Of a DNA stretch of 64,000 bases, positions 1 to 64,000 are shown piece by piece. This DNA comes from the human T2T-CHM13v2.0 reference genome, Homo sapiens: NCBI RefSeq assembly GCF_009914755.1, contig NC_060945.1; one strand, 5' to 3'. A program made the position numbers and the translations under genes. Under the pieces are notes generated by a model. It made no database searches, was not told where the DNA came from, and saw only the letters and a program-made list of their open reading frames with translations. Numbering within the stretch: position 1 is the first letter of the stretch; the number at the start of each line of letters is the position of its first letter.

Positions 1-180
1 TGGAAAAGGGAGAGAGAAACCCCAGACAAAACCCACCTGATGCATCACAGATGCTGCAGACCGAGGCCTGGAGAAAAAAAGGGGGACTTGATTCCCTTTG
101 ATATTGGGAGAAGTCTGTTTCCCAAGCTGTGGCCACTGAAACGAAACTGCTGAGATCCCCATACCTAAGAAGGAACTTTT

Positions 181-393
181 GGACACAGGAAGGGGAACAT
201 CACACACCGGGGACTGTTGTGGGGTGGGGGGAGAGGGGAGGGATAGCATTAGGAGATATACCTAATGCTAAATGACGAGTTAATGGGTGCAGCACACCAA
301 CATGGCACATGTATACATATGTAACAAACCTGCACGTTGTGCACACATACCCTAAAACTTAAAGTATAATAATAATAAAATTAAAAAAAAAAG
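181..393 (+). mobile_element. 5'-truncated L1PA 3' end (L1PA2/3-like)
   Basis: Canonical L1 3'UTR (GGACACAGGAAGGGGAACATCACAC...GCTAAATGACGAGTTAATGGG...) with A-tail. TSD AAGAAGGAACTTTT(GGACA) at 167-185 and 394-412. The GAG diagnostic argues against L1HS-Ta. Confidence 0.95.
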
Positions 394-909
394 AAGAAGG
401 AACTTTTGGACAATAGGCGTTCTTCCATTATAGGATGAAAGGGTAGGTGGGGCTGGAAGTATACTCAGCAGTGGACACTCTTTTCCCCACAAGGAGCTTT
501 TTTACTTTTAAAAACTAAAACTGAAATGAATTGTTATAAAATATCACATCATATTAAAATATAAAATATTTTATATTGAAACATATATTCAATATATCTT
601 GGCACTCTGTATATGAAATATTATATCATACCTGATGATATCATAAAATATCATTTTAAATTATATTAATACAAGTTTGTTTTATAAAACCTAAAAAATA
701 ACCAAGAAATAAAGCAGGGAAAAAAACCTTGATGACTGCTTCTCAGAAGCTTGCTTATACGATTTCCCCTTTTGAAAATTAAGTTTTTTTTCAGAATACT
801 CTGTTTTCTTAGTTATCAATGTGTGAGTACAGGTCAAATGACTTATAATGAAAATTGTTAATATGGAAAGTTTTGTATTTCCTTAGGCTGAGTTTTTTTA
901 ATAAATAAA

Positions 910-1110
910 CTTAAAATTTGGAAGAGTTCTAGATTTACGGAAAAGTTGCAAAGAGAGTGTTGAGAGCTCCCCTTGGATCTCCCTCACCCAGGTTCTGTTC
1001 CCTTAATGTGACCGTCTTATGTCACCACAGGGCACTCGTTGAATCTGAGAAACCAAGCTTGTTGAAACTAAACTAAATGGGCTTCAGATATAGGTTTACC
1101 TTTGGATCAC
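910..1110 (-). mobile_element. old L1M (L1MC/MD-like) 3' fragment
   Basis: AGATTTACGGAAAAGTTGCAAAGAGAG...CTCACCCAG resembles the antisense 3' end of L1MC/MD. Confidence 0.6.
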
Positions 1111-1149
1111 TGCAATATCTCCCTCCTCACCCATCTTTCAGATTAGTAA

Positions 1150-1414
<265 letters not shown>

Positions 1415-1425
1415 CAGATTAGTAG

Positions 1426-1647
<222 letters not shown>

Positions 1648-1962
1648 GGACAGATTAGTAGTTTTTAAAGGTCTTATATCTCTCATTCTTGAATACAATA
1701 TAATTACCTAATTTAAATCACTTGTTTCAAATTTCTGGAACTCATTTTCGCTGCGAAAGAATACTAGCCATGATTATCAAATATGTGCTTTTATCTGTGG
1801 TAGTTTAAGCAGAATAACTAAGCAACAATACAATAGGCCCTCCTCCTGGGGTTACTGTGTAATCCACATATTGAGGTGCCCAACAAAACAGAGTCCTTAA
1901 ATGTCTTACAGTTATGGTTCTTTCTTTATTCTACATTTTTTAAAACGATGAAGAAGGAAGGC

Positions 1963-2130
1963 TGTATCAGAGTCCTGGTAGAAAACATGACACACTCAAG
2001 TGAAGCAACCGAGGACACGTTAAGACATTTATTCACAGAGCTACGGGCAAGTGGAAGGAGACTCTTGGGGTAGTGCAGTACTTTGGAGCTAGCAAGAGTG
2101 GGGAGCTGTTAGGATTCCTAGGCTTGGGAG
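1963..2130. mobile_element. old ERVL/MaLR-type LTR fragment
   Basis: TGTATCAGAGTCCTGGTAGAAAACATGACACACTCAAG... resembles ancient LTRs; subfamily uncertain. Confidence 0.4.
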
Positions 2131-3259
2131 GAGCAACTGCAAAAAATGATGGCAACATATATGCAAACAGACATCAACAGTTAGGTCTGTATTCTCAAAC
2201 AGACTTCAAAAGTAATTTAACACAATTGTTCGTGTGTCCTTCAGTCTAGACACTGTTATTCACATCAGCTGTGCAGGACTGAACAAAGAGAGAAATCAGA
2301 ACTTCTGGCAAAATAAAGGGATAACATGTCTCGTTCAACTTGAGAATCACAATTCCCCTGCTGTTTCTGGTAAATGCTATGCCTCATGGAAGCTGGTCAG
2401 AGCTTTGTCAGGCTTTCTAGAATTAGTATAGTCAGCATCTTTGCTGCAGAATAAGCTGTCCCTGCTTCATTATGCAAGCTGCACTGTGAATGTTTGCTGT
2501 GACGCTGCCGTCCTCAGTGCCTGATGCTGGTTTTGCATTTGAGTTTCATTCTTTTTCTGTATTCATGCGGTTGGGAGTTGTTTCCTGCATAACAGCACCA
2601 TTAACAGCTACACCTCATTTTCTATCAATTCCTTAAGATTTGGATGGAAGAAATTCCTAAATCACATTCCTTGTCAGACAGTTTGCATGTCAGTTTAAGG
2701 TCATTAAATCCACCATGATTTCTGAAATTTCTCTTTTGCTCTTCAGTTTGTGAACATGGATTTGTAAGTCACCATTCCAACCAGGATGCATACACTGAAA
2801 TGCATATCCAGATTAATAACAGGCTAGGAAGAATAATGAGTTCTCTCTCTCTTCATTCATTCACACATTTGTGTTTAGACAAAGACATTTTGGACCAAAT
2901 CATCTATAACTGACTGAAACTCCGTTTTGATTGTCTTAATAAGAAATGAATTTGTAGAACATTTTAAGGGCTTTATTAATAGGTTATAAGTTTACGATAA
3001 AAGCAAAATAACTTAAAATTTTTTAAAAGGTTGAAAAAGAATGTATTACTAGGCTTATAGGTTAGATAAATATGAAAATATGAAAAATTTGAAGAGATCA
3101 TATTCAAAATAAATTAAGAAACCAATTTTTATGTTAAATGATTAATAAATGAGTTGGTGTCTGTATGGGGGAGTTTTCTTTTGGTGTGCAATAGCGCTTG
3201 TCTTCAATATTATCAACAAATACTCTGGAAACAGGTATCAGTGACACCCAAAATATTAC

Positions 3260-3495
3260 CAGCAGCAATAGTAAACATAAGTGACAGTGAGTAAGTGCTA
3301 ACCATGCCCCAGCTGTGTGCAGAGGACTCTGTAGGATGATCTCACTTAATACCCACAGAACATAGGTCTTGTAATGAACCTATTATTATCCAAGGGAATG
3401 GAGGCAAAGAACGGAAGTATACCCAAGATGGCAAAGGGTTGGAGCAAAAATCTGGACCCAGTTTTTCTGATTCCATTGCCCAGGCTCCTAACCAC
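3260..3495 (-). mobile_element. MIR
   Basis: Degenerate MIR (ATCTCACTTAATACCCACA...GGAGGCA...TCTGATTCC...CCTAACCAC). Confidence 0.6.
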
Positions 3496-4621
3496 AAGAC
3501 TCTGCTCTTGCCCAGTGATTCAAATTCGTGCTTGCTTTGCAGCTGGGATCGAGGCAGGGGATGTCTGTGAGAATCTGGGCCACCCTGAATGAGAACAGGA
3601 ATCCTTCAAAATGAAACTTATCATGATTCACTACTTCATGAAGCTGCCCTGGCATCCTAAAACTCTCCTCGCAAATATAGAGAAGTGAGAAGTTTTTCAG
3701 CAATGACATCTACAAAAAAGACTAGAGGGTCTAATGATTAACATTTTTGAAATGAGTTCATTGTATGATTTGGCTGCTATAAGTGCTAGACAGCATATGG
3801 GAATGTGTTTTATAAGCCATAAGTCACTACAAAATGTCACATGTACGTATATGCTGTAATGATAGGTGTTGATTCTGCTATAAAGCTAGGGACCACATGT
3901 GGGAAAGTGTTCTGTAAATCATAAATTACTATACAATGTCAAATATGTATATGCATGTGCCATTGATAGATATTGACTCTCAGAAGAAGGAAATGAAGCA
4001 TGTCTTCTTGGGAAGGGAGGTTGGAGGGATTGATTGTCTCCTCTATGAGTCATCATCCCTATTTGTTTCTGAAAGATTTGGCGTGGTCTGTCTGGACATG
4101 AAGCATGGGGACAGAAAAGCAATAAGAAGGGAGGGAGAATCTCTCTCAACAGGTCTTGCTGAAGGCTGGCATCACACCCCAGGGGCCTAGGCAGTGTGTA
4201 AAGCTGATTTATTTCTCTGGTAAGTTGCTTTTATTCATAGATTGTTCTCTTGCTGAGTAATCCCTCAGTGGAGGTGATGTCTGTTACCACAGCTCATCAC
4301 TGACTCTTTCTGCAGACCTCAGGAGCCCTCAATCCCTGTGGCTTCTCTTGCCAAGGGCAATTTGTCCTAATGTCCCAATCAAACAGTGTTATGGTTCCCC
4401 GCAGGGCAGATGGACCCCCACCCAAAGTTTGTTTTGAATGCGCAGACAGAGGTGCACATAATCCAATCCATACACAATCCAAGAGGGCACGAAAAGCATT
4501 GCAACTTACATAATTGTGGTCTCTGGGGAGGGCAGAGTGGGCCTCTCAAACAGGCTAAAATGGCTTAGAGAATAGGAAAGGACACTGACCTGGTGGTTAA
4601 GGGATAGAGCAGGCTGAAAGA

Positions 4622-4633
4622 GCCCTCTAGTGA
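4622..4633 (-). promoter_or_regulatory. CTCF-like motif
   Basis: Reverse strand TCACTAGAGGGC vs core CCACYAGRKGGC (1 mismatch); motif only. Confidence 0.3.
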
Positions 4634-5519
4634 GCCAGTGGGCACATGCTTGCATGGTTTGAACCTCCGGGCAGTGCCAACAGAGGGAGGCCCCAGGCTT
4701 TCTTTGCAGCTTGTCCAGGTGTGGGGCACAAGGAAGAAGAAGGGGAAGCCCCAAAGCTAAAGCCAAGCAGACTCCTCATCTACCAGCAGGCTCTACACCA
4801 TGCATGCCAGGCAAGTGGTGGGATTCTTGCAGGTGACCTTTTCCTGGGCGGCAGGCCCATCCCGACACAGCCACCTTGCCTCAGAATCCTCTGGAAGAAG
4901 CCAGCCAGCTGGTCTTTAGAACCTTGGAAGTCTTAGGAAAAATCAGACCTATGTGTTGCCCCTTGTCCCTTGCCCTTTTTCTCTTGGTAAAGAAATTCTC
5001 TTCAAAGCCCTTCCTGTCTTCACACACACCCACCCTTGAACACCTGTGGTGACGAGGAACTCATGGGGATTGTATCTGCTTTTCATTTTGGGACTACATC
5101 TGTTGAGATTTGCTTCTTGGTCTGGCATTTTAGTTTGGAACTGCATAACTATTGTACCTTGGAGGAACATTTTAATATCCTGCTACAGTTGTTTACTTAT
5201 TACTTATTACTGGCTTCTTGCTTATTACATAATTTATCCTTCAATTACTTCTCAAAGGGATTAGAGAAGATTGACAACATGGAAATTCATATGCTGTCAT
5301 CCAGTTTCAAGTACAGTCAGCATTCTCCTCCCAGTGGGAAATGGCTTTGATGTTCCTCATGGTTTCTCAAAGACACCAATGGATGTACTCAAGAGGGTGA
5401 TAACTATGTCTATGGTAAATATATTTCTTAAAGCTTTATTTAAAATGAATTATTTTTAATCAGGTAACTTAGGTATATTCCAGTATCATCAATAGAGCTT
5501 TTTCTCTGTGTGTGGTTTT

Positions 5520-5695
5520 CCTTTTGTTTTGTTTTGTTTCTTTTTTAAGAGATAGGATCTCGCTCTATTACCCAGGCTGGAGTGCAGTGGTGCAATCCTA
5601 GCTCACTGCAGCCTCAAACTCCTTGGCTCAAGCAATCCTCTCAACTCAGCCTCTCAAAAGTAGCTGGGACTAGAGGTGCAAGCCGCTGCACTTGG
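5520..5695 (-). mobile_element. Alu right monomer (FRAM/AluJ)
   Basis: T-rich tail plus a single Alu arm with J-type GCAGCCTCAAACTCC. Confidence 0.85.
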
Positions 5696-5729
5696 TAAAC
5701 AGAGCATTTTTTTTTTTTAAGAAAAAAAT

Positions 5730-5858
5730 TGATGTGCCTGGATCCACCCTCAGGTATTCTATTTTAGTAGGTATGGAATATATCTAGTATATCTAGGTAT
5801 TTTCATTGACCATCAAAAGCTGCACAGGTGATTCTGATGCATGCCCTGGTTCAAACCT
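5730..5858. mobile_element. MER5-type hAT MITE fragment
   Basis: CAGGTGATTCTGATGCA motif. Confidence 0.55.
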
Positions 5859-6166
5859 ATCCCTCCCCAAACCATAACTTATCTAATTAGTCTATCTCTG
5901 CAGATCCAATCTTCTTTACCTTTTTTGTTTTTAAATCTAGAATTCTACAAATAAATGAAACATTTCTCAGCGTGTCTTACCCATGCTGGACAATATGTCT
6001 CAGTTATTTCACTATTTGTCTCAGGGAAAGGTTTTCTGATGATGGCAAATAGAATAGGGAATCTCACAGTATGAGTAGGATAGAAGTATTGAGCCGCAAG
6101 GGAGTGCCCTATTTTGTATATGTCTGTCCTTATCTTCCAATTCTAATGAAAAATGCCCTGCCCCTC

Positions 6167-8434
6167 TGATATGGTTTGGCTCTGTGTCCTCACCCAAATC
6201 TCATCTTGTAGCTCCCATAATTCTCACGTGTTGTGAGAGGGAGCCGGTGGGAGATGATTGAATCATGGGGGAATTCTTTCCCATGCTTTTCTCATGATAG
6301 TGAATGGGTCTCACAAGGCACGATTGTTTTAAAAACAGGAGTTTCTCTGCACAAGCTCTTTTTGCCTGCTGCCATCTACTTAAGATGTAACTTGCTCCTC
6401 CTTGCCTTCTGCCGTGGTTGTTAGGCCTCCCCAGCCATTTGGATCTGTAAGTCCAATAAACCTCTTTCTTTTGTAAATTGCCCAGTCTAAGGTATGTCTT
6501 TATCAGCAGCATGAGAACAGACTAATACAGTAAATTACTACCAGTAGAGTGGGGCATTGCTGAAAAGATACCCAAAAATGTGGAAACGACTTTGGAATTG
6601 GGTAACAGGCAGAGGTTAGAACAGATTGGAGGGCTAAGAAGAAGACAGGAAATTGTGGAAATGTTTGGAACTTCCTAGAGGCTTGTTGAATGGCTTTGAC
6701 CAAAATGCTGATAATAATATGAACAATGAAATCCAGGCTGAGGTGGTCTCAGATGGAGATGAGGAACTTGTTGGGAACTGGAGCAAAGGTGATTGTTATG
6801 TTTTAGCAAAGAGACTGGTGGCATTTTTCCCCTACCCTAGAGATTTGTGGAACTTTGAACTTGAGAGAGATGATTTAGGGCATCTGGTGGAAGAAATTTC
6901 TAAGCAGCAGAGCATTCAAGATGTGACTTGGGTGCTGTTAAAGGCATTCAGTTTTATAAAGGAAGCAGAGCATAAAAGTTCAGAAAATTTGCAGTCTGAC
7001 AATGCAATAGAAAAAAAAAATTCATTTTCTGAGGAGAAATCCAAATCAGCTGCAGAAATTTGTGTAATGAGCAGCCAAATGTTAATCCCCAAGACCATGC
7101 GGAAAATGTCTCTAGGCCATGTCAGAGATCTTCATGGCAGCCCCTCTCATCACAGGCCTGGAGGCCTAGAAGGAAAAAGTGATTTTGTGGGCTGGGCCCA
7201 GGGTCCCCATGCTGTGTGCAGCCTAGGGATTTGGTGCCCTGCATCCCAGCCGCTCCAGCTGTGGCTGAAAGGGGCCAATGTAGAGCTCAGGCTGTGGCTT
7301 CCGTGGATGCAAGCCCCAAGCCTTGGCAGTGTGGTGTTGAGCCTGCAGGTGCACAGAAGTCAAGAACTGAGGTTTGGACACCTCTGCCTAGATTTCACAG
7401 GATGTAGGGAAATGCCTGGATGTCCAGGCAGAATTTTGCTGCAGGGGCAGGACCCTCATGGAAAACCTCTACTAGGGCAGTGCAGAAGGGAAATGTGGGG
7501 TTGAAGCCCCCACACAGAGTCCCTACTGGGGCACCACCTTGTGCAGCTGTGAGAAGAGGGCCACCATCTTCCAGACCCCAGAATGGTAGATCCACTGACA
7601 GGTTGCACTGTGCACCTGGAAAAACTACAGACATTCAACACCAGCATGAAAGCAGCTGGGAGGGAGGCTGTACCCTGCAGAGCCACAGGGGCAGAGCTGT
7701 CCAAGACCATGGGAACCCACCTTTTGCATCAGCATGACCCAGATGTGAGACGTGGAGTCAAAGGAGATCATTTTGGAGCTTTAAGATTTGACTGCCCTGC
7801 TGGATTTCAGATTTGCATGGGGCCTGTAGCCCCTTTGTTTTTGCCAATTTCTCCCATTTGGAATGGCTGTATTTACCCAATGGCTGTACCCCCATTGCAT
7901 CTAGGAAGTGACTAAGTTGCTTTTGATTTTACAGGCTCATAGGTGGAAGGGACTTGCCTTGTCTCAGATGAGACTTTGGACTGTGGACTTTTGAGTTAAT
8001 GCTGAAATGAATTAAGACTTTGGGGGACTGTTGGGAAGGCATAATTGGTTTTGAAATGTGAAGATATGAGATTTGGGAGGGGCCAGGGGTGGAATGATAT
8101 GATTTGGCTCTGTGTCCCCACCCAAATCTCATCTTGTAGCTTCCATAATTACCACATGTTGTGAGAGGAACCCAGTGAGAGATGATTGAATCATGGGGGT
8201 GGGTCTTTCCTGTGCTGTTCTCATGCTAGTGAATGGATTTCATGAGATCTGATGGTTTTAAAAATGGGAGTTTCTCTGCATAAGCTCTCTTTTTGCCTGC
8301 TGCCATCTTGCCTTCCATCATGATTGTGAGGCCTCCCCAGCCATGTAGAACTGTAAGTCTAATAAACCTCTTTCTTTTGTAAATTGCCCAGTCTTGGGTA
8401 TGTATTTGTCAGCATGTAAAAACAGACTAATACA
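6167..8434 (+). mobile_element. full-length THE1 (THE1A/B-like) MaLR: LTR 6167-6529, internal 6530-8094, LTR 8095-8434
   Basis: Both LTRs run TGATATG(G/A)TTTGGC...GACTAATACA; ~1.57-kb THE1-int; TSD CCCTC/CCTTC. The 283-aa ORF 6653-7504 lies within the internal region. Confidence 0.96.
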
Positions 8435-9169
8435 CCTTCCCTCCAATGGCTTTATTTCCATATTTTGCTGGACCAATTTTCACCTTCATTTTTAACTCCC
8501 TCATTTGTTTTGTCTTGCAAGCTTAACTAAGGTTTGAGGTGGGCAGACATTTCTGAAGACAGTGATCTCTTTTTAATGACATGCCACAGTTGGAAGCTAC
8601 CTTGTTAGGAAGTACAAAACTGGGAGGCATTTGTCTTACACTTTCATCTGGTAAAGTGATTCAAAGACCAATTCAAACTTCGTTGAAATTATAGTAACAT
8701 TTTAGAAAATGACACACACAAACCCAAATGGCACATGCAAATGCAAACCTTAGCATGCAGAATCCTTGGAATTGCCAAATGTTCACCAAATGAGGTGTAC
8801 ATTTCTGTGAGTATAATGGATAGCATTAAAGATTAAGAATGCTGGAAACTCTGTGTTGGATTAATGTCCAGAAACTTCTGATTAGTTTTAAACACAGTAA
8901 CTTAGAACACAACAGCTTTCCCCTTTTTATTTTTATTATGCCAGAAATTGTGTGGTAAAGTTTTCACTGTAGAAAAAAATTAGAAAACATTAAAATATCA
9001 CAAGCCTGCCTCAATGTCACCACCCACTAATAAGCAATATAAATAATTTGGTTTATATTTCCATAAAATTAGTTAAAAGGGTATCATGTTATATACTATT
9101 TTTAGCTGTTTAGCTCAGTGATGAAAATACCATAGAACTTTTCTTTTAAAATAGATAATAGTTCAGGGT

Positions 9170-9385
9170 TTATTAATTGAGCATCTTCTGTATATCAGGC
9201 ATTTGAGGTATTGGGATAGAGTGGGGAGCTCACAGAACTTTCAGTTGAGTGGAGGAGTTAGTCATTAATGAAGACACATGCAGGGTGTGAGGAGAGGCTG
9301 AAATGGGGCTGGGGTTGGTTTAATTTGAAGGTCAAGAAGGAACTACAGGAAGAAGGGACATTTGAGCTGATATCTGAGGAATGAG
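9170..9385 (-). mobile_element. L2 fragment
   Basis: TTAATTGAGCATCTTCTGTATATCAGGCA...GACATTTGAGCTG. Confidence 0.55.
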
Positions 9386-10023
9386 AGAGAGATAGCAGGG
9401 AAACAGCTGGTCTGTCCAGACATGATAATCTCATATTTATTCCATGTTTTAGGTGCAGCTTCAAACTTACCATCTTAGCATTGTAAGAAGCCTCCCCTTC
9501 TGCCTCTCCTGCCCCTCTACCTTACCTTGTGGCTCTTTTCTTGGGTCAGGAGCCTGGAGGTCTGGGAGTCCAGCTCTGAGCCTGCTCCCTGCTCATACCT
9601 GCTGTTTCTCTCTTCTGTTACACATCCTTCTCTCTCTGACTCAGCTAGGTCCAATACTAGGTCTTTTCTCAATAGGAGAATCGTGTATTAGGAGAGAAAT
9701 TTTCTATTCTTATCACCAATTACAAGATGCCAAGAAAAGCTTATTCAATAAAATATGTGGTGCAATTGTGAGATTCCCTTCATTGCAGGTGAGAATATTC
9801 TTCCAACAGAGTTGAGGTCAAATTCTCCCAGCAGTTACCGGGTGACTCTGTCATTGTGAGCACAATGTAAGTAAGCAAGAAGTTGGGTTTTCCAGGCCCT
9901 ACAGTATGCATCTGAATAGCACTCATCACACGGTTTGGGGGAACCAGTCTCTTCCTCTTTACTAGAGGTGTAACTAGGGCAGGTTATTGAAACTCTGCTA
10001 ACCTCAGTTTTCTCACTGATAAA

Positions 10024-10406
10024 TGTCCTAATAAGCTCAGACTACTATAACAGAATACCACATACTTTGTGGCTTAAACAAGAGAAATTTATTTTCTCAC
10101 AGTTCTGGAGGCTGGATGTCCAAAATAATGGGTGCTGGCTGATTCAGCTTGTGGTGAGGGCTCTCCTCCTAGCTTGCAGACCGCCACCTTCCCATTGTAT
10201 CCTCACATATGGTGAAGAGGGAGGGAGCTCTGGTCTCTGTTCCTCTTCTTACAGGGATGTTAATCCCATTATAGAGACCCCCACTCTCATGACCTCATCT
10301 AACTTTATCAGCCTCCCAAAGGCCTCACCACGCAAATACCATCACATTGGGGGTAAGTGCTTCAACATATGAATTTGGGGGGAACACAAATATTGAGTCC
10401 ATAACA
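10024..10406 (-). mobile_element. MLT1A-like solo LTR
   Basis: TG...CA ends, TCTCACAGTTCTGGAGGCTGG, TTCAACATATGAATTTGGGG. Confidence 0.85.
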
Positions 10407-10429
10407 ATACAGTAGGGATGATGACACTG

Positions 10430-10980
10430 TTGTTGGCTTCTGTTGTTTTTGTCTGCTCAGCATCCCTTTCCTTGAGAAGCAGCCATGCACCATCTGGTGC
10501 TGGGGAGAGGCACTGCCAATGCCACAAGTCCCACCTCTCTGGTCATGGAGGGGGCCATGAAATTCAGGCCCAGCCAGTGATAGTGACCTATCCTTTTAGC
10601 CTCAGAGTCAGGCTCAAGGTTGTGAATGTGACTCAAATAAGGTCAATCAATCCTTCTCTGGGGTCTTATTTACAGATGATGAGCGAGACCCTGACTCTTT
10701 CCTAGGCCCATGAGCTAAAAAAAACTATGGGCAGCCATGGTCTCCATCGCACAGGAGAGATCTTGTCTGTAACAGGAAAGAATAAACCAAAAAGAGCTGA
10801 GAATAAGGGGATCAGGGAGAGAGGAAGGGGCCCGTAACAGTGGAGGAGACACCCACCCTTGTCATCCCTGAGGTTAACTTCACCCTTAGACTTCCCTGTG
10901 ATGCTTCTTTAGCATTCCTTTTCATTGGCATTAGTTTTGGTTGTGTTTTCATCGATTGGAACTTAAAAAGTTCTGGCTAA
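10430..10980 (+). mobile_element. old MaLR/ERVL LTR (MLT1K/LTR33-like)
   Basis: CAGGCCCAGCCAGT...ATGTGACTCAA...GTTTTCATCGATTGGAAC pattern. Confidence 0.5.
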
Positions 10981-11124
10981 ATAAAATATTGACTTTATAG
11001 AGTTGTGAAAATTAAATTTTGTATTATGTTAAGGGCTTCATTATCAGAGCCTCTGGAAAATGGAAAGTACTTAATAACTTATGGCTAATTGTATTGGTGG
11101 CCCTTCTCTCTGTTTTTCTGGAAC

Positions 11125-11290
11125 CTGGTTAGTAAACGGTGGTCCCTGTGGTCCAGTGGCATTGGCATCTCCCAGGAGCCAATTAGAAATGCTGAATCTC
11201 AGACCTCACCTAAAATCTGCTCAATCAGAATACGCATTTGGCAATGTCCATGCATGAATTGTATGCACATAAAGTATAAAAAGTACTGGC
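11125..11290. mobile_element. MER5A
   Basis: GTGGTCC...GGCATCTCCCAGGAGC..TTAGAAATGC.GAATCTCAG. Confidence 0.75.
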
Positions 11291-11292
11291 CT

Positions 11293-11622
11293 AACACCAA
11301 AAGCACAGGCAAGAAAAATAAAAATAGACAAATTAGACTCCATCAAAATTTAAAACTTCTGTGCATCAAAGTGCATAGAGTGAAAGGAAAATCATGTATC
11401 TGACAAGGCGTTAAAATCCAGAATATATAAGGAATGTCTACAACTCAACAGCAGCAAAACCCAAGTAACCCAATTAAAAATGGGCAAAGGACTTGAATTT
11501 CTCCAAAGATGATATAAAAATGGCAATAAACACAGGAAAAAATGCTCCACATCACTAATCACTAGGGGAATGCAAATCAAAACCACAATGAGATATTGCC
11601 TATAACCATTAGGATGGCTATG

Positions 11623-11661
<39 letters not shown>

Positions 11662-12330
11662 GCAAGTGTTGGTATAGATATGGAGAAATTGAAATGCTTG
11701 TGCAGTGTTGGTGGAAATGTTAAATGGTGCAGCTGCTATGGAAAATGTATGAGGTTTCCCCTAAAAATTAAAAATAAAATTACCATATAATCTAGCAATT
11801 CCACTTCTGGATATATAATGAATATAATTGAAAACAGGATGTCAGTGAGATATGTGCTTGCCCATGTTCATAGCAGCAATATTCCAAGTAGCCAAGAGGT
11901 GAAAGCAATGCCAGTGTCCACTGATGGATGCATGGATAAACAAGATGTGGTATATCCATACAATGAAATATTGTTTAGCCTTAAAAAGGAGGAAAATTCT
12001 AATACATCCTACAACATTAATAAACCTTGAGGACATTATACTAAGTTAAATAAGCCAGTCATAAACAGACAAATACTATATAAGTTCACTTATGTGGGGT
12101 ATCTAAGGTAGTCGAATTCATAAAACCAGAAAGTAGAATGGGGCTGTGGGGGTGGTGATGGGGGAATGGGGAGTTGTTCAATGGGCAAAGAGTTTTAGTC
12201 TTGCAAGATGAGAAGTTCTGGGGATTTGTCTCACAACAACGTGAATATACTTAACATGACTGAATTGTGCACTTGGAAATGGTTAACACTGTAAATTATG
12301 TTATGTACGTTTTACTAAATAAAAAAGAAA
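11293..12330 (+). mobile_element. L1MB 3' portion, with (CA)n at ~11624-11660
   Basis: ORF2 C-terminal region (GAATGCAAATCAAAACCACAATGAGATA) and L1MB-type 3'UTR. Confidence 0.9.
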
Positions 12331-12337
12331 TAAGACG

Positions 12338-12650
12338 GGCTGGGCGCGATGGCTCACGCCTGTAATCCCAGCACTTTGGGAGGCTGATGTGGGTGGATCA
12401 TGAGGTCAGGAGATCAAGACCATCCTGGCTAACATAGTGAAACCCTGTCTCTACTAAAAGTACAAAAAATTAGTTGGGCGTGGTGGCATGCACTTATAGT
12501 CCCAGCTACTCAGGAGGCTGAAGCAGGAGAATCACTTGAACCCAGGAGGCGGAGGTTGCAGTGAGCCAAGATTGTGCCACTGCACTCCAGCCTGGGTGAC
12601 AGAGCGAGACTCCGTCTCAACAAAAAAAAAAAAAAAGAAAGGAAGAAAGA
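12338..12650 (+). mobile_element. Alu (Sc/Y-like)
   Basis: Full dimer; TSD AAAGAAATAAGAC. Confidence 0.95.
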
Positions 12651-13714
12651 AAGAAATAAGACAAATGTAAACAAAACAAGAAAAACACTGACCTGCTACA
12701 CTGGGGTTCTTTGATAGAAAAGTCTGAAAATATGAGATGTTACAAGTGGATGGCTTCCTAATTCCAAGTAGAAACACTCAGATGTGTACCGTGGAAGTCA
12801 GAAAGTCAATGAGATAAACAGACTTCACAAACAAGTTTAAAAAGAGTTGGTGGCGTGAATGTCACTGGCGAAGATTTTACAACTAGCAGTCTTCGTCTGT
12901 CGCCTGGCTTTCACAGAACTTAAAAAAAGCCTCATAATTTAAGTTTGACTTGTCTCTTCGATCACTGTTACCGTGTTCTTTATAGTAAATGTAGTCAGGA
13001 TTCTTTTGTACCCTAACTAGGGCAAGTTTGTTTTTGGAATAAATGCAGCCCTCAAAATACAGAAGAACTCTGTTCCAGAAAAATTTATTTCTAGGTCAGT
13101 TGAATACAAGTTTGAACTCATTTGTAGTTGAAAACAACGCTAGAAATAGTCTTTAAGTTATTAGATGTGTACACAAATCTTACAACATAAAAGTGCTTAA
13201 GATGAATTTCACTCACAGCCAGTGACCACTTCTAACAGCAGAACTTTTTGCAGTTCGGAGAAGGAGACCTGAGACACATTTACCCTTCCTCAACCACCCA
13301 GAGGGGATTGTTTGTTAGGAGGCTGCCAAGGTATAGCCCAGGGGGTTGGAGATGACCTGATGTCATGCTGCCTCCAGCACAGTTGGATTTTGGTCCTTGG
13401 CTTTTCCCTAGTGTCATTAAACACATCCCCTAAGAAAAATGCTCACTCTTTGGCCTTTGGTCATCACTGATGAGTTCTAGATCTCTCTATCAGAAGTCTA
13501 CAGGCATCATAATTAGCTAGAAAGGGTTCTAAGCCTAAGACTCCTCCCTCTTTCTAGGATTCTGTTCAATGCAGTGTAGCCATGAAGATTCTCTCTTTCA
13601 AAAGAGACCTCACTATTCTGTCAATGGCTGGGCAAGTGCCCAAAGCCTACCCAAATGGAAGGCTTCTGAGAAGCCTGGGTGGAGAACACAGATTTGCCCA
13701 GTGCTCAGAGCTTC

Positions 13715-14183
13715 TGTGGGAGGCTGAATAATGCCTCCCCGAAGATAGCCATGTCCTAATCCCTGAAATCTGTGAATGTTACCTTGTGGCATAAAAAAAG
13801 GATCTTTACAGATGTAATTAAGAATCTTGAGATGGGCAGAGTCTCCTGGATGACCAAGTGAGTCCTAGTCCTAAGTACAATCACATGTACTCTTTGTAAC
13901 AGGGAGGCAGAGGGAGATTTGGTAACACTCAGAGGAGAAGGTGACTTGAAGGGAGAGCAAAGAGAGGTTGGAAGACTCTGGCCTTGAAGACAAGAGATTA
14001 GAAGATAGCATCCCCACAAGTCAAGGGATGATGGCAGCCACCAAAGGGTTTCCTGTTGACACCTCGATTATAGTCCAGTGATTCTAATTTCTGGCCTCCA
14101 GAACTGTGGGAGAATGAACTGCGATTGCCTGAAGGCAGCAAGTTTGTGGTCATTTGTTATAGCAGCCACAGGACATGAATACA
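13715..14183 (+). mobile_element. MLT1D-like solo LTR
   Basis: TGTGGGAGGCTGAATAATG...GTTATAGCAGCCACAGGACATGAATACA. Confidence 0.85.
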
Positions 14184-14559
14184 GCCCCCATCTGCCACCT
14201 GCATCCATCCTTGGCACTCTGGTGCATGTGCTCCGAGCCAAGTATTACCCACGTGGCTGGCTGCAAGGAGACAGAAAGCAAGGACAGGCTGTGATACCTG
14301 AGCAGGAAGAAGGACAACAGGGAAACAGAAGACCTATTGCACTGATGAGAAGGAGAAGGGAGAGACCTGCCTTTACAGCACAATGTATTAAAATATGACA
14401 CCATGAATTCCAGGTTTCCACACCGTCTCCCTTCAGGGAGAAGGAGCAGAATAGTAACAAGGAATTGAAATCTTGTGTACCAGACGATCCCATCACTGCC
14501 TTTACCACCTCCCATGGACACATTATGGACAAAGGGAGCTTGGGGCACAAATAGTCCTC

Positions 14560-15105
14560 CTTTCTCAAGCTTTATCTTGTCCTAAATTGATCTCATTATC
14601 TCCCTTGTTCTGTCTCTACCCCTCTCAACTTATGCTGCCTTCCGTGCCCCCACTTTAGTTTATAGCATCATCATCATCTGCCCTATATGTACCCAAGAGA
14701 AGTGGGACCACCCTGACTCCCCTTTTTTCCATCCTGCCCCATATCTCATTAGAAATGTAAGCCCTTTGTATTATCCACTGAACATATTTCATTGATAATT
14801 TTTCCTTTTTCATTCTCATTGTCAGTCCCTAATTGAAGTCCTCTTTCACAGGAGCTTCACCATATCCCAGTCCGATCCCACTACTTCCCTGATGGAAACC
14901 CTTCAGTGGGCTCCTGGCATGTTTCCCAGAAGGTCCCAGATCTCTGGCATCACTCTCTGTGGTTTGAACTTGCTTTCTTTCAAGATTCACCTGTAATTTT
15001 ATTCTGCTTTTCACTATAAACTGTAGACTATAGTTACACTTAAGATGTTACCATTTCCTGACCATGCCACGCGATTTCATGACACCAAGTCTATTCTCCT
15101 TGGCA
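14560..15105 (+). mobile_element. L2 fragment
   Basis: Degenerate pyrimidine-rich L2 ORF2/3' region. Confidence 0.5.
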
Positions 15106-15300
15106 TAATGTACCATGGCTTCCCCAGCAGAACTGGGGGCAATGAAGGAATGAAGCCCTACATCAGTGCTTTCCTTTAAGACTGCAGGGAAGAAACATGG
15201 AGAACAGGCATCCAAAAGGGCAGGTCACCCCGGTGGCCATACGTTGCCCTCAGTAACTTCAGCCCCAGAGTCCCCAGCAAGTCTCAAAATCAACACATTT

Positions 15301-15600
<300 letters not shown>

Positions 15601-18015
15601 TCAACACATTTGCTCCAAGAGGCTCCAGGTGATGGCTTAAACATCTGATTCACCTTATCTTTTTCTTCCAGAATGTATACATTCATCCCTTGTTTAAAGA
15701 AGTTTGGTTTACTTTTTTTCTTTAATCTACCTGAGTTTAGAAGATGCCAGTCTTTGCATTTAGTAATTGTTTTGCAGCAAGTTAAAGAAAGCAACACTTC
15801 CACTCCAAGTCTATACCACCACCTCCTTGTGCTCCTCTTCCCTGAGTGTGAGTTTCTGCAGAGAAGGCCCTCAAATCCCCCACCCCAGCACCAATGCTTA
15901 GTGCTTCCTTCCCTGCTGGAGTGTGTGCAGGTGGGTAAGGACTTTGCTTGATGGTATAGTAGATATCTTAGAACACAGTTCATTCCTCTGTCAAAATGAG
16001 TCTGCTGATATACAGCTGTTGATTAAATACCCAAGCTTTGAATTGCCTAAGCATTTTCCCAGAGGTTTTAGCCTGGAAGTCACTAAGTTGCCTGTGAAAG
16101 TCAAGATTACATTTTCCCCCGATACCAGAAGAAACGAAAGCTCATGAGTTGTTGAGTGCAGCTATGGAGAAATAGAATGTCACCTCTCTGTACAGGTAAA
16201 CTTCTTTAACCTCCTAACATCCCATTGGGCAGAAGTCATGTCTGTCCCCTGAGAAGGGATCAGCTTCTCTCCCACATGGATCACACTTTAGGTCAACTTT
16301 CGGACCCAGGTCTACACTCTTACTTCTTGGAAAGCAGGTTGTTTTATCCAAAGTGTTCTTCATGCGCCGTAGCGACTTCTGCAAGAAAAGTCTATGTACG
16401 TGGTAGGGGCTACAGTCCATCCCACGCATGCCCCATGGAAGAAAACCCTTCTGCATCCTGCTTTTCTGCTGCTGGGTGATTGGAATTCATCACTGGCTGT
16501 CTCCAGTTCAGAGGTGGCCCACAATTGTAGCAGTCCCCGTTAATGGATAATATAGGATGTTTTGCATACTTTGGCCAAATATGGTTGTCATTTTAATGTA
16601 TGAACCGACACAGTCTAAGATTTAGGTCTTTCCTGAACTTCATTCTGGCCCTATCATTTTATGCACATTCTGTAAATGCGGGGGAGGAGACAATGATAAG
16701 GAAAAAGCATGGAACTTCACAACTACAAGCTCTGAAAGGGTCTGCTCTACAGAGGATCATCAGACATTCCTGGTACATATCCTATTTGGATCACACTGTG
16801 CAACCAGTCCTAGGTCAGGTGGCAGAAAGGGTTGCCTGCCCTCTTTATGAGGAGAGGAATCTACTTCTTAACCTGCTTGCTGAACTCTTCAGTGACCTCA
16901 CCTCTGACAGCAAAGTCATGGAGATCTTTCTGGCCAGGTTTGTAAAAGTTAGGTAGCTAGCACGGCAGCTCTGAGAAAACATGAGAGTGTGTCCTGCATC
17001 CACTTTTTGGGCTCTGTAGCAAATTTGGGTGCTGCCTAAGGGAATGAAACAACCTCCCTATGTATAACCTGATCTCTCTAATTGTACCTTAATTTGCTTA
17101 TGCAGAAAATCACTGGAATTAGAGCCACACATCCTGCTCATTCTGACTAGTACTTCATCCAGCCAAGTCCAGTAACTATGGGAAGGGAAAGCAGCTGAGG
17201 GTCACTCTCTTTCGGAAAGGTTTTCATCCGCTTGCAAACCCACCCACACCTCTGCCTTCACTCCTGTAATCAAAGATGCAGATCTTTCTTAGGGCAATTA
17301 GGTCTATTCATCTCCTATTTCTATTTTCAGTGTGCCTCTCCCCGCAACACCCAAACACTCAGGTCAGTTCTTCCACCCATGAAAGCATAATGAATACTTA
17401 CCTACCTGCTCTGGGCACCTCTGGAATTTCAGCAAGCAAGTATTTGATAAGCAAAGCCTAGTTTCCTGTTAATTATACTCAGAAATATGACTCATACAAA
17501 AGAAGCACAAAACTAATTGGAAAAAGAAATAAAATTAGGCCTGAGAAAGTAAGAAAGTGAAATCATGCAATGGTAATGGGAGAAAAAAATATCCATGATG
17601 ATAAGACTGAATTAATAGCTTAGATGAGTGTGTGTCGGGGGAGCAGGGAGGGATGATACACCCAGGAAGTGATCATAGAGGGTGGAGATTTGCACTGACA
17701 TATGAGTCATGACCAAATGGAACAATAAGTTTTGTTTTATGAGATAAAATGTCCAGCCAATTTAGTCCACCATTTAATTGGTTTTACTGATTTTTTTTTC
17801 ATGGAGTTGACTCATGGTTGTCTTCTTCGTTTTCCCTATTAAATTCCTCCTCCCTATTAAATTGTCTGGTTTGCATTAAGATGATAACTGCCCCACTCTT
17901 AAAGATGATTGGAAAACTGGTACAGAGGAGAGAAATCCGTCCTGGAAATAAGACAGAATTTTCTAAAGTAGGATGATGGAGGGCCTTTCTGTACCATAAA
18001 CAAAGAAGGGAAGGA

Positions 18016-18389
<374 letters not shown>

Positions 18390-18764
18390 TTATAAACTGA
18401 TGAGTTTGGGTGCTCCTTGGATTGAAAGATTCCTAAATCAGCTAATCCCTTTCTCCTCAGAATTATGTCTTTCTGTATAGCAGTCTGTCCTCCAAGTTGG
18501 GAAACTGGGAGTTAGGCTACCTGTGTAGTCTTCTGATTTTACTAAGAAACAGAAAATAATGGAACAGGGAACACACAGAGAGGAAGGAACCAGGAAACCA
18601 GTTTTCCCCATCCTGATAGTCACTCTTCTGTTTCCCACAGCTGCTTCCTTCAGCAGTAACGTCTCACCATTGAGTGGCCAGGGTGTCCTCAGAGCCATCT
18701 TGGGTCCCTTGGTGGCCTGAGTGGGTAGGTCATAGTGGGTGTCTACCTAAGCCCAGTAGGGCCA

Positions 18765-18940
18765 ATATTTATTGAATGACTGTTATGTTTCAGGCACATT
18801 GCCTACAGTCCACTAATCCTTAGAGATGAGAAAACAGAAGATGACAAGTTAAGTAATTTTCCCTAAGTTTGGTAAATAAGGAAACCGGGATTTGAGGCTA
18901 TCTGATGCTCAATCCTGCATTATTTCTGCTAACCCAAGCT
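18765..18940 (-). mobile_element. MIR
   Basis: TTTATTGAATGACTGTTATGTTTCAGGCAC...AGAGATGAGAAAACAGA...GTTAAGTAATTT. Confidence 0.6.
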
Positions 18941-19479
18941 GTCTGTTTCATCAGGTAACAATTTTTTTTTCAGGAACTCGTTTAGATTTTATGGTTGTAT
19001 TAGGAAATCAAGCCTAGAATAATGCATAGAGTCATGCTATGCTGAGATGTTTATTAGCTTCTATTTTCAGAGAGAGCTAGATTTGCTTTTTCCTGGATCA
19101 ACTTTCTAAGTTCTAAAGCAAATGCCCCAAAGAATATTTCAGGTAGAGCTTAGTTCTCCATCTTGAAAATTCATACCACAACCCTTCTTGAGTGCCTGCT
19201 AAGAGCAGTTTCCATGTGAAGTGCTTGGAGATGATTAAAACACATCACTGCCTATGGGGCTCTCAAGGTGAAGTGAAGGGAACTCCTAGAGACCCAGAGA
19301 ACTGTACATAATGAGAAAGTGCAGTGGTGCAGCTGAGCACGGGAGCCTAGAAAGAGCATAATACCTTCAACTGCTATTGATTGAGTGTTACTCTGCTTCT
19401 CTGTCTCTGCTTCTCTGTCTCTGTCTAGCATGCCTAAGTTTGCTATTTCCAAGATCTGGATTTTGGGGTATAATGCCTA

Positions 19480-19995
19480 TCTGCTGTTTTTTTTTTTCTG
19501 TCCCCCTCTCCCCACTCTTTTTTGGCACTACACTGTTTTTCTTCTGAAAAACTGTCCTTCTGCCATACCTGGTTCATGTGACTCTGAAGTGTGGCTTGAT
19601 CCACTTCTTGGCAAGGACTCACATGAGAGGCCTGGCCCATTGGTGTATTCCACATCCCTGTCCAGTGGCTGGTTTGGGAATAGGCATGTGACCCAAGTCA
19701 GACCAGAGCAGAGTAATCTGAGGACATTCAGGGACCTATGGAGAAAGAGATACCCTCTTTATGGCTGCTGAGCAGGTAGGAGGCACAGCTGGATATACAG
19801 AGCTCCCATAGAGGACAGGGTGCCTGGGAAAGAAGCTGATGTAGAAGACAAAATGTGGGCGGGGTCCTGGTGACAACTTTGTGTCCTGGGCCAGGCCATA
19901 TTTAACTAGATGCATGGACTTGTAGATCTGTAATCCCACAAATCTCCAACACGTCCTTTACCCTATCTCACCAGGAAGAGTTTGAGTAACCCTTA
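19480..19995 (+). mobile_element. old MaLR LTR (MLT1K/J-like)
   Basis: GGCATGTGACCCAAGTCAGACCA motif; GGGTCCTGGTGACA. Confidence 0.6.
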
Positions 19996-19996
19996 A

Positions 19997-20514
<518 letters not shown>

Positions 20515-21094
20515 TTCTAAAAACCTTGGTTTCACCATCAATGGTTATTTGCAGGTCACGTCACTGGTCACTGGTGGCCTTCTCACAGCATAAAACTGTT
20601 AATGAACTGAGACTGTAGACTTGAAAAAAGTGTGAAATGGAAAAACACCAAAACACCTGTCTTCTGTGATGTTTGTATACAACCAATTATTTGCAATAAT
20701 CACAACCGGCTTGAATACAATATAAAAAGAACCTTTCCATTATACTGTTAAAAGTATACAAATGCCTCACTCAAGTCTTTCAATTAATATAAAGTATGAT
20801 TGAGAAATTAAGCTTGTTAACTTTCCACCCCCATTCACCTAACGCAACATATTCAATATCATATATAAGAAACCTAAAACCACACCTAAACATGTAAAAC
20901 TCACCTAAACATTCATGTTCTGGTGCTATTGGCTGTACAAGTATGAGGAGATAGCTTTTAAATAAAAATGGCAACATATATTAAGTATATTTCATGAGGT
21001 AAGAAATTGCATGATTACCTAAGTCCTTTTGATGTAAATTGTACCACATTTTGCCTGCTCTGCCGGTTTAAACAAATCCACAGCCCTGGAAATT

Positions 21095-21515
21095 ACTCTA
21101 GATTTGATTTTTGCGCTTCTATGCAAACTATACCACAACCCATCTTGCAAACTATACCACAATCCTTCTTGAGTACCTGCTCTAGATTTGAACTAGAGCA
21201 GGTTGCTTGGGTCCCTAGGTGTTCCCTTCACTTCATCTTAAGCGTCTCATAGGCAGTGATGTGTTTTAATAATCTCCAAGCACTTCACATAGAAACTGCT
21301 CTTAGCAGGTACTCAAGAAGGGTTTTGGTATAGTTTGCACAGAAGTGCAAAAATCAAATCTAGAGTTAACTACTCTAGCACCAAATCCAGAGTAGTTAAC
21401 ACTCTTGAATACCTGCTCTAAATTTAAACCTGAGCATGTTTAAAGAAGGTGTCAATCTGAAGAGGTAGGACCAGTCATCACTGTAAGTAATGAAAAGGGA
21501 AGTCAGTGGAGGAAC
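21095..21515. repeat. complex locally templated insertion (inverted and direct copies, hairpins)
   Basis: 21208-21331 is the reverse complement of 19173-19296; 21431-21515 matches 22046-22130; 21095-21141 is inverted relative to 21320-21366. Confidence 0.9.
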
Positions 21516-22439
21516 ATATATTTCTTCAAATACAAGAACATTCCCTTATGCAAGCTTTCCCTTCCCCAAACTCTATGCAATATTATTTGCCCAGTGGCAG
21601 GAATCATGCTTAAGCCATTAGCATCATAAATTGCTTAGAAAACAAAGTATGGCTTATTTGAAAGATATATGGAGAACTGAGCAAATTAAGTCTGTCCCTG
21701 CTGTTTTATCTTTATTTATTAATGGCAATAATTCTGTCCTAATCGTTTGTATAGCACTTAGTCAATTATGTGGCATCTAAAGCTCTTCAAGTGATTTTAG
21801 TTAATGTCTTCCTTTTTCTCCTGCACAGGCAGATGCAAATTGCTCTGGGGAAAGTTGTAAGGTCAAGGGCAGTTGTGGTTTCTGCTGTTAAGGGAATCTG
21901 TACAGTCACCCCTCTTCCCAAGACAAGAACTTAGAATTGATGAAGTAAGCAATCAACAGATCACAGCAGATATAAGGAAAGTACTTTAAAGAGACGGAAT
22001 GGTTTGCAGGTGTAGGGGATGATAATGGTAGTTTTATTGGAAGTATGAGCATGTTTAAAGAATGCATCAATCTGAAGAGGTGGGGCCAGTCATCACTGTA
22101 AGTAAAGAAAAGGGAAGTCACTGGAGGAACTTGGCTCTGTCCATCTGAGCTCTGTGGCCAGGGGAGCAGCCACGTGGGATTCCAATTGATTAGTACAGAA
22201 CAGGACCCTGGCTTTTGAGGAGAGGATTCACGGGGATAAGAGCCAGTGAACCTGCTGATAAGATCACTTCTACCAAGCACTTCATTCCTGCAACCACCTT
22301 CCTTTCTCATTTCCAGTTCCATAGTCAGCTTGCAACTTTCTGATTAGAAGGTGGCTTTTTGGGTGGATCTTTTAACTAAAGGAAGAAATGCTTTGGAATA
22401 GGCATTTTGAGTTTTAGTGTTTTTGTGATATGTTTTAAA

Positions 22440-23300
22440 AATATTTTGTATTGTGGTAAAATAACTTGTAATTATTTTAACCATTTCTTGAGTATTCAAT
22501 TCTGTAACATTAAGTACATTCACAATGTTTTGCTATCCTTATCACTATTACTAGAACTTTTTCATTATCCTAAACAGAAATCCTGTACACATTAAACAAT
22601 AAAACCCCATTTCCCTCTCCTCTCAGCCCTTGGTAACCACTATTCTACTCTCTGTTTCTGTGTCTCTGTTTGTTCCAGATATGTCATCTAAGTTGAATCA
22701 TACAATATTTGTCTCTGTGACTTTGGCTGCACTCATTTAGGACAATGTTTTCAAGGTTCACCTGTGTCGTAGCATGTATCAGAATTTCCTTTCTTGTTAA
22801 GCCTGAATAATATTCCAGTGTGTGCACATACCACATTTCATTCATCTATTAATCTGTTCATAGACATTATGGGTTTTTTCCACCTTTTGGCTATTGTGAA
22901 CAATTCTGCTATGAGCTTTGGCGTGCATGGATCTAGTTGAGTTCCCATTTTGAATTTGTTTGGGTAGATACTCAGAAGTGGAATTGCTGGGTCCTATGGC
23001 AAGTCTCTGTTTAACTTTTTGAGGAATCTCCAAACTGTCTTCCACATTGGCTGCACCATTGCATAATCCCAGCGGCAATGCACGAAGGTGCCAGTTGCTC
23101 CACATCCTTGCCAGCATTTGTTATTTTCCATGTTTTTATATTAACCATTCTAATGGCTGTGAAGTGGTTATCATTGTGGTTTTGATTTGCATTTCCTTAA
23201 TGATTAGTGGTACTAAGCATCTTTTCATGTGCTTTTTGGCCATTTGTAGATCTCCTTTGGAGAAATGTCTACTCAAGTCCTTTGCCCATTTTTAAAATTA
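22440..23300 (-). mobile_element. L1MB 3' portion
   Basis: Antisense L1 (CATTGTGGTTTTGATTTGCATTTCC; TTAAGTACATTCACAATG). Confidence 0.9.
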
Positions 23301-23751
23301 GGCCTTGTGATGTAATTTCTTTATGTGAATTTGTGTAACTTCTTCATTAATCAATGGAATTCTTAGTCAACTTGGCTGTAGGAAGGGACTGTGCTGATTT
23401 TGTTGATGCAAAGAGCTTGGCTTACTGCTTCGCAGTTACTTCTATTATAAATTAAATTGTCCCTGTAGTTTATTTCAGTTTTCCAAGCCAGATTATCTTG
23501 ATTTATGCCTAATAGGTGGATTTTCTCTTGCTGTACTGGCAAGTCTGATTCTGAACTTGTGAGGCGGTGGGTCTGAACCCAGATCATAGCATGCTCTCCA
23601 CTTTAATGAGATACCTTCTGAGGTTCCTGGGGCGGGAACTACTGGCTCTGGATATTTTCTAATTAATCTGCAAGTTTCATCGTCCAGTGCAGTGGCCAGT
23701 AGCCACACGTCATCACTTAAAATTAAATTCAGGTTAATTAAAAATTAAATA

Positions 23752-24070
23752 GGCTGTGCACTGTGGCTCACATCTGTGGTTCCAGCACTTTGAGAGGCTG
23801 AGGCAGGGGGATCACCTGAGGCCAGGAGTTTGAGACCAGCCTGGCCAACATGGAGAAGCCCTGTCTCTACTAAAAATATTAAAAAAAAAAAAAAGAAAAA
23901 AAAATAGCTGGGTTTGATGGTGCACGTCTGTAGTCCCAGCTACTCAGGAGGCTGAGGCAAGAGAAAATTGCTGGAACCCAGGAGATGGAGGAACCAAGAT
24001 CAAACCACTGCATTCCAGCCTGGGTGACAGATTAAGACTCCATCTCAAAAAAAAAAAAAAAAAAAAAAAA
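23752..24070 (+). mobile_element. AluS (small internal deletion)
   Basis: Dimer with A-tail; lacks part of GGTTGCAGTGAG. Confidence 0.92.
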
Positions 24071-24401
<331 letters not shown>

Positions 24402-24580
24402 TTAGTTTCACTAGCTACATCTCGAGCAGTCAGCAGCCACATGTGACCAGTGTCTGCTATACTGAACAACACAGACATGGAACTCTCCCATAATTTCAGA
24501 AAGTTCTATTGGACATGTTAATTTTTTAAAATAAGCATTTTTTGGAATCATAAACAATATTTACATCTAATAGAAAACAG

Positions 24581-24851
24581 ATGTTCCCCTTCCTGTGTCC
24601 AAGTGTTCTCATTGTTCAATTCCCACCTATGAGTGAGGGGCCTGTCATGGGGTGGGGGGAGCGGGGAGGGATAGCATTAGGAGATATACCTGATGTAAAT
24701 GACGAGTTAATGGGTGCAGCACACCAACATGGCACATGTATACATATGTAACAAACCTGCACGTTGTGCACATGTACCCTAGAACTTAAAGTATAATAAA
24801 AATATATATATAAATAAATAAAAATAAGTAAATAAATAAATAAAAAAGAAA
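24581..24851 (+). mobile_element. L1PA 3' end with 5' inversion
   Basis: 24581-24637 is antisense L1 3'UTR joined to sense GGGGCCTGTC...; TSD AAAACAG. Confidence 0.92.
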
Positions 24852-24858
24852 AAAACAG

Positions 24859-25025
24859 GAAACAGAGAACAAATAATAGATGGGGAAGACGGAAAAGAAA
24901 TAGCAAGATGATAGATTTAGATCTAACCATATCGATAATCACATTAAATGATCTAAACACCAAAATTAATACACAGATGTTGGCAGAGTGAATAGAGATG
25001 CTACCTATAAGAAACCCACTTTGGA
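24859..25025 (+). mobile_element. old L1M inter-ORF/ORF2-start fragment
   Basis: AGCAAGATGATAGATTTA...ATAATCACATTAAATG..TCTAAACACC. Confidence 0.7.
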
Positions 25026-25034
25026 GGATAATTG

Positions 25035-25369
25035 ACATCTAAATAACATTTCATTTTTCAGCCAATAAACGCAGTGTATCTCTCCGTTTCTTTAGGTTTT
25101 TAAATTTTATCTTAGCAATATTTTGTAATTTTGTCAGATTTGTTCCTAAGTATTTCACATTTCGGAAGTCATTTTAAATAGTATTGTATTTAAAATTTTA
25201 ATCTCCAATTCTTTATTGCTAGTATATAGAAATACAATTGGTTATTTATACTGATCTTGTATCTGCAACATTGCCAAGCTCATTTAATGGTTCTGATAGC
25301 TGTATTATAGACTCCATAGGATTTTCTACATAGATGATTTGCAAATAAAATTGTTTACTTTTTCCTTTC
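25035..25369 (-). mobile_element. old L1M ORF2 (RT region) fragment
   Basis: TTGCTAGTATATAGAAATACAATTG...GGATTTTCTACATAGATGATTTGCAAAT. Confidence 0.75.
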
Positions 25370-25689
25370 AAAAAATTAAATAAAATAAAAAATAAGCATT
25401 CTTAAAGGAGCTTTGGAAACAGGTAAATAAAACTGAACAAAACAGTAACAACCTAAAAAATGACTCCGTGATTAGGCAATGGATTAAAGAACAAAATTAG
25501 GACAGAATTGAAATAAACTCTACAGTCTGACTACTAGAAAAGTGTCCATTAGTATTCTCTGCTACAGAATCATTGTAAAATGCTCATGTTGTGGGGCCGA
25601 CGTGAGGACTCCTGAGCCTAGCACATAGTGAGCGCTGTATAAGGAGGTGACGGTCCTGAAAATGCACTGCAGAGATCTGCTGCTGCTTA

Positions 25690-26053
25690 GAGTGTAGCTG
25701 ACTGCTGTCCTCATACTGAGGTCATGCCTCCTGCAGGCAGCTCCCAGCCAACAGCAGAGTGTGGCAGGCTGTCAACGCACACACATTCCAGAGAGGCGCA
25801 GATTATTTTAACAGGTGATTTTGACTTGAGGACTCCCCATTGGCCTCCTCAAACCTTTTTGGAACTGCGCTGCAGTCCAAGACTCTTCCTAATACACTCT
25901 TTCATCCTTCCTGCTCTTCTTCCCAGATGTCAAACTTGTAACATCAATTGAAGGCTCTCCCCGTTTCCATCTCTCCTGTTCTTTCCCTCAGAAAATCTCT
26001 TGTGTGTCTAATCCTATCTTAACATCAGCTTCATGGCAGACCCAAACTAAAGC
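25690..26053 (+). mobile_element. LTR16A-like ERVL LTR
   Basis: GCTCCCAGCCAA...GAGGACTCCCCATTGGCC...GAACTGCGCTGCAGTCCAAGACTCTTCCTA...GACCCAAACTAA. Confidence 0.8.
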
Positions 26054-26899
26054 CAAGTGTTCACTGTTAGTATTACTCTCCAGAAGACATTTCTTCCCCC
26101 TTTCCCCATGAGAAGCCTCTCAGAAGCCTTCTCAGATGGAAACTCTCATGTCAGCTAAGTGACCACCATTTCCTCCATTTCAACTCACACCTTGGAGAGA
26201 AGCTCTTGTGAGCCTCTCAGATCTATCAGCACAGGCTTGTTAAGATGTCATTTTGGAGTCCTCCAGAGGTCTCTCTAATTCTAGGCTATTGGTGGGGGTT
26301 TGTTCTTTTATCTTCCATTCAGTTCCCTGAAGTACATTCCCAATCCAGATATTACTGTTGCTTCTGCCTTCTGGTGTAGGTTACTTTTCTTTCAATTGCT
26401 CTGTGTGCATAAGAACACCCTCCATTTTAATCATGTTTCATAGAAAAACCTGGAACTACTCCCCCCACCCCCACTGCCCCACGGTTTCAGAAACTTCCCT
26501 CAGCCTTCGTGTCTTCTTCCACAGCTTAATCAAACCCTTGGGAGTGCTGGAACTGAGTTCCGGTTTTCAGTCTGCTGCCCAGTCAATGCTCGTTCCTTTC
26601 TTTCTGCAGAATTTCACTAATATTACTCCTTCAGGGGCTCCCATTTTATTTCCTAGGGCCATGTCTATTCAGAATATCACCATTGCTTGCATGTAAAAAA
26701 TCCGAGATACATGCCAGTATTCCCCAGACTGTATTCTGCACAACCTGAGTGTTCTGAAAGCTACAAGACTGTCTTGAAAGCTGTCTTGTCAGATGCTGGT
26801 GCTCTGCTGACACCTTGGTCTTACCATTGTAGTAGTCTGGCTTCCAACTGCACATATCTGTGTCTCTTTGCTTTCTCTTGCTCTAGAATGCTCTGTCCA

Positions 26900-27135
26900 T
26901 GAGTGCTGCAGGTCGGATATTCCTCAGTCAGTGACTGAGCAGAAGCAGATGCTCTACCTGGGCTCTTAATTACTAGCTAGAACCAGGGTGGTGAGTCGCT
27001 TGATAACAGACCCTTTCCTGGCTGCCTTCCTTTCCTCAGCTCATGTTCTCACATACTCATTGGCATTTCCTCCAATCATTTCCCAAATAAACTCCTTGTA
27101 CTGGAATGAATAGCAGGGGAATCCAAACTAAGATA
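26900..27135 (+). mobile_element. LTR16-family fragment
   Basis: TTCCCAAATAAACTCCTTGTAC...GGGGAATCCAAACTAAGA. Confidence 0.55.
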
Positions 27136-27149
27136 TTGTTCTAGTAAGG

Positions 27150-27270
27150 AAAGATGATTCATGGTCAGACATGTCTGGGAACTACTAGGTTAAACAAAAG
27201 CGAGTAGGTTTCCTAGCTGTAAAACTTCAAAGAACATTTAATACGTTGATTTATTTAGTGACTCTCCAGG
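27150..27270. mobile_element. MER103C-like hAT fragment
   Basis: GGGAACTACTAGGTTAAACAAAAG...TTTAATACG. Confidence 0.55.
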
Positions 27271-27340
27271 GATGACAAGTAGACAGACCATACAAAGTTA
27301 TTTGGCAATGTGTGATTGTGGAATGCAATGCAAGTGCAAC

Positions 27341-27400
27341 TGTGTGTGTGTGTGTGTGTGTGTGTCTGTGTGTGCACGTGCACACGGACACACACACACA
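27341..27400. repeat. (TG)n-GTGCACGTGCAC-(CA)n quasi-palindromic microsatellite
   Basis: Read directly from sequence. Confidence 0.9.
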
Positions 27401-28421
27401 GGCATCCACCACAGAACACAGCTTAAGAACAGCTATGATGTGGTTAACTGAACCCAATGTTCTGGGAAGAGCAAGGTTTTGCTTTTTTTGGTTTTCTCCT
27501 CATAGTACTACTTCCCACAAAATGTATAACGCTCATTAACTCAAGGACGTACAAATACGAAATGCATAAACACATTTTTAAGAAGCAGTAGACGAGGTAA
27601 TGAACAGTGCCTACTTTGGATCATGGATTACTATGGTGTTTGGGGAACGGACTGGAAGACAAGTAGGCTCAGGACTGACATTCTCATCTTGTGGACGATA
27701 ATAGAGCTTTGTTCTTTGGCACTTAATTAAGCAGTTCTGATTGTTCTCCAAGCATGAGAAAATGCATGTGGAGACTCATGTTAATGGTTCTGCTCTCCCA
27801 ATAAATCTAGTTACATATAGATCCTTAGCCAATTTACTTTTTCATTATAGAGAGGAGAAATCATAACATAGCATGAACTAGAACTAATTTAACATTGTAC
27901 ACAGTTTAAAACTTCAGTGGAGTTGAAATTAAGATCATTGAAACCCCACGAGAAAATTTACTTCCTGTTCCAAGATACTTGGGCTTCCCAGGGCTAAATG
28001 GACAGTATTTATTCAGCATCCTAGGTGAGTCTCACTCTTAGGTCTGACATTGGGTCACATCTATGGGGATTTCAGCATGGCTTCACACAATCTGTCCCTG
28101 CCTTCACCTCTGAGGCACCAACTCCAAGAAAAAACTGTGGATATACCGGTCAAATTGGGTCTTCAAATATGATTTACTGGGGTACCAGTATGTGTGTATG
28201 TATGTGTGTTTGTCTTGATATGGGTCTCTCTTCAGGGAAAAAGACAGAGACACGCAGAGATACAGAGATAAAGAGAGAGAGAGTGGGAGAAAGAGAGAGA
28301 AAGAAATAAAGCACTCACTTCCCTCAAAAACTCATACTTGAAAGCTAAATTAAAAATTAAATATATTTAAACTTAACAAATGGATTCAAAAGTCACTAAA
28401 CTTCATTTAAAAGGATTTTAG

Positions 28422-28795
<374 letters not shown>

Positions 28796-28867
28796 TTATA
28801 TCACATTGAACAATAGATGAAAGCATTTGCAAACATCCATTTAAAAGTGCTTTCTCCATAAGCAGTC

Positions 28868-29238
28868 ATTTTATGAACTGAATGTTAATATCTGCCACCA
28901 CCCCCCAGTTCCTGCGTTGAAATTCTAAGTCCTAATGTGACGCTGTTAGGAGGCGGAGCCTTTGGGAGGTAATTATTTTATGAAGGTGGAGCCTTCACGA
29001 ATGGGATTAGTGCCCTTAAAAGAAGAGACAGAGAGAGATGTTCGTTCTCTTGGCTATGTGAGGATGCAATGAGCAGATAGTCATCTGCAAACTAGAGGCA
29101 GGTCTGTCCCAGCAGGGGGCCTGCCAGTGCCTTGATCCTGGGCTTTCCAAACCCCAGAACTATGAGAAATAAATGTCTGCTCTTTAAGACTTCCAACCTA
29201 TTGTATTCTGTTATAGCACCTCAGACAGAATAAGACAA
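28868..29238 (+). mobile_element. MLT1A0-like solo LTR
   Basis: GGAGCCTTTGGGAGGTAATTA...GGATTAGTGCCCTTA...TAAGACA. Confidence 0.85.
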
Positions 29239-29537
29239 ATTATTTTAAAATTGTTGTTAAGCGTCACCTTTATTTTGAAAGAGAACATTGTCTTTTCCTT
29301 TCAAAATATCTAAGAAGTAGTATATCACTGTCAGTTGTTTCTCTGGAACACTTGCCATTTCATTAAGGAAACGTACTCAAATGTTTTTTTTTAATCATTT
29401 TGTCAACTCTTTTAAGTATTTTGTCATAAAATAGACATTGAAACTCTACCAAGGAAGACTCCATCTAGCAAAAACTTTTCCTGGTCATTCCTGACTCATT
29501 ACAAAGTATTGCACTGGTTTTACTACATTTTACAGGT

Positions 29538-30010
29538 TGTGGCAAACAGACTCCAAAATGGCCCCTAGGATTCCTACCTCCTGGGAATCACAGGCCTGTG
29601 TAATTCCTCCCCTTTGAGTCTGGGTGGGACCTGTGACTTGCTTTTGCCCAATAGAACCTGGCACAGGGGAGGAGATGTCACTCTATGATTATCTTACATA
29701 AGACTGTAACTTGCATCCTGCTAAGGAACTCTCTTTACTGACTCTTTCCCTTGCTGGCATTAATGAATTATGCTGCCATATGGAAAGGACCGTGTTGCCA
29801 GGAACTGAAGGTGTCCTCTAGCCTGACACCAGCAGGAGAGGAGGCTCTCAGTCTAACAGCCAGTGAAGAACTGAATCCTGTCAACAACCACAGAAGCCTG
29901 GAAACAGATCCTTCCCCAGCTGGGCCTCAGATGAGGCCCCAGCCCTGGCCCTTACCTTGATTGCCATCTTGAAAGAGACCCTGACACATAAGCCATTCCT
30001 GAACTCCTGA
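29538..30010 (+). mobile_element. MLT1F-like LTR, 3' end missing
   Basis: TGTGGC...GGGTGGGACCTGTGACTTGCTT...GAACTGAATCCTGTCAACAACCA. Confidence 0.8.
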
Positions 30011-30919
30011 CACTCCTACCACTAGCGACCCTGCTTTATTTTCCCCTAGCACCTCTCACCATCTGACATTTGATCTATGTGCTGATTAACTCCATGAGAG
30101 AGTAAGGCTTTGCTCTGTCTGCTCTTTTCTCCCCAGTACCTATACTATACAGCAATCAATAACTAATACACATGTTTTGCATTAGTTTCATAAATCCAAC
30201 TAATCATTGCAGCAATAGCTTGCTTTCAAAGGATGCAGTGCTTGGATTTCATTTGTGCAGCTATATCTGTAATGCTCACCTAGATTTTGTTTGTAAAGTT
30301 ACAGTCAAGCAGCCTCCCCATTAGGGGTTCCGCTACACTGTTTTTCCATCAAACATTGTTTTTACTCAAAAAAATTACTCCTATGAAGATGTTTTATCTA
30401 ATAAATCTTCCACTTGGTGGCTTATAAAAAATGTAGTTTATCATATATTGCCTTGCTGAAACAGGATCTAGCAAATATATCAGCTGAGGCATTAGAAATA
30501 TCTGTACTCTCATCCATGTAATAATCTAACATTTTCCACTGTATAATTTATCCCATACTTTTATCTTCAAGATTTTACTGAAATCTCTTCCTGATTTGTT
30601 GACAATGAAAAGCATTTTAATTTGTCAACATATATTGGTTCCTATGTATCCATTTAGCCATTTTTCTTCAAGAGGATGAATAAGTGCTTCCCTAATGAGG
30701 GTTTTGCTACTGAGTAAGAGACTTCAACAGATCTTCTAAACAAGTATCATTAAGCTTAGTGGAATTTTTTAAGTACTGGGCTGAGTATATAGTACCTTTA
30801 AATTTAAGCAATAAATAAATAAACAGGTAGTTGTTTTTAGGTTCTAATTTTAAGTGTCCTGCTAATTGTGATGATATCAAGGCTCAATTACACACCCAGA
30901 ATGACTTTCATTATTAAAG

Positions 30920-31545
30920 GACAATCCATATTGCAAACTCAATGGCTACATGGTCTCCCTGCTTCCACCCTCACTCCTTTTGTTAATCTCAGCCAGAAAA
31001 AGCAGGTTATATCCTGTCACATCCCTGGGCAGAGTTTCCAGTGCCTCTTCCTCCCGTTCATAGGAATGGCCTGAGTCCTTATAGGCCCCTGCATGACCTT
31101 GACCTTCATCAGCCCCCAGTGCTTGGATCATGTCACCTCCCACTTTTCTTCTCACTCACTGCTTCTCATCCACACTGGCCGCCCCCATTGCCTTTACATA
31201 ACACCCTGCCCGATGGAGCCTTGCTCCCCCCACCCCTCCTTCCCTGCCTTTGCAATTGCACTTTCTTCTGCTTGGAATGTTCTCCCTTTGGTATGCACAA
31301 GACTCTTTTCCTTTAGGGTCTGCTCAAATATTTCCTTACCAGAGAAGCCTCCCCCAGCTTCTCAGGCATTTCTGACACTGGCTCCCCTGCCTTATTTTCC
31401 CTTAGCACCGCTCACCACCCGACATTTTATATATGTGCTGATTAACTCCATGAGAGAGTAGGGCTTTGCTCTGTCTGCTGTTTTCTCCCCAGTACCTAGA
31501 TTATGCCTGGCATGTAGAAGGCATTTGATAAATATATATTAAATG
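30920..31545 (+). mobile_element. L2a 3' region
   Basis: ATGGTCTCCCTGCTTCCAC...TGCCTGGCATGTAGAAGGCATTTGATAAATA. Confidence 0.8.
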
Positions 31546-31984
31546 AAAGACTATATTTCAGATAGGTTTCTTAATAATACCGAATTTTTTCATTGGTTTT
31601 CATCTCAGTTTGAATCAGGCTGTCATTGTTTTTATCTTGTCATGTGGTTAGACATATTAGTTGTTGTTTTACCCTGGTTCTCTTGCGATTGTATTTTTTT
31701 GGTTATTTTCTTCAGTCCACAGGGTTTGTTTTTTGGAGGATTGCCTTTTAAAACAGCTGCTCATTGTGTGAGAATTGGCTCAGCTTAAATGAGATAATGT
31801 AGTTTCTAAATTCACCTAACTGGGTGTGCATAAGTCAGTATGTTTTATTATATGGAAATCAAACCAATGACAGGAAGACTTGATATGGACCCCTTATTGC
31901 CAATGGACAGCCAGCCTCCCTCGAAACACCTCGCTCACTGCGGGTGACACATGAAGGTCTGATATTTACTTACAGCACAAGGTG

Positions 31985-32280
31985 CATTAGTCATGGGAGG
32001 TTAGGCTATGCTGTGGTAATAAGTAACCCCCAAATACCAGTGTCTAAACACAATTCAAGTTCATTTATCACTCTAAGAGAGACAGCATGGACCAGACAGC
32101 TTCTCTGCATGATCTCTTTGCTTCTAGGGTCAGTGCAATGTGAAAGGAAGGCTGTGATCAGGCCAGGAGGCCAATCCCATTGGCCAGATCCTGGCCACAT
32201 GAATTGATCATAGCTGCAAAGGGGTCTGGGAAATATAAAGGAGCCCATGGGTATTTGGTGAGCATTACAATCCTCTGCCT
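31985..32280 (-). mobile_element. MLT1K/L-like LTR
   Basis: GGTTAGGCTATGCTGTGGTAA...CCCATTGGCCAGA. Confidence 0.6.
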
Positions 32281-33555
32281 CAATCTCAATCCATATGCAC
32301 TAAATAGTAGTAAAGTATTGTTCTTTTCATTTTTTAGTATGAAAATAAAATATTTCCTTTGTCTACCTCAATGGATAATTTTGTGTGTGCATGTCATACT
32401 CTGGAGATCACAGCTAAGACGCTGATAACATAAAACCCATATTTAACCAATATACAAAATATCATCTTGTTTTGTGATTTTCTCCTTTGTCTTAAAATGG
32501 AATAGAAAAAAATTTCCAGTTAATAATAGTGCCCTTTAAGAGATTTTCTGAATAATCAAGCTCTATTGCCACATTCACACAGGACTTGCTTGTCTCTCAT
32601 GTCTCAGTAAGCTGGTCAATAGCATTAACAAGCACACCCTTAGTGAGCAGATTATCAGGAAAGGAAGAAGACAAAGTCTATGCCCATGTTTATGTATTGA
32701 TTATGCTCTGTTTCAAGATCAATTCTGCACATCATAGATGGCTCGAAGGTTTGATTTGGGATGGTTCTGCCTAATAAGGACAAGGAGGAAGTATTAAAAG
32801 CATCTTTCTTTTCAGGGAAATGGAAAACAACAAACCAAAAACTCTTGCTGAGTGGAGGGCTCTGATACATTGCCTGATCCCCAGGCAAAAGAGAGCATTG
32901 TCAGAGGCTGACGGGTGACAGTCAGGCAGTACTGAGAGGAAGAAGCAGAACATGCAAATGAGAACAATATGCTCTTAGCAAGGGTCAGGGAAGGTGCCAC
33001 CCATGTCACGGGCCTCCAAGATCTTTGAGTCAAGGGTGGAAGATCCCACTTATTCAATGCCAAGCTCACCCATAGGTACTTCCATTTTCTCTTAGCTTTC
33101 CAGGGTCACAGCCTTTGTTATCATCTCTGTACATGGCCTCTTAAAATGTGTCTATGGCTTAAAATGTGCCTCGGCCTTCCGGGTCCTGAGCACTGACACC
33201 ATGCCTCCTCATGGGGTCCATATCCCCAGGCTTGGACGGATTCTCTTTCTCAGACATTCCAACACAAAAGTCCCCTTTAGCTCCATTTCCCTGTGATAAG
33301 CTTTGGCTGCTTCCAAGGCTCAGCACAACTCCTTTTGAGAAGGCAGGGAGTCGCCTCTGCACCTGAGTGTTGAAGGTGACTTTCCCGAGTGTCTTCAAAA
33401 GGGCATTTTTCTACTTAAGCTTCTGGAAGTGTGCTTCCTAGAGCTGGGTTGCAATATCTCTGTTCTCAAGATGTATGATGAGGTCAGTAGAACGATCTAT
33501 GATCCCATGAGCCAAACATGTTTCTGCCTTTACTGCATTAGGGACATGCTGGTAC

Positions 33556-33911
33556 TGTATTAGTCTGTTCTCATGCTGCAAATAAAGACATACCTAAAAC
33601 TGGGTAATTTGTAAAGGAAAGAGGTTTAATGGGCTCGCAGTTCCACATGGCTGGGAAGGACTCACAATCATGGTGGAAGATGAAGGAAGAGCAAAGGGAA
33701 TTCTTACATGGTGGCAGGCCAGAGAGTGTGTGCAGGGGAACTCCCACTTATATAACCATCAGATCTTGTGAGACTTATTCACCACCACAAGAACAGGATG
33801 GGGGAAACCACCCACATGATTCAATTATCTCCACCTAGACCTGCCCTTGCCACATGAAGATTATTACAATTCAAGGTGAGATTTGGGTGGGGACACAGCC
33901 AAAACACGTCA
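33556..33911 (-). mobile_element. THE1 (C/D-like) solo LTR
   Basis: TGTATTAGTCTGTTCTCATGCTG...GGGGACACAGCCAAAACACGTCA; TSD GGTAC/GATAC. Confidence 0.92.
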
Positions 33912-34339
33912 GATACCAATAGTGACAATCACCACAAAATCCTCACTTATTCCAATAAAAGGTGAGGCTCATCCTATGGCATTTCAACGTGTTGATCTAA
34001 CAACTGCCTACCCTGAGTTATCAGTGGGCTGCCTACTCTAGCCTCTCATTACGTTATGTGTCCTGACTTGTGGTCTTAGTTTATGTATCTTACCTACTGA
34101 CTCCTTTAATTTCTGACAACCCTAAATATTTTTATACTGGTCTTTCCCAGTTGCTGTGCCTCAGCTGAGATAGGATGCTACCTACTACCCTCCTGAACAG
34201 CATCTTTCCTCTTTCTACTGGCTGTGTCTGCCTTCTCTAACTTGACTTGGTATTAGTGAAACATGACTGACAAACCCATAGTAAAGGAAGGGAGAGGAAG
34301 AAATGACTCCTTCTGGGTTATCTCACACACTTATCTGAA

Positions 34340-34500
34340 AAAAAAATCAGGGCTCATGGTTCCTGCACAAAAGTTTACTAACTCTATGACCTTGGGAAAG
34401 TTATTTCATGTATCTGAAAATCAAGATTCTCCATCTATAATTGTGGATAATATCTATCCTATCCCCATGTGGTTGGTCTAAGAGTTAGAGTGAATTCACA
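34340..34500 (+). mobile_element. MIR
   Basis: TTACTAACTCTATGACCTTGGGAAAGTTATTT. Confidence 0.6.
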
Positions 34501-35567
34501 ATGAAATACAAAGGATTCTGGAAATGTAAGATAATGTCACTACTCTATTATTGAAAAGGTCCTGGTGCTGACTTTAGTTCCTTTATTTTAAAATTGGGTT
34601 ACTATGTCATTTACATACTGCTTGTGTTTATTATTTAAAAGTGTCCCCTCCTTTTTCTGTGTCTACTAAAATCACAGTCATGAACTGACCTTCTAGTTAC
34701 ATTTTGTTGTCATTGTTCTGTTGTTACAGAGGAAAGGTGTATCATTAACTTGCCTTCTAGATATGAACCAAGCATGCAACTGTTTGCCTGGCACTGTATT
34801 CACCATTTCTCAGTATTCTTCTACTCTGCCTGTCTGTGGAATTAAAGGCCCTTCCAGGGGGCACACTGGGATGGTGGAGCTCTGCAGATTTCAGGGTTGT
34901 GGGAGAGGTTAGAGAGCTGCTGGGATAAGTATTCATGAACAAACCAGGTTTTTGCAGAAACAAACTCTTCATACTGAAAATAAATGCCACTAGGTACGGA
35001 ACCTCACATTTTAATGGCACACCAATATTGGTCTTGTATATGCATATCAAATAAAAATGACTGAGTAGGTATTTCCATGTAGTGGAATATTACTGATACT
35101 CAATACTCAGAGAAGTGCATTTGCATAGACTTTGGGATGTCTAATTTACACAAAGAAGAGGGTAAGTGTGAGTTTAATGTTTATAAGATAATGTTGAGCA
35201 TTTACTTTTAGCACTTCTAATAAGCTAAACAAATCTCTTCATTCAACAACTCCATTTGAAAGATAAAAAACAGCATTTACCTTGTACAAAAGTCTTGGAG
35301 CTCTGCCCTAAATGGCAAAAGTCAGGCAAGAGAATTGGTTGTAAGTTTTCTCCTAAACATTTAGGCTGGGCATTTGGCTCTTTGCTGGGCAGAGGAAGGG
35401 GCTGAACTCAGGATAAACTCAGGAAGGGAGGAGAAATTAAAGTAAACATCGAATTTGCTGTCATTGCTCACAAGAACTATTTTAAAAATCATGAAAAACT
35501 ACTGACTTTGGACATGCATCGTGGCTGTAAAGATCAATGAATTTGGCCATAATGTTCAATGAGTATT

Positions 35568-35925
35568 TGACATGGTTTGGCTCTGTGTCCCCACCCAAAT
35601 CTCACCTTGAATTGTAATAATCCCTATGTGTCAAGGGCAGGGCCAGGTGGAGATAATTGAATCATGGGGGTGGTTTCCTCCATATTGTTCTCATGGTAGT
35701 AAATAAGTCTCACAAGATCTGATGGTTTTATAAATGGGAGTTTCCCTGCACATGCTCTGTTGCCTGCCTCATGCAACATGTTCCTTTGTTCTTCCTTTGT
35801 CTTCCACCATGATTTTGAGGCCTCCTCAGCCATGTGGAACTGTGAGTCCATTAAACTTATTTCCTTTAAAAATTACCCATTTGGGGGACATGTCTTTCTT
35901 AGCAGCGTCGGAATGGACTAATACA
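35568..35925 (+). mobile_element. THE1 (C/D-like) solo LTR
   Basis: TGACATGGTTTGGC...GACTAATACA; perfect TSD GTATT. Confidence 0.93.
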
Positions 35926-36621
35926 GTATTTATAGAATTAATGGATGAGGTTAGGGCAAGAAGGGCGAGAATGCAGTAGGAGTATAAGAAGCATTGGTTT
36001 CCGAGATTCACTTGGGCCCAAGCTTATGCTCCCTTTTCCTGTCTGCTCAGAGAACACTGAAGAGCATGCTCTGCCACAAGAGGAGGTCTTTGAGGACTTC
36101 TTTGAAGTCCCAGAGGGGGTCCTGAGATCCAGGAATCGAGCATCAAGCGGCTCTCAGATTTGTTTATATGTTTTGGCCAATGCCATACATTGTATGGCCT
36201 TAATTTAGGGTAAAAAAAATGGCTGCTTTAGAAAAAATGTTTTGGGCATAGAAAAAAAGACCTTGATTTTTTAAAAGAGATTGTTTATTAATTATTAATC
36301 AAAGGCATTTTTTCAGGACATTAGGTCAGGTTCTATAAGAAGTGTGATGGCTTATTTTTTTTCTCTTAGTAAGGCTACATTCTACCTGAGAACTCAGGAC
36401 CTGAGGACATGGTTATAGGAAGAAAAATCATAGATGAAAAATGGTTAACAATAGTCAGTACTTAGCATTGATTCCCACAATATCATTATGTATATTTCAA
36501 TTCGATTACAGACAAAGCCATTAAAAATGAATTCTTTTAGTTCTTTAATTTATTCTTAAATTAGCTATACCATTTTTTCTTTGAAATATTTTATGTTCTT
36601 TTTCTTTTAAAAAACTTAAGA

Positions 36622-37075
36622 CATTTTATTTTTAATTATTGTGGATACACAATAATTGTATACATTTATGGGGTGCATGTGATATTTTGATACAAGCATA
36701 TAATGTGTAGTGGTCAAATTGGGGTAAGTGGATGATCCACCACCTGAGGCATTTATCATTTTTTGCATTAGGGATATTCCAATTCCACTCTTTGTTATTT
36801 TGAAATATATAAGAAATTATTAACTACAGTCACCCTATTGTGCTACCAAACACTATGTTTTATTCCTTCTATCTAACTGTATTTTTATACCCATTAACCA
36901 TCTCCTGTTTTCTCTCTCTCTCTACTACTCTTCCAACATGATTCAAAAATCAAGAGGGACAAAAGGTACACAGTAAAGTGTCCCTTCTACCTGTGTCTCC
37001 CATCTACTCAACTCCTATCCTTGGCAGCAAACATGTTGTCAGTTTCTTATTTATCCTCCCAGAGGTATCTTATAT
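36622..37075 (-). mobile_element. L1MA 3' end adjoining an older L1ME-like fragment
   Basis: TACATTTATGGGGTGCATGTGATATTTTGATAC (L1MA antisense); older L1 3' end from ~36935. Confidence 0.75.
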
Positions 37076-38414
37076 CTATTTTAAAACACAATGAGAATAT
37101 AAGAGAAGACAGCTCTTAGTCATAGCCATCCCGGACTTCTTCCCAACAGGTACAGATTGCGGAGTCTTATTTGTCTTATCCAGGGATCTTGGGGAAAGGG
37201 TGGCTAATATTTGAACCCTCTTAGGGGCAGATTCTAAGAAAGTACATCTTCCCCTTCTTCTGGGATTTCAGGTCAGAAAAACAGACACAGAAGCAGAGAT
37301 AATGGTGACTCTGTAGTTGTGGGATCCATAGCTGGCACTGAAAAAATATATAGTATATCATTATAAAGCTTTTAATTTTTATAAATTCAAATGTATGTTA
37401 AATATATACATAGTATCAGTGTCCATAATATCACTATCTGTCCCTCCCAGAGGATCTCCAATGTTATTTATGGTCCTAATGTCGGAGGACAAATTATAGA
37501 ACAGTAATGACTGAAACAGAGCCAGCCTGTCCTCAACTCTCCCCATGCCATTATGTATATTTCAATCCTATTACAGACAGAGCAAGCAAGTCCAGAACGA
37601 AAAGTAAGAATTGTGCCAATCAATCAGAATTAGTTTTACCTAAATGATATTATGAGATGCAAAAATATGGCTTTAGACACTGAAATTAGACACTGAAGCT
37701 GGTGTCCTCTGTGCAGAGAATGCTAATGCTGAGATTGTGGTCCCTAGTGGCAACACCAGCTGCCCCACTGCCGACCCGTGCCCTGACGCTCTTCTTGGAA
37801 ATCAGCTTGTCAAATGTTGGGAGTGCTGCGATGCGTCTGCACGGATCCATTTAGAACTCCTTCTCATTCGCATTCATCACAGCTGGCATGAATTCACAAG
37901 TGATGGCAGCAAAATGTTTCTGCCAGTTTCTAATGCCTCTTAGAAATATGGGCGTTTTTAACAAGTGGTTGCCTGACTGCTAAGCAAACACACTGAGATA
38001 ATTTCTCTGAAAAGAGAGCTCATTGTTAAACACGGACACTTCTGGCAGTATTCCTGCTAATCCATCCCTGTTCACTGTGTCACTGTGCCAGCATCATGTG
38101 GACATAAGAATGGATGCCATAGCTGTCCATTATTTCTGACATCATGGCAATATGTTGGGTGGAAAATAGTAGTTATTTCTTCAACACGTGAAGAATAATC
38201 ATCAATAGTATTATTCCAGCAAGAGATTTAGGTGAGGTGGAAAAGGATTGGCCCACACTTCTCTGCCCTTCTCTCCATGGCATAAATAATGGTGTGTTCC
38301 AGGGAAATTGTTTGAATGCCGCAGGGTACTTCTGGAAACCTAAACTTCTGAAATAATGCTGCATAACTTCAGAGGTGGGTAAGAAAAGGCCATGCTGAGA
38401 TTGACTTGCTAAAG

Positions 38415-38680
38415 AAGTTACACGTGGGTGTTCTGGCTAACAGCCCAGCTGACCTGGCTGCAGCCACATGTAAGAGCTACCTTGAGCATCCAGCTTAGTT
38501 GAACTTTCAGGCCCCACTGGCAACTGACTGTTTCCATACAAAAGACTCCAAACCAGAACTGCCTAGCTGAGTCTTTCCTGAGTTCCTGAACTACAAAATC
38601 ACAGGAAAAATAAAATGGCCACCATTTTAATCCTCTGCATTTTGGAGTAACTTTTAAACTTGGCAATGATGATTGAACTG
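38415..38680 (+). mobile_element. MLT1H-like LTR fragment
   Basis: CAGCCCAGCTGA...AGAACTGCCTAGCTGAG...TTTTGGAGTAA. Confidence 0.65.
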
Positions 38681-38872
38681 ATGCTTTAAAAATTAAAATG
38701 TAAGTATTGTAGAAATAAAAACATTAGAAGAAAATCTAGGAGACTAAAAATACAATCTAGGAATTCAGGAGATTTTAAGTGAGTTAAAATATCCAGACTG
38801 GATTTAGGTAGATATATACACGTATATGTATTTATTATATGTATATACACACATGTATGAAAACATATATGT

Positions 38873-39200
38873 GGCCAGGTGCGGCGGCTCACGCCTGTAA
38901 TCCCAGCACTTTGGGAGCCCAAGGTGGGAAGATCACGAGGTCAGGAGTTCAAAACAGCCTGGCAAACATGGTGAAACCCTGTCTCTACTAAAAATACAAA
39001 AATTAGCTAGGCGTGGTGGCATGGGCCTGTAATCCCACCCACTTGGGAGGCTGAAGCAGGAGAATTACTTGAACCGGGAACCTGGGAGGTGGAGCTCGCA
39101 GTGAGCCGAGATCAGTGAGCCGAGATCACGCCGCTGGACTCCAGCCTGGGCTACAGAGTGAGACTCCGTCTCAAAAAACAAAACAAAACACAACAAAAAA
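38873..39200 (+). mobile_element. AluS with internal 14-bp tandem duplication
   Basis: CAGTGAGCCGAGAT twice at 39099-39126. Confidence 0.93.
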
Positions 39201-39229
39201 CCATACATACATATTTAACATATATTTGA

Positions 39230-40140
39230 TATCATAAAAAATTAAAAACTTTATAATGATATCTATTATAATCAGATTAAAGGAGCTATGGATTTGGAAA
39301 AATATATACTCAAAAAAGCCTTAGATTAATAAGAAAATAATGAAATAGAAAATTGGGCAAATAATATGAATAAGAAGTTTACAGAAAATCCAACTCAAAG
39401 AAGCATCAAATATAAGGGTAAAAATACTCAAATTCACTAGCAGTTAAAATAATAAGACACAACTTTAGATTGCCCAACAATAGAAATGAAGAGCCCCTAT
39501 ATGGTTGAGAATGTGAAGTGGGTACACTTGACATAGCCAATGGAAATATGAGTTGGTCCATTCTCTTTGGATCAAGATCTGGTGAGATCTATTAAAATTA
39601 AAAACCATATGCTCTTTAATCACCAAGCCCAGTATTAGGAAACTATCCCAGAGACAAAAGCTCACTACGTAGGGACAGAAGTACACAGATAGTTAATGTA
39701 ACTTTGTCTCAAGACATGAAGATCAAGTGAATGCCCATTAAGCAAGAAATGGCAGAATAAGCTATGGGTATAAGCACAATGTGAAATCGTATGCAGTTAT
39801 AAACTATTAAAAAACCAGTAAGGGCAATGGCAGTTGACTTTCAGGAAACCAACTCCAAGTGTCATTGCTGAATGAGAAAAGCAAGGTTCGTGGGTGTGTG
39901 TACAATGTGATTGCATTCAAAGCAAAACAAAGACCATGAAACAACTGTGTACGTGTTTGTATATGATTAAATGAACATGGAGAAAAACACATAGGGAGAT
40001 ATGACGGGGTGGGAGAGGCAAGCAAAAAATGTAAAGTGTACACTGAAAATACTAAGCACATACAGTATGACTACCTTCATATAGAATTACGTATGTGTAT
40101 GCAGATGCATAAGTGAGGAGATAAAATATAGATCTATATT
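39230..40140 (+). mobile_element. old L1ME 3' region
   Basis: AGAAAATTGGGCAAATAATATGAATAAG...TGCTGAATGAGAAAAGCAAG. Confidence 0.65.
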
Positions 40141-41033
40141 CACTTACCAATTAAGAGTTTTTGATATATTCATTGAAAACCAGTTTGAGAAAGACAAACA
40201 AAAATCCTGAAAATGTGTATAAATACTTGTAAATGATTTATAGGAAAAGGAAAAACTGTGGCTGAAGAATGAGCTATTAACATTAGGCCCCCAGGATGGT
40301 GAAGCTGGAGAGCAGTCTGGGGAAGAAGATTCGCTTAAAAAAAAATCTTTGCATTGCTCTAGTTACTCCAACAATTATGCATTACTTCTGCTATTTGAAA
40401 AAGTAAATCCAATGCCAAGACTTTGAGTATTGCCAACTTTCCGTAGCTATTGGTGACATTGCCTGTTTTATAGCCTGCCTCTGGTGACAGTAAATTGAAT
40501 TTTGATCAGGTAAAAACCAAATTTAAGCCTGCTCTGTGCACCTGTCAATTACTTGCTTGAAATGCTTTAAATCACTTTGCTTGAAATGCCCCCTGACTTC
40601 TGGGGTCCAGTTATACTTGTGGCCATTGGTAAAGGGTGACTTTCCATCCGCTTTTCCCTGGCTGAGATTGACCATGGCGTCAGTCCTCGTGTGGTCTCCC
40701 TGAGATTGGGAGGGTCCTTCCATGTCCCTCAGTCTTAGCCTGGGCTCTTTGCTCTGGCTGAAGTTGGCATTCGGGTCAGGCACCTTTCAGGCTGACATAC
40801 ATATTATATTAATCCATCCATCCTGCATGTGGATGGGGAGAATGCATAGCACCCTCATTGAAAATTTGCTTTATCTCCCTTTGCTGATTATGTTCTTATC
40901 CTTTTTGATCTTTTCTTCACCCTCCTCCTTTCTTTTGCACAGCAGGCAATGGGATGGTGACTCTTTATATCCTAATGCCAAAGACCCTAAGGTCAACCAG
41001 CTGCTGTCTACTAGCCTCCTTCAAGAGTCCTAT

Positions 41034-41384
41034 TGCTAATGGTTAGTTTTTTATACCAACTTGGCCAGGCTATAGTATCCAGTTACTCACTCAAACACTA
41101 GTTTAGGTGTTATGATGACATTTTATAGATATGTATATAATCTATATACTATATATCTCTATATATAGTATATATATATACACTATACTATATATCTATA
41201 TATACTATATACATCTATAGATTATATGTGATGTGGTTTATATATATGTATATATGATATACATATGTATGCATATATGATATACATATATATGCATGTA
41301 TGATATACATATATATGCATGTATGATATACATATATATGCATGTATGATATACATATATATGCATGTATGATATACATATATA

Positions 41385-41421
<37 letters not shown>

Positions 41422-41712
41422 TGCCAATATCAGTTGACTTTACATAAGAAGACCACCCTTGATAATGTGGGTGGGCCTGATCTAATCAGTGGAAAGGCCT
41501 TAAGAGCAAAACCGAGGCTTCCCTGAGGAAGAAATGTCTGCCTGTGGACCACAGAGTGACTTCCTGCTGGAGAGTTTCTGACCTGCCCACCTGCCCTGCA
41601 GATTTCAGACTTGCCCAGCCTGACTTCACAATCGTGTAAGCCACTTCCTTGAAATAAGTTTCCATACATGTCCTACTGGGTCTCTTTCACTGCTAACATA
41701 CTGACAAATACA
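41034..41712 (+). mobile_element. MLT2D-like ERVL LTR with internal AT-rich expansion
   Basis: CAACTTGGCCAGGCTATAGT...GATAATGTGGGTGGGCCT... Confidence 0.85.
41254..41415. repeat. 23-bp minisatellite x6 plus (TA)n
   Basis: ATGATATACATATATATGCATGT units start at 41254, 41277, 41300, 41323, 41346, 41369. Confidence 0.93.
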
Positions 41713-42089
41713 TTTCCCCTTCAACTCGATTGACCTGGAAATAGGACCTCTAAGTCATCTCTTTAGGAAAAAAAAATAGGAGGAATTGGGTGAGGTGGGT
41801 AAGAGGCCTCTCTAGTTCCTTCTTTCATCGGTGAGTCTGCTCTGTAAATTGGTTGGTAAGATTAATAATTTGTGACTTTGAAAATATTATCACTCAAAAA
41901 AAGACATTATTTAAGACTTTAATGAAACAGAAAGCTCCCCTAACCCTGGAAGAGCAAACAGGAACACAGGAAGCGTTCACAGCTGGCTCTCATGGAGGCC
42001 TGCTTTCCAGGTACCTCCCAGACTTAGGTCTGCATCTCCATCTCCTTCTCACCAAGCTGTGACATCTTCATCAGTTTATAAAGAATCAC

Positions 42090-42441
<352 letters not shown>

Positions 42442-42644
42442 TCAGAGCCCCTTTGAGATCTCATTGACAATGAGGGCTATAGATGTGCCTCCTTCTCCAC
42501 AGCATGACCCGCAGAAACTGTCAGGTCACACCCCTGACCCTTAAGTGCACAATCAGACCTCATCCCACCCCGACCCAAGACAGAAACACATTTTCAGAGG
42601 AAGGAAGGGGATGGTATTTTACTTGCCTCTGTATAGGCTCTTTC

Positions 42645-42748
42645 ACCACACATACCCACACCCCCCACCCCCACACACACACGTAAACACATGCATTCAC
42701 ACACATGAGTACACAGGCACAGATGCAAACAATGCACAAATGTGCAAA

Positions 42749-42780
<32 letters not shown>
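42645..42780. repeat. (CA)-rich microsatellite
   Basis: Pure (CA)n at 42751-42780. Confidence 0.9.
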
Positions 42781-42784
<4 letters not shown>

Positions 42785-44974
42785 TATTGCACATGACATT
42801 GTGAGGTGTTGGCCTTTTCACTGATGCTCTGCTGCTCTCACGTTCACAGTGTGTCCTCGGATCTGCTGGAAATCAGAGCCAGTCCAATAGCTGCAGAAAG
42901 GTCCAATCATTTCCTTGTAATTACTGCTTGTAAGGGTGAGTTAAGCATTCAGACAATGGTCATCTCCTGCAAGTCTCTCTCTAGTTACAGAAGGCAGTTC
43001 TTCCTCCTGTTCAGTTCCATCAACTTAAATTGTAAAAGACTTGCTTTCCAGAGGGAATGTCATGCCCCAGTACTTGTTACCTCTAACTCCTGCAGAGGCC
43101 AGTTCAGCTCATTCTTTTTCTCTTTGATCCCTGACCTTGTGAGACGGTCTCCCACACTCCAAGGGGGAAGAGTTACTCCTAGCCTCCTGGATTCTTCTCC
43201 ATCACATTTGCCCTCCCCCAGGCCATGGAGCTGGAGCTGCAGCTGCCCAGCCTGGAGACCCACGGAGGAGGCTGGGATGCAGGGTGAACTGTAGCCGAGG
43301 GCCACCTCTGCCTCTCTCCTAGCCCACACAGAACCTCGCTCTCCTTCCAGACAAAGCGGCCACAGATGGAGAAGTAGGTGGGGAGGGCTCATCTTTCCCC
43401 CCACTTCTCTCTCTGTATCCATGCTTGGTTCAAATGAACCAGAGGAATGGTAATAAAGGCCTGCTCTGGATGCCAGCAGTGGGAGTGGAAAGTTGAGAAC
43501 AGATGCTAGAAACTCTATGATGTAATCTTTTTACATTAAAAATTTTACGTAGTAATGCCAAGAACTTTATATCTTTAATAGTGTAGAAAATTGATGACAC
43601 CCATTTCCTTGAGAAGAGGGTCACCCTCTGGATACAAACTAATACCACACAGAGTTTCTGGATTTCATTCTCCTCAAAATCTCTCTGCCCCAGTCCACAG
43701 TGGGTGCGAGTTTCTTGCCTCTCTCTCAGCTGCCACTCTTCTGCTGAGGCAGAGAAGTTTTCTCATCCTCTGGGTCTCCACTATAACCCCAACTTCCATG
43801 CCCCAAAGACACGCACACCCTTCCCAAAAACCCAGCAGTTCTCTGTGAGTCTGGTAGAAAGTCCCCATTATTTGTGGACCTACTCAGCCTTGGTGAGTGG
43901 CTGGTCCCAACAGGATCCACAAGAAACTTGCATGACCGCAAGGCCTGGGCACAAGACAAACCCTTCCACTGCCATGCTGCCATTATGGCTGTTGTTTTTC
44001 CATATGGTCTCACATGGCCTCTCAGCAGGGGACGACACTGATGGGATTTTTATGGGTCTGTAAATAAAGCTCTTTCTTTCCCACTGGAGTTGTAAACTGA
44101 GAAGTAGACACAAGAATCAGACAGATGGAGATCAAAACGTCAGCTTTGCTGCTGATCAGAAGGAGGTGGCTGGATGTGGTTTATGCCTTCAGGTTGATGG
44201 GCTTGCGCTTATCTGCTTGTCCCTTCTCCCATCTGATTTCTTGTGGAGCCCATGGAGGTAAAGTTGGTATTTCCAAATCAGACATTTTGCCCAAAATTGC
44301 TGCCCCTCTCTGGTTCTGAGTGGAAAGGGAAGAAAAGAAATCAAATCTCAGTTACTTATAGTTTTCCAGTAGATCAGCCTCACCAATCATGGGCCATGAG
44401 CCAATATAATCTCCCACAGACTGAGACCTCCATCCCCCATGGTGAGGGGCTAGTGAGACTGGAATACGAAGAGAGTTGCTCAAGTGGCATTCCCTCCTCA
44501 TGTAATTATGAGGCACAGGGAAGAAGAGGGCCCTGCCTTTTTGCTCCCTGAATGCTTAACCTTTAGATTGAAGTGTTAAGTCCCTGGTTGGCCAGGGAGG
44601 CACCATCTTGCTCTTGCGGCTGCTCACTTGGCAAAAGCTGCCCCTGCCTTCAGCCACCCACTCCCCAATATCAGCCACTGTGTCTTGAGTGTCTTCCGGG
44701 GACTACTGCCAGGGAGTATGTATTTTGTTCTCAGAAGCTGTCACTTGGGTCAGAATAGTAAAATATTCAAATTAAGTTTGAGCCACACTGAAGTCAAAGT
44801 TGGAAATTTATTTTTTCTTTCTTTCTTTGCATTCTTTTCCAACAATATTGCCCAATGTAGCTTATCTGAGATTCTGCAATGTGATTAAATGTCAACATTA
44901 ATATGATCTGGGAATAAAATGCCAACAACCCAAAGTTGAATATAAACCTCTTCTTTTATTAAATTCTCTTTTAA

Positions 44975-45390
44975 TAGGTTAGGCTAGGTTGGCTGGCTGT
45001 ATTCTGGACCCTGGGGCTCTCAAATAGCAGCAAACAATTCCCAGATCTCATGGCTTAACACTAGGAAGGTTTGTTTCCATGGACTTCACTGGCCAGCCTG
45101 GGCTCTGCCCTGTGCCTCCCTGGTCTTCACTCTGGTGCCCAGCTGAGAGCACAGCAGCCATGTGGAATGCTGCTGGCCGTGTGCCAGAGGGAAACTGAGC
45201 TTAGCTAGGCACACACTGGTGCCTACAGCTTTTCCTGGAAGGGACCATGTCCCTACTGGTCACATTTCATGGGCCAAAGAAAGTTACATTGCACCACCTG
45301 AGTTCAAGAGGGCACACAAGTCCAATCCTCCCTTGTGCCTGGAGGCTGAGAGCTGAAGTAGCTTGCACCACTCTAAGGACCAGCAGAGAT
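44975..45390 (-). mobile_element. MLT1K-like LTR
   Basis: CAGATCTCATGGCTTAACAC...CACATTTCATGGGCCAAAGAAAGTTACAT. Confidence 0.65.
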
Positions 45391-46559
45391 TCTCAGAAAG
45401 AAATTAAAAGAGGCAACTAATAAATATGCTTGGAAGTTAAAGTTCAAATAATTCTGTGTCTTCAGTAAAGTCTAAAATTAAATATTCTTGCTCTTGTGAA
45501 GTCAAATCCAAAGTCTATAATTCCCAGTCTTATATTAATGTCCAATGAAATTAAGGCCTTCCTCCATTTCTTTCTCTGTTTATTGGATCTCTGTTCTCTG
45601 GATCTGTTTCTCTGTTCTCTGGATCTCTTCAACAATCAGATGTGAACTGGGCTACCCTTCAACATGATGTGCTTAATGCCTTCAGGACTTCAGAGGATGC
45701 ATTAGGTTAGGTCAATCTCTCATTTCCCACTTGAAAGAGAAGAAAATGATCTTTGCACCGCCAAGATTCTCACAGCACTGACATTCCATCACCAGCTAAC
45801 TTCATTGTCTAGAGGAACTACCTAATCCAAACATGCTCTCGGGACATCACACTCGGTAAAATCTTGGCCCGTGTTACTGATGCCAAATACGCCATGGAAA
45901 CTCCATGGGATCTGAGTGTAGGTTGATGTACAGAGAAGAAATCATCCTTGTTTTTATCTCTGCAGGATACCTTTGGTTGCAGAGCACTGTGACTGGGGCA
46001 GTTAACTCCATTGCAAGAACTGTCCCTTCACCAAACCAATAATGGCCCTACTTAACCTGTACATATTGTCTCCTTCCCCAGAGAGGTATTTGTTGAGAAA
46101 TATTTGAGACATTGCTATCTTCTTTCAAAGTATAGAAATATACAGAGGTGGCACACTTTCTTTTGCACCTTGGGTGTCATTTCCCCTCTAGCCCAGTGTG
46201 TGGAGTCCCCTCAGGCTGCTCTGAGAGTTGGTCCTCTATAGTGTCATGGCTGCCACTGAATCTTACAGGCATGTGTGCAGTGCTGTGACATAGTGAACTG
46301 TTTCTATTGCCTCTTGTTTTGAAATTGCTAAGACCCGGGAAGCCTGGTTCCAGGGGACAATTTCCCTCTAGTCCTCATGTTGGTTTTCAATCAAGAACCA
46401 TCCTTAGAACATTTCCAAACCAAAGCTGCTGTTATTGCTTCGAGAGTCTTTGCTCCCGGAGCACCACTCCTCACCTTTGGCTGCAGCTTGGAATCCCTTG
46501 GGGGACTTTAAGAATCCTGAGGGCCATACTGTACCCAACCAATTGAGTCTTTGGGGGTG

Positions 46560-47660
46560 TGTGATGACTAATTGTATGTGTCAACTTGGCTAGGCCATGG
46601 TGCCCAGATTTTTGGCCAAAAGCCAGTCTAGATGTTGCTGTGAAATAATGTTTTAGGTGAAATTAACATTTCAGTGAATGTTGAGTAAAACATATTACCC
46701 TCCATAATGTGGGTGGACCTCATGCAATCAGTTGAAGTCTTTATGAGAAAAGGCTGAGATTCCCCCAAATAAGAGGGAATTCTGCCTCCATACAAGCTTC
46801 AGCTTGAGCCGCAGCATCAACTCTGCCCTGAACCTCCAGCCTGTCAGCCTACCCTGCAGATTTCAAACTTGCCAGCCTCCAGTCTTGTGAGCCAATTCCT
46901 TAAAATAAATAAATCTCTCTGTCTCTATCTCCATCACTATCTCTCTATCCCTTTATCTCTATCTCTGTCTCTGTTTATCTCTATTTCTATTTCTATCTGT
47001 CTCTATCCCCATTCCTATATCTATCTTTATCTCTCTCTATCCCTATCTCCATCTCGATCTTTGTCTCTGTCTCTACCTCTATCTCTATCTACTTCTGTCT
47101 CTATCTCTATCCCTAGCTACCTCTATCTCTATTTTTATCTCTATCTCTCTTGTCCTATTTCCATCTCTATCTCTTTCTGTTCTATCTCTCTCTGTCTCTA
47201 TCTCTATCCCTATCTCCCTCTATCTCTATCCCTTCTCTCTCTCTATCCCTATCCCTGTCTCTCTCTATCCCTATCTGTATCTGTGTCTGCATCTCTATCC
47301 CTGTATCTATTCCTGTCTATCTCTATCTCGATCTCTATTCCTGTCTCTCTATCTCTATCCCCATCTCTATCTCTGTCTCTATCCCTATCTTTCTCTATCT
47401 CAATCTCTATCACTATCCCTATCTGTCTCTATCCCTGTCTCTACCTACCTCTATCTCTATGTCTATCTCTTCTATCTCTATGTCTATAACTAGCTCTATC
47501 CTTATCTCTTTCTCTATGTATCTCTACCTCTGTCTTCATCTCTATCCCTATCTCCATCTCCATCTCTTTCTTTATCCCTATCTCTCTGTCTCTATCTCCT
47601 CTATCTCATCTCTGTCCACTTCCTGTTGGTTCTGTTTCTTGGAGAACCCTGGTGAATACA
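46560..47660 (+). mobile_element. MLT2B/C-like LTR
   Basis: TGTGATG...GTGTCAACTTGGCTAGGCCATGGTGCCCAGA...TTGGTTCTGTTTCTTGGAGAACCCTG..AATACA. Confidence 0.88.
46913..47615. repeat. degenerate (TCTATC)n polypyrimidine tract
   Basis: ~700 bp read directly from sequence. Confidence 0.95.
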
Positions 47661-48222
47661 GGTGGTGCTGATCTTCCAGGCACTGGTAGTGTTTAGAGCT
47701 TTCCTGGTGACTACAATGTGCAGCAGGGTGGACAGCCCCTTCCTGAGGGATCTAAAAAGGACCATCCCCCTTTTTCTCTGCTTCATCTTTTGTTATTTGT
47801 TTGTTTGACAATTGTAGGGGTTCTCTCCATGGATCGCGACCCTCTCCTGCCCCTGCTATTTCCAGAAAGTGCAGTGGCATTTCTGACAGTTGGACCTGCT
47901 TCTGAGATCATTCCCCTTCTGTATCAAATGACTTGCTCTTCCATGCCTTGCTCCACAAACTAGCAGCATCAGTCTTACCTAGAGCATGACAGACAAGCCT
48001 AGATATTGCACCTACTGAGGGATGATGTCCTGAAGTACTGCATCCACAGCTCCACTGTTCTCTCAGGGTCCATCTGCAGCTCATCCTCCCTTTCACATCT
48101 GCCCAATCTCATCTCCCTTCCTGCATGCCCTGCCTCCCCTTTGAAACATCAGCTTTCCTTCCACTGAAATCACTCTCCTTCCCTCCAGTTTAATTAGCCT
48201 GACTGCCTAAAAAAAACAAACA

Positions 48223-48512
48223 GGCCAGCTGCAGTAGCTCACTCTCATAAGGCGAGGCAGGAAGATCACTTGAGGCTAGGAGTTCAAGACCAGCCTGGGC
48301 AGCATAGCAAGACCCTGTCTCTACAAAAACTAAAAAATTAAAAAATTAGCTTGGCATGGTGGTGCATGCCTGTTGTCCCAGCTACTCAGGAGGCTGAGGT
48401 GGGAGGATCACTTGAGCCCAGGAGATTGAGGCTGCAGTGAGTGACCCATGATCCTGTCACTGCACTCCAGGAGCAACAGGGCAAGACCCTGTCTCAAAAA
48501 AATTATAAAAAT
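48223..48512 (+). mobile_element. AluJ
   Basis: GGAGGATCACTTGAGCCCAGGAG; left-arm deletion. Confidence 0.9.
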
Positions 48513-48945
48513 AAACAACTCTTCTACAGCTCCTTTTCTTCTAGTAAAGTGAAGTACACTTTCATAGCCTTCTAGCTCCTCCTTGATTCTTCTAGCAAAT
48601 ATGGCATCTATAAAGTAATCCAGATGCAAGACTTGTCAGTGCACTTCTAACCTTTGGGTTCACAAACACTGAATTAAGTTGTTTTTTTGCCACTCCACTA
48701 AAAAAAGACATTAAAAAAGTGCTGCCATTCCTTCATTTAATTTTCATGGAAGATTCACTGAAATGATCTAATTTCTTTGTCTGTATTTTGACTATAAAGC
48801 TAATACATGGCTTTATTCTTCTTTATTTGTTGATGATTCAAATCTACTATACTTCTACAATTAAAACTGGTCTGGAACTCTAAAATCGAAATTCAGGATT
48901 ACAGTTTATGCAGCTAAAAATTGCAAAGCCAACTTGAGATCACAC

Positions 48946-50270
48946 GGTGGTGGTGATTGGGGTAATGGTGGAGTGATGTGGTGATCATAGCAGTAGTGGG
49001 ATGGTGGTAGAGATGGTATGATGGCAGTATGGTGGTGGCAGGAAGATGCTCATGGAGGTGACAGTAACCATGATGGTGGAAATGGAGCAGGAGGTAAAAG
49101 TTGTGATGGAGGTAGGGGTGGGGGCTGTGATGGTAATGGTAATAGTGATGGTGATGGTGGTGGTGATGGTTGGTGGTGGTGATGGTGGTGATATTGGGGA
49201 TGATAGTGATGGTGGTGGTGGTGATGACGATGATGGTAGTCATAATGGTGATGATAGTGATGGTGGTGGTGGTGGTGATATGGTGATGGTGATGATAGTG
49301 GTGGTAATGGTGGTGGTGGTGGTATGGTAGTGATAGTGGTGATGACAGTGATGGTGGTGATGTTGGTGGTTGTAGTGGTGATGGTGATAATGGTGGTGGT
49401 GGTGATGATGGTAGTGATAATGGTTGTAGTGGTGATGGTAGTGATAGTGATGGTGGTGGTGGTTATAGTGGTAATGGTGGTGGTGATGATAGCGATGATA
49501 GTGGTGATAGTAATGATGGTGGCGGTGATGGTGGTGGTGATAGTGATGGTGTTGGTGGTGGTGGTGATGGTGGTGGTGGTGACAGTAATGGTGATGACTG
49601 TGATGGTACTGGTGTTGGTGATGGCTGTGATGATAGTGATGGTATTGGTGTTGGTGGTGATGGTGGTGGTGATGGTGTTGGCTGTGATTGTGTGGTGGTG
49701 ATGTTGATGGTGGTGGTGATGGTGTTGGCGGTGTTGGTGTTGGTGGTGATGGTGTTGTTGGTGATGGTGGTGGTGATAGTGTTGGTGTTGTTGGTGGTGG
49801 TGATGGTGGTGGTGGTGATAGTAATGGTGGTGGCTATGATAGTATTGTTGGTGTTGCTGATGGTGGTGATGATAGTGATGGTGTTGGTGTTGGTGGTTGA
49901 TGGATAGTGGTGGTGATAGTGATGGTGGTGGTGGTGATGGTGTTGGCTGTGATTGTGTGGTGGTGATGTTGATGGTAGTGGTGATGGTGGTGGTGTTGGT
50001 GGTGGTGGTGATGTTGGTGGTGATAGTGATGGTGATGGTGGTGGTGGTGGTGATGGTGGTTGTGGTGATAGCGACGATGGTGGTTGTCATGGTATTGGTG
50101 GTGGTGGTGGTGATGGTGGTGGTGATAGTGATGGTGGTGGTGGTGATGGTGTTGCCTGTGATGCTGTGGTAGTGATGATCATGGTGGTGGTGGTGGTGGT
50201 GCTAATGGTGATGGTGGTGATGGAGGTAATGGGAGTGGCAGCATTGGAGGTGTTGAGGAGGCTGGTGGTG
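48946..50270. repeat. long (GGT/GAT)n degenerate trinucleotide tract
   Basis: ~1.3 kb read directly from sequence. Confidence 0.97.
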
Positions 50271-51410
50271 GGAGGGGAATGGTTGTGACACAGCCTCTGG
50301 ACAAGGCACATAGTAAGGAGGGATTCATCCCTCAAATTCCTCTCAATGCCTGCATACACCTACTGGAATTTGGGACAGTGAAGCAGGGAGTGTGGGACAG
50401 ATGCTGCTCTGTTGGCCTGGTCCTACCGATTCAAAACAGAATATGAACTCACCATTGCCTCCTGAACCACACAGAGCCCACTGACTATTATTTAGGGGCC
50501 TTGCCTAGAGGCCCCACTGAGGTAATCCAGAAAGGGGCAAGTATGTTTTCATCACAAATGCCAAGACAGCACCAGGCTGGCTGCTCTCCTGGAGTCCAGG
50601 ATCAAGCTGCAGTGGCTCCCACGGCAGCAGGCATGTGCTGCAAGCCAGATTGGAAGCAGTTTTGCTAAGGTTCTTCCTTATTAAAACAAGCTCTGTTCTG
50701 CACTAGCTGCTGGCTGTGAGTTCAGAGGGCATGGGTTTATGGTGGTGCCAGTAGTGCCTATTTGCAGCGGTTCCAAGCAGCCATTTGACCAGACTCCCCC
50801 AGCAACCTTTTCAATCTCACCAATTCTTGTTTTTCTTGGGGTTCTCAGCTCATGTACTAAAGGCGTATGGCAAATGCCCTCTATACATACATTCCATACA
50901 TGAAATGTGGGAGTTTTAGGGGGAATTTAAGCAACACCCCTCTGATGTCATTTCTGAGGTATTTGAATGGAGAGAGCAGGGCACGCAGGGATGAAAATAC
51001 GAGTTTATCCCTGATAAGTGCTGGCTTGGAGGACACAACTTAGGTGGGCAGTCAGATGGGCTGGGTGCTTCCTTCTCCCCCAACTCTCCTCTCCCCAGCT
51101 GTCTAGCCCTTGGCACACTTACTCCAGGCTTGTGTCTCCCTAACAGATTCACTTACCCTGGTTGCTGGCATGCCTGGCCATTGGAAGAAAGGGAAATTTC
51201 TTCCTTTTTTTTTTTACATTCTTTCCCTCAACAAACTTTATTGAGCACCTAGTAACTGCCAAGCCTGGACAAGACAGAAAATAATTTTGTTTTTCTGATA
51301 CTTATGTTTCAGCGGAGACACAAGTACTCTTTGTTTGATTGCCTTTTGCTGAATGTGCCCAGTTGAAACTCACTTTTTAACCTGTGAGGAGAGTGATAAA
51401 AGGACATACT

Positions 51411-51735
<325 letters not shown>

Positions 51736-51984
51736 CTAGTCATTCAGAGAGGTCAAATGCAGTCCTCTTTGGGAAGTGACTGGATGTGCAGAGAAAGTCA
51801 GAGGGAGGTCTCGCCGCCTCTCAGGCTGCTTCGAAGGATCTCAGTCTGTGGACCAATGGGCTTTTCTGCATTCGGCTGCCATGGCTTGTGGCACATTCAG
51901 CAGGATTGGTTTCTGACCTCCCATCAGGCTGGGAGCACCCCACCGTGTATGTAGCTCAATACCGAGAGATTTGTAAAGGTTTTT

Positions 51985-52132
51985 ATTGAATGACTCTAAG
52001 GTTCTAAGCCTGGGTAACTTGGGTTATAACAGCATTCATAAATGGAAATAGAGATATTCGAAAGACACTTTTTTTTTTGAGGGAGAAACTGCTGAGCGCA
52101 GGTTTAGACTTCGTGAGATGTTTAGAGGACAG
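51985..52132 (-). mobile_element. L2 fragment
   Basis: GAATGACTCTAAGGTTCTAAGCCTGGGTAAC. Confidence 0.5.
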
Positions 52133-52799
52133 CATATTATTTTTTGCATGGCTGGATTTAATGGCTGTTTTGCATCCCTTTGCAGGGTTGAGATAGCAGA
52201 GGACTCTCAGAAACCCTCACACCCAGCATTAAGAGGCACACACTAGATCAGTTTGCAGATACAAATCTTTGTGGCTCTATACTTTCTTTAAAATCAATTC
52301 CCAGTATTTTAAATTCCTCATTATTCCTCTATCATGTGTTAGACAAATATGATATCCACAGATCTACAAATGGCTATAACTATGCTGTCACTGCAGGGAT
52401 GTCTTGCTCTCTGAACTGTCGTCAGGAAGCTTATAAATAAATACGGGACACATGAAGCTAATTTGATACCAACAGCAATAATATAAACTCTGACTAAGGG
52501 AAAATTGGAAAGTGTTGCTGATCTAACAGCACAAAGAGGCATTAGGAACGTGCGTCTGCATGTACCTCACTCCCAGGCTTGGGCTCTTTCCCATAACATT
52601 TGGAGGCTGTGATTTCACCTACCAAATACCTATTTACATGCTTAGCCTTTGGATCATATAATTCACATCTCTGAGAAAATGATGTTTTGTTACCTAAATG
52701 TTTCACTGCTAAATGAGATCAGCTGAAGAGTATGTTATTATTGGCTTCAAACTATGAGTTGGAAATGTCCACACACTTGCACCTTGCTTTGGTGCTATT

Positions 52800-53222
52800 A
52801 TTTGTTTTTGATTTTGTTTTGTTTTATGTTTTTGATGGGAGAGTGCGGGGCGTGATGATCATGGCTCACTGTAGCCTCCACCTCCTGGGCTCAAGCCATC
52901 CTCCTGTCTCAGCACTCTTAGGACTGACTACAAGTGCACACCACTGCACCCAGCAACTGTTTTTTTGGTAGTTACAGGGTCTAGCTATGTTGCCCAGCCT
53001 GGTCTCAAACTCTTAGACTCAAGCAATCCTCCCACCTGAGCCTCCTGGGTAGCTGGGACTACAGGCACTCACCACCACGCTCGATTAATTTTTATATTAT
53101 TTGTAGAGATGGGGTTTCACCATATTGCCTAGGCTGGTCTCAAATTCCTAGGCTCAAGCGGTCTGAATGCTTCAGCCTCCCAAAGTGCTGGGATTACAGG
53201 ACTGAGACTTCATGACTGTCCA
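52800..53222 (-). mobile_element. trimeric AluJ/FLAM composite
   Basis: Three successive Alu monomers. Confidence 0.8.
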
Positions 53223-53847
53223 GCGCTGTTATTTAAAATACAAACTGAGTTCTCTACAAGGTGGAAGTTTTAATAAGTGATGCACCTTGTCAGAGTAAAA
53301 GCTTTCAGTGGGGGAAAATGTGCTTTAATTTAGTTCATCTAAATTTCTCCACACTCTCAGCACAGCGATTATCTTGCCTTCTATATCACCCTGACACATA
53401 CTATTAACCTATCAAACAGCAGAAGGCTGAGCACCACCAGGCTCCAATCTATACAGATAGTTGGGCCAATTCAGGTCAAAATTTTATTGGTTTTGGCCTA
53501 AAAGCTGCTGGAAAAACTTGTAAAATGAAGAGAAGTTACAATGTGATTTTAAAGCGGATTTCAAAGATGAGAACAGGATAATATCAGTTTCTGGCTGCAA
53601 AGTTTTCTTCTGTTAAAAACCTATAAGTTAAATAGGCACACAAATATATTTCTATGCTCTTTAAACTACTGGGTATAAAGTGATCACAATTTTAAGTTGC
53701 ATAAAAGGACTGCAAATATTAAAACACTTGACTACAATAAGGTTCCTTTTGGGCCTTAGGTAAGTAATGTTTTCTGGTGTTGTTCCAGAAAGCATAATAA
53801 ATAAAATAAAATTATCCTTTGATCATACCAAGGGGTTTGTGACAGTG

Positions 53848-54212
53848 TGTATTAGCCTGTTTTCACACTGCTATAAAGAACTACCTGAGACTGGGTAATT
53901 TATAAAGAAAAGAGGTTTAATTGACTCATAGTTCTGCATGGCCAGGGAGGCCTCAGGAAACTTACAATCATGGCAGAAGGTGAAGGGGAGGCAAGGCACG
54001 TCTTACATGGTGTCAGGAGAGAGAGCAAGGTGGGGGAACTGTCACACACTTTTAAACCATCAGATCTCCTGGGAACTCATTCACTATCATGAGAACGGCA
54101 TGGGGGTAACCATCCCTATGACCCAGTCACCTCCCACCAGGTCCCTCCCCGACACATGGGGATTACAATTCAACATGAGATTTGGGTGGGGACACAGAGC
54201 CAAACCATATCA
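53848..54212 (-). mobile_element. MSTA solo LTR
   Basis: TGTATTAG...GAGCCAAACCATATCA; perfect TSD CAGTG. Confidence 0.93.
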
Positions 54213-54239
54213 CAGTGATACCACAATAAGATATCCATA

Positions 54240-54675
54240 AGTGTCAGTTTCTTAAGGCAGTTTTCCAAAGTACCCCACATCGGATAGTTGAAATATCTGA
54301 GATGTATTGTCCCACAGCTCGGAAGGCTGGAAGTCCTAGATGAAGGTGTTGGCAGGGTTGGTTCCTTTTGAGGCTGTGAGTGGGGATCTGCTCCAGGGTC
54401 CCCTCCAGCTTCTGGGGGTTCCTTGGCTTGTAGCAACATCACTCCAATCTCTGCCTTGTCATCACATGGCCTCTTCCCTGTATGTTCGTCTGGGCCCAAA
54501 TGTCCCATTTTCATAAGGACACCAGTCACACTGGATTAAGGGCCTATCCTACTCCAGTAGAACCTCATCTTACCTAAGTTACATCTTCAGTGACCCTCTT
54601 TTCAAATAAGGTTATTTTCTGGGCATTGGGACTTTAACAAATGAATTTTGGGGGAATCTGATATAACCGATCCTA
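54240..54675 (-). mobile_element. MLT1B/C solo LTR
   Basis: ATAAGGACACCAGTCA...GGATTAAGGGCC. Confidence 0.85.
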
Positions 54676-56433
54676 CCCCCCACAGTGATGCTTGGGCACC
54701 TCAGGGAGCACCCCCCTCTCAGCCCTGCATCCCAGTCCCTCATCCCACCTCCTGCTCCTGGCTTTATTGTGCCTTGTTCCATCTCACGGCCTCACCCGCA
54801 CACCGCCATTTTGGTTGGGCTGTCTGCTTTGTCCCTGAACGCTACCTTCTAATCTTCCCTTGACTCCTCTCCTGCTCAGAGCCCAGGCTGCCTAAATCCC
54901 AGACCAGGGATCGGACTCTGAGGAGCCCCCATTTATTCAGTAAGGGAGTGTCTCTGTCCCCTTAATAAACTGTTATCCTGCTTCTTGACTCATGGAGGAA
55001 CAGCAAGTCCTGAAGAAAGATGCAGGAACAAGGGACCCAGAAACCCAGCCAGGTGGGCTTACGGCATCTGGGAAACTGTGTTTTGGAACAAGATTTGGGG
55101 CCTATTTGTGAGCACATTGTCCTAAAGGCATTTTTGAGCCCAGGATAGGTAAGGAAATGGAATTCTCTGCTGAGATCACTATTAATATCTTACACCACCT
55201 AGAAAAAAATGGTGTCTAAAATATCCAACCTGTCAGACAAGGAGCTTTGATTGAAGATGCAATCACACAGCCAAGCCAATGCCAGCTGACAAAAGGAGTT
55301 TCTGGGGTGGGAAATGGGTGGGATGTGTCCAGGGATTTAAAACCCAATCCTTGCAGGTTTAAACGAAGTATGATTTTTGACAGGAGGTTCTCAGTGGAGT
55401 CTTGTATTTTTCTACAATTTTTGATTAGGGCCTCATGGACTGGAATCTACCTATTCTCTGTCTGGAGTCATAGGGTGCTAGTGGGTAAGTGTGATGTTTT
55501 CATAGGTAGCAGTTCTATAAGGTCTCCTGTACAGTCATCTGTGGTATTTTCAAATGTTTACCTCTGCTCTATAAAGAATTTGGGTCACTTTTGACTATGT
55601 AAGACTTTGGTCTGAATTATTTAGACTACCACCCCTACTGCAGTAGTATTTTAGAATTCCTTCTACAACTTCAGTGGCTATGACATTTACTAATCTTGGC
55701 ATATGATTTCTGAGGAAGGGTTGCTTAAAATAAATACCTAGGCGCCCAGATACAGAATTTAGCTATGGTGAAATCTCAACTGTTCAGTGTCTCCTGAAAA
55801 TCAGTGATATCTTCTGGATGACCAAATTGACCAAACACTTGAAGGCTAAACTTATTCTTCCCCAGAACATTAAAATCTAAGTTTCACTTGTATCGTATTT
55901 TGTTTTTGCTGGAAGTGTGGGCTTTCTTTTAAAATAGCTGACATCAATCAATCAAACCAGTTTCTTAATAGTTTATCATGGTCCCCGGGCACTCCAGTTA
56001 TTTTGTCATGTTTCCTTGTGGCTCCGGTTGTATTAACAGATGCAAACTTGCATGTAGAAGGTGTGAGGGCACAGAGCATGTTGCACATCTGTATAGAGCT
56101 TGCTTTCATGGGAATCTGTTGATATTAATTTCAGATCATTTTTCTTCTCATCAAGATGAAGTGAGGCACACAAAGGCCACTTGGTTGAGGTCATTCCCCA
56201 GCCTCTCTGCAGACTTAGAGAATCAAGCCCTGAGTCCATCTTCCACGGAGTGTTTTTCTTACCTTCCTAAAAGAGACTCATCTTCTGATTAGCCCAGTTA
56301 CCTTTGGTATCTTGGACCCATCTATGGCTTGGATCTACTTTCCCATCTCTAGTTCTTTATGAAAGGTTCACGAGGATTTTTTTCTCCCTTCTACAGTAAT
56401 TTGTGCTAGGAGAGGGTACAGACTGACTCTAGA

Positions 56434-56668
56434 TCAGGGGTTCTCACTGGGGGTGATTTTATCCTCTTCCTTGGGGATATTGAGCAATGTCTGGAGACAT
56501 TTTGATTGTCATGATGAGGGGGTGAGGTGCTAACCCTAACCCTAACCCACCTAGGGAGTGAGTGGAGGTCCAGGATGCTGCTCAACATCCTACAATGCAC
56601 AAGACAGGCCCCCACAACAAAGCATTATCCAGTTCAAAGTGTCAAGAGAGTTGCACTTGAGAAACCTT
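56434..56668 (+). mobile_element. MER20
   Basis: CAGGGGTTCTCA...GCAATGTCTGGAGACATTTT...CATCCTACAATGCACAAGACAG. Confidence 0.9.
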
Positions 56669-57016
56669 ATTCTAAAGAAAATAACACTTTGGCAACATAA
56701 ACTGAGCTACAATCTCTTTCAACCTCTCTTTATCTGTGATAATTCAGAGTATTAACCTCTGTTAGCAATTGCATCTTAATATTAAAGTTCCTATAAAATG
56801 CCTCCCTGATGGATAAACCTTTTCATATAGTTTCTTCTCTAACACACGCTTCGTAAAGCATGATAATCCATAGGTTGAATCTAGTAAAGGCAGGAAGTGA
56901 AGGTAGGATGCCAGTTAAAATAAATACATGCAATGTTAACTCTGCAACTGGAAGGAGAACTCAGATACTGTCTTGCGCTGGTTGAGACAACTTTTTTCAG
57001 GTGTCAGGCTGGTATC

Positions 57017-57782
<766 letters not shown>

Positions 57783-58588
57783 AGTCAGTAGCCAGGATGT
57801 ATGAGGCACTTTACTTCCCCACACCACAGAAGTCCTTTTGTCCCTGTCAATCACGCACCGTCTGTCTCTGGCAGTGGCAATATTGTTGCTGAGTCAGATT
57901 GCTGGTGGCAGGGTTGTCATTTGCTTGTCTTCATCATGTATTTCAGCCTCCTGTGTCTTTTCCTCCTCTTTCTTCTTTATTTTCCCATCAATTCTCCTTG
58001 TCTGCCTGATTTTACCACCAGAAGCTAATCATGATGCACTTTCCTTTATGATAAAGATGCTCACCCCATTCACTGAGCATGGGATCCGACTCTTTGGATC
58101 TTCTTGGTGGTATTCATTTGCTGCCCATTGCCTGGGAGCACCTGGTAATTGCAGAAGATATTTTCCTCTAAGTGCTTAAATGCTGGCAGTCCTTAGGGGA
58201 ATCTGAGGCTTCCATAAAACTGGACTTCAGATGACAAAGCCATGCTACATTAATAGCTCTAGAGATCTGCAGTTGGGATGGCTTATCTTTCAGATGCCAT
58301 CATTTTGGCTTTTAATTTGTTTGCGAACAATATCCTTTGGGGAGCTGCATCCTTCAACGTCTGCCTGCATTATCACATGGGCTTCTTCCCTGTGTGTCTC
58401 CAGATCTCCCTCTCATAATTCATCGGATTTAGGGCTCACCCTAATTTAGTTTGACCTCATTTTGATTATATCTGCAAAAGCCATGTCTTTTACCTGAGGG
58501 TAACAGATAGTAAGAACTTGTGGGCATCACCTAAGAGCAGGGAGTGAAAAAACCAACTGAGGAAAGAAAAATGCAGGGCCCAAAAACC

Positions 58589-58890
<302 letters not shown>

Positions 58891-59439
58891 CAGGAAACCT
58901 TTTAATTAAACAATGTAGTCGAGGTCTGTGGGAAGAGGCAGAAGGGATAGGATTGTCCCCACCCTCTGTCAATGTTCAACAGCCTGAAACCCCCATCTTG
59001 TTGTAACCCTGATGTTGCTGTGTCACTGCTCAAGCAGAAATACAGAATGTCAATACCAGAGCAAAGATGGACTCTTGAGCTGTGTTCTATTGGTGGAACC
59101 AAGGGCTTTAGTTGGAGCTACGAAAGCAGCATAAGTATACAGAGGAGTCTAGACAGTAAGCCTGGGCAAGCCAGGCAATGACTGGCAGAAAGACAATTAT
59201 TATTCCTGCCGTGTGTGCAAGTGCGTGTTTGGAGGGGAAAGATGAGGTCTGATTGTCTTCAGGCTTTCCACCAGATTAGTGTTTCCCATGAAACCTGGAG
59301 GTTCATGGACGTGGTCTTTTGGGGGATGGTTCCCTGGGTCTTTTTTTGCCCTTGTAAAATATTGACAGGTAAGTTTTCAACAAGAATGCTGCTGTCGTCT
59401 ATCTTGTTTAAGATTGCCACCTTCCTCTGCCTCTGAAAT

Positions 59440-59600
59440 CTCCATACCACTTCTGTGCTTTATTTTCCTCCTAAACATAATCATTTTCAAATATACTATA
59501 TATCTACTCATGAATCTTGTTGATTACTTCCTTCTCCTTAGGACGTGAGCTCCACAAGGGCAGAGGGTCTTGTCTGTTCCATTCACTGCTGTGTCTTCCG
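59440..59600 (+). mobile_element. L2 3' fragment
   Basis: GTGAGCTCCACAAGGGCAGAGG...CATTCACTGCTGTGTC. Confidence 0.65.
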
Positions 59601-60759
59601 TAAATGAGACACATGGCCCCTGGGCCATCCTGGCTTCCTCATCCTTCAACCCTTCAACCTGCACATACTTGTTATTATGTGGGGTGTGATTTTACTAGAG
59701 GGAACCATTCGATGTTGCACATATAAGGGATTTGTAAAATGGGAATAGCAATAGTATTGAGCCGATGTGGCTGTCGTAAATGAGTACCTGTAAACAACAG
59801 CAACAACAACAAAAAAAACCCAGAAGCAGCCTGACCTAGAATGAGTGCTTGGCAGTGTCAGCCCACTCACCAAGACCCTCTGATGGTGCTTGCTCAAGCC
59901 CTGGTGCTCTGCTGCTGAAAGGAATCCATATGTTTGGGTTTCCACCAAGCTGAAATCTTAATTAGCATAATATGTAAAATCGTGTCAGTGTTCAGTTTTT
60001 GCTCCCTTCCCCCGCCCCCCGTTTATATTTCCTTAACTTTTGGTACTTGGTCATTGCTTCTCTGTTAGGGAAACTACTAATAGGAGGGAAAAAATGCTAA
60101 AAATCTTTCAGGGAAGGGGGAATGATCATGCTTAGTTCAACAACTTGCATTTTTAAAGATTTATGCATACATCTGGTTTTGTTTTCTTTAAAATTATCCT
60201 TGGCTTTATAAATGCCTATACTCAATCCAATTGAATATATCAATGTTTCCTGGTCTTCCATAATTGCATCATGACCCCAAACACTTAGTCCACTCACTAA
60301 TTTAATTGTTTATGTCTGGCCATCCAGGCAGACCCATGCCCTTGGTATGTGAGCATGCTTATGCATAAGGTTAGCACTAACAGGCGTTAGATGCTTTCAG
60401 CTTTGCTATATGTTGTAAAACTAATGATGATTTGCAGAAATGAGTAGGAATATACAATTACTTTATGGTCAAAAATTTGAAAAAATACTTGTTTTGGCTT
60501 TCACTGACACTATGTAATTGGAAAAAAAAGGTGATTTAAGAAGAAAATTGATTTACACAAATGTTTTATTAAGGCCTTTGATTTCCATGCAGAAGGGATA
60601 TTGATATATTACTTATTTTTTAATTGCCAAATCCTTAGTGAACATTAAATGACACAAAAAAGGATTGTGGCAAATTGGATCTGGAAACAAGAGTTGTTGC
60701 TCTTTTAAGACCAAAGGTTGACTGAGCCATAACTTGCCAAGGTGTTTGGAGCAAAGTAG

Positions 60760-61112
60760 ATGTTTATTCAATTATTTAACTCAATAAATAATTATGTGCT
60801 AGTTTTGTTCCTGGCATATTGTGTACACATGGCTGTTTGCCATCCAAGAGGGTATATAGTACATTTGGGAGTTATTATCATGTAGGTCGAGTTGGAAATG
60901 TAAAGCGAATGAACATGTCTTGGGAGATAATGTAGAATGAAGAGAAGACACCACTGTCTTTGGATGGGCAGACCAGCTCACAAAGAAGATGGAGGAAATG
61001 ATGGAAAATGACAACAGGAGAAAGTGTGGTCTTATAGACCAAGGGAAGAGGGAGTTCACAAAGGAAGAAACAGTCAGAAGCATCACATGCCACAGTGAGG
61101 GTCAAGTGAGAG
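60760..61112 (-). mobile_element. L2 fragments
   Basis: Purine-rich antisense L2 (CAGGAGAAAGTGTGGTCTTATAGACCAAGGGAAGAG). Confidence 0.5.
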
Positions 61113-61361
61113 TCAGTTGCTATATTGCTATATTTGTTGCTTTGGAATAAGGAGGGCTGAGTAAGCTATAATGAGTTATTTGGGCTGAAGATGCCAAACT
61201 TGAGGTCAGTGGTTGGAAAAAGGAATAAAACTCTGTGTCTCATCTGAGTGGCCAAATGTGCCTTTGCCATGGCAGCACCTCCTGCTCCCTCACCTCTCTG
61301 TTATGCAGCCAAAATATAATTAAGTGTATGATTGAGATATGCTCTTTTTTCCTTCTGAGCA

Positions 61362-61577
61362 CAGGATTTCTCAACCATGGCACAGTTGACATTCGAGACC
61401 CAATATTTCTTTGTGGTAGGGTATGCCCTGTGCATTGTAGGAGGTTTAGCTGCATCCCTAGTCTTTGGGGGCCAGGACCACCAAACTACTGCCCCAAAGT
61501 TGTGACATCCAAAAATTTCTTCCAGCAGTGCCAAATGTCCCCTGGGGGTCAAAACTGCCCCAGGCAAGAGTCATTGT
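61362..61577 (-). mobile_element. MER20
   Basis: TTTCTCAACCATGGCAC...GTGCATTGTAGGAGGTTTAGC...TGCCAAATGTCCCCTGGGGG. Confidence 0.88.
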
Positions 61578-62499
61578 TCTAGATATGTAGCCAGGGAGCT
61601 CAAGCTGCTTATTTTGAAATGCTCATCAGGATAGAGGTGCGGAACAAGCAGATTTTAGATGGAAACTGTCTCAGCCAGAAACCTGGCTAAGAAAAGGTGC
61701 GTATGGTGATGAAAACCAAATAACCAAGTAACTCAGACCTTAATTATTTAAGCAAAGTTTATCTCCCCTGAAGCAATGAAGGAATTGTCTCTAGAAGGTC
61801 AACACAAGACTGTAAAAGTCAATAATAAAAGATTGCTCCTAGTCACATACACACACCTTCATAAACTAAACATGAGGAAGCAAGATTGGCTAATGGTGAT
61901 GGCGGTTTGTTGTGGGCATGTGGTTAGCAGGACCCTCCACCTCTCTGACCATAACGCCCTTTGGTCTTCAGTAGTTGATGACAATACCAGCTCAGAGTCA
62001 TATAATTTGTTCTCTACCTCATCTCTGCCTTCCACAGAGCAAAAATTCAGGTGGTCCTAGTTTTAAAGGTAGAGTAATATTTTCCCCCTTTCTCCCTTTT
62101 GTTCTCCACTTGGTTTGTTTTTCTGCTTTCTAGAATCTGGAGGACATTCCTGGCCCTTAGCAGACTTATTTTCCCCTTTTCTTTTGCTTAATCTAATAAG
62201 GCAATAGCATGTACAAACCATCCAGCGAGAATTTTCCTCTCCTACAGAGTGTGCGGCTGTGACTCAGGATTTGGTGTGTGGTTCACTTAGCCAGTCAACA
62301 AACAATGGCTGCAACTCTGTTAGCACTGTGCTCTCACAGGTGAGACAGGTCCATGCTCTAGACAAAACAGTTGGCTGCCATTTTTCATTTGAACAAGTTT
62401 TGTTCAACTTGGGGGTAGAGATAATAAACAAGTCAAATGTAAATTTGAAAGACAAAATAAATACAAATTATAATCATTGGCAGAAAAAAAGTGAAGTCC

Positions 62500-62964
62500 T
62501 GTGATGGGTTTGAGATTATCCTAGATTATTTTAGTGGGTCCAATCTAAACACACAATCCCGTAAAGGTAGAGAATCATCTTTCCCAGCTGAATCAGAGAG
62601 ATGAGACAGAAGAAGAGATTCAAAGCGTGAGAGTAACTTGCCCCGCCCTTCATGGCTTTGAAGATGAAGGAAAGACGCTGTGAGCCACAGAATGTGGGTG
62701 ACCCCTGGACACTGGGAAATTATCTCAGCTGGCAGCCATTGAGGAAGTGAGATCTCAGTCCTACAGCTTCCAGAAGATGATTCTCCCACTAACCTGAATG
62801 AGCAAGGAAACGGACTTTGCTTTAGAGCCTTCAGAAGGGAGCACGGCACTGCCAATGCCTTGGCTTTAACCCAGTGAGACTCATGCCAGACTTATAACAC
62901 ATTTCTGTTGTTTAAGCTGCAAGTTTATGCCAATTTGTTACAGCAGCAACAGGAAACTAATACA
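62500..62964 (+). mobile_element. MLT1D/E LTR (5' partial)
   Basis: GGCTTTGAAGATGAAGG...GTTACAGCAGCAACAGGAAACTAATACA. Confidence 0.8.
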
Positions 62965-62969
62965 CTGGG

Positions 62970-64000
62970 CTTGGTGGCTGAGTGGATATGGAGGAGGGGG
63001 AGGACCACAGGGTGGACTCCTAGATCAGCCAGAGGGCAATGAGTCCACATACCAAGGTGAGAAAACTCAGGGAGAAATGGACTATGGAGGGTGGAAACCA
63101 GACTGACGTTTTGGTCATATTAAATTTGAAATGTCTATAAGACATTTAAGTGGAGGTACTAGCAGGCAATTGACTATGTAAGTCTAGGGTTCAGAAGAGG
63201 AGACTGAGCTAGTGATGACTTTCTGGACTAGAAGAATACAGATCCAAGGCAGGAGGATCACTTGAGCCCAGGAATTCAATACCAGCCTGGGCAACATGGT
63301 GAGACCCCATCTCTACCAAAATAATAATAATAATAATGAGAAGAAGAAGAAGAAGAAGAGGAAGAGGAAGAAGAAGGAAGAAGAAGAAGGAAGAAGAAGA
63401 AGCCGTGTATAGTGGTGTGCACTTGTAGTCCTCGTAATTAAATACCAGCCTGGGCAACATGGTGAGACCCCATCTCTACCAAAATAATAATAATAATAAT
63501 GAGAAGAAGAAGAAGAAGAGGAAGAGGAAGAAGAAGAAAGAAAAAGAAGGAAGAAGAAGAAGAAGCCGTGTATAGTGGTGTGCACTTGTAGTCCCCGTTC
63601 CTTAAGAGGTTGAGGTGGGAGGATCGCTTGAGTTCAGGAGTTTGAGGCTGCAGTGAGCTGTGATCGCACCACTGCACTCCTGGGTGACAGAGTGAGATTG
63701 TCCCTAAAAAAGAAAGAAAGAAGACAGGTGACAACATGCAACATGGAACTGAGTGGATGTAAGAAGTGAGTGTGGCTGGAGAAGCAAGACTAAGTCCAAA
63801 TCAAAGACACCACAGTATGTGAGGTTGGGTGGGAAAGGAGGAGGACATGGCAAAGGTGTCAGATAAGGACCCCCAGTAGGGCAAGGAGAAAACCATGAGA
63901 GCACAGCATCAGAAGGGCCAGGAGCCAGGCATGGGCTGCAACGGAGGATGTGGGCAGCTGAGAGGACTAGTGGAAGAATGACAGACAGGTGCCACGAATT
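62970..64000 (-). mobile_element. L2 interrupted by AluJ
   Basis: TTTTGGTCATATTAAATTTGAAATGTCTATAAGACATTTAAGTGGAG. Confidence 0.6.
63244..63720 (+). mobile_element. AluJ with internal 154-bp tandem duplication and (AAT)n(GAA)n linker
   Basis: Copies at 63278-63431 and 63441-63594. Confidence 0.92.

What the first reader, a model, noticed from the sequence alone, without database searches (positions are those of the whole stretch)
21095..21515. Patchwork repair scar: multi-template insertion with inverted and direct copies plus snap-back hairpins
About 420 bp are built almost entirely from nearby DNA. (a) 21208-21331 is the reverse complement of 19173-19296 (11 mismatches in 124 bp). (b) 21431-21515 is a direct copy of 22046-22130 (7 in 85). 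(c) 21095-21141 and 21320-21366 form a 47-bp inverted repeat (3 mismatches). (d) TGCAAACTATACCACAA is duplicated (21122, 21146), and 21139-21181 resembles 19158-19200. (e) Perfect hairpins: CCTGCTCTAG-7nt-CTAGAGCAGG (21176-21202) and GTTAACTACTCT-12nt-AGAGTAGTTAAC (21365-21400). (f) 21404-21436 re-copies 21168-21200. I recognise no transposon here. Inference: one fixed germline event of iterative template switching (polymerase-theta/SD-MMEJ or MMBIR type). The matching ~8-9% divergence of both long copies supports a single event in simian ancestry. It creates a new, strongly folding sequence.
Basis: partly seen in the sequence, partly recalled or inferred. Interest (0 to 1): 0.8.

Follow-up and report, generated by a model that had tools for sequence, protein, structure and literature searches.

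The report
Old local template-switch patchwork, not a transposon
A 420-base stretch of human chromosome 21 is stitched together from direct and inverted copies of DNA lying within 2 kb, most likely an old, harmless scar of error-prone copying that also made an unusually strong hairpin.

Summary
The block folds better than any other of 708 same-size windows in the 64 kb.

Whole-genome searches of the T2T assembly with the block, both source regions and both flanks return only local matches. The same tool finds two old dispersed families elsewhere in the window at 67-79% identity. There is no target-site duplication and no Rfam match.

All copy pairs have statistically indistinguishable divergence: 32 differences in 383 compared positions, permutation p 0.54, with low power. 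The five variable sites in the segment present in 3-5 copies are all singletons. This fits one burst of copying.

My best reading is serial template switching at one lesion, fixed long ago and neutral. I could not show that it was a single event, when it happened, or which pathway made it, because no primate genomes were available. This is a large, many-switch member of a known class of mutation. Interest is moderate to low.

The parts
19173..19296 (+). Segment A, presumed source of the long inverted copy. It sits in otherwise single-copy DNA. A weaker direct match of its left end (19158-19200) also exists in the block.
   Evidence: the genome search of 18900-20200 gives only local matches for this part.
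22046..22130 (+). Segment B, presumed source of the 85-nt direct copy. Homology ends sharply on both sides.
   Evidence: the genome search of 21516-22400 gives only itself and the copy at 21431-21515.
21024..21059 (+). Left flank, collinear in four short blocks with the left end of A and with 21146-21183. It could be pre-existing homeology, a decayed further copy, or chance. Its membership is uncertain.
   Evidence: Not significant: 36 of 300 and 51 of 1000 shuffles, and 44 of 637 real windows, score as well.
21095..21121 (+). Outer left arm ('X'), mirrored at 21340-21366. No template outside the block.
   Evidence: 20-nt exact inverted match; the genome search finds only the local mirror.
21122..21171 (+). 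24-nt tandem duplication inside the left arm, absent from the right arm.
   Evidence: period 24, 2.1 copies, 92%. (17-mer at 21122 and 21146).
21140..21181 (+). Direct copy of the left end of A (19158-19200, 88%). It also forms the inner left arm, pairing with 21304-21339 (34 of 36).
21175..21203 (.). Hairpin 1, perfect 11-nt stem with a 7-nt loop. Its first arm straddles the join between A-type sequence and a 12-nt re-use of the start of X (21180-21191 = 21096-21107).
21208..21331 (-). Inverted copy of A (113 of 124).
21304..21366 (-). Right arm of the large inverted repeat. It pairs with 21095-21181 and closes a stem-loop of about 270 nt.
21365..21400 (.). Hairpin 2, perfect 12-nt stem with a 12-nt loop. 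No outside template. The loop region re-uses short X-end motifs.
21403..21440 (+). Direct re-copy of 21167-21204 (32 of 38). Its last 10 nt overlap the start of the B copy.
   Evidence: D4, D1.
21431..21515 (+). Direct copy of B (78 of 85).

Best explanation
The block 21095-21515 is a locus-specific patchwork, not a mobile element. It may begin about 70 nt further left.

Most likely a single damaged site (a broken or stalled 3' end) in the germline of an anthropoid-primate ancestor was extended by a polymerase that repeatedly let go and re-primed. The inferred steps are:
1. Copy the left end of segment A forwards, twice. This gives the 24-nt tandem duplication.
2. Re-use the first 12 nt of the local arm X.
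3. Fold back on itself, making hairpin 1.
4. Fold back 1.9 kb to copy A in reverse.
5. Slide, through the shared A-type homology, onto its own earlier product and copy that in reverse. This makes the big inverted repeat.
6. Fold back again, making hairpin 2.
7. Re-copy part of its own product.
8. Pair through a 10-nt near-match with segment B, 0.5 kb downstream, and copy 85 nt.
9. Rejoin at 21516.

That is at least eight switches. The product was fixed and has since decayed neutrally by about 4% per copy. The roughly 270-nt near-palindrome is a by-product.

Shown: the anatomy, the local-only origin, the equal divergences and the strong fold. Inferred: one event, the order of the steps, the direction (A and B as sources), the pathway and the neutrality.
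For: Local-only origin:
- Genome-wide searches of the T2T assembly with 21095-21515 gave 7 matches, all local, with 3 first-look candidates.
- 18900-20200 gave 4 matches. The only off-locus one is an 84-nt, 76% hit to 19622-19705, outside A.
- 21516-22400 gave 2 matches, both local. 21332-21405 gave 2, both local. 20530-21094 gave itself only.

Positive controls with the same tool:
- Window 22423-22700 gave 2091 first-look candidates. Of the 44 listed matches, 38 are off-locus at 71-78% identity.
- A 171-nt query, 57540-57710, gave 47 candidates at 67-79% identity.

Orthogonal pattern scan:
- The 23-mer shared exactly by A and its copy has 17 off-locus near-matches with 2-3 mismatches, against 4 for the reversed control.
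- In none of the 17 does similarity extend beyond 31 nt.

Direction: both long copies abut other patchwork, while A and B lie in unique sequence. One gathering event is therefore more economical than two exports from the block. This is inference.

One burst:
- Mismatch fractions are 8.9, 8.2, 7.5, 5.6, 8.3, 15.8, 0 and 0% across eight copy pairs. Pooled, that is 32 of 383, and homogeneity is not rejected (permutation p 0.54).
- In the 28-nt segment present in 3-5 copies, all 5 variable sites are singletons. That is a star-like genealogy (read).

Junction: the re-copy of 21167-21204 and the B copy overlap by 10 nt (21431-21440), and the first template matches 8 of those 10. By my own binomial arithmetic the chance is about 4e-4.

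Precedent:
Against: - No outgroup sequence was available. The pre-event allele, the outer junctions and the node of origin are all unknown.
- The homogeneity test has little power. One pair (21167-21204 / 21403-21440) differs at 15.8%.
- About 60 nt (arm X and hairpin 2) have no identifiable template.
- Several internal junctions show only 0-2 nt of overlap.
- The copied pieces (85 and 124 nt) and their distances (0.5 and 1.9 kb) exceed what the papers I read describe. Those give templates within 100 bp for MMB-TI, and a mean template-switch length of 11.56 nt with maxima of 97-180 bp in the high-quality sets.
- A second local-only duplication of similar divergence lies 9 kb away (30020-30148 / 31376-31504, 89%). 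Small local duplications are therefore not rare here and could accumulate stepwise.
- The genome search is heuristic. Its first look skips very common words and scores only the best candidates, so a family of very few or very decayed copies could escape it.
Confidence: 0.6

Rival explanations
1. Stepwise origin. Several independent small events occurred at the same fragile spot over a few million years: an inverted duplication of A, a fold-back duplication making the left arm, a 24-nt slippage, a duplication of B, and later correction of quasi-palindromes into perfect hairpins. No single multi-switch event is needed.
For: - The two perfect hairpins (0 of 11 and 0 of 12 mismatches) and the 15.8% pair bracket the 8-9% of the long copies.
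- Correction of near-palindromes into perfect ones by template switching is the classic mechanism (PMC5453318, passages).
- Tandem slippage is common on its own.
- Another local-only duplication of about the same divergence exists 9 kb away.
Against: - Divergences are statistically homogeneous (p 0.54).
- With about 8% divergence, a perfect 11-12-nt stem is expected roughly 4 times in 10 (my arithmetic), so the perfect hairpins need no later event.
- All 5 variable sites in the multi-copy segment are singletons, with no nested sharing.
- Two unrelated sources 2.9 kb apart have their copies placed 100 nt from each other. In 14-28 kb no other non-Alu repeat exists. That clustering is unlikely for independent events.
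Confidence: 0.28
2. A non-autonomous DNA transposon (MITE or 'Pack' element) with terminal inverted repeats at 21095-21181 / 21304-21366 that captured host fragment A.
For: It has long terminal inverted repeats (49 of 53 and 34 of 36) around a 122-nt core that contains host-derived sequence. DNA transposons that capture host sequence are described in animals (PMC8277862, search listing and abstract only).
Against: - No other copy of the arms or the core exists in 3.1 Gb, while older families are readily found.
- The 10 nt flanking the repeat ends share no direct repeat, read (21085-21094 against 21367-21376).
- Half of each arm is itself A-derived.
- The B copy and hairpin 2 lie outside the repeat.
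Confidence: 0.03
3. The hairpin is maintained by selection as a small-RNA or structured-RNA locus, a young miRNA or endo-siRNA precursor born by template switching.
For: The fold is exceptional (z about -14 as RNA; best of 708 windows). Template switching is reported to have produced thousands of hairpins and at least 18 human miRNA genes in primates (PMC10710096, abstract and passages).
Against: - There is no Rfam match in 18800-22500 apart from four sub-threshold Alu-related hits at 20232-20513.
- The annotation supplied with the task shows no gene or transcript here.
- The arms have diverged as much (5.6-7.5%) as the non-pairing copies (8-9%), so there is no sign of pair conservation.
- A 270-nt stem-loop with a 122-nt loop is not miRNA-shaped.
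Confidence: 0.05

Closest known systems
Short-range template-switch mutations (four-point model; PMC5453318, PMC9435742, PMC10710096)
   Same: A nascent strand copies nearby sequence in reverse-complement orientation. In one step this creates inverted repeats and ready-made hairpins. These mutations are known in the human and primate germline.
   Different: That model covers one switch-and-return and explicitly leaves out long-range switches and successive rounds. The reported mean length is 11.56 nt, with maxima of 97-180 bp in the high-quality sets. Here at least eight switches are needed, pieces are 27-124 nt, direct as well as inverted copies occur, and one template lies 1.9 kb away.
SD-MMEJ / polymerase-theta complex templated insertions (PMC2943611, PMC5728401)
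   Same: Snap-back synthesis gives inverted repeats and loop-out synthesis gives direct repeats. [quoted passage not shown]
   Different: Those were seen at induced breaks in flies, with short inserts and templates beside the break. This is a fixed germline allele of about 420 nt with templates at 0.5 and 1.9 kb. Polymerase dependence cannot be tested. I saw PMC5728401 only as a search listing and abstract.
MMBIR/FoSTeS templated insertions (MMB-TI; PMC8421209)
   Same: Template switching occurs at microhomology. Inverted copies are made. Human germline events use up to five templates without any large rearrangement.
   Different: The MMB-TI search was restricted to templates within 100 bp and to inserts no longer than a sequencing read. 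Here there are more templates at longer reach. Only one junction shows clear microhomology or homeology (10 nt, 8 matching).
Miniature inverted-repeat transposable elements
   Same: Long terminal inverted repeats around a short core, with strong folding.
   Different: It is single-copy in the genome, has no target-site duplication, and its arms are partly made of neighbouring host sequence.

Membership tests
Non-autonomous DNA transposon / MITE | Many dispersed copies in the genome | tested here: not met
   Searches give local matches only. The positive controls find families at 67-79% identity. The pattern scan gave 17 off-locus near-matches, and none extends beyond 31 nt.
Non-autonomous DNA transposon / MITE | Terminal inverted repeats | tested here: met
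   21095-21147 / 21314-21366 match 49 of 53. 21146-21181 / 21304-21339 match 34 of 36.
Non-autonomous DNA transposon / MITE | Target-site duplication flanking the repeats | tested here: not met
   Read. The 10 nt left of 21095 and the 10 nt right of 21366 share no direct repeat at the boundaries. There is no TA pair and no intact TTAA pair.
Template-switch mutation (four-point model) | New sequence is the reverse complement of nearby sequence | tested here: met
   Inverted copy of A (113 of 124), left and right arms, and two fold-back hairpins.
Template-switch mutation (four-point model) | A single switch-and-return explains the whole change | tested here: not met
   At least eight differently templated pieces are present, including direct copies. 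The model's authors exclude multi-round and long-range cases.
Template-switch mutation (four-point model) | Ancestral allele without the change in an outgroup | not testable with these tools
   The genome tool states that this genome has no relatives here.
SD-MMEJ / TMEJ / MMBIR templated insertion | Insert composed of direct and inverted copies of local sequence | tested here: met
SD-MMEJ / TMEJ / MMBIR templated insertion | Microhomology at each template switch | tested here: inconclusive
   One junction has a 10-nt overlap with 8 matching (21431-21440). One junction has a 2-nt overlap (21180-21181). There are 4 unassigned bases at 21204-21207. The outer junctions cannot be defined without the pre-event allele.
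SD-MMEJ / TMEJ / MMBIR templated insertion | Templates close to the lesion (within about 100 bp in the MMB-TI definition) | tested here: not met
   A lies 1.9 kb and B lies 0.5 kb from their copies. The definition is in the passages.
SD-MMEJ / TMEJ / MMBIR templated insertion | Dependence on polymerase theta or on break-induced replication factors | not testable with these tools
   This is an ancient fixed allele, so no genetics is possible.
miRNA / structured RNA gene | Match to a curated RNA family | tested here: not met
   One search gave no match in 21095-21515 at E<=1.
miRNA / structured RNA gene | Expression and processing | not testable with these tools
   No expression data are available here.

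The most novel reading that the evidence does not exclude
One germline event with at least eight template switches, reaching 1.9 kb and copying pieces of up to 124 nt, created a 270-nt near-perfect hairpin in a single generation. That hairpin is, or once was, transcribed and diced into small RNAs. This would be an unusually large example of gene-like structure born instantly from repair synthesis, beyond the size range catalogued for template-switch mutations.
Probability: 0.07. Interest if true: 0.6.

Novelty: new member of a known kind. Interest (0 to 1): 0.33.

Why it matters
If primate genomes confirm a single event, this would be a well-preserved natural record of how far and how often a wandering polymerase can re-prime in the mammalian germline. 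Its scale (about 420 nt, at least eight switches, templates up to 1.9 kb away) is one that current detectors of template-switch mutations and templated insertions exclude by design. It also shows how a long, strongly pairing hairpin can arise at once in single-copy DNA. Otherwise it is a neutral intergenic scar with no sign of function.

Tried and rejected
- Dispersed repeat family: rejected (with positive controls).
- Using a surrounding old transposon as a stand-in for the pre-event allele: not possible. Both flanks (20530-21094 and 21516-22400) are single-copy.
- Extension of the A homology upstream (19131-19172 against 21332-21376): only about 60% with gaps. Three block copies agree with each other against A there, so I treat the copy of A as starting at 19173.
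- Similarity of the left flank 21024-21059 to A and to the block: collinear but not significant. Kept as an open point.
- Right flank and three control flanks: no similarity to the block (185, 283, 234 and 265 of 300 shuffles score as well).
- Known RNA families: none.
- Minisatellite origin: TRF finds only the 24-nt, 2.1-copy duplication in the block.
- Helitron-type capture and AT-rich palindromes: considered from recall only. Not pursued, because the sequence is single-copy and has 40% G+C.

Full report
**Observation**

The sequence, the repeat finder, a self-BLAST, an exact-match scan and TRF confirm every item in the finding.
- 19173-19296 (segment A) and 21208-21331 are inverted copies, 113 of 124 matching, E 1e-45.
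- 22046-22130 (segment B) and 21431-21515 are direct copies, 78 of 85 matching, E 5e-30.
- The large inverted repeat is 21095-21147 / 21314-21366 (49 of 53). A second register, 21146-21181 / 21304-21339 (34 of 36), exists because the left arm contains a 24-nt tandem duplication (21122-21171, 2.1 copies) that the right arm lacks.
- 21140-21181 is also a direct copy of the left end of A (19158-19200, 88%).
- 21403-21440 re-copies 21167-21204 (32 of 38).
- Hairpin 1 (11-nt stem, 21175-21203) and hairpin 2 (12-nt stem, 21365-21400) are perfect.

In 14-28 kb nothing else except Alu elements is repeated at E<1e-3.

The 64-kb window holds 22 perfect hairpins with stem >=10 and loop 3-20. Seven are not low-complexity, and two of those seven are in this block.

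The block folds at -80.6 kcal/mol as DNA (z -13.5) and at -136.4 kcal/mol as RNA (z -14.1). In both cases 0 of 100 shuffles fold as well. It contains the best-folding of 708 sliding 361-nt windows in the 64 kb at only 40% G+C.

**Is it a mobile element?**

- The 421-nt block gave 7 matches, all inside 19.1-22.1 kb of this window, with only 3 first-look candidates.
- The region around A (18900-20200) gave local matches plus one unrelated 84-nt hit to 19622-19705.
- 21516-22400 gave itself and the B copy.
- 21332-21405, which holds arm X and hairpin 2, gave itself and its local mirror.
- The left flank 20530-21094 gave only itself.

The tool is heuristic, so controls matter. In one search the stretch 22423-22700 produced 2091 candidates. 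Of the 44 listed matches, 38 were off-locus at 71-78% identity. In one search a 171-nt query from 57540-57710 produced 47 candidates at 67-79% identity. Old dispersed families are therefore seen at the relevant query lengths.

I also ran an orthogonal scan with the 23-mer shared exactly by A and its copy, allowing up to 3 mismatches. It gave 17 off-locus hits against 4 for the reversed control. I fetched all 17. In none does similarity to A or to the block go beyond 31 nt, and three of them are copies of one unrelated segmental duplication.

The ends of the inverted repeat have no target-site duplication. Rfam has nothing here.

I conclude the pieces are locus-specific. The transposon reading keeps about 3%.

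**Anatomy as a chain of templates**

Read left to right, the block consists of:
- arm X (21095-21121), with no outside template;
- A-type sequence copied forwards twice (21122-21181);
- a 12-nt re-use of the start of X (21180-21191 = 21096-21107), overlapping the A-type part by 2 nt;
- an 11-nt fold-back (21193-21203);
- 4 unassigned bases (21204-21207);
- A copied in reverse (21208-21331);
- the reverse of X and its neighbour (21332-21366), which together with the end of the A copy mirrors the left arm;
- hairpin 2 (21367-21400), with no outside template;
- a forward re-copy of 21167-21204 (21403-21440);
- B copied forwards (21431-21515).

The last two pieces overlap by 10 nt, and the first template matches 8 of those 10. 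This is the one clear microhomology junction. By my own arithmetic its chance is about 4e-4.

Homology to A and to B ends sharply. The weak upstream extension of A (about 60% with gaps) is probably not part of the copy, because three block copies agree with each other and differ from A there.

**One event or several?**

The mismatch fractions of the eight copy pairs are 8.9, 8.2, 7.5, 5.6, 8.3, 15.8, 0 and 0%, pooled 32 of 383. Homogeneity is not rejected (permutation p 0.54), but the numbers are small.

In the 28-nt segment present in three to five copies, all five variable sites are singletons (read). That star-like pattern fits simultaneous copying.

Copies of two unrelated sources 2.9 kb apart lie 100 nt from each other, inside the only cluster of non-Alu repeats in 14 kb. 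A and B themselves lie in unique sequence. One gathering event is therefore more economical than several independent ones, or than two exports from the block.

Three points count against this. A second local-only duplication of similar divergence lies 9 kb away (30020-30148 / 31376-31504, 89%). The 24-nt slippage could easily have arisen later. The perfect hairpins could also have arisen later, although perfect 11-12-nt stems are expected about four times in ten at 8% divergence.

I put a single burst at about 0.6 and a stepwise history at about 0.28.

**Age**

The two long pairs differ at 18 of 209 positions (8.6%, Jukes-Cantor 0.091, 95% interval 5.2-13.3%). That is about 4.5% per copy.

From recalled figures, the human lineage has changed roughly 3% since the Old World monkey split and roughly 5-6% since the New World monkey split. 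This points to anthropoid ancestry some 25-50 million years ago. No primate genome could be searched, because the genome tool states that this genome has no relatives here.

**Mechanism**

The pattern matches what the literature calls complex templated insertion.
- Snap-back synthesis gives inverted repeats and loop-out synthesis gives direct repeats. [quoted passage not shown]
- Human germline templated insertions are reported with up to five templates (PMC8421209, passages).
- Template switching creates perfect hairpins at once (PMC5453318; PMC10710096).

The scale here is larger than in those catalogues. They describe templates within 100 bp, and a mean template-switch length of 11.56 nt with maxima of 97-180 bp in clean data. 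The four-point model also explicitly leaves out multi-round and long-range events.

A left-hand 3' end extended step by step explains the orientation of every piece. A lies upstream on the same strand and is copied in reverse by fold-back. B lies beyond the lesion and is copied forwards in trans. The right arm is then a fold-back copy of the already synthesised left arm, reached through the shared A-type homology. This order is inference.

I cannot tell polymerase-theta end joining from a replicative FoSTeS/MMBIR route. The piece lengths and the reach lean towards the replicative route.

**Function**

I see none. There is no annotated gene and no RNA family. The pairing arms have diverged about as much as the non-pairing copies.

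**Open points**
- The origin of arm X and of hairpin 2.
- Whether 21024-21059 in the left flank is pre-existing homeology or chance. It is collinear with A's left end but not significant.
- The outer junctions.

**Verdict**

This is a large, many-switch member of a known class of mutation, of moderate to low interest unless primate genomes show a single event or RNA data show expression.

Noticed in passing
window 30020-30148 and 31376-31504: A second local-only direct duplication of 129 nt at 89% identity, 1.2 kb apart. The genome search finds only these two copies plus a 40-nt hit on another chromosome. Its divergence is similar to the finding's, so it may be the same kind of event or of the same period.
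   Followed up: partly
window 22423-22700: A member of an old, high-copy dispersed repeat family, with 2091 first-look candidates and listed copies at 71-78% identity. I did not name the family. It served as a positive control.
   Followed up: partly
window 57557-57695 and 58346-58484: Two copies, 78% alike, of an old dispersed family. The genome search gave 47 candidates at 67-79% identity.
   Followed up: partly
window 63273-63435 and 63436-63598: A head-to-tail tandem duplication of about 163 nt at 94% identity.
   Followed up: no
window 37350-37408 / 39208-39266 and 36484-36518 / 37549-37583: Two further low-copy local repeat pairs: one inverted (60 nt, 87%) and one direct (35 nt, 91%). 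I did not check them against the genome.
   Followed up: no
window 41143-41416: An AT/TATG-rich microsatellite-like tract that holds most of the window's perfect short hairpins.
   Followed up: no
window 20206-20520: An Alu element lies between segment A and the patchwork. It gives sub-threshold Rfam hits to SRP RNA, mir-1268 and mir-3135 and is 94% identical to the Alu at 15301-15593. If it inserted after the event, A was about 0.3 kb closer to the block at the time.
   Followed up: no
L011, L021, L023 (chromosomes 3, 14 and 22 of the same assembly): Three 623-nt stretches, fetched only as chance pattern hits, are 97.9-99.8% identical to each other. They belong to an unrelated inter-chromosomal segmental duplication.
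   Followed up: no
window 20875-20912: A 19-nt unit repeated 1.9 times at 89% in the left flank region.
   Followed up: no
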